The position numbers were made by a program, and so were the translations under genes. Positions 1 to 56,021 of a stretch of 56,021 nucleotides of DNA are shown here, one piece after another. Below the pieces are notes generated by a model. It was given only the letters and a program-made list of their open reading frames with translations. It searched no databases and was not told the origin of the DNA. How positions within the stretch are numbered: the first letter of the stretch is position 1; the number at the start of each line of letters is the position of its first letter. Source of the DNA: a virus (Duplodnaviria; Caudoviricetes); the IMG/VR virus record IMGVR_UViG_3300017766_005490, positions 1 through 56,021 of that record; one strand, 5' to 3'.

Positions 1-123
1 ACACTTAAAGAATTAGCACGACCTAAATACAAATCTACTAAATTTCCTGGCTTAGCCACAGAAAACATGGAATTAACAATGCCGCTAATTGGTTGCTCGT
101 TATAGGTTGAATTAGATTGTCCC
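1..123. repeat. Terminal direct repeat (circular assembly overlap), copy 1
   Basis: Bases 1-123 are identical to 55899-56021 and fall inside a gene that reads through the junction. Confidence 0.97.
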
Positions 124-272
124 GCATCCATCAAACGGTAACCGTTCATTTTGCGCGGGCGCCCTTTGTAAAAACGACACCATTGTCCTGCTATATAACT
201 TTTGGAATCATAAGGGGTTCCATCGCGCTGAAATCCAGGTGAACTAATAAGAGGTTGAATTAAATATTTCAT
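1..272 (-). CDS. 5' part of tail nozzle/tubular-B-like protein; continues across the origin to 54566 (534 aa in total)
   Basis: ATG at 272 overlaps the stop of the upstream gene (TAATG). MKYLIQPLISSPGFQRDGTPY...WCRFYKGRPRKM runs in frame into MFSVAKPG of ORF 54566..55966; 272+1333=1605 nt. Confidence 0.8.
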   Translation of the reverse strand, partial: MKYLIQPLISSPGFQRDGTPYDSKSYIAGQWCRFYKGRPRKMNGYRLMDAGQSNSTYNEQPISGIVNSMFSVAKPGNLVDLYLGRANSLS

Positions 273-2590
273 TAATTACCGCCAATCTCAACGGCAATTA
301 TAGTTGCGTTATTTATAAAATATTGAAGTAATTCACTTCCATGATTATTAAATATTTTAAATGTTAAATTTTGTTGTGTTGTATTACCTGGTGTATAAAC
401 ATATGTCCAAGCCCCTGTATTTTGGGTTGAACCGTTAGAAATAAATACGCCTGCAAAAAATTTTCCTAAATATGGGTTTACATCATTAATAAAACAATTT
501 AATTGCGAAACATTTCCTTCATTTGTGTTAAATGCTGCCATTGTTACTAAAAACAATATTTTACTGTTTGAGTATGTAGGAGTTATTGAAATAGTAAAAC
601 CTGGAACTAAGCTGCCGTTAATGACATCAAAAGGAGAGTTGTATTCAAAATTTAAGTTTTGAATTTGTAAAATACTTAAGCCTCCCCAAACTGGGGGTTG
701 TCCTATTCGACTCGTTAAATTTTTTCCACTAACTAGTGCATTTGGAAGTCGAATATTGCTACCAGCTGAATAAGACAAAAGGTCACCAGCTGTTGATAAA
801 GGGGATAAATTATTAAACGCTAAAGTTTTTCCAGCTGCCCCAGTTCCTCCTAAAGCAACAGGTAATGGCCATGCTACAGGAGCTGCGGAACCATTAATTG
901 TACCTGAAACGGTTAAATTTCCATTAATAGTTGCATTACTTGTTATTCCAAGCGTAGGTGTCGTTATACCAACACTATTGGTACCTGTTAACGCAAGTTG
1001 ATCACCATATACATAAATTGAATTTGGAGCTATTGGAGTATCTGGTAAATTAGTTCCACTAGTTGATATGTTTATAAGATTTGAAAAAACACCTAATGCA
1101 GAAAAGTTACCTGTTGAGTGATTAATTCCAGCAATAGAAACACCTGTTGTATTTGGAAATGTTTCTGTTGTAAGTCTAGCTGGCGTAATTCTTAAAGAAC
1201 CAAGGCTTGTTGCAGAACTTGTTGGTCTAATTGAAAAATAAGGAATATTATTAGCGGGGGGTGGTCCATAAACAGAAGGCGCTGTCAATGTTGATCGCCA
1301 CAAATTACTTGATCTAAAATTAAATTGCTTAGTTGTGTCATTGTTAATAGCCAGTCCAAAGCTATTAGGAGAGCGAATAATTGACGTAGTATTGGCTTGA
1401 TCATAAGAAAAATCGCAAACAAAATTACTGTTTTGGGTAATCGCCATATTTTGGCCATTTAAAAAAGCACCTGTTTCGTTATCTCCTATAAAGCGAATTG
1501 ATGGATTATTTGCATTTCCGTCTGGAAAAATAAAACCCGCTTCGGGCAAAATAATTGTAGGTGTAGAATAAATGTTTGTATTGTCTGAATAAAAAATCAT
1601 TCGTTCAGCTTGAGGAATTTGTATAGGGGGCGATGCGCTGCCTGTCATAACAACAGAAAGAGTAAAAGGACCTGTTGTTGCATTAGTCATGTACCAACTA
1701 TATGCAATTTGTGGAAAAAAAACGGTTACGTTTGCCGTTAATTCGCCAATAAACTTAAGAATTGTTTTATTTGCGTCATTTTCAGTTAAAATTAAATTTC
1801 CAGCAGATACAGCAATAGTGCCAACAAAATATGAAAAATAGGTTGGTTGCCCCCGTCCAATAGTGTACCAATTAATGCCGTCTGTTATAAAATAACAAGA
1901 AATTTGAGGATCAAGGGCGGTAACATTTCCCCCATCAATTAAAGCATTAGGAGCGGTTAAGGTGATGCTTCCCTGACCTTGGTTGCTAATGCTAAAGTAA
2001 AAACCATTTCCAACAGCACCTGCTTCTGGAAAAACAAAGGCATTTCCGCCGCCCCCTGTCCAAACAAACAAATCTGCTCGATTTTGTGCTGTTATAACAG
2101 TTCCTAATGTTCCTGTTGAAATAGTATTTGTTGTTGTGTTAAGCGTTGTCCCAATTGCTTTTAATCCTTCACCTGCTAATGCCGTAGCATCTGCGTTCGA
2201 AACACCAGCTCCAAACTGAAATGTAATCCATGTACCTTCAGGTGTTGAATTGTCCGTTAAATAAAAGGCATATGTATCCCCTGTTTCAATTGCCACAATT
2301 TGTTCTTCTGTTTCATTTTGGACAATGATTGTATTTGAACCTGTGTTATAAATAAAAAAATTCATCCCAACAGAAACTTGAGTTGCGTCAGGGATGACAA
2401 TTGTTCCATTTATTGTGTCATCAGGCGGCGTAGCTGTTATTTGCATAAAATTTGCAACAACATCTGGATCATCGCTATATGACGATGGCCAAACTAAATA
2501 CAAAACAGGAAGATCGTTTGTTAATTCATAAGCTTGATATTGAACGTAAGCACTTTGAATTGGGCCTTGAGAAAAAGAATAAGTAGCCAT
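272..2590 (-). CDS. Tail fibre/baseplate-like structural protein
   Basis: 772 aa, T/G/N/S-rich beta-strand protein with repeated P.A..V..G..F.I.N modules and a fibre-like LPVALGGTGA motif; lies in the tail cluster. Confidence 0.7.
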   Translation of the reverse strand: MATYSFSQGPIQSAYVQYQAYELTNDLPVLYLVWPSSYSDDPDVVANFMQITATPPDDTINGTIVIPDATQVSVGMNFFIYNTGSNTIIVQNETEEQIVAIETGDTYAFYLTDNSTPEGTWITFQFGAGVSNADATALAGEGLKAIGTTLNTTTNTISTGTLGTVITAQNRADLFVWTGGGGNAFVFPEAGAVGNGFYFSISNQGQGSITLTAPNALIDGGNVTALDPQISCYFITDGINWYTIGRGQPTYFSYFVGTIAVSAGNLILTENDANKTILKFIGELTANVTVFFPQIAYSWYMTNATTGPFTLSVVMTGSASPPIQIPQAERMIFYSDNTNIYSTPTIILPEAGFIFPDGNANNPSIRFIGDNETGAFLNGQNMAITQNSNFVCDFSYDQANTTSIIRSPNSFGLAINNDTTKQFNFRSSNLWRSTLTAPSVYGPPPANNIPYFSIRPTSSATSLGSLRITPARLTTETFPNTTGVSIAGINHSTGNFSALGVFSNLINISTSGTNLPDTPIAPNSIYVYGDQLALTGTNSVGITTPTLGITSNATINGNLTVSGTINGSAAPVAWPLPVALGGTGAAGKTLAFNNLSPLSTAGDLLSYSAGSNIRLPNALVSGKNLTSRIGQPPVWGGLSILQIQNLNFEYNSPFDVINGSLVPGFTISITPTYSNSKILFLVTMAAFNTNEGNVSQLNCFINDVNPYLGKFFAGVFISNGSTQNTGAWTYVYTPGNTTQQNLTFKIFNNHGSELLQYFINNATIIAVEIGGN

Positions 2591-2593
2591 AAA

Positions 2594-3238
2594 TCACCTC
2601 ACGCTAAATTCGTCATAAATTCGTTTCATGTCTTCCTCTGTTAACGAGGCTTTGGATTTTTCATACATTTGAGTAAAAACGGGAATCCGTTCTAAGTCAG
2701 GAATTTGAGTTGCTGCATCAATGCAAACAGAATTCACAAGCAGCTCAGGAACACTTTCTGTTAAAAAGTTTGTGCTGGTTGTTTCGTCAATAAAAACGGG
2801 AAATTGAAAATAAAAAAGTTGATAAGGGTAAGCCACATCAGGTGTTGGATACACTGACCACAAATTGTAATTTGTGTCAGCGTAATATTTTGGCTCACCA
2901 ACAATTTCTGGATTTGGCCAATAAATTTCACAAAAAATTCTATCACGTAATAAAATTTGTTTACGTGTTGTGCGACGAGTAGGGTCTAATTGACTTGAAA
3001 CGCCAATATTAAATGAAGCATTATTTAACCACCGTGTGGGTTTTTGAATTAAATTGTTGCTTGGTGTTAAAGTGCCATCTATTGAAACTTTTAACCCTAA
3101 AATCTTTAAATCATGGGCAATTCGTCGTTGACCTAAAGCAATCCAAAAAGGAATATTGCTTAAAAAAACATTATCTGTTCTGTTAAAAATTTCTTGTATT
3201 TTTGTTACAAGCGACGTGTATGTAAGGACAAACGACAT
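2594..3238 (-). CDS. Head-tail adaptor (tail tubular A-like)
   Basis: 214 aa with LTYTSL..I N-terminus, GEPKYYA, VYPTPD.AY and TNFLT..PELL, as in podovirus adaptors. Confidence 0.7.
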   Translation of the reverse strand: MSFVLTYTSLVTKIQEIFNRTDNVFLSNIPFWIALGQRRIAHDLKILGLKVSIDGTLTPSNNLIQKPTRWLNNASFNIGVSSQLDPTRRTTRKQILLRDRIFCEIYWPNPEIVGEPKYYADTNYNLWSVYPTPDVAYPYQLFYFQFPVFIDETTSTNFLTESVPELLVNSVCIDAATQIPDLERIPVFTQMYEKSKASLTEEDMKRIYDEFSVR

Positions 3239-3247
3239 AATTTTTCC

Positions 3248-3655
3248 TTAAGCAACTGTCAAAGAACCTGTAAAACTTGTAATTACAAAAACACCATTTC
3301 CCACATACATAAATGTGGCAGTTGTAGCCGTAATATCTGAACCAGAGCCGTTTGATGAGACTTTTTGCCCTAAATTTCCATCTGCAATATTGTAATTTTT
3401 GTGATCATTCCATTGAACAGTTTGGTTTGAATCAATAACAAGTTGCCATCCCGCAGAATTTCCTGAAATAATTTGAAAACTTTGGCCTATTTGAATTTGT
3501 GCATTTAAAGGAGCGTAAATTACCGAAATGCCGCCACCTGATGCCAATGTGTAAATAGTATCTTTTGGGCTAATTAAACCACCCGCATTTGTTTGGATAA
3601 AATTAGTGTAATTAATTACATCTAAAGGCAAATTGATTGCATTATTTGTGGTCAT
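3248..3655 (-). CDS. Small tail-fibre-associated protein
   Basis: N-terminal NNAIN motif shared with 3697..4449; C-terminal GQSFQIISGNSAGWQL domain shared with both upstream fibres. Confidence 0.6.
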   Translation of the reverse strand: MTTNNAINLPLDVINYTNFIQTNAGGLISPKDTIYTLASGGGISVIYAPLNAQIQIGQSFQIISGNSAGWQLVIDSNQTVQWNDHKNYNIADGNLGQKVSSNGSGSDITATTATFMYVGNGVFVITSFTGSLTVA

Positions 3656-3696
3656 TTTTTTTCTCCAAAAAAGAGGGGGTTTCCCCCCTCTTATTT

Positions 3697-4449
3697 TTAA
3701 ACAAGGTCAGGGTTGCCGTTTGCAAACGCATTGAATTTGTTGCTTCCGACATAAACCAAATCAACACGCACACCTGCATCGCCAGTACCAGGGCTTGCAG
3801 CGGATCTGAAAGCTCCCAAAACACCAGGTGTTGTATCCTGGTTTAAGAACTGAATAACTTGGGATGCGTTTTGAGCAATGGTGAAACCAGCATTGGTTGT
3901 TCCATTAATGATGGTAAAAGTGTCACCAACGGTTGCAGAGGAAGGCAATGTGAAAGCTAGAGGACCAGAGGCACTATTAGCTACATAGCCATTACCTGCA
4001 ACAAGAGTTGTTGCACCAGTTACAGCGGTATAAGGCATTGCTGTTGCAGAAGCTGAAATTTCAATAGAAGTATCAGAACCGCTTGGAGTTAACGTAATGC
4101 CAGCACCAGCTGTTAAGTTAACGGCAAGAGCCAAAGAACCAGCGCCTGAAGTTGCTGTCAAACCAGAACCAACATCGGTTGTTAAATCGGCAAACACTGG
4201 ATCAGCGCCTGTAGAACCTAGAAAAAGCTGACCATCCGCACCAACAGAAGCCACATTAACGGCTGATGTTCCGTTACCCAAAACAACACCATGTGCGGTT
4301 AAGCTAGAAGCTCCTGTACCACCGTGATCAACACCAACAGTTGCTACAGATGTCACTTGACTTGTGCCATTACCAACAAGCAAATTGCCTGCTGTAATGC
4401 TTGTAAGACCGCCTAAAATAGGGGAATTAATTGCGTTATTTAAAGCCAT
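3697..4449 (-). CDS. Tail fibre protein
   Basis: G/T/A-rich with HGGTGA and LLVGNGT repeats; AAGGA RBS upstream. Confidence 0.7.
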   Translation of the reverse strand: MALNNAINSPILGGLTSITAGNLLVGNGTSQVTSVATVGVDHGGTGASSLTAHGVVLGNGTSAVNVASVGADGQLFLGSTGADPVFADLTTDVGSGLTATSGAGSLALAVNLTAGAGITLTPSGSDTSIEISASATAMPYTAVTGATTLVAGNGYVANSASGPLAFTLPSSATVGDTFTIINGTTNAGFTIAQNASQVIQFLNQDTTPGVLGAFRSAASPGTGDAGVRVDLVYVGSNKFNAFANGNPDLV

Positions 4450-4533
4450 TTTTTATTTCCTTTTTTGAAATAAAGTTAATATTAATTACGTTTTTATACA
4501 TAACTTTAGGCGTGTATAAGCGCCTTTTACTTA

Positions 4534-4559
4534 GGGTTTTAATTTTTTAGATTAAAACC
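4534..4559. terminator. Hairpin GGGTTTTAAT/ATTAAAACCC downstream of the tail spike gene
   Basis: 10-bp inverted repeat in the intergenic region. Confidence 0.4.
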
Positions 4560-4579
4560 CCGTGTAAACTTTTAAAAAA

Positions 4580-7183
4580 TTAAGCTTGGAACAAATCTAA
4601 ATTGCATGGGGACATGACGCTCCAAACTTGCGTTCCGTCTTCCTCCGTTGCAATATAAGTAAGTTCTGCCCAATCTGTTGCATAGCCAGTTGGCGATGGA
4701 TATGTTGCATTTGGGTCAGTTTGAATTGCCGCAATTGTTCCTGAAGTGCTTGTTACAACTAAATTTCCGTAAATAATTTTTTGAGCAACAACAAGTGGCA
4801 AATTGGTTGAAATCTGCCAACCGTAAGGATTGCTTCCAATAACACGGAAACTTGAACCTTCAGCAAAATTTGAGGGCAAGCTAAAGAATGTTGGATTACC
4901 TGGCGCATCTGGATCAACGGTTGCAATATAAGACACGTGTTGAACTGGATTTACAGGCGGATTAACACCTACGCCGCCAAAAGCTAAAAATGATGCGGCT
5001 AAAGCAGGGGCGTTTGAAAACCATGTTGTGCCTTCAGCAACTGAATAGCCCAAAACTCCTAAAGGACTTGTGGGCAAACTTGAACCACTTGTGGGGGGAG
5101 GCAAAACAAGAAAATCTCGACCTTCAGAAACTTGTGTAGAGCCAGTTGTGTTTGCGTTCCCAATTAATAAAGAATTTGCAGGCGGTGCATACAAAGTTGG
5201 GTAGGCATCATTATCATTGGCATAAGTAACAAGCCTGCTTAAAAACCCTGTAGAGTCAACAAATGTTAAATTTTTAGAAGCAAGTTGAATTATTAAGCCA
5301 GTGGACGGTATATTGACATATTGACTAGAGCTTAAACCAGTTGATTGATCCATATATAAACATGAATTTTCAGCATTTCTTAGGCTTAAAACAGAATAAT
5401 TACCTGTTTCATTTTCAAAACCAATTGATTGATTGCTGCCAATTGTCAGCTCCATAGAAACTGTTGGGTCACCAACAACTGTTGTATTGCTTGAGTTAAC
5501 AACGGCGTTGTAACCAATTGCAGCAGAATTTGAAATTCCAGTAACGGTAGATTCAGATGAACTGCCTAAAAATGTACATCTTGACGTAATAATATTATCA
5601 TTTGGCCCAGCACTATAGCCAAGTGCCGTGTTGTGACTTCCCGTCGTTACGTTGTAAAGGGCATTTGTTCCAACGCCTGTGTTATTTCCACCTGTTGTTA
5701 CGTTGTAAAGGGCTTCGTAACCAAACGCTGAGTTATTTGCAGCGCCTCCAATTAAAGCAAGGGCTTGATAACCAAAAGAAGTATTTTTTGTTGTTTGAGC
5801 AACCCCATAATCAGGTGCACCAACGCCGTTAACAAAGAAATTTCCGTCGCCAATTGATGAATTATCATTTCCTATAAAAAAGTTTTCAGTTGTATCATGA
5901 AAAAACAAAGGCAAATCCATTTGAAGAACAACGTTGCCCGTAGTTGGGTTAATGACGTTAGTTCCACCACTTGCGGTAACACTTGAAACGGCTCCACTAC
6001 CTCCCCCCCCATTTACCCATTGCAACACTTGAGAAGTCCCGCCTGATGCATTTGAAACAAGACTTAAAACTTGACCTGCTGTTCCTGTTCCACCAATGGG
6101 GTGCAATAAACTATCGTAAACATTACCTGTTCCAACTGATGTAAGGACTTGAAGAACATAAGGCGCAGAAGTGGATTCTTGAATGGATAATTCGTCAAAA
6201 CCAAGCGCTCCGCAATATTCAATAAGTTTACTATTCATTTGCACATTTGACGAAGCCGTAATTCCTGACCAGTTAGGAATTTCAATATTCATGGCGCCAT
6301 TAGCTGTCAAAGGACTTCCTGTAATTGTGGCTGTGCCTCCTGTTGAAGTTAACCCCACACTGGTTAACCCACCGCCGCCACCGCCCCCTGGAATATTAAT
6401 TGTAGCAACGCCCCCTGCAGCACTTCCTGTTACCCCAGAACCTGAAAATGTAATTCCCCCAACAGCAGTTGAGGATAAGCCAGGAGCAATTACGGCAATT
6501 GTTGACGATGTGGCACTGGCAGGAGCCCAAGCGCTGCCGCTCCATGATAAAATTTGACCTGTTGTAGCACCATTTTGAGCAATTCTGGATAACGGCAAAC
6601 CACCTACGGCAATATCAAGCACAATTGTGCCATTTGCTGTTAATGGGTTATTAGTAAAGTTAAAATTTGTTCCTCCTGAAACTTCACTTAACCCCACACT
6701 TGTAAGGCCGCTGCCACCACCGCCACCTGTTACGGTAAAAACCACATCAGATTTGTTGTTAACAGAATCTTGCGTAACCGCAATAGTCATATTAGAGTTG
6801 GCAGAGCTTAAATTAATTGTAGGTGTTGTAGCTGATTGTGCGCCAGATTCAACAGTTACATTTTGGCTTGATGTTCCATCAACAACAGACAGATTAATGC
6901 CACCTGCGCCGCCGCCTGGGTTTGTAATAGAAACAGAACCATCTGACGAAACAAGTTTGTTGCCAAAAAATTGTTTAGCTGATGGACTATAAGAAACCAA
7001 GCCTGATGCATTTAAATTGGATAACCCAAGTAAATTTCCAAGCGGTGCAATACTGATTGTAGAGCCTGCCCCCCCATCTACAACGTTTAATGCGCCTGCA
7101 GTTCCTCGCAAAAGACGTGCATTTGGGTAATTAATATTACTTGCGGCTAAAACTAAAGGGCCTTGCAAAGGATCAAATGGCAT
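4580..7183 (-). CDS. Long tail fibre/spike protein
   Basis: 867 aa with GGGG-LTSVGL hinge repeats and N(T/S)xxGxxAL adhesin-like beta-roll repeats. Confidence 0.75.
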   Translation of the reverse strand: MPFDPLQGPLVLAASNINYPNARLLRGTAGALNVVDGGAGSTISIAPLGNLLGLSNLNASGLVSYSPSAKQFFGNKLVSSDGSVSITNPGGGAGGINLSVVDGTSSQNVTVESGAQSATTPTINLSSANSNMTIAVTQDSVNNKSDVVFTVTGGGGGSGLTSVGLSEVSGGTNFNFTNNPLTANGTIVLDIAVGGLPLSRIAQNGATTGQILSWSGSAWAPASATSSTIAVIAPGLSSTAVGGITFSGSGVTGSAAGGVATINIPGGGGGGGLTSVGLTSTGGTATITGSPLTANGAMNIEIPNWSGITASSNVQMNSKLIEYCGALGFDELSIQESTSAPYVLQVLTSVGTGNVYDSLLHPIGGTGTAGQVLSLVSNASGGTSQVLQWVNGGGGSGAVSSVTASGGTNVINPTTGNVVLQMDLPLFFHDTTENFFIGNDNSSIGDGNFFVNGVGAPDYGVAQTTKNTSFGYQALALIGGAANNSAFGYEALYNVTTGGNNTGVGTNALYNVTTGSHNTALGYSAGPNDNIITSRCTFLGSSSESTVTGISNSAAIGYNAVVNSSNTTVVGDPTVSMELTIGSNQSIGFENETGNYSVLSLRNAENSCLYMDQSTGLSSSQYVNIPSTGLIIQLASKNLTFVDSTGFLSRLVTYANDNDAYPTLYAPPANSLLIGNANTTGSTQVSEGRDFLVLPPPTSGSSLPTSPLGVLGYSVAEGTTWFSNAPALAASFLAFGGVGVNPPVNPVQHVSYIATVDPDAPGNPTFFSLPSNFAEGSSFRVIGSNPYGWQISTNLPLVVAQKIIYGNLVVTSTSGTIAAIQTDPNATYPSPTGYATDWAELTYIATEEDGTQVWSVMSPCNLDLFQA

Positions 7184-7193
7184 TTAATAACTC

Positions 7194-7748
7194 CTAATTT
7201 GCGGTAACATAATTTAAAGTAAAACCGTTGTTGATGATAAAAACCGTATCAAGGCGCGGTAATTGAATGTTAGAAGCTGAATTATTAACAACCTCCATTG
7301 ATAATAAAAATTCACCAACTGTAGAATTTGTGGCATAAAATTCATTAAAAAGAGCTGGGACTATAATTTTAGTGTCAGCTGTCATTTCGCCATAAAAATC
7401 AAAACTTAAATAATTGTAATTATCTAATGTCAACGTGATGACAGTATTTCCCGTTACATTAATAACGTTTTGATTTTGCTGTGGTTCATCAATTAATTTG
7501 CCAGGACGTGGCATATAAACTGGTTCTGGGTCAATTTTAATAGGGGGAATTAACTTATGACCGTTTGGAACATCCGCAAATTTTGGGTTAACAAGTTTTC
7601 CATTCCAAATTAAACCAGTGGCCGAATATTCCATTTGTTTAACCATTTGGTTTCGGGCACACAAAAAACCGCTGTAATCGCAACGACCAACGGGTTCAAT
7701 ATCATCAAACCGAACGTAAGTGTCTTTTCCATGGCTGCGTGTTTTCAT
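7194..7748 (-). CDS. Virion-associated hypothetical protein
   Basis: CDYSGF motif; ATGA overlap with the upstream gene; located in the structural operon. Confidence 0.55.
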   Translation of the reverse strand: MKTRSHGKDTYVRFDDIEPVGRCDYSGFLCARNQMVKQMEYSATGLIWNGKLVNPKFADVPNGHKLIPPIKIDPEPVYMPRPGKLIDEPQQNQNVINVTGNTVITLTLDNYNYLSFDFYGEMTADTKIIVPALFNEFYATNSTVGEFLLSMEVVNNSASNIQLPRLDTVFIINNGFTLNYVTAN

Positions 7749-8863
7749 GATCGCACCCCAAAACTTGACATGTCAGGCATAAAAGACAAAATGACATTTT
7801 GGTAATCAGAATGGATAGCGCGCTGGTATGCTTCGACAGACTCTTGTTTTAAAATTTGCTGCTGGGCTTTATCTTGAATTAAAAATTTAAGAGATAATCT
7901 GTACGCAATACCTTTTACAAATGCTTCTAAAAACTTAGGTGGCATAGGAGCATTGTAAAAAAGGTACGTGATATCTTGGGGATACCACAAAGCATTAAAT
8001 TTTAAACAAAAACCAATGGTAGACGGCACAGGGTAAACATTAATGACGGTTGGCATGCCTTGATCGACGTAATAACCACTTAACGTACTACCTTGTGTGG
8101 AATTTGCGTTTCCAGAATTTGCAACTGTTGGTGACCAATTGATAAAATCAAAACGACTAACAGCGGCCAACGTTTGGTAATTTTGATTGTAATTATCAAT
8201 GTTAAAATAAAGTTGCTGAATTTTAAGCGTAGCGCCTTGAGTTTCTCGAATGCGCCAAAATTGAGCAGCAACAGATTTTTTAAGCACAATCCAATTAATG
8301 ATTGATGGGTAATAAGTTTGCTGAATTGGATTGTAAAGAGTAACCCACGTGTCGCCATCAACTGAATATTCAACAGCAAGTGAATAAGTTTCTAGATCAA
8401 CAGACAAAACACCAATATATAATATGCTGTTAGCATTGCCAGCCCCATAATTATAAGAAATATAACCGTTGGGAGCGTTTTGAATGCATCCTGCATTTGT
8501 GGCAGGGTCAAAACAATTGCCAGCAACACCACCACTAGAGCTATAAGGTGTGCCTCCAATATTAAGACGTTTGGGGGCAAGTACAACCATTTCATTGTAG
8601 GGTATTTGAACAACATAAGGTGGTAACTCGTACTTTGATTGGCCAGGAACAAGCGAAACCATCATAGGATTAATCATGAAAAGATTATTCCCATCACGTC
8701 CTGCCCATGAAGTTAATTCTAAATTAGCCGAATAAATAGCTGATTTAATTTGCAAAGCAGTAGCAGTATTTCCAATAATTCCTACATGCTCTAACGCTTC
8801 TGTTAGCAAATCATCAATTTCAGTATTTTGGCCAAATACATAAGAATTGCTTGTTGAAACCAT
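7745..8863 (-). CDS. Head-tail connector/tail tubular protein with an inserted beta-sandwich domain
   Basis: EALE..G, A..S.NL.L..W, G.SKY.LP, VYPVP and FLEAF..G.AY.LS.K motifs. Confidence 0.6.
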   Translation of the reverse strand: MVSTSNSYVFGQNTEIDDLLTEALEHVGIIGNTATALQIKSAIYSANLELTSWAGRDGNNLFMINPMMVSLVPGQSKYELPPYVVQIPYNEMVVLAPKRLNIGGTPYSSSGGVAGNCFDPATNAGCIQNAPNGYISYNYGAGNANSILYIGVLSVDLETYSLAVEYSVDGDTWVTLYNPIQQTYYPSIINWIVLKKSVAAQFWRIRETQGATLKIQQLYFNIDNYNQNYQTLAAVSRFDFINWSPTVANSGNANSTQGSTLSGYYVDQGMPTVINVYPVPSTIGFCLKFNALWYPQDITYLFYNAPMPPKFLEAFVKGIAYRLSLKFLIQDKAQQQILKQESVEAYQRAIHSDYQNVILSFMPDMSSFGVRS

Positions 8864-10036
8864 TTAATCCCCTCTAAAACGAAGAGTTAAATTTGCTGGT
8901 TTTTTCATAAGTTTTTTAAACAAATATGCTTTTTTAGAATTTTTACTTGCTTCTTGCATCCATTTTTCAATTGATCCGCCAGACTTTTTCTTTTGAGAAT
9001 TTTCTTTTTTAACTTTTTCAACAGCTTGAACGGCTTTGGCAAATTTTTGAGCATGGGCTTTAGGCGAACTAAGAGATTCTGCATTTTTTACTTTGCCCCC
9101 TTTTTTGTGCGGCATAAATTTTTGTGCTTTTTCAACATAAGGATCAGCTTTATTAGCTATGTCTTGAGCACCAGTGACAGCCGAACGTCCAGCATCAATC
9201 ATGCCTTTTACATCACCTGCAGCACCTGCTTCTGAAAATTGTTTTGCACCAGGAATCCACCCAAAAGCTTTAGTTAACCCAGGGTTATCAGCTTTCATTT
9301 GATCCCAAACACCGCGTTTCCAAGTTCCATCATTTTGCTGCTTAAAACCAGCTGCGGTGCGTTGCTTGGCTAAAGCATCTGATTGGAATTGACCAGTTTG
9401 ACGTTGAATTTCATTGCCAAAAGCTTGAGAACGCGCTTTATCTTGTTGAGTTTCTGCCATTGATTGATTGCGATAGGCATCATTTTGTGCACCCATTGCT
9501 TGCTTATACTCATCACTTCGGCGGTCAATTTGGGGCGCAACTTCCCCCCGTCCTTTAGCTTGCAAGCGTGCGCGCATAGCGTTGTAGTCAATACCATTAC
9601 TTTGGCCAGGCGCCATAGACGGAGATTGATTTAAAATTCCTTGGCTTTTGCTGTTATCAGCGCCTACAAATTTGTTATAATCAGAAGCGTAAGCTTTATT
9701 ATAATTTTCAGCATTTTGCGCAATGGTATTTGGATTTTGTTTTGCAAAATCTTGAGAATACATTTGCTTTGGATTATAAATTTTTGAATACCTATCAACA
9801 CTGCCTGCCAAAGAAGTTGTATCAACAGAAGGTTGAGGAGACACCATGTTGCCATCTGCATGACGTGTGCGATAAGCGTTTTGAGACATTCTTTTGTCAT
9901 TGGGTTTCATTGGTTTTGGTACAGGTGGTGCTTTTAACAATCCACCCGTTTTCATTTTAGGAATTGGAGCAGATGAACCAGCAGAAGGGGCATTTGTTAA
10001 GGATGAATTGGAGCTATTACGACATTTTCTGTTCAT
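8864..10036 (-). CDS. Low-complexity K/Q-rich putative internal virion protein with xxGG motifs
   Basis: 390 aa; MKTGGLL, HKKGGKV and KKSGGSI motifs. Confidence 0.55.
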   Translation of the reverse strand: MNRKCRNSSNSSLTNAPSAGSSAPIPKMKTGGLLKAPPVPKPMKPNDKRMSQNAYRTRHADGNMVSPQPSVDTTSLAGSVDRYSKIYNPKQMYSQDFAKQNPNTIAQNAENYNKAYASDYNKFVGADNSKSQGILNQSPSMAPGQSNGIDYNAMRARLQAKGRGEVAPQIDRRSDEYKQAMGAQNDAYRNQSMAETQQDKARSQAFGNEIQRQTGQFQSDALAKQRTAAGFKQQNDGTWKRGVWDQMKADNPGLTKAFGWIPGAKQFSEAGAAGDVKGMIDAGRSAVTGAQDIANKADPYVEKAQKFMPHKKGGKVKNAESLSSPKAHAQKFAKAVQAVEKVKKENSQKKKSGGSIEKWMQEASKNSKKAYLFKKLMKKPANLTLRFRGD

Positions 10037-10815
10037 TAGCGAATTCCTTCTTGAATAAATGTAAATACTATTTTTTCATTGGTATTTTCTGTAATTTGAG
10101 CAAAAACAATAGTGACAGGGGCGCTATCTGAATCAAATTCAGTACCATTTGCATCTAAAAGAGCTGGTGTGTAAGGAAACATCACCAAAGGATTGGTGTA
10201 AAAAGGAGCATTTCCCGCAGAGACTTGAGGGCATTCAAAATCGCTGGCGCTTTTCCAAACGGTGTAAGCAAAATCTTCGCCAATCGGATTAGCAATAATT
10301 TGCATTTGAGCCGTTGAGTTATAAACCATTTTGTTATAATCGGTTATAATTGGGCTTGTAATGCCTTCGCTTCCCCACCCAATAGATAATTGGGGAACAT
10401 CCATAGCAGGAACTTCTACCTGGATTGAAATAACTTTGTTATAATAAAAAGTTGTTCTAATAATTTCGGCATTAGGACCTTCAAAAGTATCAGTATCTTC
10501 TTCATTAAAAGGAACGTTTACAAGCAACAAATCAGTATCTGCTTGTCGACCAACTAAAATACCTTGGCCTATAATTGTTATAGTAACGCCACTTAAATCT
10601 TGATCTGAACTAAATGCTAATGATCTATAAACATTAGAATTTCCAGAATCCATAGGCGGAATGCTTTGAAAAACATACGCACCAGTTGGTTGCCCATTTG
10701 CATATTCATTTGAATTTAATTTCAAAAAATATGTAGAATTGGGAATTAAATCACCGCTAAATAAAGCGGCTTCATTTCCAGTTGCGGGCAACCAAGTAGT
10801 GGTAATAGGTCTCAT
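10036..10815 (-). CDS. Putative structural protein
   Basis: Translationally coupled within the capsid operon; beta-rich. Confidence 0.55.
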   Translation of the reverse strand: MRPITTTWLPATGNEAALFSGDLIPNSTYFLKLNSNEYANGQPTGAYVFQSIPPMDSGNSNVYRSLAFSSDQDLSGVTITIIGQGILVGRQADTDLLLVNVPFNEEDTDTFEGPNAEIIRTTFYYNKVISIQVEVPAMDVPQLSIGWGSEGITSPIITDYNKMVYNSTAQMQIIANPIGEDFAYTVWKSASDFECPQVSAGNAPFYTNPLVMFPYTPALLDANGTEFDSDSAPVTIVFAQITENTNEKIVFTFIQEGIR

Positions 10816-11762
10816 TACGCAGCAACTCCAGTATAATATTGTGGCAATCCATAAAAGCCAGCTTGGTTTAATGCAGGGATTTGAATTCTATTTCCTGAAG
10901 CATCTATGCTTGCTTGAAACCCCATGCCATTCCAAATATTTTGGTTTTGGTCAGCACCTTGAACATAATATTGAGACAACAATCTTCTAACAGCATTAGC
11001 TGGCGTTACTGGATTTGTTGTGGGCAATGCAACAGTTCCTCGAACGTCTCCTGACGTATTCCCAGGCACATTAGTTGAAGCAACCGTTATGTTAGGATTT
11101 TCAATTGAAACAACTGTTGGAGCTAATGCATCAACTATGTCATAAGCTCCTAAATAAGAAATTTTATTCCAACCAAAAGACACAGCAGCGCCTTTATCAT
11201 TTAAAACAAAAGGCAAACCAAAAACATCTTGAGTTTGAACGGCAATTTTAGTTCCACCTGCAGTAGCTCCGTTTAAATAAACTTGAGTAATAGTATAAAA
11301 AGCTTTACTCATGTTATAAGGACTTGCAGCTTGAGTTCTAATGCTTATAGATTCCTGCATTTGAACGCCGTACCAATCTGTTCCAAATACAGTTAAATTT
11401 GTATCGGCTGCAAAATCAGCTGTAGAAACAGTTACAGAAAGAGCACGCGGCCAATCTAATTGTATGTAATAATTGCCATTTTGATCTTGCAAACGCGTGC
11501 AAGAACTATTAGCTACTGAATTGTTTAATGTAAGAGCACCAGGACCTGCATCAACATCTTGTTCACCACAAACGCCACCTGAAACTGATGTATAAGGCAC
11601 AATGTTGTACATGCAATTTGGAGAATACAGCATTGTAATGCCATAACGATCATAGCAAGAGCTGCTAAAAACGTTTCCGTTTGGATCAATGGACAAATTC
11701 TCAAAAATGGGGCCTGAACGCACCCCATCTTGAACTTGAGTTCCATAAGGAATATTTAACAT
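10815..11762 (-). CDS. Putative capsid decoration/structural protein
   Basis: Follows the MCP gene; PRALSVT, VFGTDWYG.QM.E, KAFY.IT, DVFGLP and GDVRGT motifs; GGAG RBS. Confidence 0.6.
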   Translation of the reverse strand: MLNIPYGTQVQDGVRSGPIFENLSIDPNGNVFSSSCYDRYGITMLYSPNCMYNIVPYTSVSGGVCGEQDVDAGPGALTLNNSVANSSCTRLQDQNGNYYIQLDWPRALSVTVSTADFAADTNLTVFGTDWYGVQMQESISIRTQAASPYNMSKAFYTITQVYLNGATAGGTKIAVQTQDVFGLPFVLNDKGAAVSFGWNKISYLGAYDIVDALAPTVVSIENPNITVASTNVPGNTSGDVRGTVALPTTNPVTPANAVRRLLSQYYVQGADQNQNIWNGMGFQASIDASGNRIQIPALNQAGFYGLPQYYTGVAA

Positions 11763-11775
11763 AATGTGTTACTCC

Positions 11776-12675
11776 TTATAGACCCATTGAGCCAAAGCAT
11801 GCACGCCAAGACGTGTACCCAAACGAATATCTTTCAATGCCCGAACAAACAATGTTGTAAGTGCTTGGATCGGTCATGAAATCAATTTCTAAAGGTTCGC
11901 GTAAATAATGCTTAAATCCTTGGTGATAGTCCGTAATAATAAACCAAGCTTTGCTGTTGGTTAAAAACGTGTTTTTAGAAATTTTCTTAAAGACACCTTC
12001 TCTTTTTAGCGCATTAATATCATTGTTAGCTGTACCTGGCCTGTAGTCTGACTCTAATACGCGAACAGCGTTATATTGGTTATATGGGCTAATTAATAAA
12101 GATTTTGGCTGAACTTTAATGTTAATACCGGCGTTGTTTTTCCATCCATCCATAATAATTTTGGCATCTTCCAAAGCTTTTTCAGAAAACTGAACACCTT
12201 GGTTAAATGTATTGGCCTGAACGCCAGTTTGAATAGGATGTTGCGTCGATAACAATGGCAAACCGTCAGAACCCGTTGAGCCTGCATTAGTTGCGTTGTT
12301 AAAAATATTCATGGCATTGATGTTTTTAACAGTCATCAAAGAAGCACGCATTGCTTCAGCTTGTCTTGGAAACTCACCTTTAAACTGGTTGTCTTTTACT
12401 GTGGCTCTAGTTATTGCAAACTGTATACCATAATATTGGTGAGTATAGGCAGTTTGGTATACTTGCCCCATACTTCCAGAAGCTATAGGACCTCCATCCT
12501 GTTTTAGCTGAGCTAATCCAAGCGTGCGCATTTCCATATCATACTCGACCGCTTTATCAGAATGATAAGTCGAATAAACATCTTTATACAATTCTGGCCA
12601 AGTATTGTAGTCACCAAATACTGTTTTTAAATACGGCAACAGTAAACCGTTAATATCGGACCTAGTAATAGTCAT
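11776..12675 (-). CDS. Major capsid protein (HK97 fold, Mu gpT-like family)
   Basis: 299 aa with ITR...LLP.L, SDKAVE, DGLPLLSTQHP, RPGTANNDIN, AWFI.TD and ERYSFG..WR..FGS motifs. Confidence 0.88.
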   Translation of the reverse strand: MTITRSDINGLLLPYLKTVFGDYNTWPELYKDVYSTYHSDKAVEYDMEMRTLGLAQLKQDGGPIASGSMGQVYQTAYTHQYYGIQFAITRATVKDNQFKGEFPRQAEAMRASLMTVKNINAMNIFNNATNAGSTGSDGLPLLSTQHPIQTGVQANTFNQGVQFSEKALEDAKIIMDGWKNNAGINIKVQPKSLLISPYNQYNAVRVLESDYRPGTANNDINALKREGVFKKISKNTFLTNSKAWFIITDYHQGFKHYLREPLEIDFMTDPSTYNIVCSGIERYSFGYTSWRACFGSMGL

Positions 12676-12719
12676 GATTTATCTACCTTATTTACGTTAA
12701 AATTTTTATAAAATTGTTT

Positions 12720-13397
12720 TTATGGAGCAGGAGGGGGAGGAGCTGCATTGCCAACAGGCGCAGTTCTATAAAAATGATTACGTATAATTACCCAAGCATT
12801 GTTCCATGTAAGACCAGGAACATTTCCTGGAGCGGGCGCTAAATTGGTAACAAGCAAAGGTTGACTGATGGTAGAAATACCAGCGGAGCTAACATCAACA
12901 CCCATTTTGGACATACCTGTTTGGGTATTTCCTAAAACTTGGGTTCCGTTAGCTTGGTAAATAACTGGAACTTGAATTCCAATAGAAGCTTGAGTAAAAG
13001 TTGATCCATTAACCGCTTGAACATCAAAAACAGCATTGGGATCAGATATGAAAAATCCAATAGCTGGCAATCCTTGTTTTGTAACCGTGCCACTTGGCCA
13101 ATAAGGACGACCTGGAGACGCAAAATCTACACTAGTTGTGTTCCCACTTTGATACGAACATCCTGCAAAAACACCAATAGCAGGCTTAATTTGGGTTCCA
13201 GGCGTATACGGGCCTGTAATCGTATCAAAATAATTGATTAAATAACCGTTTGTATCAATTGTAACCAAATCGCCTGAAAAAATATTATTTGCATAACCTG
13301 AAGCAATTTCTAAAGTTTGTAACTGACCTGTCCACGGGGCGCCTGTAATCGAATTTTGGACCTGCATACCCCACGGAGCGTTGACACCATATGCCAT
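12720..13397 (-). CDS. Capsid cement/decoration protein (start MAYGVNAP)
   Basis: AAGGAG RBS before ATG 13397; IASGY..NIF.GD.V, GVF.GC.Y and DP..VF.VQ motifs; lies directly upstream of the MCP gene. Confidence 0.65.
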   Translation of the reverse strand: MAYGVNAPWGMQVQNSITGAPWTGQLQTLEIASGYANNIFSGDLVTIDTNGYLINYFDTITGPYTPGTQIKPAIGVFAGCSYQSGNTTSVDFASPGRPYWPSGTVTKQGLPAIGFFISDPNAVFDVQAVNGSTFTQASIGIQVPVIYQANGTQVLGNTQTGMSKMGVDVSSAGISTISQPLLVTNLAPAPGNVPGLTWNNAWVIIRNHFYRTAPVGNAAPPPPAP

Positions 13398-13443
13398 GGC
13401 GATCTCCTTTATAAAAATAAATTTTTGGAAAATATGGGTTCGC

Positions 13444-13548
13444 AAACATTCGTCGCGCTGCCTGAAAAGCTTTCCGTGTTTCAGGGAGGTAAGATTAAAA
13501 AAAAGGCGCAGCTCAAGGCATACGATAACGCACTCTTACCTAATGCTT
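13444..13548 (-). ncRNA. Candidate structured 5' leader RNA of the capsid operon
   Basis: Stems AAGCAUU/AAUGUUU, AGGUAAGA/UCUUACCU, GUGCG/CGUAU and CCUGAAA/UUUCAGG; begins at the predicted TSS. Confidence 0.5.
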
Positions 13549-13553
13549 AAGTA

Positions 13554-13582
13554 ATTGTACAAAAAAAAAGTAATGTAATCAA
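13554..13582 (-). promoter_or_regulatory. Sigma70-like promoter for the capsid operon
   Basis: TTGATT-17bp-TACAAT on the minus strand. Confidence 0.55.
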
Positions 13583-13630
13583 CTAGATTTTTATTTTCCA
13601 ATAAAAAGAATTTGGTTTTGTAATTCTTTT

Positions 13631-13900
13631 TCAAAATTTTTCATCTGAAGATGGTTCAGACATTAATTTAGACATTTTCCAAATTCTACTTGGAACTACT
13701 TCAGACGCTTTTGCGTTTTTGCATCCATCCATAATAATTTTGGCATCTTCCAAAGCTTTTTCAGAAAACTGAACACCTTGGTTAAATGTATTGGCCTGAA
13801 CGCCAGTTTGAATAGGATGTTGCGTCGACAATAATGGCAAACCGTCAGAACCCGTTGAGCCTGGAACCGTTGCATTAAAATTAATGTTGTTAGCAGTCAT
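13631..13900 (-). CDS. Free-standing partial duplicate of the major capsid protein (89 aa)
   Basis: 13722-13863 matches MCP 12143-12284 at 140/142 nt. Confidence 0.6.
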   Translation of the reverse strand: MTANNINFNATVPGSTGSDGLPLLSTQHPIQTGVQANTFNQGVQFSEKALEDAKIIMDGCKNAKASEVVPSRIWKMSKLMSEPSSDEKF

Positions 13901-13976
13901 TAAAAAGTTTGCTTTTATGCGTAATTATTAATTAATTATACAAAAAAATTTTAAATATTAAAATAAATTTTTAGGC

Positions 13977-14092
13977 AAAAAAAAACCCTTTGTTTACGAT
14001 GAGAAAATAAACAAAGGGTTTTTTCATATTCAATTATACTGATGGAGAATCAATACAAAAAACATTATAGCATTAATAAATCTGGTGTCCAA
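13977..14092 (-). ncRNA. Candidate sRNA unit (promoter, about 80-nt RNA, intrinsic terminator)
   Basis: TTGGAC-17bp-TATAAT with extended TG (14092-14064); 17-bp-arm hairpin 13980-14024 followed by a U-run. Confidence 0.45.
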
Positions 14093-14576
14093 CACCTCTT
14101 TGATCAATTAATGTGGTGAGTCCTCCGCCAAATTGATTTCCAGAGTGGTTTTTTTGAATTTGAAGCTGTTCGTTATTTAAACGGTCTAAATAAGCCAAAT
14201 GCTTTTTATGAATTTCAATAGGAACCCACATTAAAATTTGGTCATTTGTAATGTAATAAATATTTCGTTCATCGTTTTTATCCATGAAAATTTCTAAGCT
14301 TGCCGCCCGCGCTAAAGATGGGTGATCAGACCTTTTAAATGGCTCATACCCCAACTCAACTGCTTGTTCATAATTTTTTGTTAATTGCTTATTTCCTTCC
14401 CAAAAATTTACTAAACAAAAATGTTTATCGGGGTTATCCAAAATAACTTCTTGAGGGATATTCGAACGCACAACATCTAATGGGACAATAATATCTCTTG
14501 GATCACGTTCTGCTTCTTCAAAAGCACGCAAATCTAATCTTTCACGAAGGCTTGAAGTATTTCTTTCTCGAGTCAT
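14073..14576 (-). CDS. Conserved head-cluster hypothetical protein
   Basis: 167 aa between scaffold and capsid genes; GYEPF..SDHP motif. Confidence 0.6.
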   Translation of the reverse strand: MTRERNTSSLRERLDLRAFEEAERDPRDIIVPLDVVRSNIPQEVILDNPDKHFCLVNFWEGNKQLTKNYEQAVELGYEPFKRSDHPSLARAASLEIFMDKNDERNIYYITNDQILMWVPIEIHKKHLAYLDRLNNEQLQIQKNHSGNQFGGGLTTLIDQRGVGHQIY

Positions 14577-14577
14577 G

Positions 14578-15717
14578 TTAGTAATCCTCTGCTACAAATT
14601 TGACGTTATAAGGGTTTTCTAAATTTTTTGAATCCCTTAAATTTTGAGCAAACATTGAAATAATTTGATCGCGACTTTTATGTGGCATTTGCCTTTCAAT
14701 CTCATTAATCATTTGCCGTTGTTCTGCGGTTAACGTAATGCGATTTCCTCCTCCTGTTGCCGCAGCATATTGTTCAGCCATAGAGCCTGCTCTTGGAACT
14801 GGTGCTACATTTGAACGATTTTGATACGTTGATTGGGGAGTATTTCTTAACTCAAAAGGCAAAGCATGATGATTTAGCTGCGCTTCTTTAAAAGGATTAG
14901 ATTTTTTGTTAATGTTGTATAATTTTTCTAAATCACTTTTAGCTTGATTTAAAATTTCAATAGGGTCAACATTTGAAATCTCTCCACTTAATGTCAAGGC
15001 ATCTTCATAATAAGCAACTTGGTCTAGAAATTTTTGACTTAACCTTGGATTTGAAAACAAAAAAGCATTGTCTTGTTGCCAATCGACAATAGGATCGTCT
15101 AAATTTTCAAAATCAAAATCTTCTGAAGAATTTGGCAACGGTTGGTCAATATAATCAGAATTTTGCTGTTGAGAATAAACGGGAGCTGTTGCTTTTTGAT
15201 ATTTGTGATATTCATTAGTCATTTTTTCAGCTTTTAACGTAGCAAGCTGATCTGATAACTCAATTTCCGCATCAATATCGCCATCTAACTTAGCTTGGCG
15301 CAAAGAATTTTTAATTGAAGCTTCGCGTGTAGCTGAATTAGCGTCGTAGTAAGTGTTGACTAAGTCATCTTTTTTAGCTAAAAGATTTTCTTTTTCCGCC
15401 AACAAACGTTTTGTTTCCGCCAGCTCATTAGCCATTTGAAGTTCACGTTCTTTAGCAATTTTGGCATTATACAAAGCTTGTTTAACGCGTTTTTCGCTTG
15501 GACTTTTTTTTTGGGGCCGTTCCGTTTCCGTAAAGCCTTCTGGAACTTCTTTTGTTAAAAGGTCTTTAGGCCGATTAGCAAGTTTTTCTAAAACGCTTAG
15601 CTCCCCGTTACTATCATCATTTACAGATTCAGAAACTTCTATAGATTCTTCATCGGTAGGCGTTTCCCAAGAAGCAAGGGAATGATCTTTTAAAACATTG
15701 TCAGTATCATCAAACAT
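14578..15717 (-). CDS. Capsid scaffolding protein
   Basis: Acidic N-terminus, coiled coil, A...GD motif and C-terminal ITLTAEQR motif; located between portal and MCP. Confidence 0.65.
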   Translation of the reverse strand: MFDDTDNVLKDHSLASWETPTDEESIEVSESVNDDSNGELSVLEKLANRPKDLLTKEVPEGFTETERPQKKSPSEKRVKQALYNAKIAKERELQMANELAETKRLLAEKENLLAKKDDLVNTYYDANSATREASIKNSLRQAKLDGDIDAEIELSDQLATLKAEKMTNEYHKYQKATAPVYSQQQNSDYIDQPLPNSSEDFDFENLDDPIVDWQQDNAFLFSNPRLSQKFLDQVAYYEDALTLSGEISNVDPIEILNQAKSDLEKLYNINKKSNPFKEAQLNHHALPFELRNTPQSTYQNRSNVAPVPRAGSMAEQYAAATGGGNRITLTAEQRQMINEIERQMPHKSRDQIISMFAQNLRDSKNLENPYNVKFVAEDY

Positions 15718-16180
15718 TTTTCTTCACCCTTGATTCATAAAGCATTGATTGCTCAAATTCATTAAAAGCTTCTATTGCTTGATCAGTTGTAAAATTTTCT
15801 TTAAACAATCCAACAGCTTTTAAAATATTATTATCAATATTTGGGATAGTTCCGTTTGTGGCAGAATCGTTTAGATAAAAATATTTAATGCCATCATGCG
15901 TTTTTTTATCTTCCCGCGATGAACGTGTAATATGTACCCAATCTCCCACATTGACACGGGGACCGTTGGGAAAAATTTCTTTACTTGAAAAAGCTTCATC
16001 ACCAATTGCTAAAATTTTTGAAACCATGTAAAAATCTGCAATTTCTTCACGGTCAGAATCTGTAAGGAAAATACCGCCTTTAGTTTTTTCTGGAGGAAAA
16101 TAAGGAACAGCAATCATACGAAACCCTGTAGGTTCAATATAAATACCTAAATATTTTTTAGTTAAATTTTCATATCCCAT
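15710..16180 (-). CDS. GroES-like co-chaperonin
   Basis: P.GFR, EKTKGGIFL, ILAIGDEAF and VGDWV motifs. Confidence 0.8.
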   Translation of the reverse strand: MGYENLTKKYLGIYIEPTGFRMIAVPYFPPEKTKGGIFLTDSDREEIADFYMVSKILAIGDEAFSSKEIFPNGPRVNVGDWVHITRSSREDKKTHDGIKYFYLNDSATNGTIPNIDNNILKAVGLFKENFTTDQAIEAFNEFEQSMLYESRVKKNV

Positions 16181-16183
16181 TAA

Positions 16184-16657
16184 TTACACCCCCAACAATT
16201 CAGAAACTGCTTCAACAGCAGCATTTTCAACATCGGCAGGGGCTAAATTTAAACCTGGCACAATTTGAGAAAGAGATACTTTTTCGCTATCTACGCGCTC
16301 AATAAAAGCATTTACGGAATTTTCAACAGAATTAAAAATGTCTGCAAATGCCTGGTGCCTTCCTAAATTTCTGTGGGTAATGGCAAAATATTCATTTTTC
16401 CGCAAATCAATTCGCTTTTTAAGAAATTCTTTAAAGCTATCAAAAGTTTGGGGCGGAGGACTTGCCAAAAATTCACGTGCCAAATCCTCAATACCGCTTT
16501 CAATTGTTTTTAAGGCATCGCGCGCGCCTGCAGCATTCTGCATTTGCTCAATAGTTGGATAGGCAACGTCAACAATTGCCTTTTCATACGTTTTTATATT
16601 TTCGGAAATTTCATTTTTTAAAAAATCAATATAACCAGAAATCAAATCCACAGGCAT
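16184..16657 (-). CDS. Hypothetical head-cluster protein (two similar helical halves)
   Basis: AGGAG RBS; operon context. Confidence 0.55.
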   Translation of the reverse strand: MPVDLISGYIDFLKNEISENIKTYEKAIVDVAYPTIEQMQNAAGARDALKTIESGIEDLAREFLASPPPQTFDSFKEFLKKRIDLRKNEYFAITHRNLGRHQAFADIFNSVENSVNAFIERVDSEKVSLSQIVPGLNLAPADVENAAVEAVSELLGV

Positions 16658-16693
16658 CTCCTACGTAAAAAAACTTTAAAATTTGTTTTAGCA

Positions 16694-16783
16694 TTGACAT
16701 GCTTTACAAAACTTAATACATTAATAACGTAGACATACGCATTAAAGCCTCTTAAAAATCCTCCAAAGTTAAGGGGCTTTTTT
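16694..16783 (+). ncRNA. Candidate sRNA with a CCUCC loop, antisense to the structural operon
   Basis: TTGACA-17bp-TACATT; hairpin 16744-16780 with loop AAAUCCUCCAAAG, then a U-run. Confidence 0.45.
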
Positions 16784-16980
16784 TATATTTCACCTTTTCG
16801 GACTTTAGCCGCGCCACCCATGGCAAGCTTACAAGCTTTACCACCTTTTTTAAGCGCGCCCATTTTTTGATTAGGAATATTAGCCATTTTATTGGACATT
16901 AGACCGCCCATAGCTTTTTTAGGAATTTTGCCGCCACCATTCTTTCTAAGAATGTCGGAAGCTGAACAACGTGTTAACAT
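16783..16980 (-). CDS. Small basic protein built from repeated xxGG motifs
   Basis: KNGGG, KAMGG, LKKGG and LAMGGAAKVRKG motifs. Confidence 0.6.
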   Translation of the reverse strand: MLTRCSASDILRKNGGGKIPKKAMGGLMSNKMANIPNQKMGALKKGGKACKLAMGGAAKVRKGEI

Positions 16981-17026
16981 AAAACACCAAGCATTAAATT
17001 TTCTACGTAAACAATCTTACGACTAT

Positions 17027-17365
17027 TTACGTAAATGTGCAAAACTTTTTTTGTATTTGCTCACGTTGCTGATTGATAAAATCGTTTGTTTGGTCAAATT
17101 CGTCATCTAAAAATGAAACGCATTGCACAAACCCTCTTCCTTTATGTTGACTTAGTTGTCTTCTGTTTGCGTGATTTCTTGCCATGTGAAACCCTGTATT
17201 TAATCTATTTTTAAACCCTAAAAGTTCTGCTTTGTAGTAAAAAACTTTTCTACCTATTTTTAAAAATTTTGGCCCAATGCCTTTGCTCCGCCACTTTTCA
17301 AGCCTGGAAATTTTAATATTTAAAAAATAAGAAGCTTCTTTAGTGTCTAATAAATTTTTTTCCAT
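17027..17365 (-). CDS. AlpA/excisionase-like HTH DNA-binding protein
   Basis: LLDTKEA..L......LEKWRSKG.GPKF.KIGRKV.Y motif. Confidence 0.8.
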   Translation of the reverse strand: MEKNLLDTKEASYFLNIKISRLEKWRSKGIGPKFLKIGRKVFYYKAELLGFKNRLNTGFHMARNHANRRQLSQHKGRGFVQCVSFLDDEFDQTNDFINQQREQIQKKFCTFT

Positions 17366-17415
17366 ACCAATACCTACTCATGTACAAAAAAATTAATTTT
17401 GTGCCCATATGTTTT

Positions 17416-17431
17416 TTTTGTGTACACAAAA
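17416..17431. promoter_or_regulatory. Perfect 16-bp palindrome, putative operator upstream of the HTH gene
   Basis: TTTTGTGTACACAAAA. Confidence 0.45.
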
Positions 17432-17587
17432 CTAAATTTTTTACCTATAATCAAAAACATTAAACAAAACGTTTTTTAAAAAGTAACCCATGATGTCAGC
17501 GTTTTGTTTATAGTTGCTATTCAGGTGGTCCTATCTGAATAAAAACTCCTAACAAGTGTAAGGAGAAAAGATTTCTCCTTACATTTG

Positions 17588-20140
17588 TCAAACATTAGGC
17601 ATTACCCCTTGTTTTTGTATTAAAGTTTCAAGCGCGTTTTTCTCTTTTAAAGCCGAATCCCTTTCCTTGGCCGCAAAATCCAACTCCATTTTTTTATTAC
17701 TCAACTCGCCCTTAAGTGCTTCAACTTCCATCTTGAGGTTAAGTTCTTTTTCCTTTTGGGCAGATTCCATTTCAAGTTTAAGCTTTTGAAATTCAAGCTT
17801 CATAACTTCAAGCTCAAGTTCTTTTTCTGTTTTTTCAGCTTCAAAAGACAATTTTTGCTGAGCACTTTCGGCTTTTAAACGCGCATCTTCAAGCATGGCT
17901 GTACCAGGGTCAACGGGCTGAGGCGTTGGGTTTTGCTCTTGTTGACGTTTTTGCTCTTCCAGCACAATTTGAGCTGCTACCATAGCCACATGATTTTGCT
18001 CATCGGGCGTTAACTCTTCTATGTTTTCAGGCAATTGAATTTGCATTTTAGCTTGCATTTCAAGAAGATAATTCATTGATTCATGCTCTTTAATGTGAGC
18101 TTGGATAGCGGCTAAAATTTGTTGGTCTTGATTTGGATCAGCTAAAATCTGTTGATGAACGGTTATATGTGCAGAATGATCTTGGAACACAAAAGCTTTT
18201 AAAGGTTTGCCTAGAAACGAATTAGCGTTTTCTGTAACAGGATCAGTTGGAATAGTTTGTTCTTCCTGAGGAGGTTCAGGTAATAAAATTTTATCTATTT
18301 CTTCTTGAGAAACGCCTAAGTTTTTATAAAACATCAAAAGCGCATTTCTTAAATTGTGCAGTTGCGGGCTTTCCATTGCTCGATTAAGCAAAATTTCTGA
18401 CAACATAAGTTTATATGTTGAATTCTGCATGGATGGATCAGATGATGGGAAAATTTGGTATTTTGGGCTAAAGTCTTCCCTCATGACCACATGTTCGCCA
18501 CCTGGCACTAAAAACGGGTAAACTTGATCATCCGTCATCCATTCATAAAATCGTTCTTTAAACAATTTTAATTCTTGAGCAAATGAAAAATGAAAACCTT
18601 GCAGAATTAAGTTTGGTACCCGTTGTAATGATTCAAGAATAGCTAGAACTGAACCTGTAGGGGCGCGTGGGGCCATTTCAGAAATGGTATTATTAATGAT
18701 TCCAACTGGTGCTTTGATTGACTCTTCCAAAGAATTCTTAAGGTCCAAGACCATTGGCGAAACATCACGGTATGGCAAAGAACTTAACACTTGATCAATG
18801 GGCACACCACCTGTTGATAATGGCACATACTGCCCAGGTTGGGGGGTAATTGTATTATTGTCCACACGCGTGCCAGCAGCGTACACACCTGCGGGGAATG
18901 AAGCATACGTACTACTTTTTATAATTAAACGAGTTAAAGCAGTGGCAGCTTGCGCAGATGAACCGCCATAATGCATGATTCCATAACCTTCACCGTCTAA
19001 ACTTGGGAAGAAAGAATAATTAGCAAAAAATTCACGTGCTTTTTTATTTGGATCTTCTTTCTTCCAATTTCTTTCAACTCTGACGACATTTCCTGTGGCA
19101 GAATCTAAAGTAATTATATAAGGCAATGACCTTTGTTCACGATTTAATCGATCACTTTTGATTAAAAATAAGCAATGACATTCAAAAAGAATGTAACCAC
19201 CGTTATAAGTTCCGTCACTATCTTCAACGGGATCAATTCCGCTGACATGGTCTAAAATCTCTTGGATTTGATTATTGTCATTATCAATTTTTAAACTGTC
19301 TTGAAACTCAACTGTCCAATTTTTTGAATAAAATCCCATATCAACTTGCATGTTAAAATCTCTTTCAAGAATTCTTAAAACATGCGTTTTCCTAGGCGAA
19401 GCGTGATGGGTTGAATAATCGCGATTTAAAATGAAATCTTCTGGCCGAATGAAACGAGACGTTGGAGTATCCCGTATGGGATCGATATAAACTTTTCTGT
19501 AGGCACTTCCTGTTAAATTTGCCCAAAAAAGCGTACGAATCATATCTTTTCGAAAATCTGGTATTTCTTCATTCAAATAAAAATCATAAAAATACCCTTG
19601 CCTCAATGCGCATTCATCTAATCGCTCAGTAGATTGACCATATACAACGGATTTAGCAATATCTTGAGAAGGCAACAATACCGCGACAGCTGTTGCAATG
19701 GAATGGCAATTTGTCTCAAACAAAGTTGTTGAATAGACATTTACAGTTGCAGGATCGGGTGATTCATTTTTTCCTAAACTAATACCAAGCAATTTAATGA
19801 TATCAGCAATAGCTTTTCTGTAAGGTTCTTGCGTTTTATCATCTTTTTTAATTAAATCGCATAATATATTGCCAATGTTACGAATTTCATTGGGGTCTAA
19901 TTGGTCAATAATATTACCGTAAAATTCCCCTGAATTCTTTTCCGCCACAGGCAATTGGTTTGGTTCAAAAATAGCTGATCCGTCTTCAAAATGCTTAAGA
20001 ACCATTCCATTAGGCAATTCTTGCTGATTAAATCCATCAACAGGCGCTTTATATTGCCCAACAGAATTAAATAAACTTTTCTTATACTCATTTATTGGAT
20101 TAATTGGCTCTATATCAATAGTGTTACCAGTATTTAACAT
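17588..20140 (-). CDS. Portal protein (start uncertain: 20140, 20155 or 20194)
   Basis: About 850 aa directly after TerL; GSAYRKVY.DP, FI.PED, G.GYG..H, LPY, SDP, DPV.EN and AF..QDH.AHI..H motifs; coiled-coil tail. Confidence 0.88.
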   Translation of the reverse strand: MLNTGNTIDIEPINPINEYKKSLFNSVGQYKAPVDGFNQQELPNGMVLKHFEDGSAIFEPNQLPVAEKNSGEFYGNIIDQLDPNEIRNIGNILCDLIKKDDKTQEPYRKAIADIIKLLGISLGKNESPDPATVNVYSTTLFETNCHSIATAVAVLLPSQDIAKSVVYGQSTERLDECALRQGYFYDFYLNEEIPDFRKDMIRTLFWANLTGSAYRKVYIDPIRDTPTSRFIRPEDFILNRDYSTHHASPRKTHVLRILERDFNMQVDMGFYSKNWTVEFQDSLKIDNDNNQIQEILDHVSGIDPVEDSDGTYNGGYILFECHCLFLIKSDRLNREQRSLPYIITLDSATGNVVRVERNWKKEDPNKKAREFFANYSFFPSLDGEGYGIMHYGGSSAQAATALTRLIIKSSTYASFPAGVYAAGTRVDNNTITPQPGQYVPLSTGGVPIDQVLSSLPYRDVSPMVLDLKNSLEESIKAPVGIINNTISEMAPRAPTGSVLAILESLQRVPNLILQGFHFSFAQELKLFKERFYEWMTDDQVYPFLVPGGEHVVMREDFSPKYQIFPSSDPSMQNSTYKLMLSEILLNRAMESPQLHNLRNALLMFYKNLGVSQEEIDKILLPEPPQEEQTIPTDPVTENANSFLGKPLKAFVFQDHSAHITVHQQILADPNQDQQILAAIQAHIKEHESMNYLLEMQAKMQIQLPENIEELTPDEQNHVAMVAAQIVLEEQKRQQEQNPTPQPVDPGTAMLEDARLKAESAQQKLSFEAEKTEKELELEVMKLEFQKLKLEMESAQKEKELNLKMEVEALKGELSNKKMELDFAAKERDSALKEKNALETLIQKQGVMPNV

Positions 20141-21752
20141 CTTCTTTGTATCCATTATTGGTAAAAATAGGGTCAAAACGATTAATGAGCTCACCAGTTT
20201 GCTTAAGACGAATCAAAGCCTGGCTCATTGTATCAATAAGATCATTAGCGTCTGTATTTGGAAATAACATTGCGCAATCAAGAAATAATTGTGCGCTTTC
20301 GGTTAAGTAGTAATTGCCAGGGCTTTCGGTTTGAAGCCACACTAAGCCATTTTCTATCAAATGTGACACATGGCGGCAGCGGGCAACTTTGTCACCGTAT
20401 TTGCCTGGATCAAATTTCATAACAGGCAACCCTGCTTCGAACAGGTCATTAAATAAAGTATATCCGCTTACTTTAGCTTCAATTAAAATGATATCAGGTT
20501 TATTTTTATAGCCACGTGGGTAAGGATCATCAATATCCGTATCATCGTAATTTTGGGCCAATCGCCATGCCATTTTACGAAGTTCTGGGTATTCTAACCG
20601 CCCCCGAAACACAGACAAAAGCATTAAATGTCGCTGCCCTCGGTCTCCTTCAAAAACGCCCCAGGTGGTTGCGGCTGAATAGCAAGACATTTTAGAAGTG
20701 GTTAAAGCGGTATCCCACGATTGGATAATGTACTTAAATTCAGGTAAGTAATTTTCCCGCCATAGATTAAACCAAGATTTCTGTAGAATGCCGCCATCTT
20801 TAGGTGAAGGGCGCATCTGAAGTTGCCCTGCAATGCGGTAACTATCATGTTTAAACTCATCTTTAAGCGCGGCTAATTCTTTAGGTCCAATACCTTCAGG
20901 CCACAACAATTCTCCTTCTTTTGTTCTGGGATCCATCCAAGGCGTTTCATCATCTTTTAAAGGAATCGTAATACAGCGCGTGTCTTCTTCAAATTCCATG
21001 GGGAGGGACAAATGCACCCAATCCGTATTTTTCATAAGTACATGACCGCTTAAATCGCTAATATGAGTTCTTTGTTGAGTGATTAAACGGCGCCCTGTTT
21101 TAAAATCGCAAAAGCGCGTAGGCATCACCGAATCGTACCATTCATTAGTAGATTCACGGATAATTGAGCTTTCAATGTCCCGAATATTGTTCGGATCATC
21201 ACAGATCTGAAAGTCGCCGCCACTTCCTGTGTTAGCACCATCAACGGATGAGCAAATACGATAACCGTTTTTGTTGTTGTCAAATTTTAATTTATTATTG
21301 ACATCGGCCATTAATTGAAAACGGTTGCCCCACCGTTCTTGATACCAATTGGATTGAATCAAACGCCGTGTAGCTACAGAATCGCGCGTAGACAAGCTTT
21401 GTGAGTATGATGTGTACAAAAATCGTAAATTAGGTTTATTTGCCCACACCCATGAGGGGTACAAAACTGAGCAGATAGACGATTTCCCCACGCGAGGCGG
21501 GCAATTGATGATAAGATTACGGATTTCTAAATTATATAAGGCTTCCAAGTGTTCAGCCATAGCTTGAACATGCCAGCCATCTTTAAAAGGCCTGCCGTCT
21601 ATCCAAATCCAAGCAGCTTTGATAAATTCATAAAAGCTGTTTTCCAAACGCGCACATTCTTCTAGAATTTCATCGTCTTTGTTTGATGAAAACCAATTTT
21701 TGGAAGTTTCGCACAAATTGACCGTGCGCTTTAAAAGATTTTTTGCGTACAT
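20124..21752 (-). CDS. terL: Terminase large subunit
   Basis: LIINCPPRVGKS Walker A, ICDDP Walker B, QQRTH..DLSG, QSWDTA, IEAK.SG and DLIDTMSQAL nuclease motifs. Confidence 0.95.
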   Translation of the reverse strand: MYAKNLLKRTVNLCETSKNWFSSNKDDEILEECARLENSFYEFIKAAWIWIDGRPFKDGWHVQAMAEHLEALYNLEIRNLIINCPPRVGKSSICSVLYPSWVWANKPNLRFLYTSYSQSLSTRDSVATRRLIQSNWYQERWGNRFQLMADVNNKLKFDNNKNGYRICSSVDGANTGSGGDFQICDDPNNIRDIESSIIRESTNEWYDSVMPTRFCDFKTGRRLITQQRTHISDLSGHVLMKNTDWVHLSLPMEFEEDTRCITIPLKDDETPWMDPRTKEGELLWPEGIGPKELAALKDEFKHDSYRIAGQLQMRPSPKDGGILQKSWFNLWRENYLPEFKYIIQSWDTALTTSKMSCYSAATTWGVFEGDRGQRHLMLLSVFRGRLEYPELRKMAWRLAQNYDDTDIDDPYPRGYKNKPDIILIEAKVSGYTLFNDLFEAGLPVMKFDPGKYGDKVARCRHVSHLIENGLVWLQTESPGNYYLTESAQLFLDCAMLFPNTDANDLIDTMSQALIRLKQTGELINRFDPIFTNNGYKEDVKYW

Positions 21753-21820
21753 GCGTTAATTGTACGCAATTTTTACGTAAAGTAAACAGTGTTTACGTAA
21801 TTAAAACAATTTTTTTACCG

Positions 21821-22081
21821 TTATTCTAAATCTTTTGAAGAAATGTCTGGAAATTTAAACTTTTTCATAAAAAAATGATACGTAAAAAAACCAAGCGTAA
21901 AATGAAACAAAGTATTAATCAAAATACTTAATGTCTCACTTGAATTAAAAACATTAAAAATGTATAACAAGTTATAAACCACAACAATAAAGGCAATATA
22001 CCTAAAATAAAGGGCCTTTAATCGCCAGTTAAAATTATTCTTTTCTGCGCAATAAATTGTATGTATTTTCAATTCATCCAT
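21821..22081 (-). CDS. Small two-TM membrane protein
   Basis: Two hydrophobic segments. Confidence 0.5.
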   Translation of the reverse strand: MDELKIHTIYCAEKNNFNWRLKALYFRYIAFIVVVYNLLYIFNVFNSSETLSILINTLFHFTLGFFTYHFFMKKFKFPDISSKDLE

Positions 22082-22083
22082 AA

Positions 22084-22308
22084 TTAACCTGCTTTTTTGG
22101 ACATTTCTTTTGCAGCAGTTTGAGCTTGCTCAACGTGTATTTGTTGCGCAATTGAATCAATTTTTAACTTTAAATAATAATAATCATTTAAAATATTTTC
22201 AAAAACTTCTAGCTTTTTGTTCATTGACTTAAGACAGCTCAATGCGTAAAAATTACGTATGGCTGACGTAATCAAAGCGGCTGACAAAATGATATTCAAA
22301 GTGTCCAT
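22084..22308 (-). CDS. Hypothetical protein (N-terminal TM plus coiled coil)
   Basis: Coupled ORF in a tight operon. Confidence 0.5.
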   Translation of the reverse strand: MDTLNIILSAALITSAIRNFYALSCLKSMNKKLEVFENILNDYYYLKLKIDSIAQQIHVEQAQTAAKEMSKKAG

Positions 22309-22628
22309 TACTTTCTCTTCTTTTTTGGTTTGGCTTGTTTTTTGGGATTAGGCTTTGGGGAGGGCACAGATCCATTATGTTTAAAAAAATTAAATTCATC
22401 TATTAATTTGTCTTGCTCGGCTATTAATTCTTCTTGATCCCGAATAAGTTTTTCAAGAGACGATATAAATTTTTCTTGATCAATTATAATCTGGCGCTGA
22501 CTTAAATTGCTTTTTCCAAGTTTTTTAATTAAAACTTCTTTATAAATAAAAACGTTAATAAAAATAAATAAAATATAATATATATAGTTATCGTCCAAAT
22601 AATTAAAAATATCATCAACCATCATCAT
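22308..22628 (-). CDS. Hypothetical protein (TM, coiled coil, basic tail)
   Basis: Coupled ORF. Confidence 0.5.
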   Translation of the reverse strand: MMMVDDIFNYLDDNYIYYILFIFINVFIYKEVLIKKLGKSNLSQRQIIIDQEKFISSLEKLIRDQEELIAEQDKLIDEFNFFKHNGSVPSPKPNPKKQAKPKKKRK

Positions 22629-22821
22629 TAACCTTCATGTAAATATTCTTGTTATCTATACTTAATCTTGCCAAATATTTGTTTATTAAAACTCTGATAG
22701 ATTCTAAATGATTTTTGTGGTCTTCAGCCTTTTCTGAACTAATTTCAGCGTGCCGAGCCATATTCTCAATTTCATTAAGAGCTTTTCTAATTTCTTTAAA
22801 CCACAAAAAAAGCTCAATCAT
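22615..22821 (-). CDS. Hypothetical protein
   Basis: Coupled ORF. Confidence 0.45.
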   Translation of the reverse strand: MIELFLWFKEIRKALNEIENMARHAEISSEKAEDHKNHLESIRVLINKYLARLSIDNKNIYMKVNDDG

Positions 22822-22838
22822 TTAATTTACTCTCAAAA

Positions 22839-23093
22839 TCAGCTAACCCATTCATACGCAACCCCTATTCTTTTCTCAGAACCCAATCTTTTTTTAATCT
22901 TTTTTTGAACAAAAACCTCGGCTTCATCCCAAGTTTCAAAGGAAACAACTTTACTTTGCCCTTTACTTCCAAATCTTCCCCATCCTATAATAACGCAAAC
23001 GGAATTAAACAATCCCTTAAGTATTGCAACCTCGTATACCCTATCTATATTAAGAGCTATACTTCTTGCACGTAATTTTCTTACATTATGCAT
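22839..23093 (-). CDS. WGR-domain protein
   Basis: R.YE.....LF....IIGWGRFGSKGQ.K...F....EA and KKR motifs. Confidence 0.75.
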   Translation of the reverse strand: MHNVRKLRARSIALNIDRVYEVAILKGLFNSVCVIIGWGRFGSKGQSKVVSFETWDEAEVFVQKKIKKRLGSEKRIGVAYEWVS

Positions 23094-23374
23094 AAAAAAA
23101 GATTCATTTTATTGATGATTAAAGGTAAAAAAAGTTACCGAATCAAAGTTTTGACACATTATATATGGCCTTAATTATTTTTTTTTATCAAAATAGAAAA
23201 ATTGATTAATCGCACTTTAATATATGCGGTCAATTTTTGTCAACTTTTTTTGCGTTGCGAAAACCGCAAAGCAGCTTTGTGAAAATAGCTCTTGAAAAAT
23301 GAGATAATTATTGTTACCTTAATTTCAGAAAGCGGGTAACTGTTTTTCTAAAAAAACTAAAAGGAGACTAAAAA

Positions 23375-24271
23375 ATGAATAGATTAAAAATTGATACAGC
23401 AGAACAATTTATTGAATTGTGGATCAAAAAAACAAGAAAAAAAGGATGGGTAAATTTTAAAAATTGTGTTTTCAAGAGTATAGACTTTTCCACAATTACT
23501 AAAAAAGCAATTGAAAAGCTAATAAAATTGAGCCTACAAGATTTGGACGAATTGCTATTACATGAAGACAAATCAAGAATTATGGGCATTAATTTCTCAG
23601 GATCAACTTTTGAAAATTGCAATTTCTTGAAAAGTGATTTGAATAGTTCAATTTTTGATAAAACAACCATAATTAATTGCAATTTTAATGAAGCATCTTT
23701 AAATTATACAACCTGGAATAAATCAAAAATTTGTGAGAACTCAACTTTTTTGTCAATTGATTGCTATAATACTTATCACGAAGAAAGCTTACATTTGCTT
23801 ATGAAAAGCTTAGCAAAAAACGACAGCATCGGATTGAAAAACAGAAATTTTAGTGTTCGTTTAAATTTTTTTTCCCTCTGGCAAAATATAAGCCATTGGG
23901 ATAAGAAAAATTCAGTCAGAGTATATGTTAATTATAAAAATTCAAATTATGTTTGGGACCACGAAAGCGCAAGCAAATTCATTGAATCATGCCTTTTAGG
24001 ACTGCCCCAGCCTGGCATGACTTTTTATAACAAAGAAAATGAATTGTGGGTAATTGACGGAAACAAGCGACTCAAAACTATTGTTGATTTTCTATTTAAC
24101 AAATTTACGTTAAAAAACGTTCAGGAAAAATGGGAAGGAAAAAATTTTTATGATTTAAGTAATAACGATTGTAAAAAAATTATGGCTGAAACGTTATTGG
24201 ACGTAACTATTTTACTGGAAAGTCAAATTGAAGAGATTAGTGAAGAGGGGCAGGGAACAATTCACGGCTAA
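23375..24271 (+). CDS. Pentapeptide-repeat plus degenerate DUF262 (GmrSD-N/ParB-like) fusion
   Basis: INFSG STFEN CNFLK SDLNS SIFDK repeats, then YVW....SKFIES.LLGLP.P and VIDGNKRL.TI..F motifs; AAGGAG RBS. Confidence 0.7.
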   Translation: MNRLKIDTAEQFIELWIKKTRKKGWVNFKNCVFKSIDFSTITKKAIEKLIKLSLQDLDELLLHEDKSRIMGINFSGSTFENCNFLKSDLNSSIFDKTTIINCNFNEASLNYTTWNKSKICENSTFLSIDCYNTYHEESLHLLMKSLAKNDSIGLKNRNFSVRLNFFSLWQNISHWDKKNSVRVYVNYKNSNYVWDHESASKFIESCLLGLPQPGMTFYNKENELWVIDGNKRLKTIVDFLFNKFTLKNVQEKWEGKNFYDLSNNDCKKIMAETLLDVTILLESQIEEISEEGQGTIHG

Positions 24272-24294
24272 AATGGTAATAAGCTGCTTAACCC

Positions 24295-24352
24295 AACCCA
24301 GGGGGCGATATGCCCCCCATACAACAAACTAAACAAAAAGGGATATAAAATG
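24295..24352 (+). repeat. Cassette-boundary element 1 (GGGGG/CCCCC hairpin, ACAAC, RBS, ATGAC)
   Basis: Similar to elements at 25453 and 27072. Confidence 0.75.
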
Positions 24353-24553
24353 ACAACTACAGCTAAAAAAGACTACTGGGAAAAGATTTATGAAATTTCT
24401 GGAGTGGTTGAGGATGAATCAGGCTCAGACGATGACAGCGGCGATATTGTCGACTATCAAGCGGAATACGAGCGTGGGCAGAAAATTATTGCGGCCATGA
24501 AGCTAATCGGCTACCCCCCCGCGTATATCGTCAAAGAAAGCCGATATAACTAA
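24350..24553 (+). CDS. Small acidic protein
   Basis: EDESGSDDDSGD segment; follows element 1. Confidence 0.65.
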   Translation: MTTTAKKDYWEKIYEISGVVEDESGSDDDSGDIVDYQAEYERGQKIIAAMKLIGYPPAYIVKESRYN

Positions 24554-24572
24554 CTAAACAGGAGCAAAAAAG

Positions 24573-25457
24573 ATGACTACACCATTTACTACAAAACTTT
24601 TGACAGAAAAAGACATTATTAATCAATTAAATGAGAATTGTAATGATATTACGTTTGAAAACGCTTTAATCACAAATCAATGTTTTTCTAACCGTTTGTG
24701 CAATGTCCTTTTTTTTGAAAACGTTGAATTTGAAAACGTAACTTTTAAAACCAATTTTTTACACTATATCTATTTCGACAGATGCACGTTTAAAAACTGC
24801 AGAACAGAGGATAGCCTTAAAATTACTTATAACCTAGATGAGTTTGATTTAGAAAAAATTCAAGCTGAAGGTAGCGCGACGTTTAGAGATTGCGTATTTG
24901 ATAATTTTACCTGGACATTATTTCAACCCATGCAAAACGATTTCAGAAATTGCCTAATAACTAACAAATCAGATTTTAATTTAATAAACCTGGTTTATGG
25001 TGAGTTCTCTAAATGCAAAATTGAAAATAGCATATTTACCCCCAAGCTTTATCATTCTCAAAATGGCAATGAACAAGAAGGAAAAAGCATTTTTGAAGAC
25101 AATACTATAATTAATTGCGATTTAGTTGGCATTGAACTTGCCAGCGCAAACTGTAATGAATTTATAAATTGTAAAATAGAGGAATTCTTTGCCCCCCCCT
25201 ATTTTAAAAACAATCTTTTTACCGACATTAAAAGCATGAGAATTTATTTCAACGAAGCTCGCAGTACTAATTTTTACACCAACGTATCGTTTGAATATTC
25301 AGACTTTACTAACGCTACTTTATCCAGAAGCCTTTTTAAAAACTGCGATTTATCAAGTGACACAAACTGTTTAATAAACGCTACTTTTTCTTTGGAAGAC
25401 AAAGATGAAATCAAACTAACGGATAAACAGCTAGCAACAGACGTTATTTTTATTTAA
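24573..25457 (+). CDS. Pentapeptide-repeat-like protein
   Basis: 5-residue F/L periodicity (VSFEY SDFTN ATLSR SLFKN CDLSS); AGGAG RBS. Confidence 0.75.
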   Translation: MTTPFTTKLLTEKDIINQLNENCNDITFENALITNQCFSNRLCNVLFFENVEFENVTFKTNFLHYIYFDRCTFKNCRTEDSLKITYNLDEFDLEKIQAEGSATFRDCVFDNFTWTLFQPMQNDFRNCLITNKSDFNLINLVYGEFSKCKIENSIFTPKLYHSQNGNEQEGKSIFEDNTIINCDLVGIELASANCNEFINCKIEEFFAPPYFKNNLFTDIKSMRIYFNEARSTNFYTNVSFEYSDFTNATLSRSLFKNCDLSSDTNCLINATFSLEDKDEIKLTDKQLATDVIFI

Positions 25458-25518
25458 CCCCAGGGGGCCATTGCGCCCCCTCCACACAACAAACTAAACT
25501 AAAAGGAAAACTAAAATG
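25453..25518 (+). repeat. Cassette-boundary element 2
   Basis: TTTAACCCCAGGGGGCCATTGCGCCCCCTCCACACAAC...AAAAGGAAAACTAAAATG. Confidence 0.8.
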
Positions 25519-25674
25519 ACCAATTCAAATTATGATCCAACCCAAGAGTACTTAGACATTCTGCTGAACAATTTTAATTATTCAGGCGATGAAATTAATA
25601 TAGACGACTGGATAGATTACCTAATTAAAGACGAGAAAGAGCTTTTAATACAAAGCGAATTAAAAGGTGATTAA
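25516..25674 (+). CDS. 52-aa highly acidic protein (not in the ORF track)
   Basis: MTNSNYDPTQEYLDILLNNFNYSGDEINIDDWIDYLIKDEKELLIQSELKGD, with AAGGA RBS inside element 2. Confidence 0.65.
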   Translation: MTNSNYDPTQEYLDILLNNFNYSGDEINIDDWIDYLIKDEKELLIQSELKGD

Positions 25675-25675
25675 A

Positions 25676-26020
25676 ATGGACTTTTTCAAAAGTAAAGATG
25701 AAGCTATTCCAGCGCACATACAAATGGCGCAAGACTCTGCGCAATATGAAATTTTTAAAACCTTAGAGTTTTACGAGAATCAAAGCCAGATAGAACAACG
25801 CAATTATAGCTTACCCCCAGCAGAAGCTGCATACAACGCGTTTTGCTGGGCAGAAGAAATCAAAGCGATTCATCAATTAAAATGGCTTGTGCAAAGCGAT
25901 GATACAATCTTTAGAAAGCTAATTGTGCTGTGGCGCCGATCAAAAAATAGCCCATCTTTTTTGGGTTACTTGGAAAACTTTTTTTTGATTCAGGAACAGG
26001 AACCTGGAAAAAAGTTCTAG
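25676..26020 (+). CDS. Hypothetical protein (start MDFFKSK)
   Basis: AAGGTG RBS; follows the 52-aa ORF. Confidence 0.6.
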   Translation: MDFFKSKDEAIPAHIQMAQDSAQYEIFKTLEFYENQSQIEQRNYSLPPAEAAYNAFCWAEEIKAIHQLKWLVQSDDTIFRKLIVLWRRSKNSPSFLGYLENFFLIQEQEPGKKF

Positions 26021-26105
26021 AAATTTACCCAAAAAAATTGAGCGGCTCTAATTTGAAAATGATAGCAAAAATAATAGATGATAATTACTACTACGGAGAA
26101 TAATA

Positions 26106-26207
26106 ATGAACGACGATAAGGGATATAGAGACTTAAAAATACTTATGTGGCTTAATTTGATAACTTTTGTTTTAGTAATATTGTACATGTACAAAGCGGG
26201 GTATTAG
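26106..26207 (+). CDS. 33-aa single-TM peptide (not in the ORF track)
   Basis: GGAG RBS; MNDDKGYRDLKILMWLNLITFVLVILYMYKAGY; stop lies 2 nt before the next gene. Confidence 0.5.
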   Translation: MNDDKGYRDLKILMWLNLITFVLVILYMYKAGY

Positions 26208-26209
26208 TT

Positions 26210-27076
26210 ATGAGTATTAAAAAATTATTTACAAAAGAAGATATTCTTAACGAGCTAAAGACTTCAGGTAATGATTTTTACGAGAATTCGGAGCTGTACG
26301 AATTTGAAAAATTATTTATCTGTAAAAAATGTTTTTTTGTTTTTGAAGATTTAAGGCACTCTTTAGGATTTACAGAATCTCAGTTTGATAACGTAAATTT
26401 TAATAAAGACTTTTTTAGAAAAAATTTTTTTTACAAATGTGCTTTGATAGACTGCTCGGTTTTAGAGAAAACGCGCGCTATAAATCAGGTAATTGAGCCT
26501 GCCGGTAAAGTATATTTTCGCGATTGTTTTCTAAACAATTTTTTATGGGAAGGAAAGTTAATAGAAACTGTTGTTTTTCACAATTCAACTTTAGTTGATT
26601 CGACACTTGCTTTTTCTGGCACTAACATGCTATCAATTTTTTCCTGTACTTTCTTCAATTCAATTTTTAAAGAGGAAAACGAATCCGTTACGCAAGGAAA
26701 GCTTACGAAAGCCTCAATTATTAATTCGTCATTCACAAATTGTAACATAACAGAACTTGAAATTTCAAATAAAGCAAATTTTTATAACAATACTTTTATC
26801 AACTGTTCCAACCAATACTTATGCTTATCAAATTACGAAAACAACAATTTTATAAATATGATTTTAAAATATTCAATAGCTAAGGAAATTTGTTCGAATA
26901 CTTTTGTGAACGTAATTTTTAGCGAAGTTTGTTTGGAAAACTGTAATATGTCTGGCAGCATTTTTAGAAACTGCAATTTAACAACCTCCTCAGTTTACGG
27001 ACTTACTCTGCCCGAGGCATATAAAAACGAGATTAGGCTTACTGACGAGCAGTTAAAGCACGTCACGTTTGTTTAA
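26210..27076 (+). CDS. Pentapeptide-repeat-like protein, paralog of 24573..25457
   Basis: Shared N-terminus (KL.T..DI.N.L) and C-terminus (K.EI.LTD.QL). Confidence 0.75.
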   Translation: MSIKKLFTKEDILNELKTSGNDFYENSELYEFEKLFICKKCFFVFEDLRHSLGFTESQFDNVNFNKDFFRKNFFYKCALIDCSVLEKTRAINQVIEPAGKVYFRDCFLNNFLWEGKLIETVVFHNSTLVDSTLAFSGTNMLSIFSCTFFNSIFKEENESVTQGKLTKASIINSSFTNCNITELEISNKANFYNNTFINCSNQYLCLSNYENNNFINMILKYSIAKEICSNTFVNVIFSEVCLENCNMSGSIFRNCNLTTSSVYGLTLPEAYKNEIRLTDEQLKHVTFV

Positions 27077-27132
27077 CCCCAGGGGGTCATTGCGCCCCCT
27101 CCACACAACTAATTAAAAGGAAAACTAAAATG
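27072..27132 (+). repeat. Cassette-boundary element 3
   Basis: TTTAACCCCAGGGGGTCATTGCGCCCCCTCCACACAAC...AAAAGGAAAACTAAAATG. Confidence 0.8.
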
Positions 27133-27444
27133 ACAACCTTAACCATTAAAAAACTTCCCGCTAAAGTTCCAATTGTTTTTATGCCCATGGACTCAAAAGG
27201 TTATTCCTGGCAAGCGTATATTTATACCGACGAGATTAAAAGCTGGGTTGAAGATCAGATCCAAAAACTAAAGATTTCTCCTTTTTTTGCACCTAAGGAA
27301 AATTTAGTTTCAGAAATTGTTCAAGAGATTGAAAGAAAGGGCAAAATTTTAGATAACTTAAAAAGAACCTCAACCCCCCCGCAAAATGACATCAAAAGAC
27401 TTGAAGCTTTTATTGATTCTTTAATTCTATTTATTTTTGGCTAA
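27130..27444 (+). CDS. Hypothetical protein
   Basis: Starts MTT from the RBS in element 3. Confidence 0.65.
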   Translation: MTTLTIKKLPAKVPIVFMPMDSKGYSWQAYIYTDEIKSWVEDQIQKLKISPFFAPKENLVSEIVQEIERKGKILDNLKRTSTPPQNDIKRLEAFIDSLILFIFG

Positions 27445-27459
27445 TTTTTAAAACAAACT

Positions 27460-27489
27460 CAAACGCCATTCAGGGATAAATGGCGTTTG
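27460..27489. terminator. Hairpin between convergent operons
   Basis: CAAACGCCATT/AATGGCGTTTG. Confidence 0.55.
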
Positions 27490-27534
27490 GGCTAGTATGC
27501 TAGACATTTTTAATAAAAATATCTAAAAACAACT

Positions 27535-27939
27535 TTAAACAATTTTTTTCTGTTTGCCAAGCAAAAAGCGTTTAGCCAATTCTGATCGTTTAATTGAGTA
27601 GTTTTTGGCAACTACAGGGTAATCATTGGGCAAGCCCCAGCGTTCCTTATATTCTTTCGGGGTTAAATTGTAAGTAGTTTTTAAATACCGTTTCAGAATT
27701 TGCAACTTTTTACCATCTTCCAAACAAACAATATAGTCATCTGTAACAGATTCCTCAATCGGAACAGCAGGAACACGCACAACTGATTTTGAAAATTCTT
27801 TTAGAAATTTTTGCTCATACTGGAAAAAAAACTCAAAAGTTTCTAAAACCTCAAAGCGGGTAGGGCTTTTTTGATGAAAGCACATTTCAGTCAACGACAG
27901 CGCAATATCTAGTGGATTAACCTTTTTTAAATCAGTCAC
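27535..27939 (-). CDS. mucR: Ros/MucR family transcriptional regulator
   Basis: PAVPIEESVTDDYIVCLEDGKKL..LKRYL...Y.LTP.EY..RWGLP.DYP.VA..YS..RS.LAK. Confidence 0.93.
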   Translation of the reverse strand: MTDLKKVNPLDIALSLTEMCFHQKSPTRFEVLETFEFFFQYEQKFLKEFSKSVVRVPAVPIEESVTDDYIVCLEDGKKLQILKRYLKTTYNLTPKEYKERWGLPNDYPVVAKNYSIKRSELAKRFLLGKQKKIV

Positions 27940-27948
27940 TTTATTTCC

Positions 27949-28380
27949 TTAAAATAAGTTATTATGTTCAAAAGTTTTATTTTCAGAATCAATTCTATTT
28001 AAAATCTTCCACATTTTAGAAAAACTGCTTGTGTTGTCGTAAAGATTATTAAAATGATGATCGTATGGGTAGAAGCTGACGTCATTGTGGTTTGCAAAAT
28101 TTTGAAGGACCAAAACGCCAGAGCTTTTTATAACAAAAATTGGGTCAATCGACGATGAAAAGTAATAATGTTTTCGTTTCCAAAAAATAAGCTTGTCTTG
28201 ACCAATATTAACCTTAACCCCATAATTTTTTAGGGGCAAAATTTTTGGCTGTCTCATAAATTTGCAAAAAAGTTGTTTTAAATCATCTTCTACTTTTGGC
28301 TTATCTGTTTCAAAAATAGGAAATTTAATTTCAACACCAAAAGCAATTGGCAGATTATACGTTAACGTTAAAATGTTCAT
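27949..28380 (-). CDS. Hypothetical protein
   Basis: ORF in the operon downstream of rep. Confidence 0.5.
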   Translation of the reverse strand: MNILTLTYNLPIAFGVEIKFPIFETDKPKVEDDLKQLFCKFMRQPKILPLKNYGVKVNIGQDKLIFWKRKHYYFSSSIDPIFVIKSSGVLVLQNFANHNDVSFYPYDHHFNNLYDNTSSFSKMWKILNRIDSENKTFEHNNLF

Positions 28381-28385
28381 AAAAA

Positions 28386-28736
28386 TTACTGCATAATAGA
28401 TTTTTTATGAGCTTCAAACATAACATATCCTTGCTCAAAATCTTGAAACAATTTTGGATCACTCAAAAGTTCTTTACGAAGTTCTTTTAACCAGAATTCT
28501 GGAACAAAAAAATTTTCATCAAAAAGGAATTGGGCAACCATTTCTGCAAAAAATTTCTCAATAGGCATTTCTAAAAGAGTTTTTTCAAAAGCTTCCATAG
28601 AAAATTTTCCATGGTTTTGGCTAATAGATTTGTGGACTAAAAATTGACCTATTATATCCTTTAAAAAAAGTAAACTATTGACAAGTTGTTTTGTAAACGC
28701 TTTTGTTTCTGGAGAATCTGGGGAAAATACAATCAA
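28386..28736 (-). CDS. Hypothetical protein, paralog of 29182..29526
   Basis: Shared E.K.F...SL..L.....K....N.G.F pattern. Confidence 0.55.
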   Translation of the reverse strand: MIVFSPDSPETKAFTKQLVNSLLFLKDIIGQFLVHKSISQNHGKFSMEAFEKTLLEMPIEKFFAEMVAQFLFDENFFVPEFWLKELRKELLSDPKLFQDFEQGYVMFEAHKKSIMQ

Positions 28737-28960
28737 TGGTTTTCTTCCTTTTTTGGGTTTAAAATTTTTGGGTTTAAAACATGCTCATGCTTTTTAAAAG
28801 TTTCAATCAAATCATTTAAACCTTTCCAATGTGTTTCAGCATCGTTTTTACTAGCGTGATCTTTAACAGCATTCAAAATTTCTTTCAAAATTTCTTGCTT
28901 AGGGGAACTAAACATTTCTTTAAGCTTATCAATACAAGCATCGTAAGTGTCATTAGTCAT
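28733..28960 (-). CDS. Hypothetical protein, paralog of 28986..29189
   Basis: MT.D.YDACIDK.K.MFSSP N-terminus. Confidence 0.6.
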   Translation of the reverse strand: MTNDTYDACIDKLKEMFSSPKQEILKEILNAVKDHASKNDAETHWKGLNDLIETFKKHEHVLNPKILNPKKEENH

Positions 28961-28985
28961 CTATAACGTCTTCACTTTCCTGATT

Positions 28986-29189
28986 TCATGGGTTTAAAAA
29001 TATTTCAAAATATTTAGCGGATCCCTCGTATTCTTCACATATTTTAATAAACTTACGCAAACGTTCATTATGAGTATCAGGGTTTTTAATGGCGTCCTCT
29101 TCAAAAACCTTCAAAATTTCTTCTCGCCTGGGGGAACTAAACATTTTTTTGATCTTATCAATACAAGCATCGTAATTGTCATCAGTCAT
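28986..29189 (-). CDS. Hypothetical protein (tandem duplicate)
   Basis: DNA repeat 28902-28983 versus 29131-29212. Confidence 0.6.
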   Translation of the reverse strand: MTDDNYDACIDKIKKMFSSPRREEILKVFEEDAIKNPDTHNERLRKFIKICEEYEGSAKYFEIFLNP

Positions 29190-29526
29190 TTATAACGTCT
29201 TCACTTTCCTGAATTTTTTTCTCAAGAATTTTTAGGTTTTGTTCACTCTGATTAATTAGCGTCATAATATTGCGGCAAACAGCTTTAGGATCAAAGATTT
29301 CACAATCGCCTAACAAATTTGTAACCATATCTTTAAAATGAGCTTCTATATTTTTTTCAGTAAAAATTTTATGTAAAATTTGTTCATCAAACCTGCCGTC
29401 ATTTGTAAATAAAGTTTTTTGGATAAAATAATTGGCAAATAAATTTTCAAGAACGCTAAGACTAGCCTTGCAAATTTTGGAAAACTTTTTTTCTTCAGTT
29501 TCTTTAATCATAGACACTCTTTCCAC
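29182..29526 (-). CDS. Hypothetical protein
   Basis: Coupled to the rep-like gene. Confidence 0.55.
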   Translation of the reverse strand: MERVSMIKETEEKKFSKICKASLSVLENLFANYFIQKTLFTNDGRFDEQILHKIFTEKNIEAHFKDMVTNLLGDCEIFDPKAVCRNIMTLINQSEQNLKILEKKIQESEDVIND

Positions 29527-30695
29527 AAATAAACCCCATATTTTTCATAAAGATTTTTATGTTTTTTAATCAAACTATACGCGTGTTCATCAAAAGTCAA
29601 TATCGTTATACCTGTTTCTGGGCAATCATCATCAAATATTCGAGATTTCCACGGCTCTAAATTTCTGTTAAAAAAGCATAAACCATATTTTTTAAGCCAG
29701 ACTGCCCCAATCTTGTCAATATCGCTAATTTTTTTTACCACCTCCCTATATTCGTCTGGCACGTCAGATAAATCAAGAGGCTTTTCAGATTGAACCGTTT
29801 CAGAAAAAGGATTTTTAAACGTATTTATGACTTTTTCGGGCAAAACAGAAAGTGGAATGGGGGGTGGCGATTTTTTATGCAAGTAAATACCAATTTTATT
29901 AAAAATTGCCGAAAATCGCAGAAAAGCTTCTTTTTGGCCATCATCCTTGTAAATAAGAGTTAAACCTTTATCTGGGGACGGCTCCAAGAAATCACAATTT
30001 TGCCACCGCTCTTGGTCTTTGTTGTAAAAAACAATTTCCATATTTTTATGCTCTTGAGCCAGGGAGACGGACAAGTCCACAAGCTTTTTAAGAATATCCC
30101 GTTCCGTTTTAGGCCGATCTGTTTTGTCAATCTCAACTTTGCATGCGTATTTAGGGTTTTTCATTTTTTGTTCAAAGGTTTTAAACGGCGGCGCTGCGGG
30201 CAACGGTTTTGAGGGGTCGTAAGCCATATTTTTAAAATTCTCCAAATAAGTAGACGCTTTCAAAAAAGCTCCACGGGCACTTTCGGCCACATTTTTAACA
30301 AAAACTTGAGCTGCCTCACAAACGGCTTCGGCCGCCTGCTCCACTGCCTCCCCCAAGCCGCGCAAGACGTTTAAAGCTTTTTTCACAATATCTTCATCAA
30401 TGCGAAGAAAACGTCTGGGGCCACGGCGGATAACGTCAATAAAATTAAGCTCTTGCAGCTCTTTTAAGCATCGCTTTGTGTACTTTATACAGCGATTTTC
30501 ACGGGTAAAGCGCGAGTGCTTTGTGATCAGGTCGTGGCTATACCACACGTAAGTGTGGCCATTTTCTTGAATGTATTTCAAATAGGGATTCTTTTTGTCG
30601 AGAGCCGTTCGCAAAACGCTTAAAAGTGCCGCTTTCACGTGAGATCGGGGGCAAAGCTCCACAAAATCGCCATATATTTTTTGAAATGTTTTCAC
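29508..30695 (-). CDS. Putative replication initiator (N-terminal winged HTH)
   Basis: WYSHD.I...KRCLKELQELNFI...R wHTH pattern; GTG start; next to a long repeat-rich intergenic region. Confidence 0.5.
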   Translation of the reverse strand: MKTFQKIYGDFVELCPRSHVKAALLSVLRTALDKKNPYLKYIQENGHTYVWYSHDLITKHSRFTRENRCIKYTKRCLKELQELNFIDVIRRGPRRFLRIDEDIVKKALNVLRGLGEAVEQAAEAVCEAAQVFVKNVAESARGAFLKASTYLENFKNMAYDPSKPLPAAPPFKTFEQKMKNPKYACKVEIDKTDRPKTERDILKKLVDLSVSLAQEHKNMEIVFYNKDQERWQNCDFLEPSPDKGLTLIYKDDGQKEAFLRFSAIFNKIGIYLHKKSPPPIPLSVLPEKVINTFKNPFSETVQSEKPLDLSDVPDEYREVVKKISDIDKIGAVWLKKYGLCFFNRNLEPWKSRIFDDDCPETGITILTFDEHAYSLIKKHKNLYEKYGVYLWKECL

Positions 30696-30917
30696 GCAAA
30701 CACCCCCGAAACCTTAACAAAAAATTCACAAACTAATGCAAATTTAATATTATCAGAGAATTGATGGCGTTTGTATACGTAATTTTTTTGTATTTTTGTT
30801 TTTTTTATTTGCTTGGCTCCCTTCAAAAGTTAGAAAAACCAAGGCAAGCGTTGAGTTGTGCCAGCTCGTTAATTTTTCATTAAAATTTTATTTAGTTCCT
30901 ATACAGAACGTTCTTTA

Positions 30918-30946
30918 ATCGTAAGATGGGTTTTTTTTTTTTGCAA
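30918..30946 (-). promoter_or_regulatory. Putative promoter of the rep operon
   Basis: TTGCAA-17bp-TACGAT on the minus strand. Confidence 0.5.
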
Positions 30947-30964
30947 GAGAAAAATTTAAAAAAG

Positions 30965-31037
30965 ATAAAAAAAATCCCCTAAAAGATTTAAACCTTTTAG
31001 GGGATTTTGTGTAAAGCCAAAGGGCTAGCACAACTCA
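30965..31037 (-). ncRNA. Candidate 70-nt sRNA complementary to the rep leader
   Basis: 5' UGAGUUGUGCUAGCCC pairs with the minus-strand RNA of 30852-30867; ends in a 15-bp-arm hairpin (30971-31008) plus U-run. Confidence 0.5.
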
Positions 31038-31177
31038 GTTATTAATATCTCAAATTTTAAACTTGTATGCAAGCTTTTTTTAACATTTTTTTCAAAAAAA
31101 TTATTACGTATACAAGCAAACAGAAATTTATTAAAATTCTTTTAAAGAGCATTTTTTAACACAAAAGGTTTAATAAA

Positions 31178-31453
31178 TTGGAAGATAATTCCCCTTTAGA
31201 AAAAATTTACATAAAAAATAATAAAAATGGTTATTTGACCGCTTTTCCAGGCGAAGGAACAACGCGGGAAATTTTGTTAAAAATAATTATTGGCTTGACC
31301 TTAGCAAGCGATTTTGACCGAAACGATCTTGAAGATATTATTTATGATAAGTCTGGTATTTCTGTGTGTCAAAATACAATTAATAAAATATTAGACGAAG
31401 CTTTTCAATATATACCAGAAACTTATTATAAAAAATTAATATTAAAGTTTTAA
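31178..31453 (+). CDS. Small putative winged-helix protein
   Basis: L.D.I.DKSGISVCQNTINKIL helix-turn-helix-like pattern; start uncertain. Confidence 0.4.
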   Translation: MEDNSPLEKIYIKNNKNGYLTAFPGEGTTREILLKIIIGLTLASDFDRNDLEDIIYDKSGISVCQNTINKILDEAFQYIPETYYKKLILKF

Positions 31454-31469
31454 AAACCCCTCAGAAAAA

Positions 31470-31905
31470 AATAAATAGCGGCTAAAGCGGCTAATTCGCT
31501 ATTTTTGAGAAAACTGTATTTTTGTATTCCAACTTTTTTTTAAAAATTCTTTATCACGCCTCACGCAAAACAAGAACATTGATCTAAAGCGCTTACGGCT
31601 GCTTAAGCGCTCTTTGATTTAATTCTAATTTAAATCTTATCTATAAATCATGTGGAATATCCCCCCGATGATTTGCACCGTATCCCCCCGATGATTGTGT
31701 ACACGTATTGGTTGATTTTAGGGCTTAAGTGGGTGTTTCTGTTTTAGAAATAACCAGTTAATAAGCAACTGTCTGGAAATTCCAGACAGTTGCAATTTTA
31801 AAAACATGTTTTTTACTCAGTTAATTAAGTAATTTTGTTCAATTGGCCCTATCACACACTGACAATGCCGACAGTGTGTCCAGTGTGTCGGCATTGTCAG
31901 TGCAT
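31470..31905. repeat. Putative replication origin: iteron-like direct repeats and palindromes
   Basis: TATCCCCCCGATGATT at 31658 and 31681; 29-bp palindrome 31765-31793; 17-bp inverted repeat 31857-31902; AGCGGCTAA twice. Confidence 0.5.
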
Positions 31906-32011
31906 AATTTTAGTGCGCGAACTAGTTAACGTATCTTTTTAAAATTTTCATTTTGTGCATGGTCAAAAATTGGGGTAAGGTTTTTATAAAGTTTTTTAAC
32001 AAAAGTGTTTT

Positions 32012-33211
32012 ATGAATCTGGATAAGCATTTAGATTATTTTAAGGAAAATTTTTCGTATAACGTAAATGAAACGTCTGACAGCTTTTCATTAAATCGCGT
32101 AGATTCTTCAATTGACCAATGGCACGGGGACGTTCTTGTTAAAATTGATAATTATGTCATCAATTTTTCAGAACTAACAAACGGTGAAATTGATTTGTTA
32201 AAAGAAAAAGCACGTTTATCAGTTTGTGGAAAAGGTGAAAAAACCGTTTTTGACCTAGAAATTCGTAAATCGTTTTCTTTAAATTTATCGTCATCTGCAA
32301 AAACAAATATTGAAAATCATTTTAAAGATAAATCAAAAAAATTAGTAAATACTTTGGAAATTGAAGAAAATTTTACGCTTGAATTGCATGATCTTGTTAT
32401 TTTTGAAAAAGGTGGGTTTTTTAAACCCCATCGAGATTCTGAAAAAAATCCTCAAATGGTTGCCACACTCGTTGCTGTGTGCCCAACAGAATGCGAGGGC
32501 GGAAGTTTTGTTGTTAATGGCAAAGAAGATTTTCAAAAAAATTCGTTAATTATTTTTTACCCAGATTGTTTGCATGAAGTCAAAGAAGTTTTGGAAGGTA
32601 ACAAAGTTTTATTTGTTTTTAATGTAATTGGTAAATATAAAAAAGTTTGTATTGATAAAAATGTTTTGGATATTTTTTCAAAAAATATCCATTTGAAAGA
32701 CGTTAGCAATTACCGTTATGATAATAGAGAAATCGATCTCGGAATAGCTTCTACTCCTAATTATTTTTTTTTAAAGCACTTATATACCCAACCAAGTTTG
32801 CAGTGGCATAGTTTAAAAGGGGAAGATGCCGTAAATGTTGCTTTTTTAAAACACGCGGCCCAGCAACAATATTGTAATTATTATTTATCTCTTTTAATTG
32901 TTAATGCTGAATATGAATACGATGATGATCCCAACAATGATTTTCGCCCATGCCTTTTTCCGTCAAATAAAAAAATTTCTGTTAATACGTTATGTTGGAT
33001 CGACAGAAATAATAACAAATTGTTCGATATGCCAAATAATGTTGTGCCACTTCAAAAAGTTTGGGGAAATTGCAAAGACTTTGAAGTTATAAAATCGTCT
33101 GATGATTTCCCACCTGGTTTAATTTATAAATTTGAAGACGTAATAGGTAATTGGGGCTTGAAGCGCGAATTATGGTATCACAAAGCTGCTTTTGTTTGGG
33201 TGACAAAATAA
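32012..33211 (+). CDS. 2OG-Fe(II) oxygenase superfamily protein
   Basis: FFKPHRDSEK (HxD), EGG and FYPDCLHEV.EV..G motifs. Confidence 0.85.
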   Translation: MNLDKHLDYFKENFSYNVNETSDSFSLNRVDSSIDQWHGDVLVKIDNYVINFSELTNGEIDLLKEKARLSVCGKGEKTVFDLEIRKSFSLNLSSSAKTNIENHFKDKSKKLVNTLEIEENFTLELHDLVIFEKGGFFKPHRDSEKNPQMVATLVAVCPTECEGGSFVVNGKEDFQKNSLIIFYPDCLHEVKEVLEGNKVLFVFNVIGKYKKVCIDKNVLDIFSKNIHLKDVSNYRYDNREIDLGIASTPNYFFLKHLYTQPSLQWHSLKGEDAVNVAFLKHAAQQQYCNYYLSLLIVNAEYEYDDDPNNDFRPCLFPSNKKISVNTLCWIDRNNNKLFDMPNNVVPLQKVWGNCKDFEVIKSSDDFPPGLIYKFEDVIGNWGLKRELWYHKAAFVWVTK

Positions 33212-33300
33212 CTAATCATTTTTGTTTTGGAAATAATTCATAAAAACAAATATCCAAAATTATTTTTAACAATTCTGGATAATTTGTAGAACGTATTAAA

Positions 33301-33347
33301 AAAAACTCCTACCAAGAAACTAAAAAAACTTGATAGGAGATTTTTTA
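33301..33347. terminator. Bidirectional-type hairpin
   Basis: CTCCTACCAAG/CTTGATAGGAG flanked by A- and T-runs. Confidence 0.5.
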
Positions 33348-33707
33348 AAAAGGATACTGCTTATAAACAAAAAATAACAACCTATATTACTTACAAAAAA
33401 GGATTTTTTGGAAAAACAGAACCAATGGTATTTTTCCAAAAAAAGTTTTTTTTGTCAATAAAAAAATTTGGCAATAAATTATTATGTTTTTTAGCAAGTG
33501 TAAAAACTAAATCACCACTTGCCAAACTGACAATTTAACAAGTGGTGAAAGCTTTGATCTTACTTTTAAAGAAAGTAGGTGATATTTATGCCACCACCTT
33601 GATCAATTTTTGCTTTTAACTTTTTTATTACAAATTACAAAAATAAAAATTTAAGAAGCGTTTACTATTGTATCAAAATAAAAATTCCTGTCAACTTATT
33701 TCATTTG

Positions 33708-34895
33708 TTAATTATTAAAACACCCATAATAATTCACATAAGGAAGAGCGTTATAATGCCCTGCTAGATAACACCGTTCTATGTCTTCGTCATCTTTGAT
33801 ATCAAAATCAGTTAAAGGATACAAAACGCTTGAGAATTGGTCATTTTTTTGAATAAACCATATGTTGTCAGGATTGATATACATTGAAGACATCAAATTA
33901 GTATTGTTGCATGTAGCTAAAATCTGTGCACCTTTTTTATTTATATCTGGGTCTTTAAACAAAAAAAATAAATACTCTAAAACTTTTGGGTGTATACTTT
34001 GGTCGATTTCATCTAAAAGAAAAACACCGCCATTATTAAGAGCGTTGATAATAAAACTTATATATCTTGATAATAAACAAAATCCTTTAGAAAGTTGGTA
34101 CGGTTCTTGGTAATACTCTAAAAGCTGATTATCCATTACATAATTTTCGCAATTTTCGCATGGTTCACCTAAAGCTTTTAAAAGTTTTGAAAAACTTTTA
34201 GGTAAATCGCCATGTTTTATATTATCCAAAATTTTGAGGGAAATATATGAATTTTCACTAAAAAACGGGTTGTTAAAATTTTCCAAGTACTCATAAATTT
34301 TATCAAAGTAAAAACATTTTAAATCAAATTTAGCAAGATATAAAAACAAAAATTTTTCTTTAAAAGGAAGTTTAAAAGTTTCGGGATGTTCTGAACAAGA
34401 ATTTAAAATTAAAGGAGTTAAAAACCATTCATGACCTTGTTCTGGTTTTAAACTGTTTTTTAACTTTCTTGAAAAAATTAATTCACCGTCGCAAAACAAA
34501 ATTTCTTCAAAAATTGTATCAGCATTGTAAGAGAAAGAATATTCGTACAATCTATTTTCAATAAACAAAACTATTTTAAAAATAGTAGGCTTATTTTTTG
34601 AACAATCATCTAGTAAAAAAGGGTGATAAACACTTTTTAACAAATTAAACTGAGAAAAAGTTTGGGTCAAAATTATTTTTAAAACATACAAACTTTCAAC
34701 AAAAATGCTTTTTCCGCTAGCATTGGGCCCATACACCACAATTGAACGGACTAAATTTGGAACATCCACATCCTCTGTTTTTATAGTAGATTTACTATTG
34801 GGGCTTTCTTGATCTTTTCCGTCACAAACAGCAAAGTTTAAAATAGCTTTGTCACGAAAAGACCGATAATTTTCTACAGAAAACTCAACAATCAT
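33708..34895 (-). CDS. AAA_21/AbiEii(RloA)-like ABC ATPase (start MIVEFSVENYRSF)
   Basis: Walker A YGPNASGKS, LSKG signature, LLDEID..IHP, AQIL, IWF..K and Y..G.Y.A.P motifs; AAGGA RBS before ATG 34895. Confidence 0.85.
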   Translation of the reverse strand: MIVEFSVENYRSFRDKAILNFAVCDGKDQESPNSKSTIKTEDVDVPNLVRSIVVYGPNASGKSIFVESLYVLKIILTQTFSQFNLLKSVYHPFLLDDCSKNKPTIFKIVLFIENRLYEYSFSYNADTIFEEILFCDGELIFSRKLKNSLKPEQGHEWFLTPLILNSCSEHPETFKLPFKEKFLFLYLAKFDLKCFYFDKIYEYLENFNNPFFSENSYISLKILDNIKHGDLPKSFSKLLKALGEPCENCENYVMDNQLLEYYQEPYQLSKGFCLLSRYISFIINALNNGGVFLLDEIDQSIHPKVLEYLFFLFKDPDINKKGAQILATCNNTNLMSSMYINPDNIWFIQKNDQFSSVLYPLTDFDIKDDEDIERCYLAGHYNALPYVNYYGCFNN

Positions 34896-35020
34896 AATTA
34901 ATCCTTTTTTAGAAATTTTAGCAATTTTAGCAGCTTTTTTACTTGCAGGGAAATTTTGCTTTTGGTTATACAAAAATTGCCTCAATAAAAAATCAACTGC
35001 AATATTATAATGCCCAACTA

Positions 35021-35155
35021 TACGGAAAACACTTGTTTTTCGCACACATGCGGTTACCCATTTAAAAAATCCTCAAAAAAGCCTAAAAAATGTACGAAAA
35101 ACTCTGTCGGTATGCTATAGTGTCTGTAAATGCAAAACAAAGGGTTTTTCGGATG
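35021..35155. other. Putative res site for the serine resolvase
   Basis: Imperfect dyads TACGGAAAAC-ACTT-GTTTTTCGCA, TGTACGAAAAAC and GGTTTTTCGGA upstream of the resolvase operon. Confidence 0.4.
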
Positions 35156-35773
35156 GATTTTGAAAAAATTATTGGCGTCGATGTGTTTTTAGAAAAATCT
35201 CAAAAACGGGCCCATGTAGGAATGTTAGAAAAAAGACAGGGACAATTTTGTTTTGAGTATACACCTGCTTACTTTAAGGCAAAAAAAAGTTTTCCCTTAG
35301 GGCCAGAATTTCCACTTACCCGCAAAACATTTTTTTCAAAAAAATTATTTCCAAGCTTTACTGACCGTTTGCCAGACCCAGAAAACCCAGCCTATTCAGA
35401 TTATTGTGCAGCAGTTGGTATTTCAATAACAACCACCGATCCCTTCATTCTTTTAACAACTATTGGAAAACGTGGGCCATCTTCGTTTATTTTTGAACCC
35501 ATTTATGACAATACATTTACTTTTGAAGATTACAAAAAATTTCAAAAATACTTGGGTTTATCTACGCAAGAATTTTCACGTTTTTTTGATATATCGATGT
35601 CATCTTTACCAAAAATAAAAGCTGGGCAAACAAGCGGAAAAGAAATTCTTAAACGGATTGAACTTTACAAAAAAATTCCCCAAACCTTAAAATTTTTTAT
35701 TAAAAAAAATTCCAAATACATTCATCCAAAAAAAATAGAAAATTTGATAAAAAAAATGAGCATTAAATGTTAG
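35153..35773 (+). CDS. HipA N-terminal (HipS-like) domain plus HTH protein
   Basis: VG.L......F.FEY...Y, LGPE.PL, LFPSF.DRLP..ENP motifs and a C-terminal LGLS..EF..FF HTH; likely start MDFEK. Confidence 0.75.
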   Translation: MDFEKIIGVDVFLEKSQKRAHVGMLEKRQGQFCFEYTPAYFKAKKSFPLGPEFPLTRKTFFSKKLFPSFTDRLPDPENPAYSDYCAAVGISITTTDPFILLTTIGKRGPSSFIFEPIYDNTFTFEDYKKFQKYLGLSTQEFSRFFDISMSSLPKIKAGQTSGKEILKRIELYKKIPQTLKFFIKKNSKYIHPKKIENLIKKMSIKC

Positions 35774-36345
35774 TTGGGTATATGCGCGTGTCATCAGAGG
35801 GGGATCGTCAATCAACAGACTTACAGCGGGACGCATTGATGAAAGCAGGCGTGGACCCCCGTCATATTTATGAAGACAAAATGAGTGGGGGCAAAAGCAA
35901 ACGGCCAGGCTTGGAAAAAGCCTTGGCGTTTTTGCAGCAGGGAGATTGTTTGGTGGTGTGGAAGCTAGACCGTCTGGGGCGGTCCCTGTCTCACCTTCTT
36001 GAAATCGTCACCCACCTTCAAGGGCAGGGGGTGGCTTTTCGGTCGCTTACGGAACACATGGATACCACCACCCCTCATGGAGAATTTATCTTTAGCCTTT
36101 TTGCATCCCTGGCCCAATACGAACGAGCTTTGATTCGAGAACGCGTCATGGCAGGCCTTGAGGCAGCACGAAGGCGGGGAAGGAAAGGGGGCCGCCCTTA
36201 CGCTATTGACCCAGAAAAGATGCAGGCCATTTTGAATGCCCTTAAAAATGGAGACAGCAAAGCTTCCATCTGCCGAACGTTTCAGATTAAGCGCTCTACT
36301 CTATATGATGCGCTAAATCGCCACGCTCAAAAACAAGAAAGTTGA
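35767..36345 (+). CDS. Serine resolvase/invertase
   Basis: GYMRVSS, Q..DLQRDAL, RPGL, LVVWKLDRLGRS, ER.LIRER..AGL..AR..GR.GGRP and HTH; visibly more GC-rich than the genome. Confidence 0.95.
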   Translation: MLVGYMRVSSEGDRQSTDLQRDALMKAGVDPRHIYEDKMSGGKSKRPGLEKALAFLQQGDCLVVWKLDRLGRSLSHLLEIVTHLQGQGVAFRSLTEHMDTTTPHGEFIFSLFASLAQYERALIRERVMAGLEAARRRGRKGGRPYAIDPEKMQAILNALKNGDSKASICRTFQIKRSTLYDALNRHAQKQES

Positions 36346-36474
36346 CAAAAAATAACGGGGTTTGCGTTATTTAGCAACTTTAATAAAAATTTAATAAAAA
36401 TGATAAAATTGATTTGAGTTTTTTTTTCTTTAATTGCTACAATTAAAAATGTTGTTTCTTTTTAAGGTTTTTAA

Positions 36475-37047
36475 ATGTCCATAGTTTCCATACAAAGAAA
36501 AAATATAAACGAATCAAATATAAGCACTCTTTTAGTTGAATCAATTCTTACTAAAGATGATTGTTTATTTGATGAAATTTTAGAAAATGATTTTTTTTCT
36601 GAAGAAATATTGCCTATTAACATCTTACATTTTTGTATTTTGCGTCGGAATGTTCGAGCTTTTTTAAAAATTTTAGAAATAGCACAAAACAATTTAATTA
36701 ATGCGTACGTTGGCATACCAGGGCTTTTAAACCCAAAAACACCACTGGATTGTTTAGGAGCAAAACCCTTCCCAAAATATATTTTAGCTTTTTTAGGGGG
36801 GGCCAAGCATAAAAAAATGAAACTTTTAAAGCAAACCAACATAATGAGAGATGCGCTAATTCAAAAAAATGCAAAATTAACCGTTACAAACTGGGAATTT
36901 CAAAAAGAGCTGTTTGTTGAAATAATATGTAAAGAATTTCCATTTTTAAACAATTTTAGAAACCCCTTTAAAAATCGCTCTAGTATTTTTTGCACAATTT
37001 CTCCAGTAACTCTGTTTGTCGCAAAACAAGATTTTCAAGATTTGTAA
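36475..37047 (+). CDS. Putative ankyrin-repeat-like protein
   Basis: NILHFC....N....KILE....LIN........KTPLD pattern. Confidence 0.45.
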   Translation: MSIVSIQRKNINESNISTLLVESILTKDDCLFDEILENDFFSEEILPINILHFCILRRNVRAFLKILEIAQNNLINAYVGIPGLLNPKTPLDCLGAKPFPKYILAFLGGAKHKKMKLLKQTNIMRDALIQKNAKLTVTNWEFQKELFVEIICKEFPFLNNFRNPFKNRSSIFCTISPVTLFVAKQDFQDL

Positions 37048-37459
37048 GGCGTCTGGAAACGCCTTTTTTTACAATTTTTCCACCAAAACGGTCAAAAACC
37101 ATTTTTCTATCGCCATAAATAATGTCTTTTAAAACTTCTTCATTCACCCAAAAACAGGTATTGGTGCCGTATGTGTCTTTGTGCTTTCCTAGCAATTTTT
37201 CACAAGTAATTATATTATTTTTTATAAGCTTTGAAACGTTTAAACGTGTTGTCACCTCTTTTAAAGAGGCCATATGGGCCAAGTCAGAGAAACTGCAAAT
37301 AATAACTTTTTTTTCATCAATTTCTATGTAGTAATCATAAATGCCGCGAAGTAAACACCAAATTATTTTCTTTTGTGAAAAAGTAAATTTATGCGAATCG
37401 AATAAATCTTCTTTAAAAAAAAGATTTCCAACAACAGGTTTATCAAATTTGTCTCTCAT
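36980..37459 (-). CDS. Winged-helix DNA-binding protein
   Basis: CSFSDLAHMASLKEVTTRLNVSKLIKNNII. Confidence 0.55.
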   Translation of the reverse strand: MRDKFDKPVVGNLFFKEDLFDSHKFTFSQKKIIWCLLRGIYDYYIEIDEKKVIICSFSDLAHMASLKEVTTRLNVSKLIKNNIITCEKLLGKHKDTYGTNTCFWVNEEVLKDIIYGDRKMVFDRFGGKIVKKGVSRRLTNLENLVLRQTELLEKLCKKY

Positions 37460-37471
37460 ATTAAAATTTTA

Positions 37472-37870
37472 ATGCATAAATCAGGAAAAATCACTATGGA
37501 AAGTTTTAAAATTTGTTTAAAGTTTGCAGAAAATGTCTGTGAAACAGGGTACCCTAAAGATCATGAAAAATTTGTTAATGATTTGAAAAAAGTTTTAAAA
37601 AATTCTTGGCCTGGGTCTCGTTTTTTAACGCGTTCAGGAATTGTTCAACTTACGGGCAATGAAACTGTAGATCAATTAAATTTCAAACTTGACCAAATTA
37701 TTGGCAATATAAACACGTTTAAACAATTTGAAAAAGAAGTTTTGTTTCTAGGAATTTCTTTGGAAAAATTTTTGTATTCCCCGCCAATTGATTTCAAATC
37801 AGGAGGAATCGAATTGATTTCAAATCAGGAGGAATCGAACCCCCGTCCTCAGCCCCAAAGACTAAGATAA
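37472..37870 (+). CDS. Hypothetical protein (3' end overlaps the tRNA-like gene in antisense)
   Basis: ORF with AGGA RBS before the second Met (MESFK). Confidence 0.4.
   Translation: MHKSGKITMESFKICLKFAENVCETGYPKDHEKFVNDLKKVLKNSWPGSRFLTRSGIVQLTGNETVDQLNFKLDQIIGNINTFKQFEKEVLFLGISLEKFLYSPPIDFKSGGIELISNQEESNPRPQPQRLR
37786..37837. repeat. 26-bp tandem duplication of the tRNA 3' end
   Basis: AATTGATTTCAAATCAGGAGGAATCG twice. Confidence 0.9.
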
Positions 37871-37890
37871 TGCCACTATACTATAATTTG
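37820..37890 (-). tRNA. tRNA-Gln(TTG)-like, atypical
   Basis: Cloverleaf CAAATTA/TGATTTG; D loop TAGTGG; TTAGT-CTTTGGG-GCTGA; GGGGG-TTCGATT-CCTCC; many G-U pairs; no encoded CCA. Confidence 0.65.
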
Positions 37891-38038
37891 AAATCGCTCA
37901 TTTTATAAGCATTAGATGAGCAAGTAAAATCCTGGTTTACTTCAGCGTCAAACATACAATTCAAGCTTTTTCAATTAAGAAATTTTAACTTGGTTTCAAT
38001 ATAACATTTTTTTGAAGAAAAAAGAAATAAAAAAATAT

Positions 38039-38117
38039 TGGGACGCTTGGGGGAGTCGAACCCCCTTCTGACGGCTTTTTTTAGAAGCCCTGTCTTGCCA
38101 AAATAAACGAAAGCGTC
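38039..38117 (-). tRNA. tRNA-like gene with AAA anticodon (Phe-like), atypical
   Basis: GACGCTT/AAGCGTC acceptor; GTTT/AGAC D stem; GGCTT-CTAAAAA-AAGCC; GGGGG-TTCGACT-CCCCC; followed directly by CCA. Confidence 0.6.
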
Positions 38118-38172
38118 ATGTATGGTGTTTTTTCATTAATAATTGTATTATTGTTTCAAAAGAAAAACAACT

Positions 38173-38676
38173 TTAAACGTTGGAAAAACCCGAAAAAATG
38201 GACCAACTGCCAAAAAAAGGCAAACATTCGTAAAAATTATCTCTAATTGTTGTTGAAAAACCAGCTAAATAGCTAGGTATCATCTCGCCACCTTCATAAA
38301 CACAACAAATACTTTTTGTTGTAATGTTGTGGGCAAAATCACATAAATAACGCGTTGTAATTGCTTCATCCCAAGATGGGTACGTTGTAAAAGTTACTTC
38401 AGCTTGTCCTTCATAAATTTGTTGCTCAAAAAAATTTTTGCAAGGAGCTTGAATAAGAGGTGATAAATTTTGGTTTGAAAGATAAAAAAAAGGCAGCATT
38501 GTAAGGCTAACGCCGCCCACTAAGTAAATACAACCTTTTAACAGTTTTAAACAAGCTCGCCGTTCATTTGCTCGAGCGGCTTCTTGCTCAAGTAAAAAAT
38601 CTCTGGCGTTGTTTTCCATTGCACAACAAGTTGTTAAAAAACTTAGAGAAATTATTAGAAAAATTTTTTTAATCAC
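38173..38676 (-). CDS. Signal-peptide plus TM protein, Cys-rich
   Basis: GTG start overlaps the upstream stop; MIKKIFLIISLSFLTTCCAME. Confidence 0.55.
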   Translation of the reverse strand: MIKKIFLIISLSFLTTCCAMENNARDFLLEQEAARANERRACLKLLKGCIYLVGGVSLTMLPFFYLSNQNLSPLIQAPCKNFFEQQIYEGQAEVTFTTYPSWDEAITTRYLCDFAHNITTKSICCVYEGGEMIPSYLAGFSTTIRDNFYECLPFFGSWSIFSGFSNV

Positions 38677-38987
38677 AATTTTTTCCTTTGCGCAACAATT
38701 TTTTGATAAAGACGTTTTTCCATGTTGTCCCACCATACAGACATTTCGTTATTTTTTGGGATTGTTTGAGCTTTCAAAATTTTACCGTTTTCGTTTTGAG
38801 CTGCTAAAGAACTTTCAATATTTTCACAAACTGGCTCTTCTGGCTCTATTAATTTTATCGTGTCTGCAATCAATTTTAAACAATCTTTAACGGTATTGCT
38901 TAAAGATTTGTTTTGTTTTGTGGAAAAATCTTTAAAAAAATTATAAAGATCGTCGTTTAAGTAAACTTTAATGCTTTTTAGAGCCAT
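38673..38987 (-). CDS. Ribbon-helix-helix DNA-binding protein
   Basis: KSIKVYLNDDLY....DFS..QNKSLSN.V..CL. Confidence 0.6.
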   Translation of the reverse strand: MALKSIKVYLNDDLYNFFKDFSTKQNKSLSNTVKDCLKLIADTIKLIEPEEPVCENIESSLAAQNENGKILKAQTIPKNNEMSVWWDNMEKRLYQKIVAQRKKL

Positions 38988-38992
38988 TTTTT

Positions 38993-39400
38993 TTATATTT
39001 CCTTAATGAATTTGATGGCATCTGTTAAAGTTCGAGCAATGCCATATTTAACTTTATTTTGTTGGCACCAGTTCATAAATATTTTTTGGTTTTTAGAAAG
39101 CTTGCCAGTGCCCGTTTTAAGCTCCAAGGCGGCACATTTTCCATTTCCTAAGAATATGAAGTCTGCTACCCCTGGAAGCTTCCCTAAAGCTTTTAATTTA
39201 GCGCCAAACACAAACTGTTTTGCATTTGAAACTTCGTTTGCCACATGAAACCAAACATACGGCAAACGATTTTCTAAAGTCTCTTGAGTCAAATAGGTTC
39301 TTAACGCATAAGCCAAAGAATCTTCTTCTTTCAAAGGTTTTGAGGATTTGAAAATTGACCCTTCTAAGAGATATGATTGTAAGTCAAAATTGTTTGTCAT
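38993..39400 (-). CDS. VRR-NUC domain nuclease
   Basis: FHVANE, LKA.G..PGVADF, LELK...GKLS.NQ.F motifs. Confidence 0.85.
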   Translation of the reverse strand: MTNNFDLQSYLLEGSIFKSSKPLKEEDSLAYALRTYLTQETLENRLPYVWFHVANEVSNAKQFVFGAKLKALGKLPGVADFIFLGNGKCAALELKTGTGKLSKNQKIFMNWCQQNKVKYGIARTLTDAIKFIKEI

Positions 39401-39411
39401 TGTAGATTATT

Positions 39412-39618
39412 TTATCCACTCAAACATACAACATATTCGTGAATTTCTGTAAGTTTGGAAAAATCGCTATTTTTAGATTCAGTCTTATAAACTTTGGATT
39501 GAATATATAATAACTGTGTATTTTCTAAATAAATATATTCATCACTTAGCATTTTTAAAACAATTTTAGTATCTTCATCAAATTGATTCAAAAGTTCTTT
39601 AAGCTGTTTAACGTTCAC
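39412..39618 (-). CDS. Hypothetical phage protein
   Basis: MNVKQLKELLNQFDED N-terminus, common in small phage proteins. Confidence 0.55.
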   Translation of the reverse strand: MNVKQLKELLNQFDEDTKIVLKMLSDEYIYLENTQLLYIQSKVYKTESKNSDFSKLTEIHEYVVCLSG

Positions 39619-39998
39619 ATCAAATCTCCCCTAATGGTATTTAAAATGTCTTCAACTTTTTTATCATCTTCATCATTTAAATCCATACCGTCTTCTTCGC
39701 ACCAAAGGTTATCTAAAATTTTTTCCCGTTCCATATCTTCCAAAAGCAATTCAGTTAACCATATAATTTTTTTTAAAGTTATTAAAACTAGTTTGATAAA
39801 ATCATCGTTTTGTTCTTTGCTGGAAAGCACTAAAGCAACCATTTTTTGAATAAGCTTTAACGTTTCAGAATTACTCATTTGCAAAAGGTTGACTTTTTCT
39901 TCAGAGGTAAAACATTTTTCATTTAAAAACTCTTTCATTTTGCGCAAATTTCTTTCACAAAAACGGCACCATTGTTTATTTATATATTTTTGTTGCAT
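39615..39998 (-). CDS. Hypothetical protein with one copy of the helical repeat
   Basis: ETLK......VLS.K.....LKK.I.L....EDMER. Confidence 0.55.
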   Translation of the reverse strand: MQQKYINKQWCRFCERNLRKMKEFLNEKCFTSEEKVNLLQMSNSETLKLIQKMVALVLSSKEQNDDFIKLVLITLKKIIWLTELLLEDMEREKILDNLWCEEDGMDLNDEDDKKVEDILNTIRGDLM

Positions 39999-40705
39999 TA
40001 TTTTTCCTCATAAAGCGTTTCATTTCGTTCTAAATCCTCAATGCAAAGATCAAGAAGCCAAATAGCTAGTTTTAATTTTTTAGAAATAGTTTCTGAAAAA
40101 TTAGAACTATCCTTGTCGGAAAGTACAGGCTCTAATGTTGCCTTAGTAAACTTTAATGTTTCCACTAAGTTGATAATTTCAACAAAAGGAAAAAAGTCTC
40201 TCAAACTTTCTGCTAATTTGTCTGTTAAAATAATTTCTGGCTGTTTTTGCTTGTTTTTGCGTTCTAAATCCTTAATGCGAAGATCAAGATGGCAAATAGT
40301 TTTCTTTAATTTTTTAGAAATAGTTTCTGAAAAATTAGAACTATCCTTGTCGGAAAGTACAGACTCTAATGTTTTTTTAGTAAACTTTAATGTTTCTAAT
40401 AGGTCTAAACCTAAAATTTCTGTGTATTCCTCAAACGTAAAAAAATTTTTACTGTCATCTTTAAATTTTTTTATATAAATTGTTTCATTTCGTTCAAAAT
40501 CCTCAATCAATCGCCAAACAAGAGAAAGAGCTTGTTCTAGTTTTCTATGGGCAATTTCTGAAAAATTAGAATTGTCTTTGTTAGAAAGCACGTTTTCTAA
40601 GTTTTTCATAATAAATATTAATTTATCATAATTATCAAAATAGAATATCTTATTGTGTTCTTCAAACGTAAACCCATCCAAATATATTTCTGTTGTTTCA
40701 TCCAT
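39998..40705 (-). CDS. Protein with three internal helical repeats
   Basis: DNA repeats 40026-40162 and 40260-40396, plus a diverged third copy near 40490-40600. Confidence 0.65.
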   Translation of the reverse strand: MDETTEIYLDGFTFEEHNKIFYFDNYDKLIFIMKNLENVLSNKDNSNFSEIAHRKLEQALSLVWRLIEDFERNETIYIKKFKDDSKNFFTFEEYTEILGLDLLETLKFTKKTLESVLSDKDSSNFSETISKKLKKTICHLDLRIKDLERKNKQKQPEIILTDKLAESLRDFFPFVEIINLVETLKFTKATLEPVLSDKDSSNFSETISKKLKLAIWLLDLCIEDLERNETLYEEK

Positions 40706-40707
40706 TT

Positions 40708-41550
40708 TTAATCCGCCTCCTTAACACGGTGTGCTTCAGTATCAACAGTTTCAGCTTCTACATCGATAATTTCGGAATCAACGGACAAATCTATCAAATC
40801 GTCAGCTAACGTGTCTGTTGAGTTGGTTTTTGGTTGTTTTTGCGTAATTTCGCCTGTTTCTGTGATAACAAGCGATTCATCATCTGGGTCAGGCAGTTCT
40901 GGCAAAGAAGGACTTTTAGGCAATGTCTTATAAAGTTTTCGAATGGCTTTGCCAAGCGCCATGCTGTCAAAACCATTTGTCCAAAAAATTTTAGTTTTAG
41001 ATGGTGATTTTTCTTGAGCTTCTAAAGCTTCCTCAAGTGACAAAATTGCAAATTTGTAAGTTCCATCTTTGAAAGTTAAATCTGCATAATACAACGCTGC
41101 CCCCCCTTTTTTTGAAAAAGTTGGTATGTGGTGCAAAAATTCGTCTTTTCCATATTGCACTTGAAATTTATGTTCTTCAATTTCGTTTTGATAAACAATT
41201 CGCGTATTGATTTTAGCAATTGAAGGTTGACGATATAAAAGCTCAACCATGCCTTGGTAGCCAATCTGAAAATTAAGTTCTCCCTTGTAGGGAACAACAT
41301 AAGCATAGCCAAAAACGCTTGAAATCTTTAAACCATATTGAGCTGATTGGATAAGGCAATTTAAAATTGATTGAGGCGAACACTCTAAAATTCTTTTATT
41401 AATTCGGCACTCATTAAATAAAAATGAAATTACCGTTTCTGGGGTGATAAAATTTTTATAGGGTTCTAATTTTTCCAACCATTCATGTCTTTTTGAACCG
41501 TTTTGGTCTAAATATTTTTTGTTTAGACTTATGAGATCAGCATTCATCAT
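40708..41550 (-). CDS. recT: RecT-family single-strand annealing protein
   Basis: CSPQSI...L.Q.AQ.GL, G.AY.VPY, FQIGYQG..EL and FD.MA..KAIR motifs. Confidence 0.9.
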   Translation of the reverse strand: MMNADLISLNKKYLDQNGSKRHEWLEKLEPYKNFITPETVISFLFNECRINKRILECSPQSILNCLIQSAQYGLKISSVFGYAYVVPYKGELNFQIGYQGMVELLYRQPSIAKINTRIVYQNEIEEHKFQVQYGKDEFLHHIPTFSKKGGAALYYADLTFKDGTYKFAILSLEEALEAQEKSPSKTKIFWTNGFDSMALGKAIRKLYKTLPKSPSLPELPDPDDESLVITETGEITQKQPKTNSTDTLADDLIDLSVDSEIIDVEAETVDTEAHRVKEAD

Positions 41551-42484
41551 TGTTTCCTTTCGCTACTCTAAAAGTGCGGCTTTGAGTTGTTTTTATAAAA
41601 TTTTCATACAAATCTGGATGGTCAGATTTAAATTTTTTTGAGTCAAAAGTTTTTCTAGACGTATTTTTGTAAGTAATTAAAATTTGACCAATAGTATCAA
41701 TTAAAATTTCTTTTGACGAGATAAATTCAGCTAATATGGCTTTTTTTTCATCAACTAAAACGGATATTTCTTTCTCTTTTTCAATTAGGTTTAATAATTC
41801 CGTGTAGACACTCAAAATCTCAGGAGAAGCTATTGCAGATGAATTGCCGTCCACTTGCAGACGGCTATTGTAACGCAACGTCTCTTGAGCACTTAATGCG
41901 GCAGGTGGGGTTTTTTTAAGAACACAATTTTCCCAAAAGTTTTTAGCAATCTTTACAATGCTTTGCTCAAGCTTTTCATGACGGTTGTATCTGTAAATAT
42001 GTATTTCAGGGTGTGAAAAATGGGAAATACCCACAATAATATCAACGTAAGGAGCATTATAAATTAACGCGTAAAACGCGCATTGTAATTTATAGGCATC
42101 GGGGATTTCATCAGTTCCTGGAGTGCCCCATTCCTTAAAATAGTTATTTGAGCAGGTTGTTTTGACTTCAAGAATACCGCCATCCTCAATAAGGCCATCA
42201 ACACGGGCAACCATGTAATCATAAGAAGGGTGACGTTTAATAGGGGCATCTTTAACGTTTTTTCCAGTTCTTTGCGTGTATTTTCGGATTAGCCAAGGTT
42301 CAAGCTCAGAACCTATTTCTGCAGGTATATTTTCTTCTTCCTCCACATCTTCGTCAATTAGCGTAATTTTGTCCAAATAAATATCTCGAGGACCCTTATA
42401 TTTTGATTTACCACAAATGGGGCCAATGTCGCTGCCCCCAATCATGTTTTTTCGTTCTTTTTTTTCTTCAAACGTCAGTGCCAT
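41537..42484 (-). CDS. YqaJ-like viral recombinase exonuclease
   Basis: R...IGGSD...I.G.SKY, G..LEP, A.VDG, LEVKT, WG....EIP..Y..Q and FW motifs. Confidence 0.92.
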   Translation of the reverse strand: MALTFEEKKERKNMIGGSDIGPICGKSKYKGPRDIYLDKITLIDEDVEEEENIPAEIGSELEPWLIRKYTQRTGKNVKDAPIKRHPSYDYMVARVDGLIEDGGILEVKTTCSNNYFKEWGTPGTDEIPDAYKLQCAFYALIYNAPYVDIIVGISHFSHPEIHIYRYNRHEKLEQSIVKIAKNFWENCVLKKTPPAALSAQETLRYNSRLQVDGNSSAIASPEILSVYTELLNLIEKEKEISVLVDEKKAILAEFISSKEILIDTIGQILITYKNTSRKTFDSKKFKSDHPDLYENFIKTTQSRTFRVAKGNNDEC

Positions 42485-42887
42485 CTGATTTTTCCTCTAT
42501 TACTGGCTGATTTGCGTAAATAATTAGTCCTTCATCTGTAATTTCATATTTTACAGCATGGGTAGTAGTTTTTTGATCGGTTATTTCTGACTGCGGAATC
42601 AATAAAAATGATGCGTTAATAATCATAAAAGAACCATAAGGTCTAGAATATACTTTTTGACCTAAATATTCTTTTCCAGCTTCAGATTTGCACAAAAGCC
42701 ATTTCCATAAATCTTTATCATCAAAAAATATTGAAACTGCATCGTTTTCTGAAATGTTATATAGCTCTAATAAAGATTTGTGTATTTTTATGTTAACACT
42801 TTTTTTTCTTATTTTTTCAAAATATATACGCACAAAATGTTTATTATTATGAATTTTTTTATTTATTTGTTTGTTTCTTATCCACAT
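42468..42887 (-). CDS. Hypothetical protein
   Basis: First gene of the recombination operon; AAGGA RBS. Confidence 0.55.
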   Translation of the reverse strand: MWIRNKQINKKIHNNKHFVRIYFEKIRKKSVNIKIHKSLLELYNISENDAVSIFFDDKDLWKWLLCKSEAGKEYLGQKVYSRPYGSFMIINASFLLIPQSEITDQKTTTHAVKYEITDEGLIIYANQPVIEEKSDGTDV

Positions 42888-42910
42888 GATGTAATCCTTA
42901 TTGTTAAGCG

Positions 42911-42953
42911 CAAACTATACCAAACTATACCAAACTTTACTTGGTTTTGTCAA
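42911..42953 (-). promoter_or_regulatory. Promoter overlapped by three tandem 10-bp repeats
   Basis: TTGACA-18bp-TATAGT; CAAACTATAC twice plus CAAACTTTAC. Confidence 0.6.
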
Positions 42954-43026
42954 GATTAAAAAAACATGGACAATTTTGGAAAAAATCTTCATCATAATAG
43001 TATTGTTAATTTAAAATTTTAAAAAA

Positions 43027-43545
43027 ATGAACAAAATTAATTTAATTTGGGAAATAATTTTAAACCAATTGGAAAAAGGATTTGTTAGTGATCCAAATGA
43101 TCCAGGGGGGGCAACAAAATATGGTATTTCGGCCAGAAGTTACCCAAAGCTAGACATTGAAAATTTAACAGCCGATCAAGCTAAAGAAATTTTTATCAAA
43201 GATTTTTTTAACCCAATTTATGCGCACAAATGGTTGTCTATTAACCAAGATTTAATGGCTTTGCACTTAAGCGCTTTTGCTTTTCATGCCAGCGTTAAGC
43301 AATCTGTCAAAGCTATTCAAAAATCTTTAAATTTGTCAATTAATTCAACGTTAATTGTAGACGGCGTAATGGGGCCTAAAACCATTCAAATTATAGATTC
43401 TGTGACAGAATCTGTTTTCCATGAAAAAAACATAATGGCAAAAACAGAAGGTTTTATTCAATCATACTACACTTCTTGCGCAAATTTTAAGGACTACGCA
43501 AAAGGTTGGTTAAATCGTTTGGCCCAAATCAATAAAAGCTTTTAA
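43027..43545 (+). CDS. Glycoside hydrolase family 108 lysozyme (endolysin)
   Basis: EKGFV.DP.DPGGATKYGIS, VDG.MGPKT and GWLNR motifs. Confidence 0.9.
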   Translation: MNKINLIWEIILNQLEKGFVSDPNDPGGATKYGISARSYPKLDIENLTADQAKEIFIKDFFNPIYAHKWLSINQDLMALHLSAFAFHASVKQSVKAIQKSLNLSINSTLIVDGVMGPKTIQIIDSVTESVFHEKNIMAKTEGFIQSYYTSCANFKDYAKGWLNRLAQINKSF

Positions 43546-43715
43546 GATTTTTTATTTTCTTTAATCAACGCAATTGCGCTAATCAACGCGCCAATGAAAA
43601 GTAAATTGTTCCAAGATGGGCTTAGCACACCATCTGCCCAAACATCTTGGAACAAAGCTAAGCATATGATGAGTAAAGCTATGCTTAAAAAAACAAGTTT
43701 TGCCAAACTTAACAT
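43542..43715 (-). CDS. 57-aa two-TM protein, holin candidate (not in the ORF track)
   Basis: MLSLAKLVFLSIALLIICLALFQDVWADGVLSPSWNNLLFIGALISAIALIKENKKS; AAGGA RBS; converges on the lysin. Confidence 0.5.
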   Translation of the reverse strand: MLSLAKLVFLSIALLIICLALFQDVWADGVLSPSWNNLLFIGALISAIALIKENKKS

Positions 43716-43774
43716 AATATTAATTCCTTGAATAAAAATTTCTTAATTAAAATTGTAACATAATTTCAAAAAAA

Positions 43775-44416
43775 TTATGTGTATTTCTTAAATTTGCTAG
43801 GTTCAGCAGATTTTTTAATAAAATCTTCTAACTTGCGCACTTGGTCAGCTAAGAGTTGAACATCTTTTTTTAAAGTGTCTCTTTCTTTTTCAAGCGTTAA
43901 TACTTTTTCAGATTTAGCAACGTCAATTTCTGTACTTTTTTTCAAAGAATCTTCAAGGAAATTAAGCCTTGGTTCAATTTCAGAAAGTATTAAAAGTTCT
44001 CTTCGCGTTCCAAGAATATTTGTAATTAAACTTGCATCTTCTATTGACAGCTGCCCGTCAAACATAGCTTGCAAAACTTCGTCGTAAGCTTTAATCAAAT
44101 CTGACAACGATTCAATTTTTTGGGAAAAATTAACTTTTACATAATTTCGTGGTTTTGGGTCTGGAAACAATTTTTTGATGCAAGTGTTAATTGCTTCTTT
44201 GTCTCCTTTTTCAACATAGCTTTTAAAAACATCAAAAGCTTTGTTTAGCGTTTCCTCGCCCATAGCGTCAGTAAATTTGCAAATAGAAAAACGATCTTTT
44301 GAAGGCGATGGGGGGGCAATTTTTTTTTTTTCAGGAATCAAAATATCTGCGGATGATTGACCTAAGTCATCAAGCTTTTTTTTAATTTTGTCTTTTTTTC
44401 TTTGATTGATTGTCAT
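43775..44416 (-). CDS. Putative terminase small subunit-like protein
   Basis: GD..AI......L.P, I.S..D.......VL.A...G.LS.EDA and E.RL..LE, resembling DUF5681-associated proteins. Confidence 0.45.
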   Translation of the reverse strand: MTINQRKKDKIKKKLDDLGQSSADILIPEKKKIAPPSPSKDRFSICKFTDAMGEETLNKAFDVFKSYVEKGDKEAINTCIKKLFPDPKPRNYVKVNFSQKIESLSDLIKAYDEVLQAMFDGQLSIEDASLITNILGTRRELLILSEIEPRLNFLEDSLKKSTEIDVAKSEKVLTLEKERDTLKKDVQLLADQVRKLEDFIKKSAEPSKFKKYT

Positions 44417-44787
44417 ATGGATAAATCATCAATAATTTTTCTGATTTTTTGAGGGTGCGACGTAATAATATGTGCGCACGTTATTAAATTAAGCTTTTCA
44501 ACAGTTTCTACAGGCAATGTTTCATTTTTATCTAAGAAGTTAATAGCTATAATTTTTTGAATTAATTGGGATTGGGTTCTAAAAAAGGGTTGCTGCGAAT
44601 TTGTGTTTAACCCCTGCTCAATATTTACGTTAAAATTTTTGATTAAAAGAATATCGCAAAGATCAAAATTTGTAAAAACAGACCAGTCTGGGTAATTATT
44701 GACAATGATTTTCAAAGCTTCTTTCAAAGCTTCTTCTTTTACAAAAACTTTTTCTTTTTTTTCTTTAGAACCTAAGGCAAAATACAT
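44413..44787 (-). CDS. Hypothetical protein
   Basis: ATGA overlap with the next gene. Confidence 0.5.
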   Translation of the reverse strand: MYFALGSKEKKEKVFVKEEALKEALKIIVNNYPDWSVFTNFDLCDILLIKNFNVNIEQGLNTNSQQPFFRTQSQLIQKIIAINFLDKNETLPVETVEKLNLITCAHIITSHPQKIRKIIDDLSI

Positions 44788-44851
44788 GTGAATAACCTAA
44801 TTTTAACTATCAGTATCTTACAATAATACCTAAAAAAAGAGTGTAAAAACA

Positions 44852-45061
44852 ATGATTTCAAACAAAGCTAAAGCTTTAGACATAGCTACAAGCCTTTTTT
44901 TAAGTGAAAAATGCCCTTTCCCAGGGGATGAAGGCACTTATAGTGAAAAATTTTTAAAAGAAGTGCGGTGGCATAAACGCACTTTTGAAGAATTTTTAGA
45001 ACTTGCCAAAGGACTTGAAAATTTTTTAAACGAATCTATCAAAGATGATAAATTAGCTTAA
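44852..45061 (+). CDS. Hypothetical protein
   Basis: Isolated ORF filling the gap between minus-strand genes. Confidence 0.45.
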
Positions 45062-45531
45062 AAAGGTATTTCGTCATTTAACATGTCGTCACTTGCAACT
45101 GTTTGGGCACGTGACATTGTTGTTGTTGGAAAGCTTAACTCTTGAGAATTGTTGTCCGTCAAATTGTTTGTGGTTGCGCGACTGTCTAACAATGTAAGCT
45201 CTCCCTTAAAACGGGACAATAAAATTTCAGTTGTATACCGTTCTTGGCCTGATTGGTCCGTCCATTTGCGTGTTTGCAGCTGTCCTTCTAAATAAACTTT
45301 TGACCCTTTTTTTAAATAAAGTTCGGCAATTTCAGCCAACTTTTCATTCATAATAATAACGCGATGCCATTCTGTGCGTTCTTTACGTTCGCCCGTTGCT
45401 TTATCTTTCCATGATTCGCTGGTAGCTACGGAAAAATTAACAAATTTTGTGCCTTCGTCCTTAGTAAAATGCACTTCTGGGTCTTTGCCAAGGTTTCCAA
45501 CCAAAATAACTTTGTTTATAGATGCTGCCAT
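45058..45531 (-). CDS. ssb: Single-stranded DNA-binding protein (alphaproteobacterial type)
   Basis: [59 protein letters not shown] and C-terminal DEIPF. Confidence 0.97.
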
Positions 45532-45559
45532 TTTTTCAATCCTTCTTTTAAATTGTTTA

Positions 45560-45766
45560 TCATTCTTCGTCAGCTGGAAAAAAATTTTTAATAACTTCTT
45601 TTTGCTCTTTGTCCAAAAAATTATTCATAATCTCAACGTTTTTGTCAGTAATTGACTCTGCGCGTTTAAGTTCTTCTTTTAATAAATTAATAGAACTTAA
45701 TAAACCTGATAAGCAAAAGTAAAGAATAACTAAAGAAACTATGTTAAGAAAAATTTTGGCGCTCAT
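45560..45766 (-). CDS. Small TM plus coiled-coil protein
   Basis: AAGGA RBS; hydrophobic N-terminus. Confidence 0.5.
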
Positions 45767-45838
45767 TTTTTAATCAATCCTTATAAACATGGCTAAAACC
45801 CTTATTATTTTAGCGTGTTAAACATCTTTTTGACATAC

Positions 45839-45861
45839 TTATCCCCAGAATTTGTGGATAA
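45839..45861. promoter_or_regulatory. Inverted pair of DnaA-box-like sites
   Basis: TTATCCCCA and TGTGGATAA (reverse complement of TTATCCACA). Confidence 0.45.
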
Positions 45862-45863
45862 CT

Positions 45864-46376
45864 TTATTTATTTGGGGCAAAAACAAAACGGACAATATAA
45901 CTTTCTAAAAAATCACCGCTTGATGATTGGTGTCTTTCCATAAGTCGATTTAAAACTGGTTCATACTCCATATGTAAACTTGCTCGTTCAACTTCAAAAC
46001 CTAATTTGTTTTCAGCTCGCCATCCGTCTAAAAATTTATCTTCCAAAGACGGAACAACAACTTTTCTATGATGTTTCAAAACTTGAGCTAAGAAAGTATT
46101 TTGATAAACTAAAGTTCCTTTGGGAATAATAATATCAAAAGGTTCTAGCATTAAAAAAACATCATAATCAGTTTTTACATGGTAAACATGCCGTTCTAAC
46201 GTGGCATCGTCAAAAATAGTTCTAGAATAGCGTACAATGCTTTCTTTACTACGTGCGGGCGACATTGGCGACTCTACGGGGGATGGGCGCAATGATTTTA
46301 AAGCGGTTTTTAACTCAGATTCAGTTGTGCCATAAACGGCCGTTCCTACCAAAAATATTGCTAATAATTTTTTCAT
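45864..46376 (-). CDS. Secreted protein with signal peptide
   Basis: MKKLLAIFLVGTAVYG; AAGGA RBS. Confidence 0.55.
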   Translation of the reverse strand: MKKLLAIFLVGTAVYGTTESELKTALKSLRPSPVESPMSPARSKESIVRYSRTIFDDATLERHVYHVKTDYDVFLMLEPFDIIIPKGTLVYQNTFLAQVLKHHRKVVVPSLEDKFLDGWRAENKLGFEVERASLHMEYEPVLNRLMERHQSSSGDFLESYIVRFVFAPNK

Positions 46377-46392
46377 TTGTTTTTTCCTTTTT

Positions 46393-47076
46393 TCACTCAT
46401 CTGCATATTTATTGTTATCTTTGTCCCAAAGAATGTATTTTTGTGAAAAAAAATCTTCCATTCTGTTTAATATTGTTTCTTTTTTTAAAGAATGTACATA
46501 TTTCAAATTTTGAGAAAACGTATCTTCAAAAACATTTGGAGATGAGAAAAACTCGTGTATTTTTGATAAAAGCAATTTGTTGCTTGCGGTTTTGTAAGTT
46601 TTCCTTCTAATAGTAAAAAATGAGCACCCAAGAATTCTTGCTAAATCATTTTCTGAAATTTCTAAGAATAAACAAATTTTTTTTACGTCTTCAATTGTTA
46701 TATTATTTTTGTATACTGGTTCGAAAAAAAATCTTAAACAATTGTTTTTAGACAACAAAGGAAGTTGGTAAAAAACATTATCTGTTTTGGAAAAATTAGG
46801 GTGCTTTAAGTAAACTGACGGAGTTGCGTAAATCGTCAAATGATTTTTAAATGCTTTAAAAACTGTTTCCGAAACAATTGGTTCTTCTTGAAGCGGCAAT
46901 TCGTCACATAAAGGCTTTGGCTTAACATGCTTTAAATAAGATGGGGCATATTGAATTTTGTACAAATTATCTTCTTTGTAAAAATTTGCACACAAAATGC
47001 GTGTTTGTGGTTTTTCGTAAAAAATTTCATTTGCCACAACAAATTCTGGTAAATCTTTTCTAAAACGTAATCGCAT
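46393..47076 (-). CDS. Second HipA-N(HipS)-like plus HTH protein, diverged
   Basis: Y.PSY, PL..ELPL....I.S..VF.AF, F.FEP.Y.N..T.ED.KK...L..S...LA..L; paralog of 35153..35773. Confidence 0.65.
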   Translation of the reverse strand: MRLRFRKDLPEFVVANEIFYEKPQTRILCANFYKEDNLYKIQYAPSYLKHVKPKPLCDELPLQEEPIVSETVFKAFKNHLTIYATPSVYLKHPNFSKTDNVFYQLPLLSKNNCLRFFFEPVYKNNITIEDVKKICLFLEISENDLARILGCSFFTIRRKTYKTASNKLLLSKIHEFFSSPNVFEDTFSQNLKYVHSLKKETILNRMEDFFSQKYILWDKDNNKYADE

Positions 47077-47160
47077 TTTTTTTAGTGAATATATATGTTT
47101 TTTTATTTAAAACATTTTATCACACCTTAATTTCAAAAAACAAGTAAAAAAAATATTTTC

Positions 47161-49254
47161 TTATTGCTCCCATGGGCGTTTGTTATCCGAATTTCCTAAA
47201 TATTTTTGAGCGTGCACGCCGCTTTGAATTGTTTGTCTAGTTGTGACGGGCAAAGATTCTAATTTATTTAAATGCTTTTGAAGTAAATAGGGGTTTTTTA
47301 AACGCATGCCATTATACAACCAATTTACAATTTTAGGATTTGTCATCGCTTTAGCCGTTAAATTTGCCGCTCCCATGCCACTTAACATTGTGGCTAATGG
47401 TGTAATATCCCCTGACATAGCTGAAAATGCCGCTGTAGCAGCAGTTGCTCCTTTGTTAATTAATGAAGCGTGAACAGTTGAACCAGACGTGTTAGCTTCA
47501 TTAAGAGTTTTTTTCAAATGTGGAATAGCGTCTGCAATTTTAAAAACTTTTTTGCGTTCTTCTGGGGTTAAATGATGTAATAAAATTTCTTTAGCATTTT
47601 TTTGAAGTTTATTAAACCCATTTGCCCATTTGTTTGGGTTAAATGAACCATCATTTGCTTTGCCAAGTTCTAACATAACTGAATCAGACAATTGTTTTTG
47701 TTCTGTTTTGTTTAATGATCCTAAGGCAATTTTAGCTTTCTGGGCGCCTTTTTTAATATCTGAAAACATGTTTATAAAAGCATCTGTGGCTTCTTTTTTA
47801 TTTGCTTTAAAAAGTTCATTTAATTTGGGTATTTCATGCGTAGCGTATGCATGATAAACTTTGTGTGCTTCTTTCCAATTTTCAACAGCTCCATTGCCCA
47901 ATGTTTCCATGCCAGGCTTAAGGCTTGTAAAAATATCATCATTTAAAGCTTTTGCAATCTGTTTTAAATCGCCTTGGCTGCTTTTTCCCACTAAGCCAAA
48001 GGTTGTAATTTTATCGCGAATATTTTTTTCAATTTGTTTAGCTTCGTAATAATTCAAACCACCACTTCGAAACGTGGAAAAAATTTCTTCAAGCTGTTGC
48101 ACGGCTGGAGATTTTTTAAGAGATTTTTCGCTTAAATGAGCGGTTAATTTAGCAGCCACATCTATAAGTTTTTTTGGATAAATCGTTTTGTCAGGCAATT
48201 GGTTAACATCTTCTTTAATCTTGTTAAACAATTCTGAGTGATAAGATGATTCGTTTTTATGGCTAATACGAGCGCCTTTATGGGTTAAATTGGCTGCTTC
48301 TGTTTGACCAGGAATGACATCTGAATAATCGCCTTGGCGTAATCCTTCTAAAATTTTATTACGTTGAAGTTCTTTGGCCTCAGCCATAACGCTAGATGAA
48401 CCTGGCGTATATCCTAAAATATGAGACCCTGTTTTAATTATTTTGCTTTTTGAAACATCTGGAAGCGTTGGGTTAATTCCGCTGTTTTGAAAATCTTCTA
48501 TTGCATGAGGGTCTATTTTTAAAAAATTACCAGTTTTTTTTGCTAATTCTTGGTTGGCATATTCACGCCCAGTTTTGGTTAGTAAATGTCTACCGCCCCC
48601 TACAACAGCGCCTGTTCCCAATCCTGCCAAAGCACCTGTTCCAAGAGCTCCCCATAATTCATTCGGGTGTTCATTTATATAATCTTGCATAGCACCACTG
48701 GTGGCAGTTGTTGTTGCCACCGTTGGAACGGTTGGAAAACTTGATTCTTTTAAGTATTTTCCTAATTTTCCTATTTTTCCTGCACCTTTTGCTAATACAC
48801 CCCCAATACCAACACCTGATGGCAAACTTGCTAAAGAACGCGTAATGGCTGATATTGTTTTTTCTTGCGGCGTATTGGCAGCCGTATAACCATGGGTTGC
48901 TGTATCTATTGCTTCATTAACATTTTCGCCTACAGGATTAAATCTATAATTATTTCCAATAGCAGATGCACCTAAGTTTAAAGCAGCTCTTACAGGAGTC
49001 GCTACTAAATCAGCAACATCTAATGCTCCTGTTACCACATCTTTTGCCCCACGTGCCAAAGAACGACCCAAAGACGGTTTAATATTTTCAGTGGCTTTAG
49101 TGCTTTTTAAACGATTTTCAAGCTCTTGCATGTGTGCAATGCTTTCAAGTGAAGCGGGAATGCTTTGTTTGCTTTTACTGTGCAATTCAGCAACTTTTCT
49201 TTCAAGTTCTTGCATGCGTGCAATGCTTTCAGGGGTAGCTTGCATTTTATTCAC
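47161..49254 (-). CDS. DNA ejection/transfer protein
   Basis: 697 aa, A/G/K-rich helical; AN.SGS and MTNPK.V.WL C-terminal motifs; last gene of the virion operon. Confidence 0.6.
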   Translation of the reverse strand: MNKMQATPESIARMQELERKVAELHSKSKQSIPASLESIAHMQELENRLKSTKATENIKPSLGRSLARGAKDVVTGALDVADLVATPVRAALNLGASAIGNNYRFNPVGENVNEAIDTATHGYTAANTPQEKTISAITRSLASLPSGVGIGGVLAKGAGKIGKLGKYLKESSFPTVPTVATTTATSGAMQDYINEHPNELWGALGTGALAGLGTGAVVGGGRHLLTKTGREYANQELAKKTGNFLKIDPHAIEDFQNSGINPTLPDVSKSKIIKTGSHILGYTPGSSSVMAEAKELQRNKILEGLRQGDYSDVIPGQTEAANLTHKGARISHKNESSYHSELFNKIKEDVNQLPDKTIYPKKLIDVAAKLTAHLSEKSLKKSPAVQQLEEIFSTFRSGGLNYYEAKQIEKNIRDKITTFGLVGKSSQGDLKQIAKALNDDIFTSLKPGMETLGNGAVENWKEAHKVYHAYATHEIPKLNELFKANKKEATDAFINMFSDIKKGAQKAKIALGSLNKTEQKQLSDSVMLELGKANDGSFNPNKWANGFNKLQKNAKEILLHHLTPEERKKVFKIADAIPHLKKTLNEANTSGSTVHASLINKGATAATAAFSAMSGDITPLATMLSGMGAANLTAKAMTNPKIVNWLYNGMRLKNPYLLQKHLNKLESLPVTTRQTIQSGVHAQKYLGNSDNKRPWEQ

Positions 49255-51373
49255 CTAATTGTTTTGACAATTCTGCTATTCTTTTGTCCACATCTTCCTG
49301 GCTTAATAATGTTTCATTTGCTGGTGCTTCATTTGTTGCGGGTAATGTATCAACATTTTTAGGCAATTTTCCATTTTCATTTTTAATCCCTAAAAAATTA
49401 AAAGGTGTAATTTTATCTTTTAACTCAGGATGTTGTTTTAATGCGCGCTCGTATTTTGAATAAGCTGTATCTGCTTGCCTTGGTGAAACACCATATTCGT
49501 TGTAAGAATCATTTACAAAATCTGCATAATCAATACCACGTGTAATATTTTCTTTAAATGATTGAATAACACGTTTGTTGGCTTCAGGATCGTTCCCTAT
49601 ATGAGGTTTTCCTTTTTCAATAATTCTGGCAATTTGGGCTCCCCCTCTTTGCCCAAATTTTCGGGTGGCATCGGCTACAAATTCGTTTGTAATTTTTTCA
49701 AACTCATCCATATCAGCTTGCGTTCCACTTGATAACCCCCCTGGCAATTTAGCATTCCAATACGATGGTAAATTCCGTGCAGCAAAATTTCCTGTATTAA
49801 GTTTTTCCATCAATTCTTCCATTCTTTCTAAATTTTTTAAAAGATTGGGAGCGGACCTGTAAATTTCATTAACTTCACCAAGAATTTTTTCATCAGGTTT
49901 TTGAAGTTTTGGTGGTTTTTTTTCCAAAGTTGCAGATTGAATCTGTTCAGAAGCTTTGTTATGACGAGCGGTTTCTCCCAAAGATGCCATATGATACGCA
50001 TGGGTACGGTCATTATGTTGCTGAGTTTGAGAATAATCGGCAAGGATTTTTTGTTGCGCAACACGGGAGGTGTTGATAGCTTCCATTAATTTAGCCGCAC
50101 GTACTTTGTTTTCATCATTTGCTGACATAATGCCTGTGCGTGCATTTTCCCCTGCTTCCATGCCTAAACCAACGGCTTGAAGAGGACTTCCATGTACATT
50201 CTTTAACAAAGTTGACGCTAAAGCCCCGTAATAAGCTTTATCAGGGTTTCGTTCATTTTTTAACCCTTGGGCACTTTCTCGTATTGAATCTATTTCTGGA
50301 TTTTGCATAGCGGGTAAATCTGCATCCGTATACTTAGGAAATTGCGGCATCCCCCCCTCAGCAAATTTTTGCGTAATAGGACCGCCTCTTTTTTTACCAG
50401 GAATTAGGGTTTTGGTTAAATCTGCTAAACCAGCATTTGCAGTTGTGTAAGGATTTGCGGGCGCAGGTGCTCTATAAGACGCTGCGGCAATTTGCTCTAA
50501 CCCAATAGGCATAGACCCTTGGTGAATGGCTGCTTCTCTTTGAAGTTGCTGCCACGGATAATTTTGTTCTTCGTCATGACGTAATTTTGCTTCGTCATAC
50601 TCTTTTTGTTTTTGAGCTTGCTCAATGTTGCCAATATCTCGTAAAGCCGTTGAGCCCGCAAATTCACCAGCCGTTTTTTCTCTGTCAAGTGACGACCGTT
50701 TTTGCGCAATATCAAGAGTGGTTTGGCGATCTTGATTTAATGTAGTAGATGCTAATTGGCCTGCAGATAAATGCCGATCCTGTAAACGATTTGCTTGCTG
50801 AATAGCGTTTTCATAACCTTGTGCTTTAAACAAAGCTTTTTCTTTATGCAATCCTTTACCAATATCACGAGCTAATCTTTCACGCGCACGTTGGTTTGCC
50901 CCTGTGTGATAAGCTCCATGGGTAATAGCATTGGCCGATAGTTGAGGTAATTTTTCAAGCCAAGTTTGAATAGCGCTATCATCCATGGCGCTTAGAACTT
51001 CTTGGTTGTATCGATTTGAAAAACGATCATGTAATCGCATTGGATCACTTACCGCCGCCTCAATGTATCCTCTTACTTGATTATGAGTTTTATCTCGACT
51101 TGCTGCATCAATTTCTGAGCGAATAGTTCTGTATGTGTCATCTTGAGCACGCCTTCTAAGTTCAGCGTTCACCATTTCAGAAGCGCGTCTTTGATACCTG
51201 TTTAAAGGCGCTAATCGAGACCCTTTAAATGGGCTATATGGCAAATTTGACAACCCACGAGCACGCTCAACGCGTTGACGGGCGGCATCTTCAGACCATT
51301 TAGGCGCGCCTGTGATTTGATTAAATCCGTCAGGACTCAATCCTCTAGCAATTTTATCAAAATCAAAAGCCAT
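49247..51373 (-). CDS. DNA ejection/internal virion protein
   Basis: PY.PFKG.RLAPL..YQ, G..EQ...Q, YP.QQL and KFAEGG motifs. Confidence 0.6.
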   Translation of the reverse strand: MAFDFDKIARGLSPDGFNQITGAPKWSEDAARQRVERARGLSNLPYSPFKGSRLAPLNRYQRRASEMVNAELRRRAQDDTYRTIRSEIDAASRDKTHNQVRGYIEAAVSDPMRLHDRFSNRYNQEVLSAMDDSAIQTWLEKLPQLSANAITHGAYHTGANQRARERLARDIGKGLHKEKALFKAQGYENAIQQANRLQDRHLSAGQLASTTLNQDRQTTLDIAQKRSSLDREKTAGEFAGSTALRDIGNIEQAQKQKEYDEAKLRHDEEQNYPWQQLQREAAIHQGSMPIGLEQIAAASYRAPAPANPYTTANAGLADLTKTLIPGKKRGGPITQKFAEGGMPQFPKYTDADLPAMQNPEIDSIRESAQGLKNERNPDKAYYGALASTLLKNVHGSPLQAVGLGMEAGENARTGIMSANDENKVRAAKLMEAINTSRVAQQKILADYSQTQQHNDRTHAYHMASLGETARHNKASEQIQSATLEKKPPKLQKPDEKILGEVNEIYRSAPNLLKNLERMEELMEKLNTGNFAARNLPSYWNAKLPGGLSSGTQADMDEFEKITNEFVADATRKFGQRGGAQIARIIEKGKPHIGNDPEANKRVIQSFKENITRGIDYADFVNDSYNEYGVSPRQADTAYSKYERALKQHPELKDKITPFNFLGIKNENGKLPKNVDTLPATNEAPANETLLSQEDVDKRIAELSKQLGE

Positions 51374-51375
51374 GA

Positions 51376-53061
51376 TTACGCCCCTTTCATGTATTCAAAA
51401 GGATTTTTGGCAGGAGGTGGCAATTCAAGGCCGTTGCTCATTTTGTGCTTTCTTAGGTTTTTAACCATTTTTCTAAACTCAAGAGAACCTCTATCAGGAT
51501 TTCCATTGCCAATAATTGAAACGGCTACAGGGTCAATTCTGTATTCATCATTTGATAAATAAACGGGGGCTTGGCCTTTATGTTTTTCAAAATATTCTGT
51601 AAAAGAATGAATTTGTTTGGGGGAAACACTTTTTTTAATTTGGTGTTCCATTCTTTTTAAAATTTGAGCACCTGCCTCACTTGACCCATCCCCTAACATG
51701 CTGACAGAGGTGGCGTCTATAATTTCCGAATTAACGGGCACATGAGTTTTAATTTTATCTTGTTGCCCATTTCCAGGCCCTTTAATAATATTACCTTCAC
51801 GATAAGAAACATTGCCGCCATGGGCATATTCTTCTAAATTGTATTCAGGCTCTGGGTATCGTCCCATGGCCATGTCTTCTTCTGTGGGGTTAAAATTTGG
51901 ATTTTTAGTCCGACGATATTTTTTTGGGTTAAAGGGCTCGTCAAATCCCCTATCTTTTCGAATTTGAGAAATATAATCCCGTTGACGACGTTCTGCTTCT
52001 AAATTTTGTTTATGTTGGTGTTTTTCCCCTAAATACCCAAGCCCCATAGTTCCTAAGCTAGATAAAGCTTGAAATCCTTTTCCACTTACCAAATTTCCTA
52101 ATTTTTCCATTAAGCCAGGTTGAACGCTTTGGGTCGCCGCTTGCTCTGTTCCTTTTAACAAACCTGCAACTGAATTTCCTGTAGAGCCTAAGGAATTACC
52201 AAAATTACCAACACCACCTGCAGATGGCGTCATTTGACCTATTTGGTTTGGCGAAAATGTAGGTTTGGCGCCTGCCATACCTTCTTGGCCTGGCATTCCA
52301 GCGCCTGCAGAACCCATTCCAAGCATGGCGCCAATACCACCCGTACCAGCAACACTTCCAATACCTAAAGCATTCCCTAAAGAAGCACCTGCTTGGAATA
52401 ACCCAAAATTTTTAACACCACTCATAATTGAGTTTTGTAAATTATTTCCTGTAACGGCATGCCCCAAAGCATTTCCAATACCTGCGCCAACAGGGCCGCC
52501 TAAAATAGCGCCCCCTACAGTTCCAACAACCCGAACAACTTCATCAAAAAAACCAAATTCCATTAAACCAGTTTTTGAGTTTAAAGATGGTTCACCGCCT
52601 CTTAACGAAATTAATAAACGCACTAAATTTTCAGGCAAAAACGCTAATTTATTATCGCCGCCCTCGCCTAAATCTTCTAATTTATCAATTTCTTTTGTTT
52701 TTTCAGCGGGAGTTTCCCGATACGGTAAAGCAATTCGTTGTGCTTCGTCATAAGCTTTTTGCAAAGGTTCAGTTAATTTGCCATCGTCCGCCAAATCGTT
52801 GTACACAATCATAAACAATTCAACAATTTCTGGATTTTCTAAAATAGGGGCAATGGCTGAATATTCCCGAACACCTGTTTCGGGATCAATTGAAACACCC
52901 CGTTGCAACGTATCTAACGCTTGCAATTCCTCATCCATCATGTGGCACAAAAACATTTGTGGTTTTGCTAATTCTGGATTTTCTGCTTCAGCTTCTGCTT
53001 GCCAAGGGGCTGGAACATTTTGCAGTTGCTTAGAAATTTGGGCAGCAATATTCTTAGCCAT
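51376..53061 (-). CDS. Internal virion/pilot protein
   Basis: G..GD..LA...GG....N..TGL.EF domain, Gly-rich TM-like region, YAHGG, and GPG.GQ.D.I / LSNDEY domain. Confidence 0.6.
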   Translation of the reverse strand: MAKNIAAQISKQLQNVPAPWQAEAEAENPELAKPQMFLCHMMDEELQALDTLQRGVSIDPETGVREYSAIAPILENPEIVELFMIVYNDLADDGKLTEPLQKAYDEAQRIALPYRETPAEKTKEIDKLEDLGEGGDNKLAFLPENLVRLLISLRGGEPSLNSKTGLMEFGFFDEVVRVVGTVGGAILGGPVGAGIGNALGHAVTGNNLQNSIMSGVKNFGLFQAGASLGNALGIGSVAGTGGIGAMLGMGSAGAGMPGQEGMAGAKPTFSPNQIGQMTPSAGGVGNFGNSLGSTGNSVAGLLKGTEQAATQSVQPGLMEKLGNLVSGKGFQALSSLGTMGLGYLGEKHQHKQNLEAERRQRDYISQIRKDRGFDEPFNPKKYRRTKNPNFNPTEEDMAMGRYPEPEYNLEEYAHGGNVSYREGNIIKGPGNGQQDKIKTHVPVNSEIIDATSVSMLGDGSSEAGAQILKRMEHQIKKSVSPKQIHSFTEYFEKHKGQAPVYLSNDEYRIDPVAVSIIGNGNPDRGSLEFRKMVKNLRKHKMSNGLELPPPAKNPFEYMKGA

Positions 53062-53073
53062 TTAAAAACCCTT

Positions 53074-54228
53074 TTAAGCAACATCTTGATTATAAAAAGG
53101 CATTTCTTGCGCGTACTGCTCACGTTGCATTGCCTGCTGATTTGGTAATAAATTTTGAAGCCCTTGCTGCCCCATTTGACGTAAAGCATTGGGATCATTT
53201 CTATTTTGAAAAGCTTCTAATCCTGTTTTTGCTAAACCAGACAATCCGCCAGCAGCGTTTAACCCAGCTTGAGCTCCTGCACGTGCCACACCGCCTATTC
53301 CTTGCCCTTGCCCTAAAGCATTGCCAGCAGCCCCCATAACGTCACCTAAGCCACTGCCACGCATGTCTTGACCTGCTGTGCTTAATCCCGCACCCAAAGT
53401 TTTTCCAAGGCCTGCACCACTTTTGTATTTATCAAACATTGAATTAAAAGTTTTTCCAATTGTGTTTCCTGCAGCGGTTTCAGGACCTCCCATTTGACCT
53501 AATTTATTAGCCCCAAATTCAGCACCCTTATTTAAAGCCATACGCCCAATATCGCCTAACGCACCTTCACCCAATTTTTGGCCAGCATACTGAGCAACTT
53601 GTGGGAGCGCTTGTTGACCAATTTTAGCAAAAGGACTTTTGACCGTATTCCAAATGCTTTTTAAAGTGCCACCTAGTGACCAATATTCAGGAAAGCCGTC
53701 TTTTGGGTTTTGAGTTTTACCGCCCGCCATATAGTCAAACAAATGGTGTGTGTGCGGGCCTATTAATGCCATTTCTGTGTCGCCATAACGGCCATCTTGA
53801 GCTAATTGCTGCAAATTTTTTGCATGATGAGCATCAACATTGCCACCTGTAGCTAAATGATCTTTGTAATGGTGATGAATTGTTTCTCTTAAATGAGGGT
53901 GTTTTACTAAATCTTCCAACACAGGATAAGCGCGCATGCCTGTTTTTTTGTCAATTTTTTTAACCCCTTGCAAATGATCTAATACAGCTAATTCTTGTTT
54001 ACTGATATGCACAGGAATCATTTTTCCAGCAGTATGAGGACTTGATCTTCTAACCTCCCCGCCATGTGCATAAGCATTGGGCATACCAGGGTTTTGCTGG
54101 TATTGAGATGTTGTATCGGGTTCATCCATGTTAGCCGTTGACGTAGGCGGTGAAGCAAACATTGCGCCTGGTGCAGACATGTTTTGCATGAAAGGTTGGT
54201 TTTGCTGCTGCAAATAATTTGGATACAT
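53074..54228 (-). CDS. Internal virion/pilot protein sharing domains with 51376..53061
   Basis: YAHGG, LATGG and GRYGDT.MA.I...GG...NP..G.PEY; AAGGAG RBS. Confidence 0.6.
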   Translation of the reverse strand: MYPNYLQQQNQPFMQNMSAPGAMFASPPTSTANMDEPDTTSQYQQNPGMPNAYAHGGEVRRSSPHTAGKMIPVHISKQELAVLDHLQGVKKIDKKTGMRAYPVLEDLVKHPHLRETIHHHYKDHLATGGNVDAHHAKNLQQLAQDGRYGDTEMALIGPHTHHLFDYMAGGKTQNPKDGFPEYWSLGGTLKSIWNTVKSPFAKIGQQALPQVAQYAGQKLGEGALGDIGRMALNKGAEFGANKLGQMGGPETAAGNTIGKTFNSMFDKYKSGAGLGKTLGAGLSTAGQDMRGSGLGDVMGAAGNALGQGQGIGGVARAGAQAGLNAAGGLSGLAKTGLEAFQNRNDPNALRQMGQQGLQNLLPNQQAMQREQYAQEMPFYNQDVA

Positions 54229-54320
54229 GGAAAAACTCCTTTGTCAATTACGTAATTGTAACGTAAAAAAACAAAAAATAATATTCCAAAAACTAAATTA
54301 TTGCGTATTTGATGCAAAAA

Positions 54321-54566
54321 TTACGTATTTGATACAGAATCTACAAAAAAGCATGCCCACTGACGCCAACCTTCGTTGTCGTTGTAAGAAATATTGGTTG
54401 GAAAGGGTATGCTAGTTAAAGAATTTAAATTAATGAGTTGTTGGGCCCATTTTTTCCATTCAGCTTCTGATTCTGGATTGGGAATATCAAAATTAGGCAA
54501 ATCATTTTTTATTTGGTTTGCCCAATCCATAAAATCAATTTTTATTGGCAAAACAGGAAAAGCCAT
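54321..54566 (-). CDS. Small Trp-rich tail-cluster protein
   Basis: DWA, EWKKWA and WRQWA motifs; TAATG coupling to the nozzle gene. Confidence 0.6.
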   Translation of the reverse strand: MAFPVLPIKIDFMDWANQIKNDLPNFDIPNPESEAEWKKWAQQLINLNSLTSIPFPTNISYNDNEGWRQWACFFVDSVSNT

Positions 54567-56021
54567 TATTTAATCTCATTTCCAATGGTATAGTTCATTA
54601 AAGTTTTTCCCATTTGGTAATATCCTCCTTGAACATTGCTTCTAAAAATAAAATTAACAATTGAACCTTGAGCATTAATATTATCAACAAATGGTGTATT
54701 GTTTTGAAATGGAAAAGGGCCTTGCTGAACAGGTGTTTCAGCTGGGTAATTTTGGGTTGAAACGATTACATCCATTTGACCATTTTGGATAAAATCAGGC
54801 TGAATTCGGCGCGTGTAAATCATATTTGTGTTTTGTGGATCGTTTGAAAACAAATCAATTAAATGGGTTTGAAACCATGACTCAATGGCGTAATTTTTGC
54901 GATTAATAACTTTATCTAAACCAGTTTCGTGCAACCAAATTGGGTAGGTTTGAGTAATGCTAATAGGTGTTGGCGTTGAAACTGTGGCAGAATCAGCTAA
55001 AACGGGTCTTGAAAACGTATCTGGAATAATGCCAGAAGCTCGGTTTATGTCTGTGTCATACCAAATTTGATCTTTTACGTTAAAAATAACAGCTGCATTA
55101 CATTCAAGAGAATCTCCTTTAGGGTAAAACCACCAAATTTCATCATATCGAGGGTTTACAATTCCAAAAATTTTAGCCGCTTGATCATAGTTTAAATTAT
55201 TAAAAAAATAGTCAGAACACATGGTATTGTCTAGTTTGTTGACTATGCCATTAAAATAAAAAAATTGGTTTGCACCTATCCAAAAAAACATTTGGTTATA
55301 CTGCACAACTGAATTTGGAGCTAAGATGCTTATATCGCTTTGAATAGTTTCGTAACCAAAAGTTTCAACATCGTTTACAATTGTATACGTAAGCCGAATA
55401 AGGCTGTTTAATGACCATAGCAATACGGCGGGAGATGATCCCCCACGGGTAATATTAGTACCAGATCGTGCGGGCATGCCTTTAACAATTTTTGTATTTC
55501 CAACTACTAAAAAATTTTTTGATGTATCCCAAGTAGTTACATCACCTTCATTAGACCAATACACAACGCCATCGTTTCCAAAAGCTAATAAAAATGGGGA
55601 TACAAAAACAATACCGCCGCTTACTTGAACAACGTGCGACGGGTTTTGTTCATTAACATCTGTTACAGGTTGCAACACATTTAAATTTGTTGATGATCCG
55701 TAAAAAACAGTTCCGTTTATGGTATTTGCAATACCTAAATTGTTAGGCGCACAATGAGCTGTTATGTAAGACTCAACAACTCCTTCTACTTGAGTTGTGA
55801 ATAAATCCATGGACCATTTGTTGTTTGGATCAATAGTTAATGTGCTAGGAGTTCTGGTGATTTCAGCATCTCCAAAACCTTGATTATTAATTGTAAAAAC
55901 ACTTAAAGAATTAGCACGACCTAAATACAAATCTACTAAATTTCCTGGCTTAGCCACAGAAAACATGGAATTAACAATGCCGCTAATTGGTTGCTCGTTA
56001 TAGGTTGAATTAGATTGTCCC
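54566..56021 (-). CDS. Tail nozzle/tubular-B-like protein (3' part; starts at 272 across the origin)
   Basis: Beta-propeller-like; FFW.G..QF..FNG.V..L, N.RY.EIWWFYP, WYDT and RI.PDF.Q.G motifs. Confidence 0.75.
   Translation of the reverse strand, partial: GQSNSTYNEQPISGIVNSMFSVAKPGNLVDLYLGRANSLSVFTINNQGFGDAEITRTPSTLTIDPNNKWSMDLFTTQVEGVVESYITAHCAPNNLGIANTINGTVFYGSSTNLNVLQPVTDVNEQNPSHVVQVSGGIVFVSPFLLAFGNDGVVYWSNEGDVTTWDTSKNFLVVGNTKIVKGMPARSGTNITRGGSSPAVLLWSLNSLIRLTYTIVNDVETFGYETIQSDISILAPNSVVQYNQMFFWIGANQFFYFNGIVNKLDNTMCSDYFFNNLNYDQAAKIFGIVNPRYDEIWWFYPKGDSLECNAAVIFNVKDQIWYDTDINRASGIIPDTFSRPVLADSATVSTPTPISITQTYPIWLHETGLDKVINRKNYAIESWFQTHLIDLFSNDPQNTNMIYTRRIQPDFIQNGQMDVIVSTQNYPAETPVQQGPFPFQNNTPFVDNINAQGSIVNFIFRSNVQGGYYQMGKTLMNYTIGNEIK
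55899..56021. repeat. Terminal direct repeat (circular assembly overlap), copy 2
   Basis: Exact copy of 1-123. Confidence 0.97.

Follow-up and report, generated by a model that had tools for sequence, protein, structure and literature searches.

The 89-amino acid (aa) open reading frame (ORF) upstream of this phage's capsid operon lies within a 378-bp insertion that carries a piece of the phage's own capsid gene. We read this feature, with moderate confidence, as a recent, strain-specific by-product of recombination whose anatomy resembles that of a moron. The stretch of DNA analysed here (the window) is a complete viral record of 56,021 bp with direct terminal repeats. Of 22 runs listed as holding the window, four were compared over the locus, and the runs that hold it carry a freshwater label.

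The genes around the insertion are on the minus strand. In the direction of transcription, they encode a GroES-like protein (15710-16180) and proteins of 379 and 167 aa, followed by a terminator, a gap of 670 nt, a 225-aa protein, and the capsid protein. The insertion falls in the gap, between the strong terminator and the promoter of the capsid operon. Coordinates of all features are given in Table 1.

Table 1. Features of the capsid locus and the recombination genes of the phage, in window coordinates.
Feature	Position	Strand	Remarks
Major capsid protein gene, 299 aa	11776..12675	-	12136-12321 is the parent of the repeat; Pfam, PHROG, and structure-profile matches
First gene of the capsid operon, 225 aa, function unassigned	12720..13397	-	Also precedes the capsid gene directly in L003 and L004
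Resident capsid-operon promoter (predicted), extended -10 TGTACAAT	13541..13567	-	Kept in L003
Strain-specific insertion, 378 bp	13590..13967	-	Placed by the X4 joint; boundaries movable by up to 3 nt
AT-rich segment, 125 nt, source not traced	13590..13714	-	Supplies the last 27 codons of the ORF and its stop; weak hairpin at 13605-13629
89-aa ORF starting with ATG	13631..13900	-	Capsid residues 114-176 less 5 residues, plus a new tail of 27 residues
Near-identical core of the capsid copy	13722..13863	-	140/142 nt; sides with the window's gene at 10 of 11 core sites that separate the window and L003 capsid genes
Diverged 5′ flank of the capsid copy	13864..13908 (outer limit near 13908 is a reading)	-	Includes the start codon inherited from capsid Met114; 15-nt in-frame deletion
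Capsid-operon promoter copy (predicted), T-run and extended -10 TGTATAAT, no -35 match	13922..13948	-	85% identical to 13541-13567 across 27 nt
Intrinsic terminator of the upstream operon (predicted)	13979..14025	-	-21 kcal/mol; insertion starts about 12 nt past it
RecT-like annealing protein gene	40708-41550	-	phrog_148, E = 8.3e-45
RecE-like exonuclease gene	41537-42484	-	phrog_434, E = 1.2e-65

The 299-aa protein is a Mu gpT-like major capsid protein of HK97 type, with matches to PF25209 (E = 3.8e-7; 31.1 bits, cut-off 27), PF10124 (Mu gpT), and phrog_371. It is 30-35 per cent identical to annotated capsid proteins of cultured phages, including Roseobacter phage CRP-901 and Pelagibacter phage HTVC023P. 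A HMMER search with it gave 2,675 cluster representatives at E ≤ 0.001. A profile of 67 capsid sequences matches the solved capsid proteins 9jod and 8rkc; Mu gpT-like capsid proteins of solved structure are matched only piecewise, which is too little for a residue-level map. In the 67-sequence family alignment, residues 114-176 contain both invariant columns (D137 and N155), along with N126, G138, and H146 out of ten columns that are nearly invariant.

Our repeat search of the window returned one ungapped direct repeat of 186 nt, with 90 per cent identity between 12136-12321 and 13715-13900, a spacing of 1579, and a longest exact stretch of 107 nt. By blastn, the insertion matches the rest of the window over 149 nt at 98 per cent (E = 2.6e-75), far above chance. 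Direct reading of the sequence bore out the original prediction that 13722-13863 equals capsid gene positions 12143-12284 at 140 of 142 nt, with both differences synonymous. The two copies differ only at 12250 (T) versus 13829 (C) and at 12253 (C) versus 13832 (T); the minus-strand codons are TTG TTA in the capsid gene and TTA TTG in the copy, and both encode Leu-Leu. The minus-strand ORF was also as described: it starts with ATG, and its N-terminus and new tail are exactly those quoted in the original prediction.

The record is a metagenome assembly, and an exact repeat of 107 nt exceeds common k-mer sizes. Both points would favour an assembly error or a two-strain chimera as the source of the copy, and misassembly had been raised alongside the original prediction as the finding that would undo it. 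We looked for the repeat in the Logan contigs of runs X1 and X2, which may be the window's source samples; this is thus an independent assembly, perhaps of the same sample. The two runs gave the same graph. The 142-nt repeat forms a separate unitig at about double depth (57.4 versus 29-31 in one run and 65.7 versus 38-42 in the other). One contig of 1497 nt (12255-13751) leads from the capsid copy through the 225-aa gene into the fragment copy, and a second contig exits the fragment copy at 13834 and runs on upstream, making the unique flanks of the insertion contiguous on both sides. Because all unique parts have equal, single-copy depth, only the order seen in the window fits. The X1 unitig is the fragment version and the X2 unitig is the capsid version; both variants are therefore in the reads, though unitigs cannot tell which copy bears which variant base. 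An identical 89-aa protein has also been recorded from two contigs. Given the joined flanks and the doubled depth, an artefact seems exceedingly improbable.

Near relatives do not carry the insertion. A 41-kb contig from another study (run X4) joins position 13589 to position 13968, omitting the 378 nt, and shows 29 letter differences and one gap across 2723 aligned nt (∼99 per cent identical). The nearest relative in the viral contig collection, L003 (capsid protein 94 per cent identical in amino acids, capsid gene 87.8 per cent in nucleotides), has a gap of ∼300 nt in place of the window's 670 nt. Its terminator and promoter region are kept, with everything between them absent. The stem of the terminator is preserved in L003 through paired (compensatory) changes, and in the window this hairpin (13980-14024) has a z-score of -6.09, with 0 of 200 shuffles folding equally well. 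L004, with a capsid protein 54 per cent identical, contains no repeat of its capsid gene. The cultured phage CRP-901 keeps the gene order, has a syntenic gap of just 22 nt, and is without the insertion. Among the loci of 82 relatives, each searched with its own capsid protein, none holds the capsid fragment; in sixty-nine of these loci, 1500 nt or more of sequence precede the capsid gene on its upstream side. The original prediction had named absence of the copy from relatives among the findings that would refute it, and X4, L003, L004, and CRP-901 are all without it. From these comparisons, the insertion appears to be recent and confined to this strain.

Three parts make up the insertion: a copy of the capsid-operon promoter, ∼194 nt from the middle of the capsid gene (codons ∼111-176, less 15 nt deleted in frame), and 125 nt of AT-rich DNA. 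Read along the minus strand, an AT-rich stretch is followed by a T-run and extended -10, a leader of ∼28 nt, the ORF, and an AT-only hairpin. The non-capsid parts have a G + C content of 21 per cent, versus 35 per cent in the window. The hairpin at 13605-13629 is no more stable than expected (z = -0.62; 55 of 200 shuffles fold equally well).

The 125-nt tail has no match in the window, in the 82 relatives' loci, or in scans of viral, metagenome, and genome contigs. A 28-nt probe of the tail/promoter flank hit nothing in viral contigs, and a 26-nt probe hit nothing in genome contigs. The leader probe was found in no metagenome contigs and, among viral contigs, only in that of L003. Scanning metagenome contigs for the cassette gave 587 pattern matches, none of which was confirmed, and a close-similarity search of the phage collection gave no match. 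Rfam contains no family matching the insertion or the leader. A distant-similarity search of the phage collection produced one 44-nt AT-rich match to a Clostridium phage (E = 9e-3), which we took as chance.

The copy has not diverged evenly from its parent. In a codon alignment of the fragment with the capsid genes of the window and of L003, the core (48 codons, 144 nt) has 3 mismatches between fragment and window, 13 between fragment and L003, and 12 between window and L003. The corresponding counts for the 5′ flank (13 codons, 39 nt) are 8, 6, and 10. The step in divergence between flank and core (8/39 versus 3/144) is significant (Fisher p = 2.3e-4). The flank is a fast region in real capsid genes too, and scaling by the local window-L003 rate allows for that; 9.6 core mismatches would then be expected and 3 were seen (P = 0.014). 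Counts in the flank are small, with pN 0.161 and pS 0.375 for the copy versus 0.097 and 0.875 when the full capsid genes of the window and L003 are compared, and the flank substitutions look relaxed in constraint. By its mismatch counts, the flank behaves like a third allele whose age is comparable to that of the window-L003 split. The promoter copy sides with the L003 allele (20 of 21 nt) rather than with the window's resident promoter.

These comparisons divide the original claim that the core is being homogenised or selected. The core has indeed been kept more alike than the flank, but selection on synonymous sites is unnecessary, since a near-identical core beside a diverged flank is explained by a gene-conversion patch or by a mosaic donor. 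The two synonymous differences in the core likewise weigh little because the conversion would be recent.

We infer that the cassette or its pieces were acquired, probably from a co-infecting relative, through illegitimate recombination or recombination across short homologies. The RecE- and RecT-like genes (Table 1) are a putative short-homology recombination system of the phage's own, and their products could catalyse such an exchange. The related lambda Red proteins are reported to recombine diverged sequences efficiently (PMC2327257). Either later or simultaneously, the resident capsid gene would have overwritten a core of 142-149 nt by ectopic gene conversion; alternatively, the donor may already have been mosaic. 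The ORF would need no explanation of its own, as a frame starting at Met114 would simply run 27 codons into new DNA. Plain tandem duplication followed by internal deletion was rejected because it requires the 125-nt tail to have been in place upstream of the promoter beforehand, and neither X4 nor L003 has it there.

Partial duplications arising by illegitimate or short-homology recombination share several traits with this locus, including a short piece of a gene near its parent, a sharp step in divergence, and a RecE/RecT-type pair. They differ in that the frame is kept here, a promoter copy lies ahead of the fragment, and the flanking DNA is of untraced source. One aspect of the flank also sits awkwardly with a recent by-product. 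If its divergence is about that of the window-L003 split, then the cassette or donor allele would be older than the X4 split and must have persisted somewhere; such persistence would count against the reading as a recent by-product.

Sixty-two of the 89 ORF codons stem from the phage's own capsid gene, and the start codon is capsid Met114, so any in-frame copy of this region opens an ORF. No Shine-Dalgarno core lies within 18 nt of the ATG, whereas 34 of the 57 ORFs of at least 80 aa in the window have one, both capsid-operon genes among them. The 89-aa ORF has no Pfam or PHROG match. When 5.8 billion protein clusters were searched for homologues of 48-156 aa, the sole candidate was the protein itself; among longer proteins in the same clusters, one of 178 candidates matched, and this was the L003-type capsid cluster. 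The ESM Atlas model of the exact 89-aa protein has a pTM of 0.18 and a pLDDT of 0.41. We also considered a functional HK97-fold paralogue and set it aside, as the ORF corresponds to 62 of the 299 residues, without a family match or a confident Atlas model; structural neighbours listed by the Atlas are meaningless at this pLDDT. We infer that the ORF most likely makes no functional protein. Counted in favour of a gene are that the ORF is intact, that its deletion is in frame, that it lies behind a promoter-like site, and that the family's best-conserved part falls within it. The survival of the frame through a 15-nt deletion and eight flank substitutions, together with an open tail of 27 codons, argues weakly against a by-product; at least 27 open codons occurred in 1253 of 20,000 shuffles of the tail (6.3 per cent).

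If the ORF were nonetheless a working micro-protein, it would act through the 47 residues identical to the capsid protein, either as a decoy for capsid-sensing defence or as an assembly poison against co-infecting relatives. The original prediction had offered both roles, as a capsid-epitope decoy and as a dominant-negative assembly or exclusion factor. Capsid proteins trigger several defence systems. In phage T4, a capsid peptide, Gol, is what the abortive-infection system Lit recognises. For CapRel, the trigger is reportedly the capsid protein (PMC9712102). The likeness to these systems is that a capsid protein or peptide is what the defence recognises, and a separate capsid piece could in principle meet the sensor. 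The difference is that there the protein or peptide activates the defence and is not a decoy. A piece identical to the phage's own capsid would be equally likely to trigger the sensor or to poison the phage's own assembly. Neither role gained support: near relatives are without the copy, constraint on the flank appears relaxed, and no stand-alone homologue, Shine-Dalgarno core, or confident structural model was found. We consider a working micro-protein distinctly unlikely, its intact frame, promoter-like site, conserved motif, and synonymous core differences notwithstanding. The fuller scenario, in which the ORF is translated from its own promoter, shows the conserved capsid motif alone, and soaks up capsid-sensing defence or disrupts the assembly of relatives while gene conversion keeps the mimic matched, is in our view very unlikely. 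Capsid-sensing defences beyond CapRel are reviewed in PMC13728456. In the open-access literature searched, the passages retrieved held no natural capsid-fragment decoy, and 'decoy' occurred there in its proteomics sense or for nucleotides. A search for partial duplication of capsid genes gave nothing relevant among the matches listed.

Should the insertion have any effect, the likeliest is that of a second, tandem promoter reading into the capsid operon. A 14-nt promoter motif has two matches in 56 kb, one in the insertion and the other at the capsid operon, 381 nt downstream; thirteen of 100 shuffles also reach two matches. The inserted copy, TGTATAAT, is a consensus extended -10 and better than the resident TGTACAAT. 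Since the hairpin after the ORF folds no better than shuffles, read-through into the capsid operon is expected, and an active promoter copy should produce transcripts that pass this weak hairpin and give the operon a tandem promoter. RNA contigs from run X20 cover 11600-13522 in six pieces, with none further upstream; their upstream limit lies a short way past the resident promoter, which hints weakly that the capsid-operon motif is a real promoter. X20 carries variants in common with X4, whose contig is without the insertion, and its silence over the fragment is therefore uninformative. No RNA run in our comparison carries the insertion allele. A copy of consensus quality would count against a pure by-product and would suit a regulatory gain, with the extra, stronger promoter as the useful part and the capsid fragment as its passenger. 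Against this, the copy has no -35 match, was not flagged by a consensus promoter scan, and is something near relatives manage without. On balance, we regard a regulatory gain as unlikely.

The original prediction also proposed a plus-strand RNA, transcribed from the copy and ending at the 13980-14024 hairpin, that would pair with capsid mRNA as an antisense. With A and T runs on its two sides, this hairpin could act as a terminator in both directions, and a weak plus-strand promoter-like site lies at 13808-13835. However, plus-strand promoter-like sites are at chance (12 found versus 11.8 expected in shuffles), an RNA starting past 13835 would hold fewer than 30 nt of the identical core, and no Rfam family matches. 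The hairpin is moreover older than the insertion, being the conserved terminator of the upstream operon and not a part of the copy. We give the antisense proposal almost no credence.

The ends of the insertion, as placed by the X4 joint, form a perfect 8-nt inverted repeat, TTTATTTT...AAAATAAA. This was noticed post hoc, in AT-rich DNA, and with a 3-nt ambiguity in the boundaries. End pairing of this kind occurs at 5e-5 of position pairs across the window and at 2.8e-4 of those where both ends are AT-rich. The recombination model does not explain the inverted-repeat ends, which we treat as suggestive only. They would suit an ultra-small mobile cassette that took up capsid DNA at an earlier site, similar to the mycobacteriophage elements called MPMEs, as would the clean difference by presence and absence between near-identical genomes. 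At 378 bp, the insertion is close in size to MPME1 (439 bp; PMC3029335). The MPMEs are likewise ∼0.4 kb long, carry a small ORF between short terminal inverted repeats, and vary by presence or absence in near-identical phages. They recur as identical copies at several sites and in several genomes, whereas this insertion is single copy and its ORF is a capsid fragment. Outside this site, neither its ends nor its tail were found in the window, the loci of the 82 relatives, or the scanned viral, metagenome, and genome contigs, and it has no transposase-like ORF. A mobile element is only a minor rival because no second copy was found, and we judge it highly improbable.

Among known systems, the anatomy of the insertion appears closest to that of the morons. 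Morons, as described by Hendrix and colleagues, are autonomous units of promoter, gene, and terminator that lie between two genes of one phage and are absent in its relatives. The insertion is similarly placed between two genes, in the gap separating a terminator from a promoter; it contains a small ORF behind a promoter-like site, close relatives (X4, L003, and CRP-901) are without it, and its non-capsid parts are lower in G + C than the genome. In contrast to a moron, it has no convincing terminator of its own (13605-13629 folds like shuffled sequence), its promoter is copied from its neighbour, and 62 of its ORF's codons come from the phage's own capsid gene, not from a beneficial foreign gene; the remaining codons have no homologue.

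A second comparison is with the PeSL cassettes of T4-type phages (Arbiol et al. 2010, PMC2839356). That paper describes indels of small ORFs at repeated promoter/stem-loop motifs and proposes recombination between the motifs as their cause. Both cases involve an indel between repeated promoter motifs beside a stem-loop in close relatives. PeSL motifs have many dispersed copies and occupy hyperplastic regions of large myoviruses; here the motif occurs at two sites in 56 kb, both within 381 nt, and the setting is a structural module.

We used the other genes of the relatives as a control for how ordinary such fragments are. In the 82 loci, six of 540 ORFs of at least 150 aa have an extra copy elsewhere in the locus; these fall in six loci and are mostly pieces of 21-43 aa. 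Two of the 82 loci hold some other extra piece of capsid gene. L021 has an 85-nt copy (∼90 per cent) of the 5′ end of its capsid gene, which is joined in frame to the terminal part of an 85-aa ORF running on the other strand; L064 has a weak 37-aa capsid match. As only one of the six ORFs with extra copies is a capsid gene (L021), capsid genes are not over-represented. In this phage group, short fragments lying close to the gene they derive from occur generally, at a low rate.

The repeat may carry a price for the phage. As the original prediction had calculated correctly, recombination between the copies would delete 1579 bp, a distance equal to their spacing. Deletion across the 142-nt repeat should be lethal, since the resident promoter and the 225-aa gene would be lost along with the first 130 capsid codons. 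With a RecE/RecT-type system aboard, such repeat-mediated deletion would be a standing cost.

If its product were made, a stand-alone capsid fragment matched to the capsid gene would represent a new kind of counter-defence or exclusion factor. As a probable by-product of recombination, the insertion offers a datable snapshot of how small ORFs are gained in phage genomes: a patch present in one strain and absent in a ∼99 per cent identical sibling, with a visible gene-conversion tract and, in the phage's own RecE/RecT-type pair, a plausible cause. It would be an example of gene birth or of junk birth, and one unlikely to surprise a phage genomicist.

Capsid-gene fragments of this kind were also sought among the 82 relatives' loci. 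L021, a distant relative whose capsid protein is 36% identical to that of the window, has an 85-nt copy of its own capsid gene's 5' end, about 90% identical and 3 kb upstream. There the copy is fused, with the frame kept, to the C-terminus of an opposite-strand ORF of 85 aa, which makes this a second, independent small ORF carrying a capsid piece. Partial copies of other genes in four further loci (L012, L028, L041 and L051) were taken as the background rate for gene fragments in relatives; these span 21-43 aa, are 56-90% identical and lie near the parent gene. Coordinates are collected in the table.

Features of the window and of related loci
Feature	Location	Strand	Remark
85-aa ORF with capsid piece	L021 803-1060	-	Copied capsid-gene 5' end at L021 4040-4125
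Partial copies of other genes	L012 3311-3385; L028 6618-6680; L051 6085-6213; L041 4190-4503		
Perfect 8-nt inverted repeat	Window 13590-13597 and 13960-13967		TTTATTTT / AAAATAAA; ends of the 378-bp indel
Terminator hairpin of upstream operon	Window 13979-14025; L003 about 3990-4040		Stem compared between both
Capsid-operon promoter and ~150-nt 5' leader	Window 13398-13589	-	L003 counterpart 4062-4257
GroES-like co-chaperonin	Window 15710-16180		Just upstream of head genes
Large terminase	Window 20124-21752		
tRNA-Phe, 78 nt, anticodon AAA	Window 38040-38117	-	ARAGORN
RecT-like/RecE-like pair	Window 40708-42484		

The 378-bp insertion that carries the window's own fragment is bounded exactly by the inverted repeat. 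Pairing of this kind has an empirical frequency of 5e-5 to 2.8e-4, and 3 nt beside the repeat can be assigned to either side of the indel joint. Next to the insertion, the terminator stem could be compared with that of L003, the nearest viral-contig relative, which lacks the insertion. The stem arms are CCCTTTG/CAAAGGG in the window versus CCCCTCTG/CAGGGGGG in L003; because these changes are paired and preserve the helix, there is good evidence for a working terminator.

When the capsid family profile was compared with two solved Mu gpT-like capsid proteins (PDB 9jod and 8rkc), it aligned in two pieces, residues 1-149 and 161-218. About 70 residues in the middle of the solved chains have no match to the profile, and about 80 at the C-terminus of the window's protein have none to the structures. 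The domain order or insertions of this capsid protein may differ from those of gpT.

Elsewhere in the genome, the position of the co-chaperonin gene is shared with CRP-901, a cultured Roseobacter phage. The AAA anticodon of the tRNA-Phe is unusual. An Rfam search at the gathering threshold matched only the adjoining tRNA (37820-37890) and not the tRNA-Phe, which may be either a false positive of ARAGORN or an atypical tRNA.

No Rfam family matched the capsid-operon leader, and its predicted fold did not exceed shuffled sequences (z 0.10). Between the window and L003, promoter and leader together are identical at 184/196 columns, the highest conservation within the region; the corresponding values are 423/504 columns for the 167-aa gene upstream of the terminator, 501/684 for the 225-aa gene of the capsid operon, and 87.8% for the capsid gene. 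This conserved stretch may be a regulatory leader.
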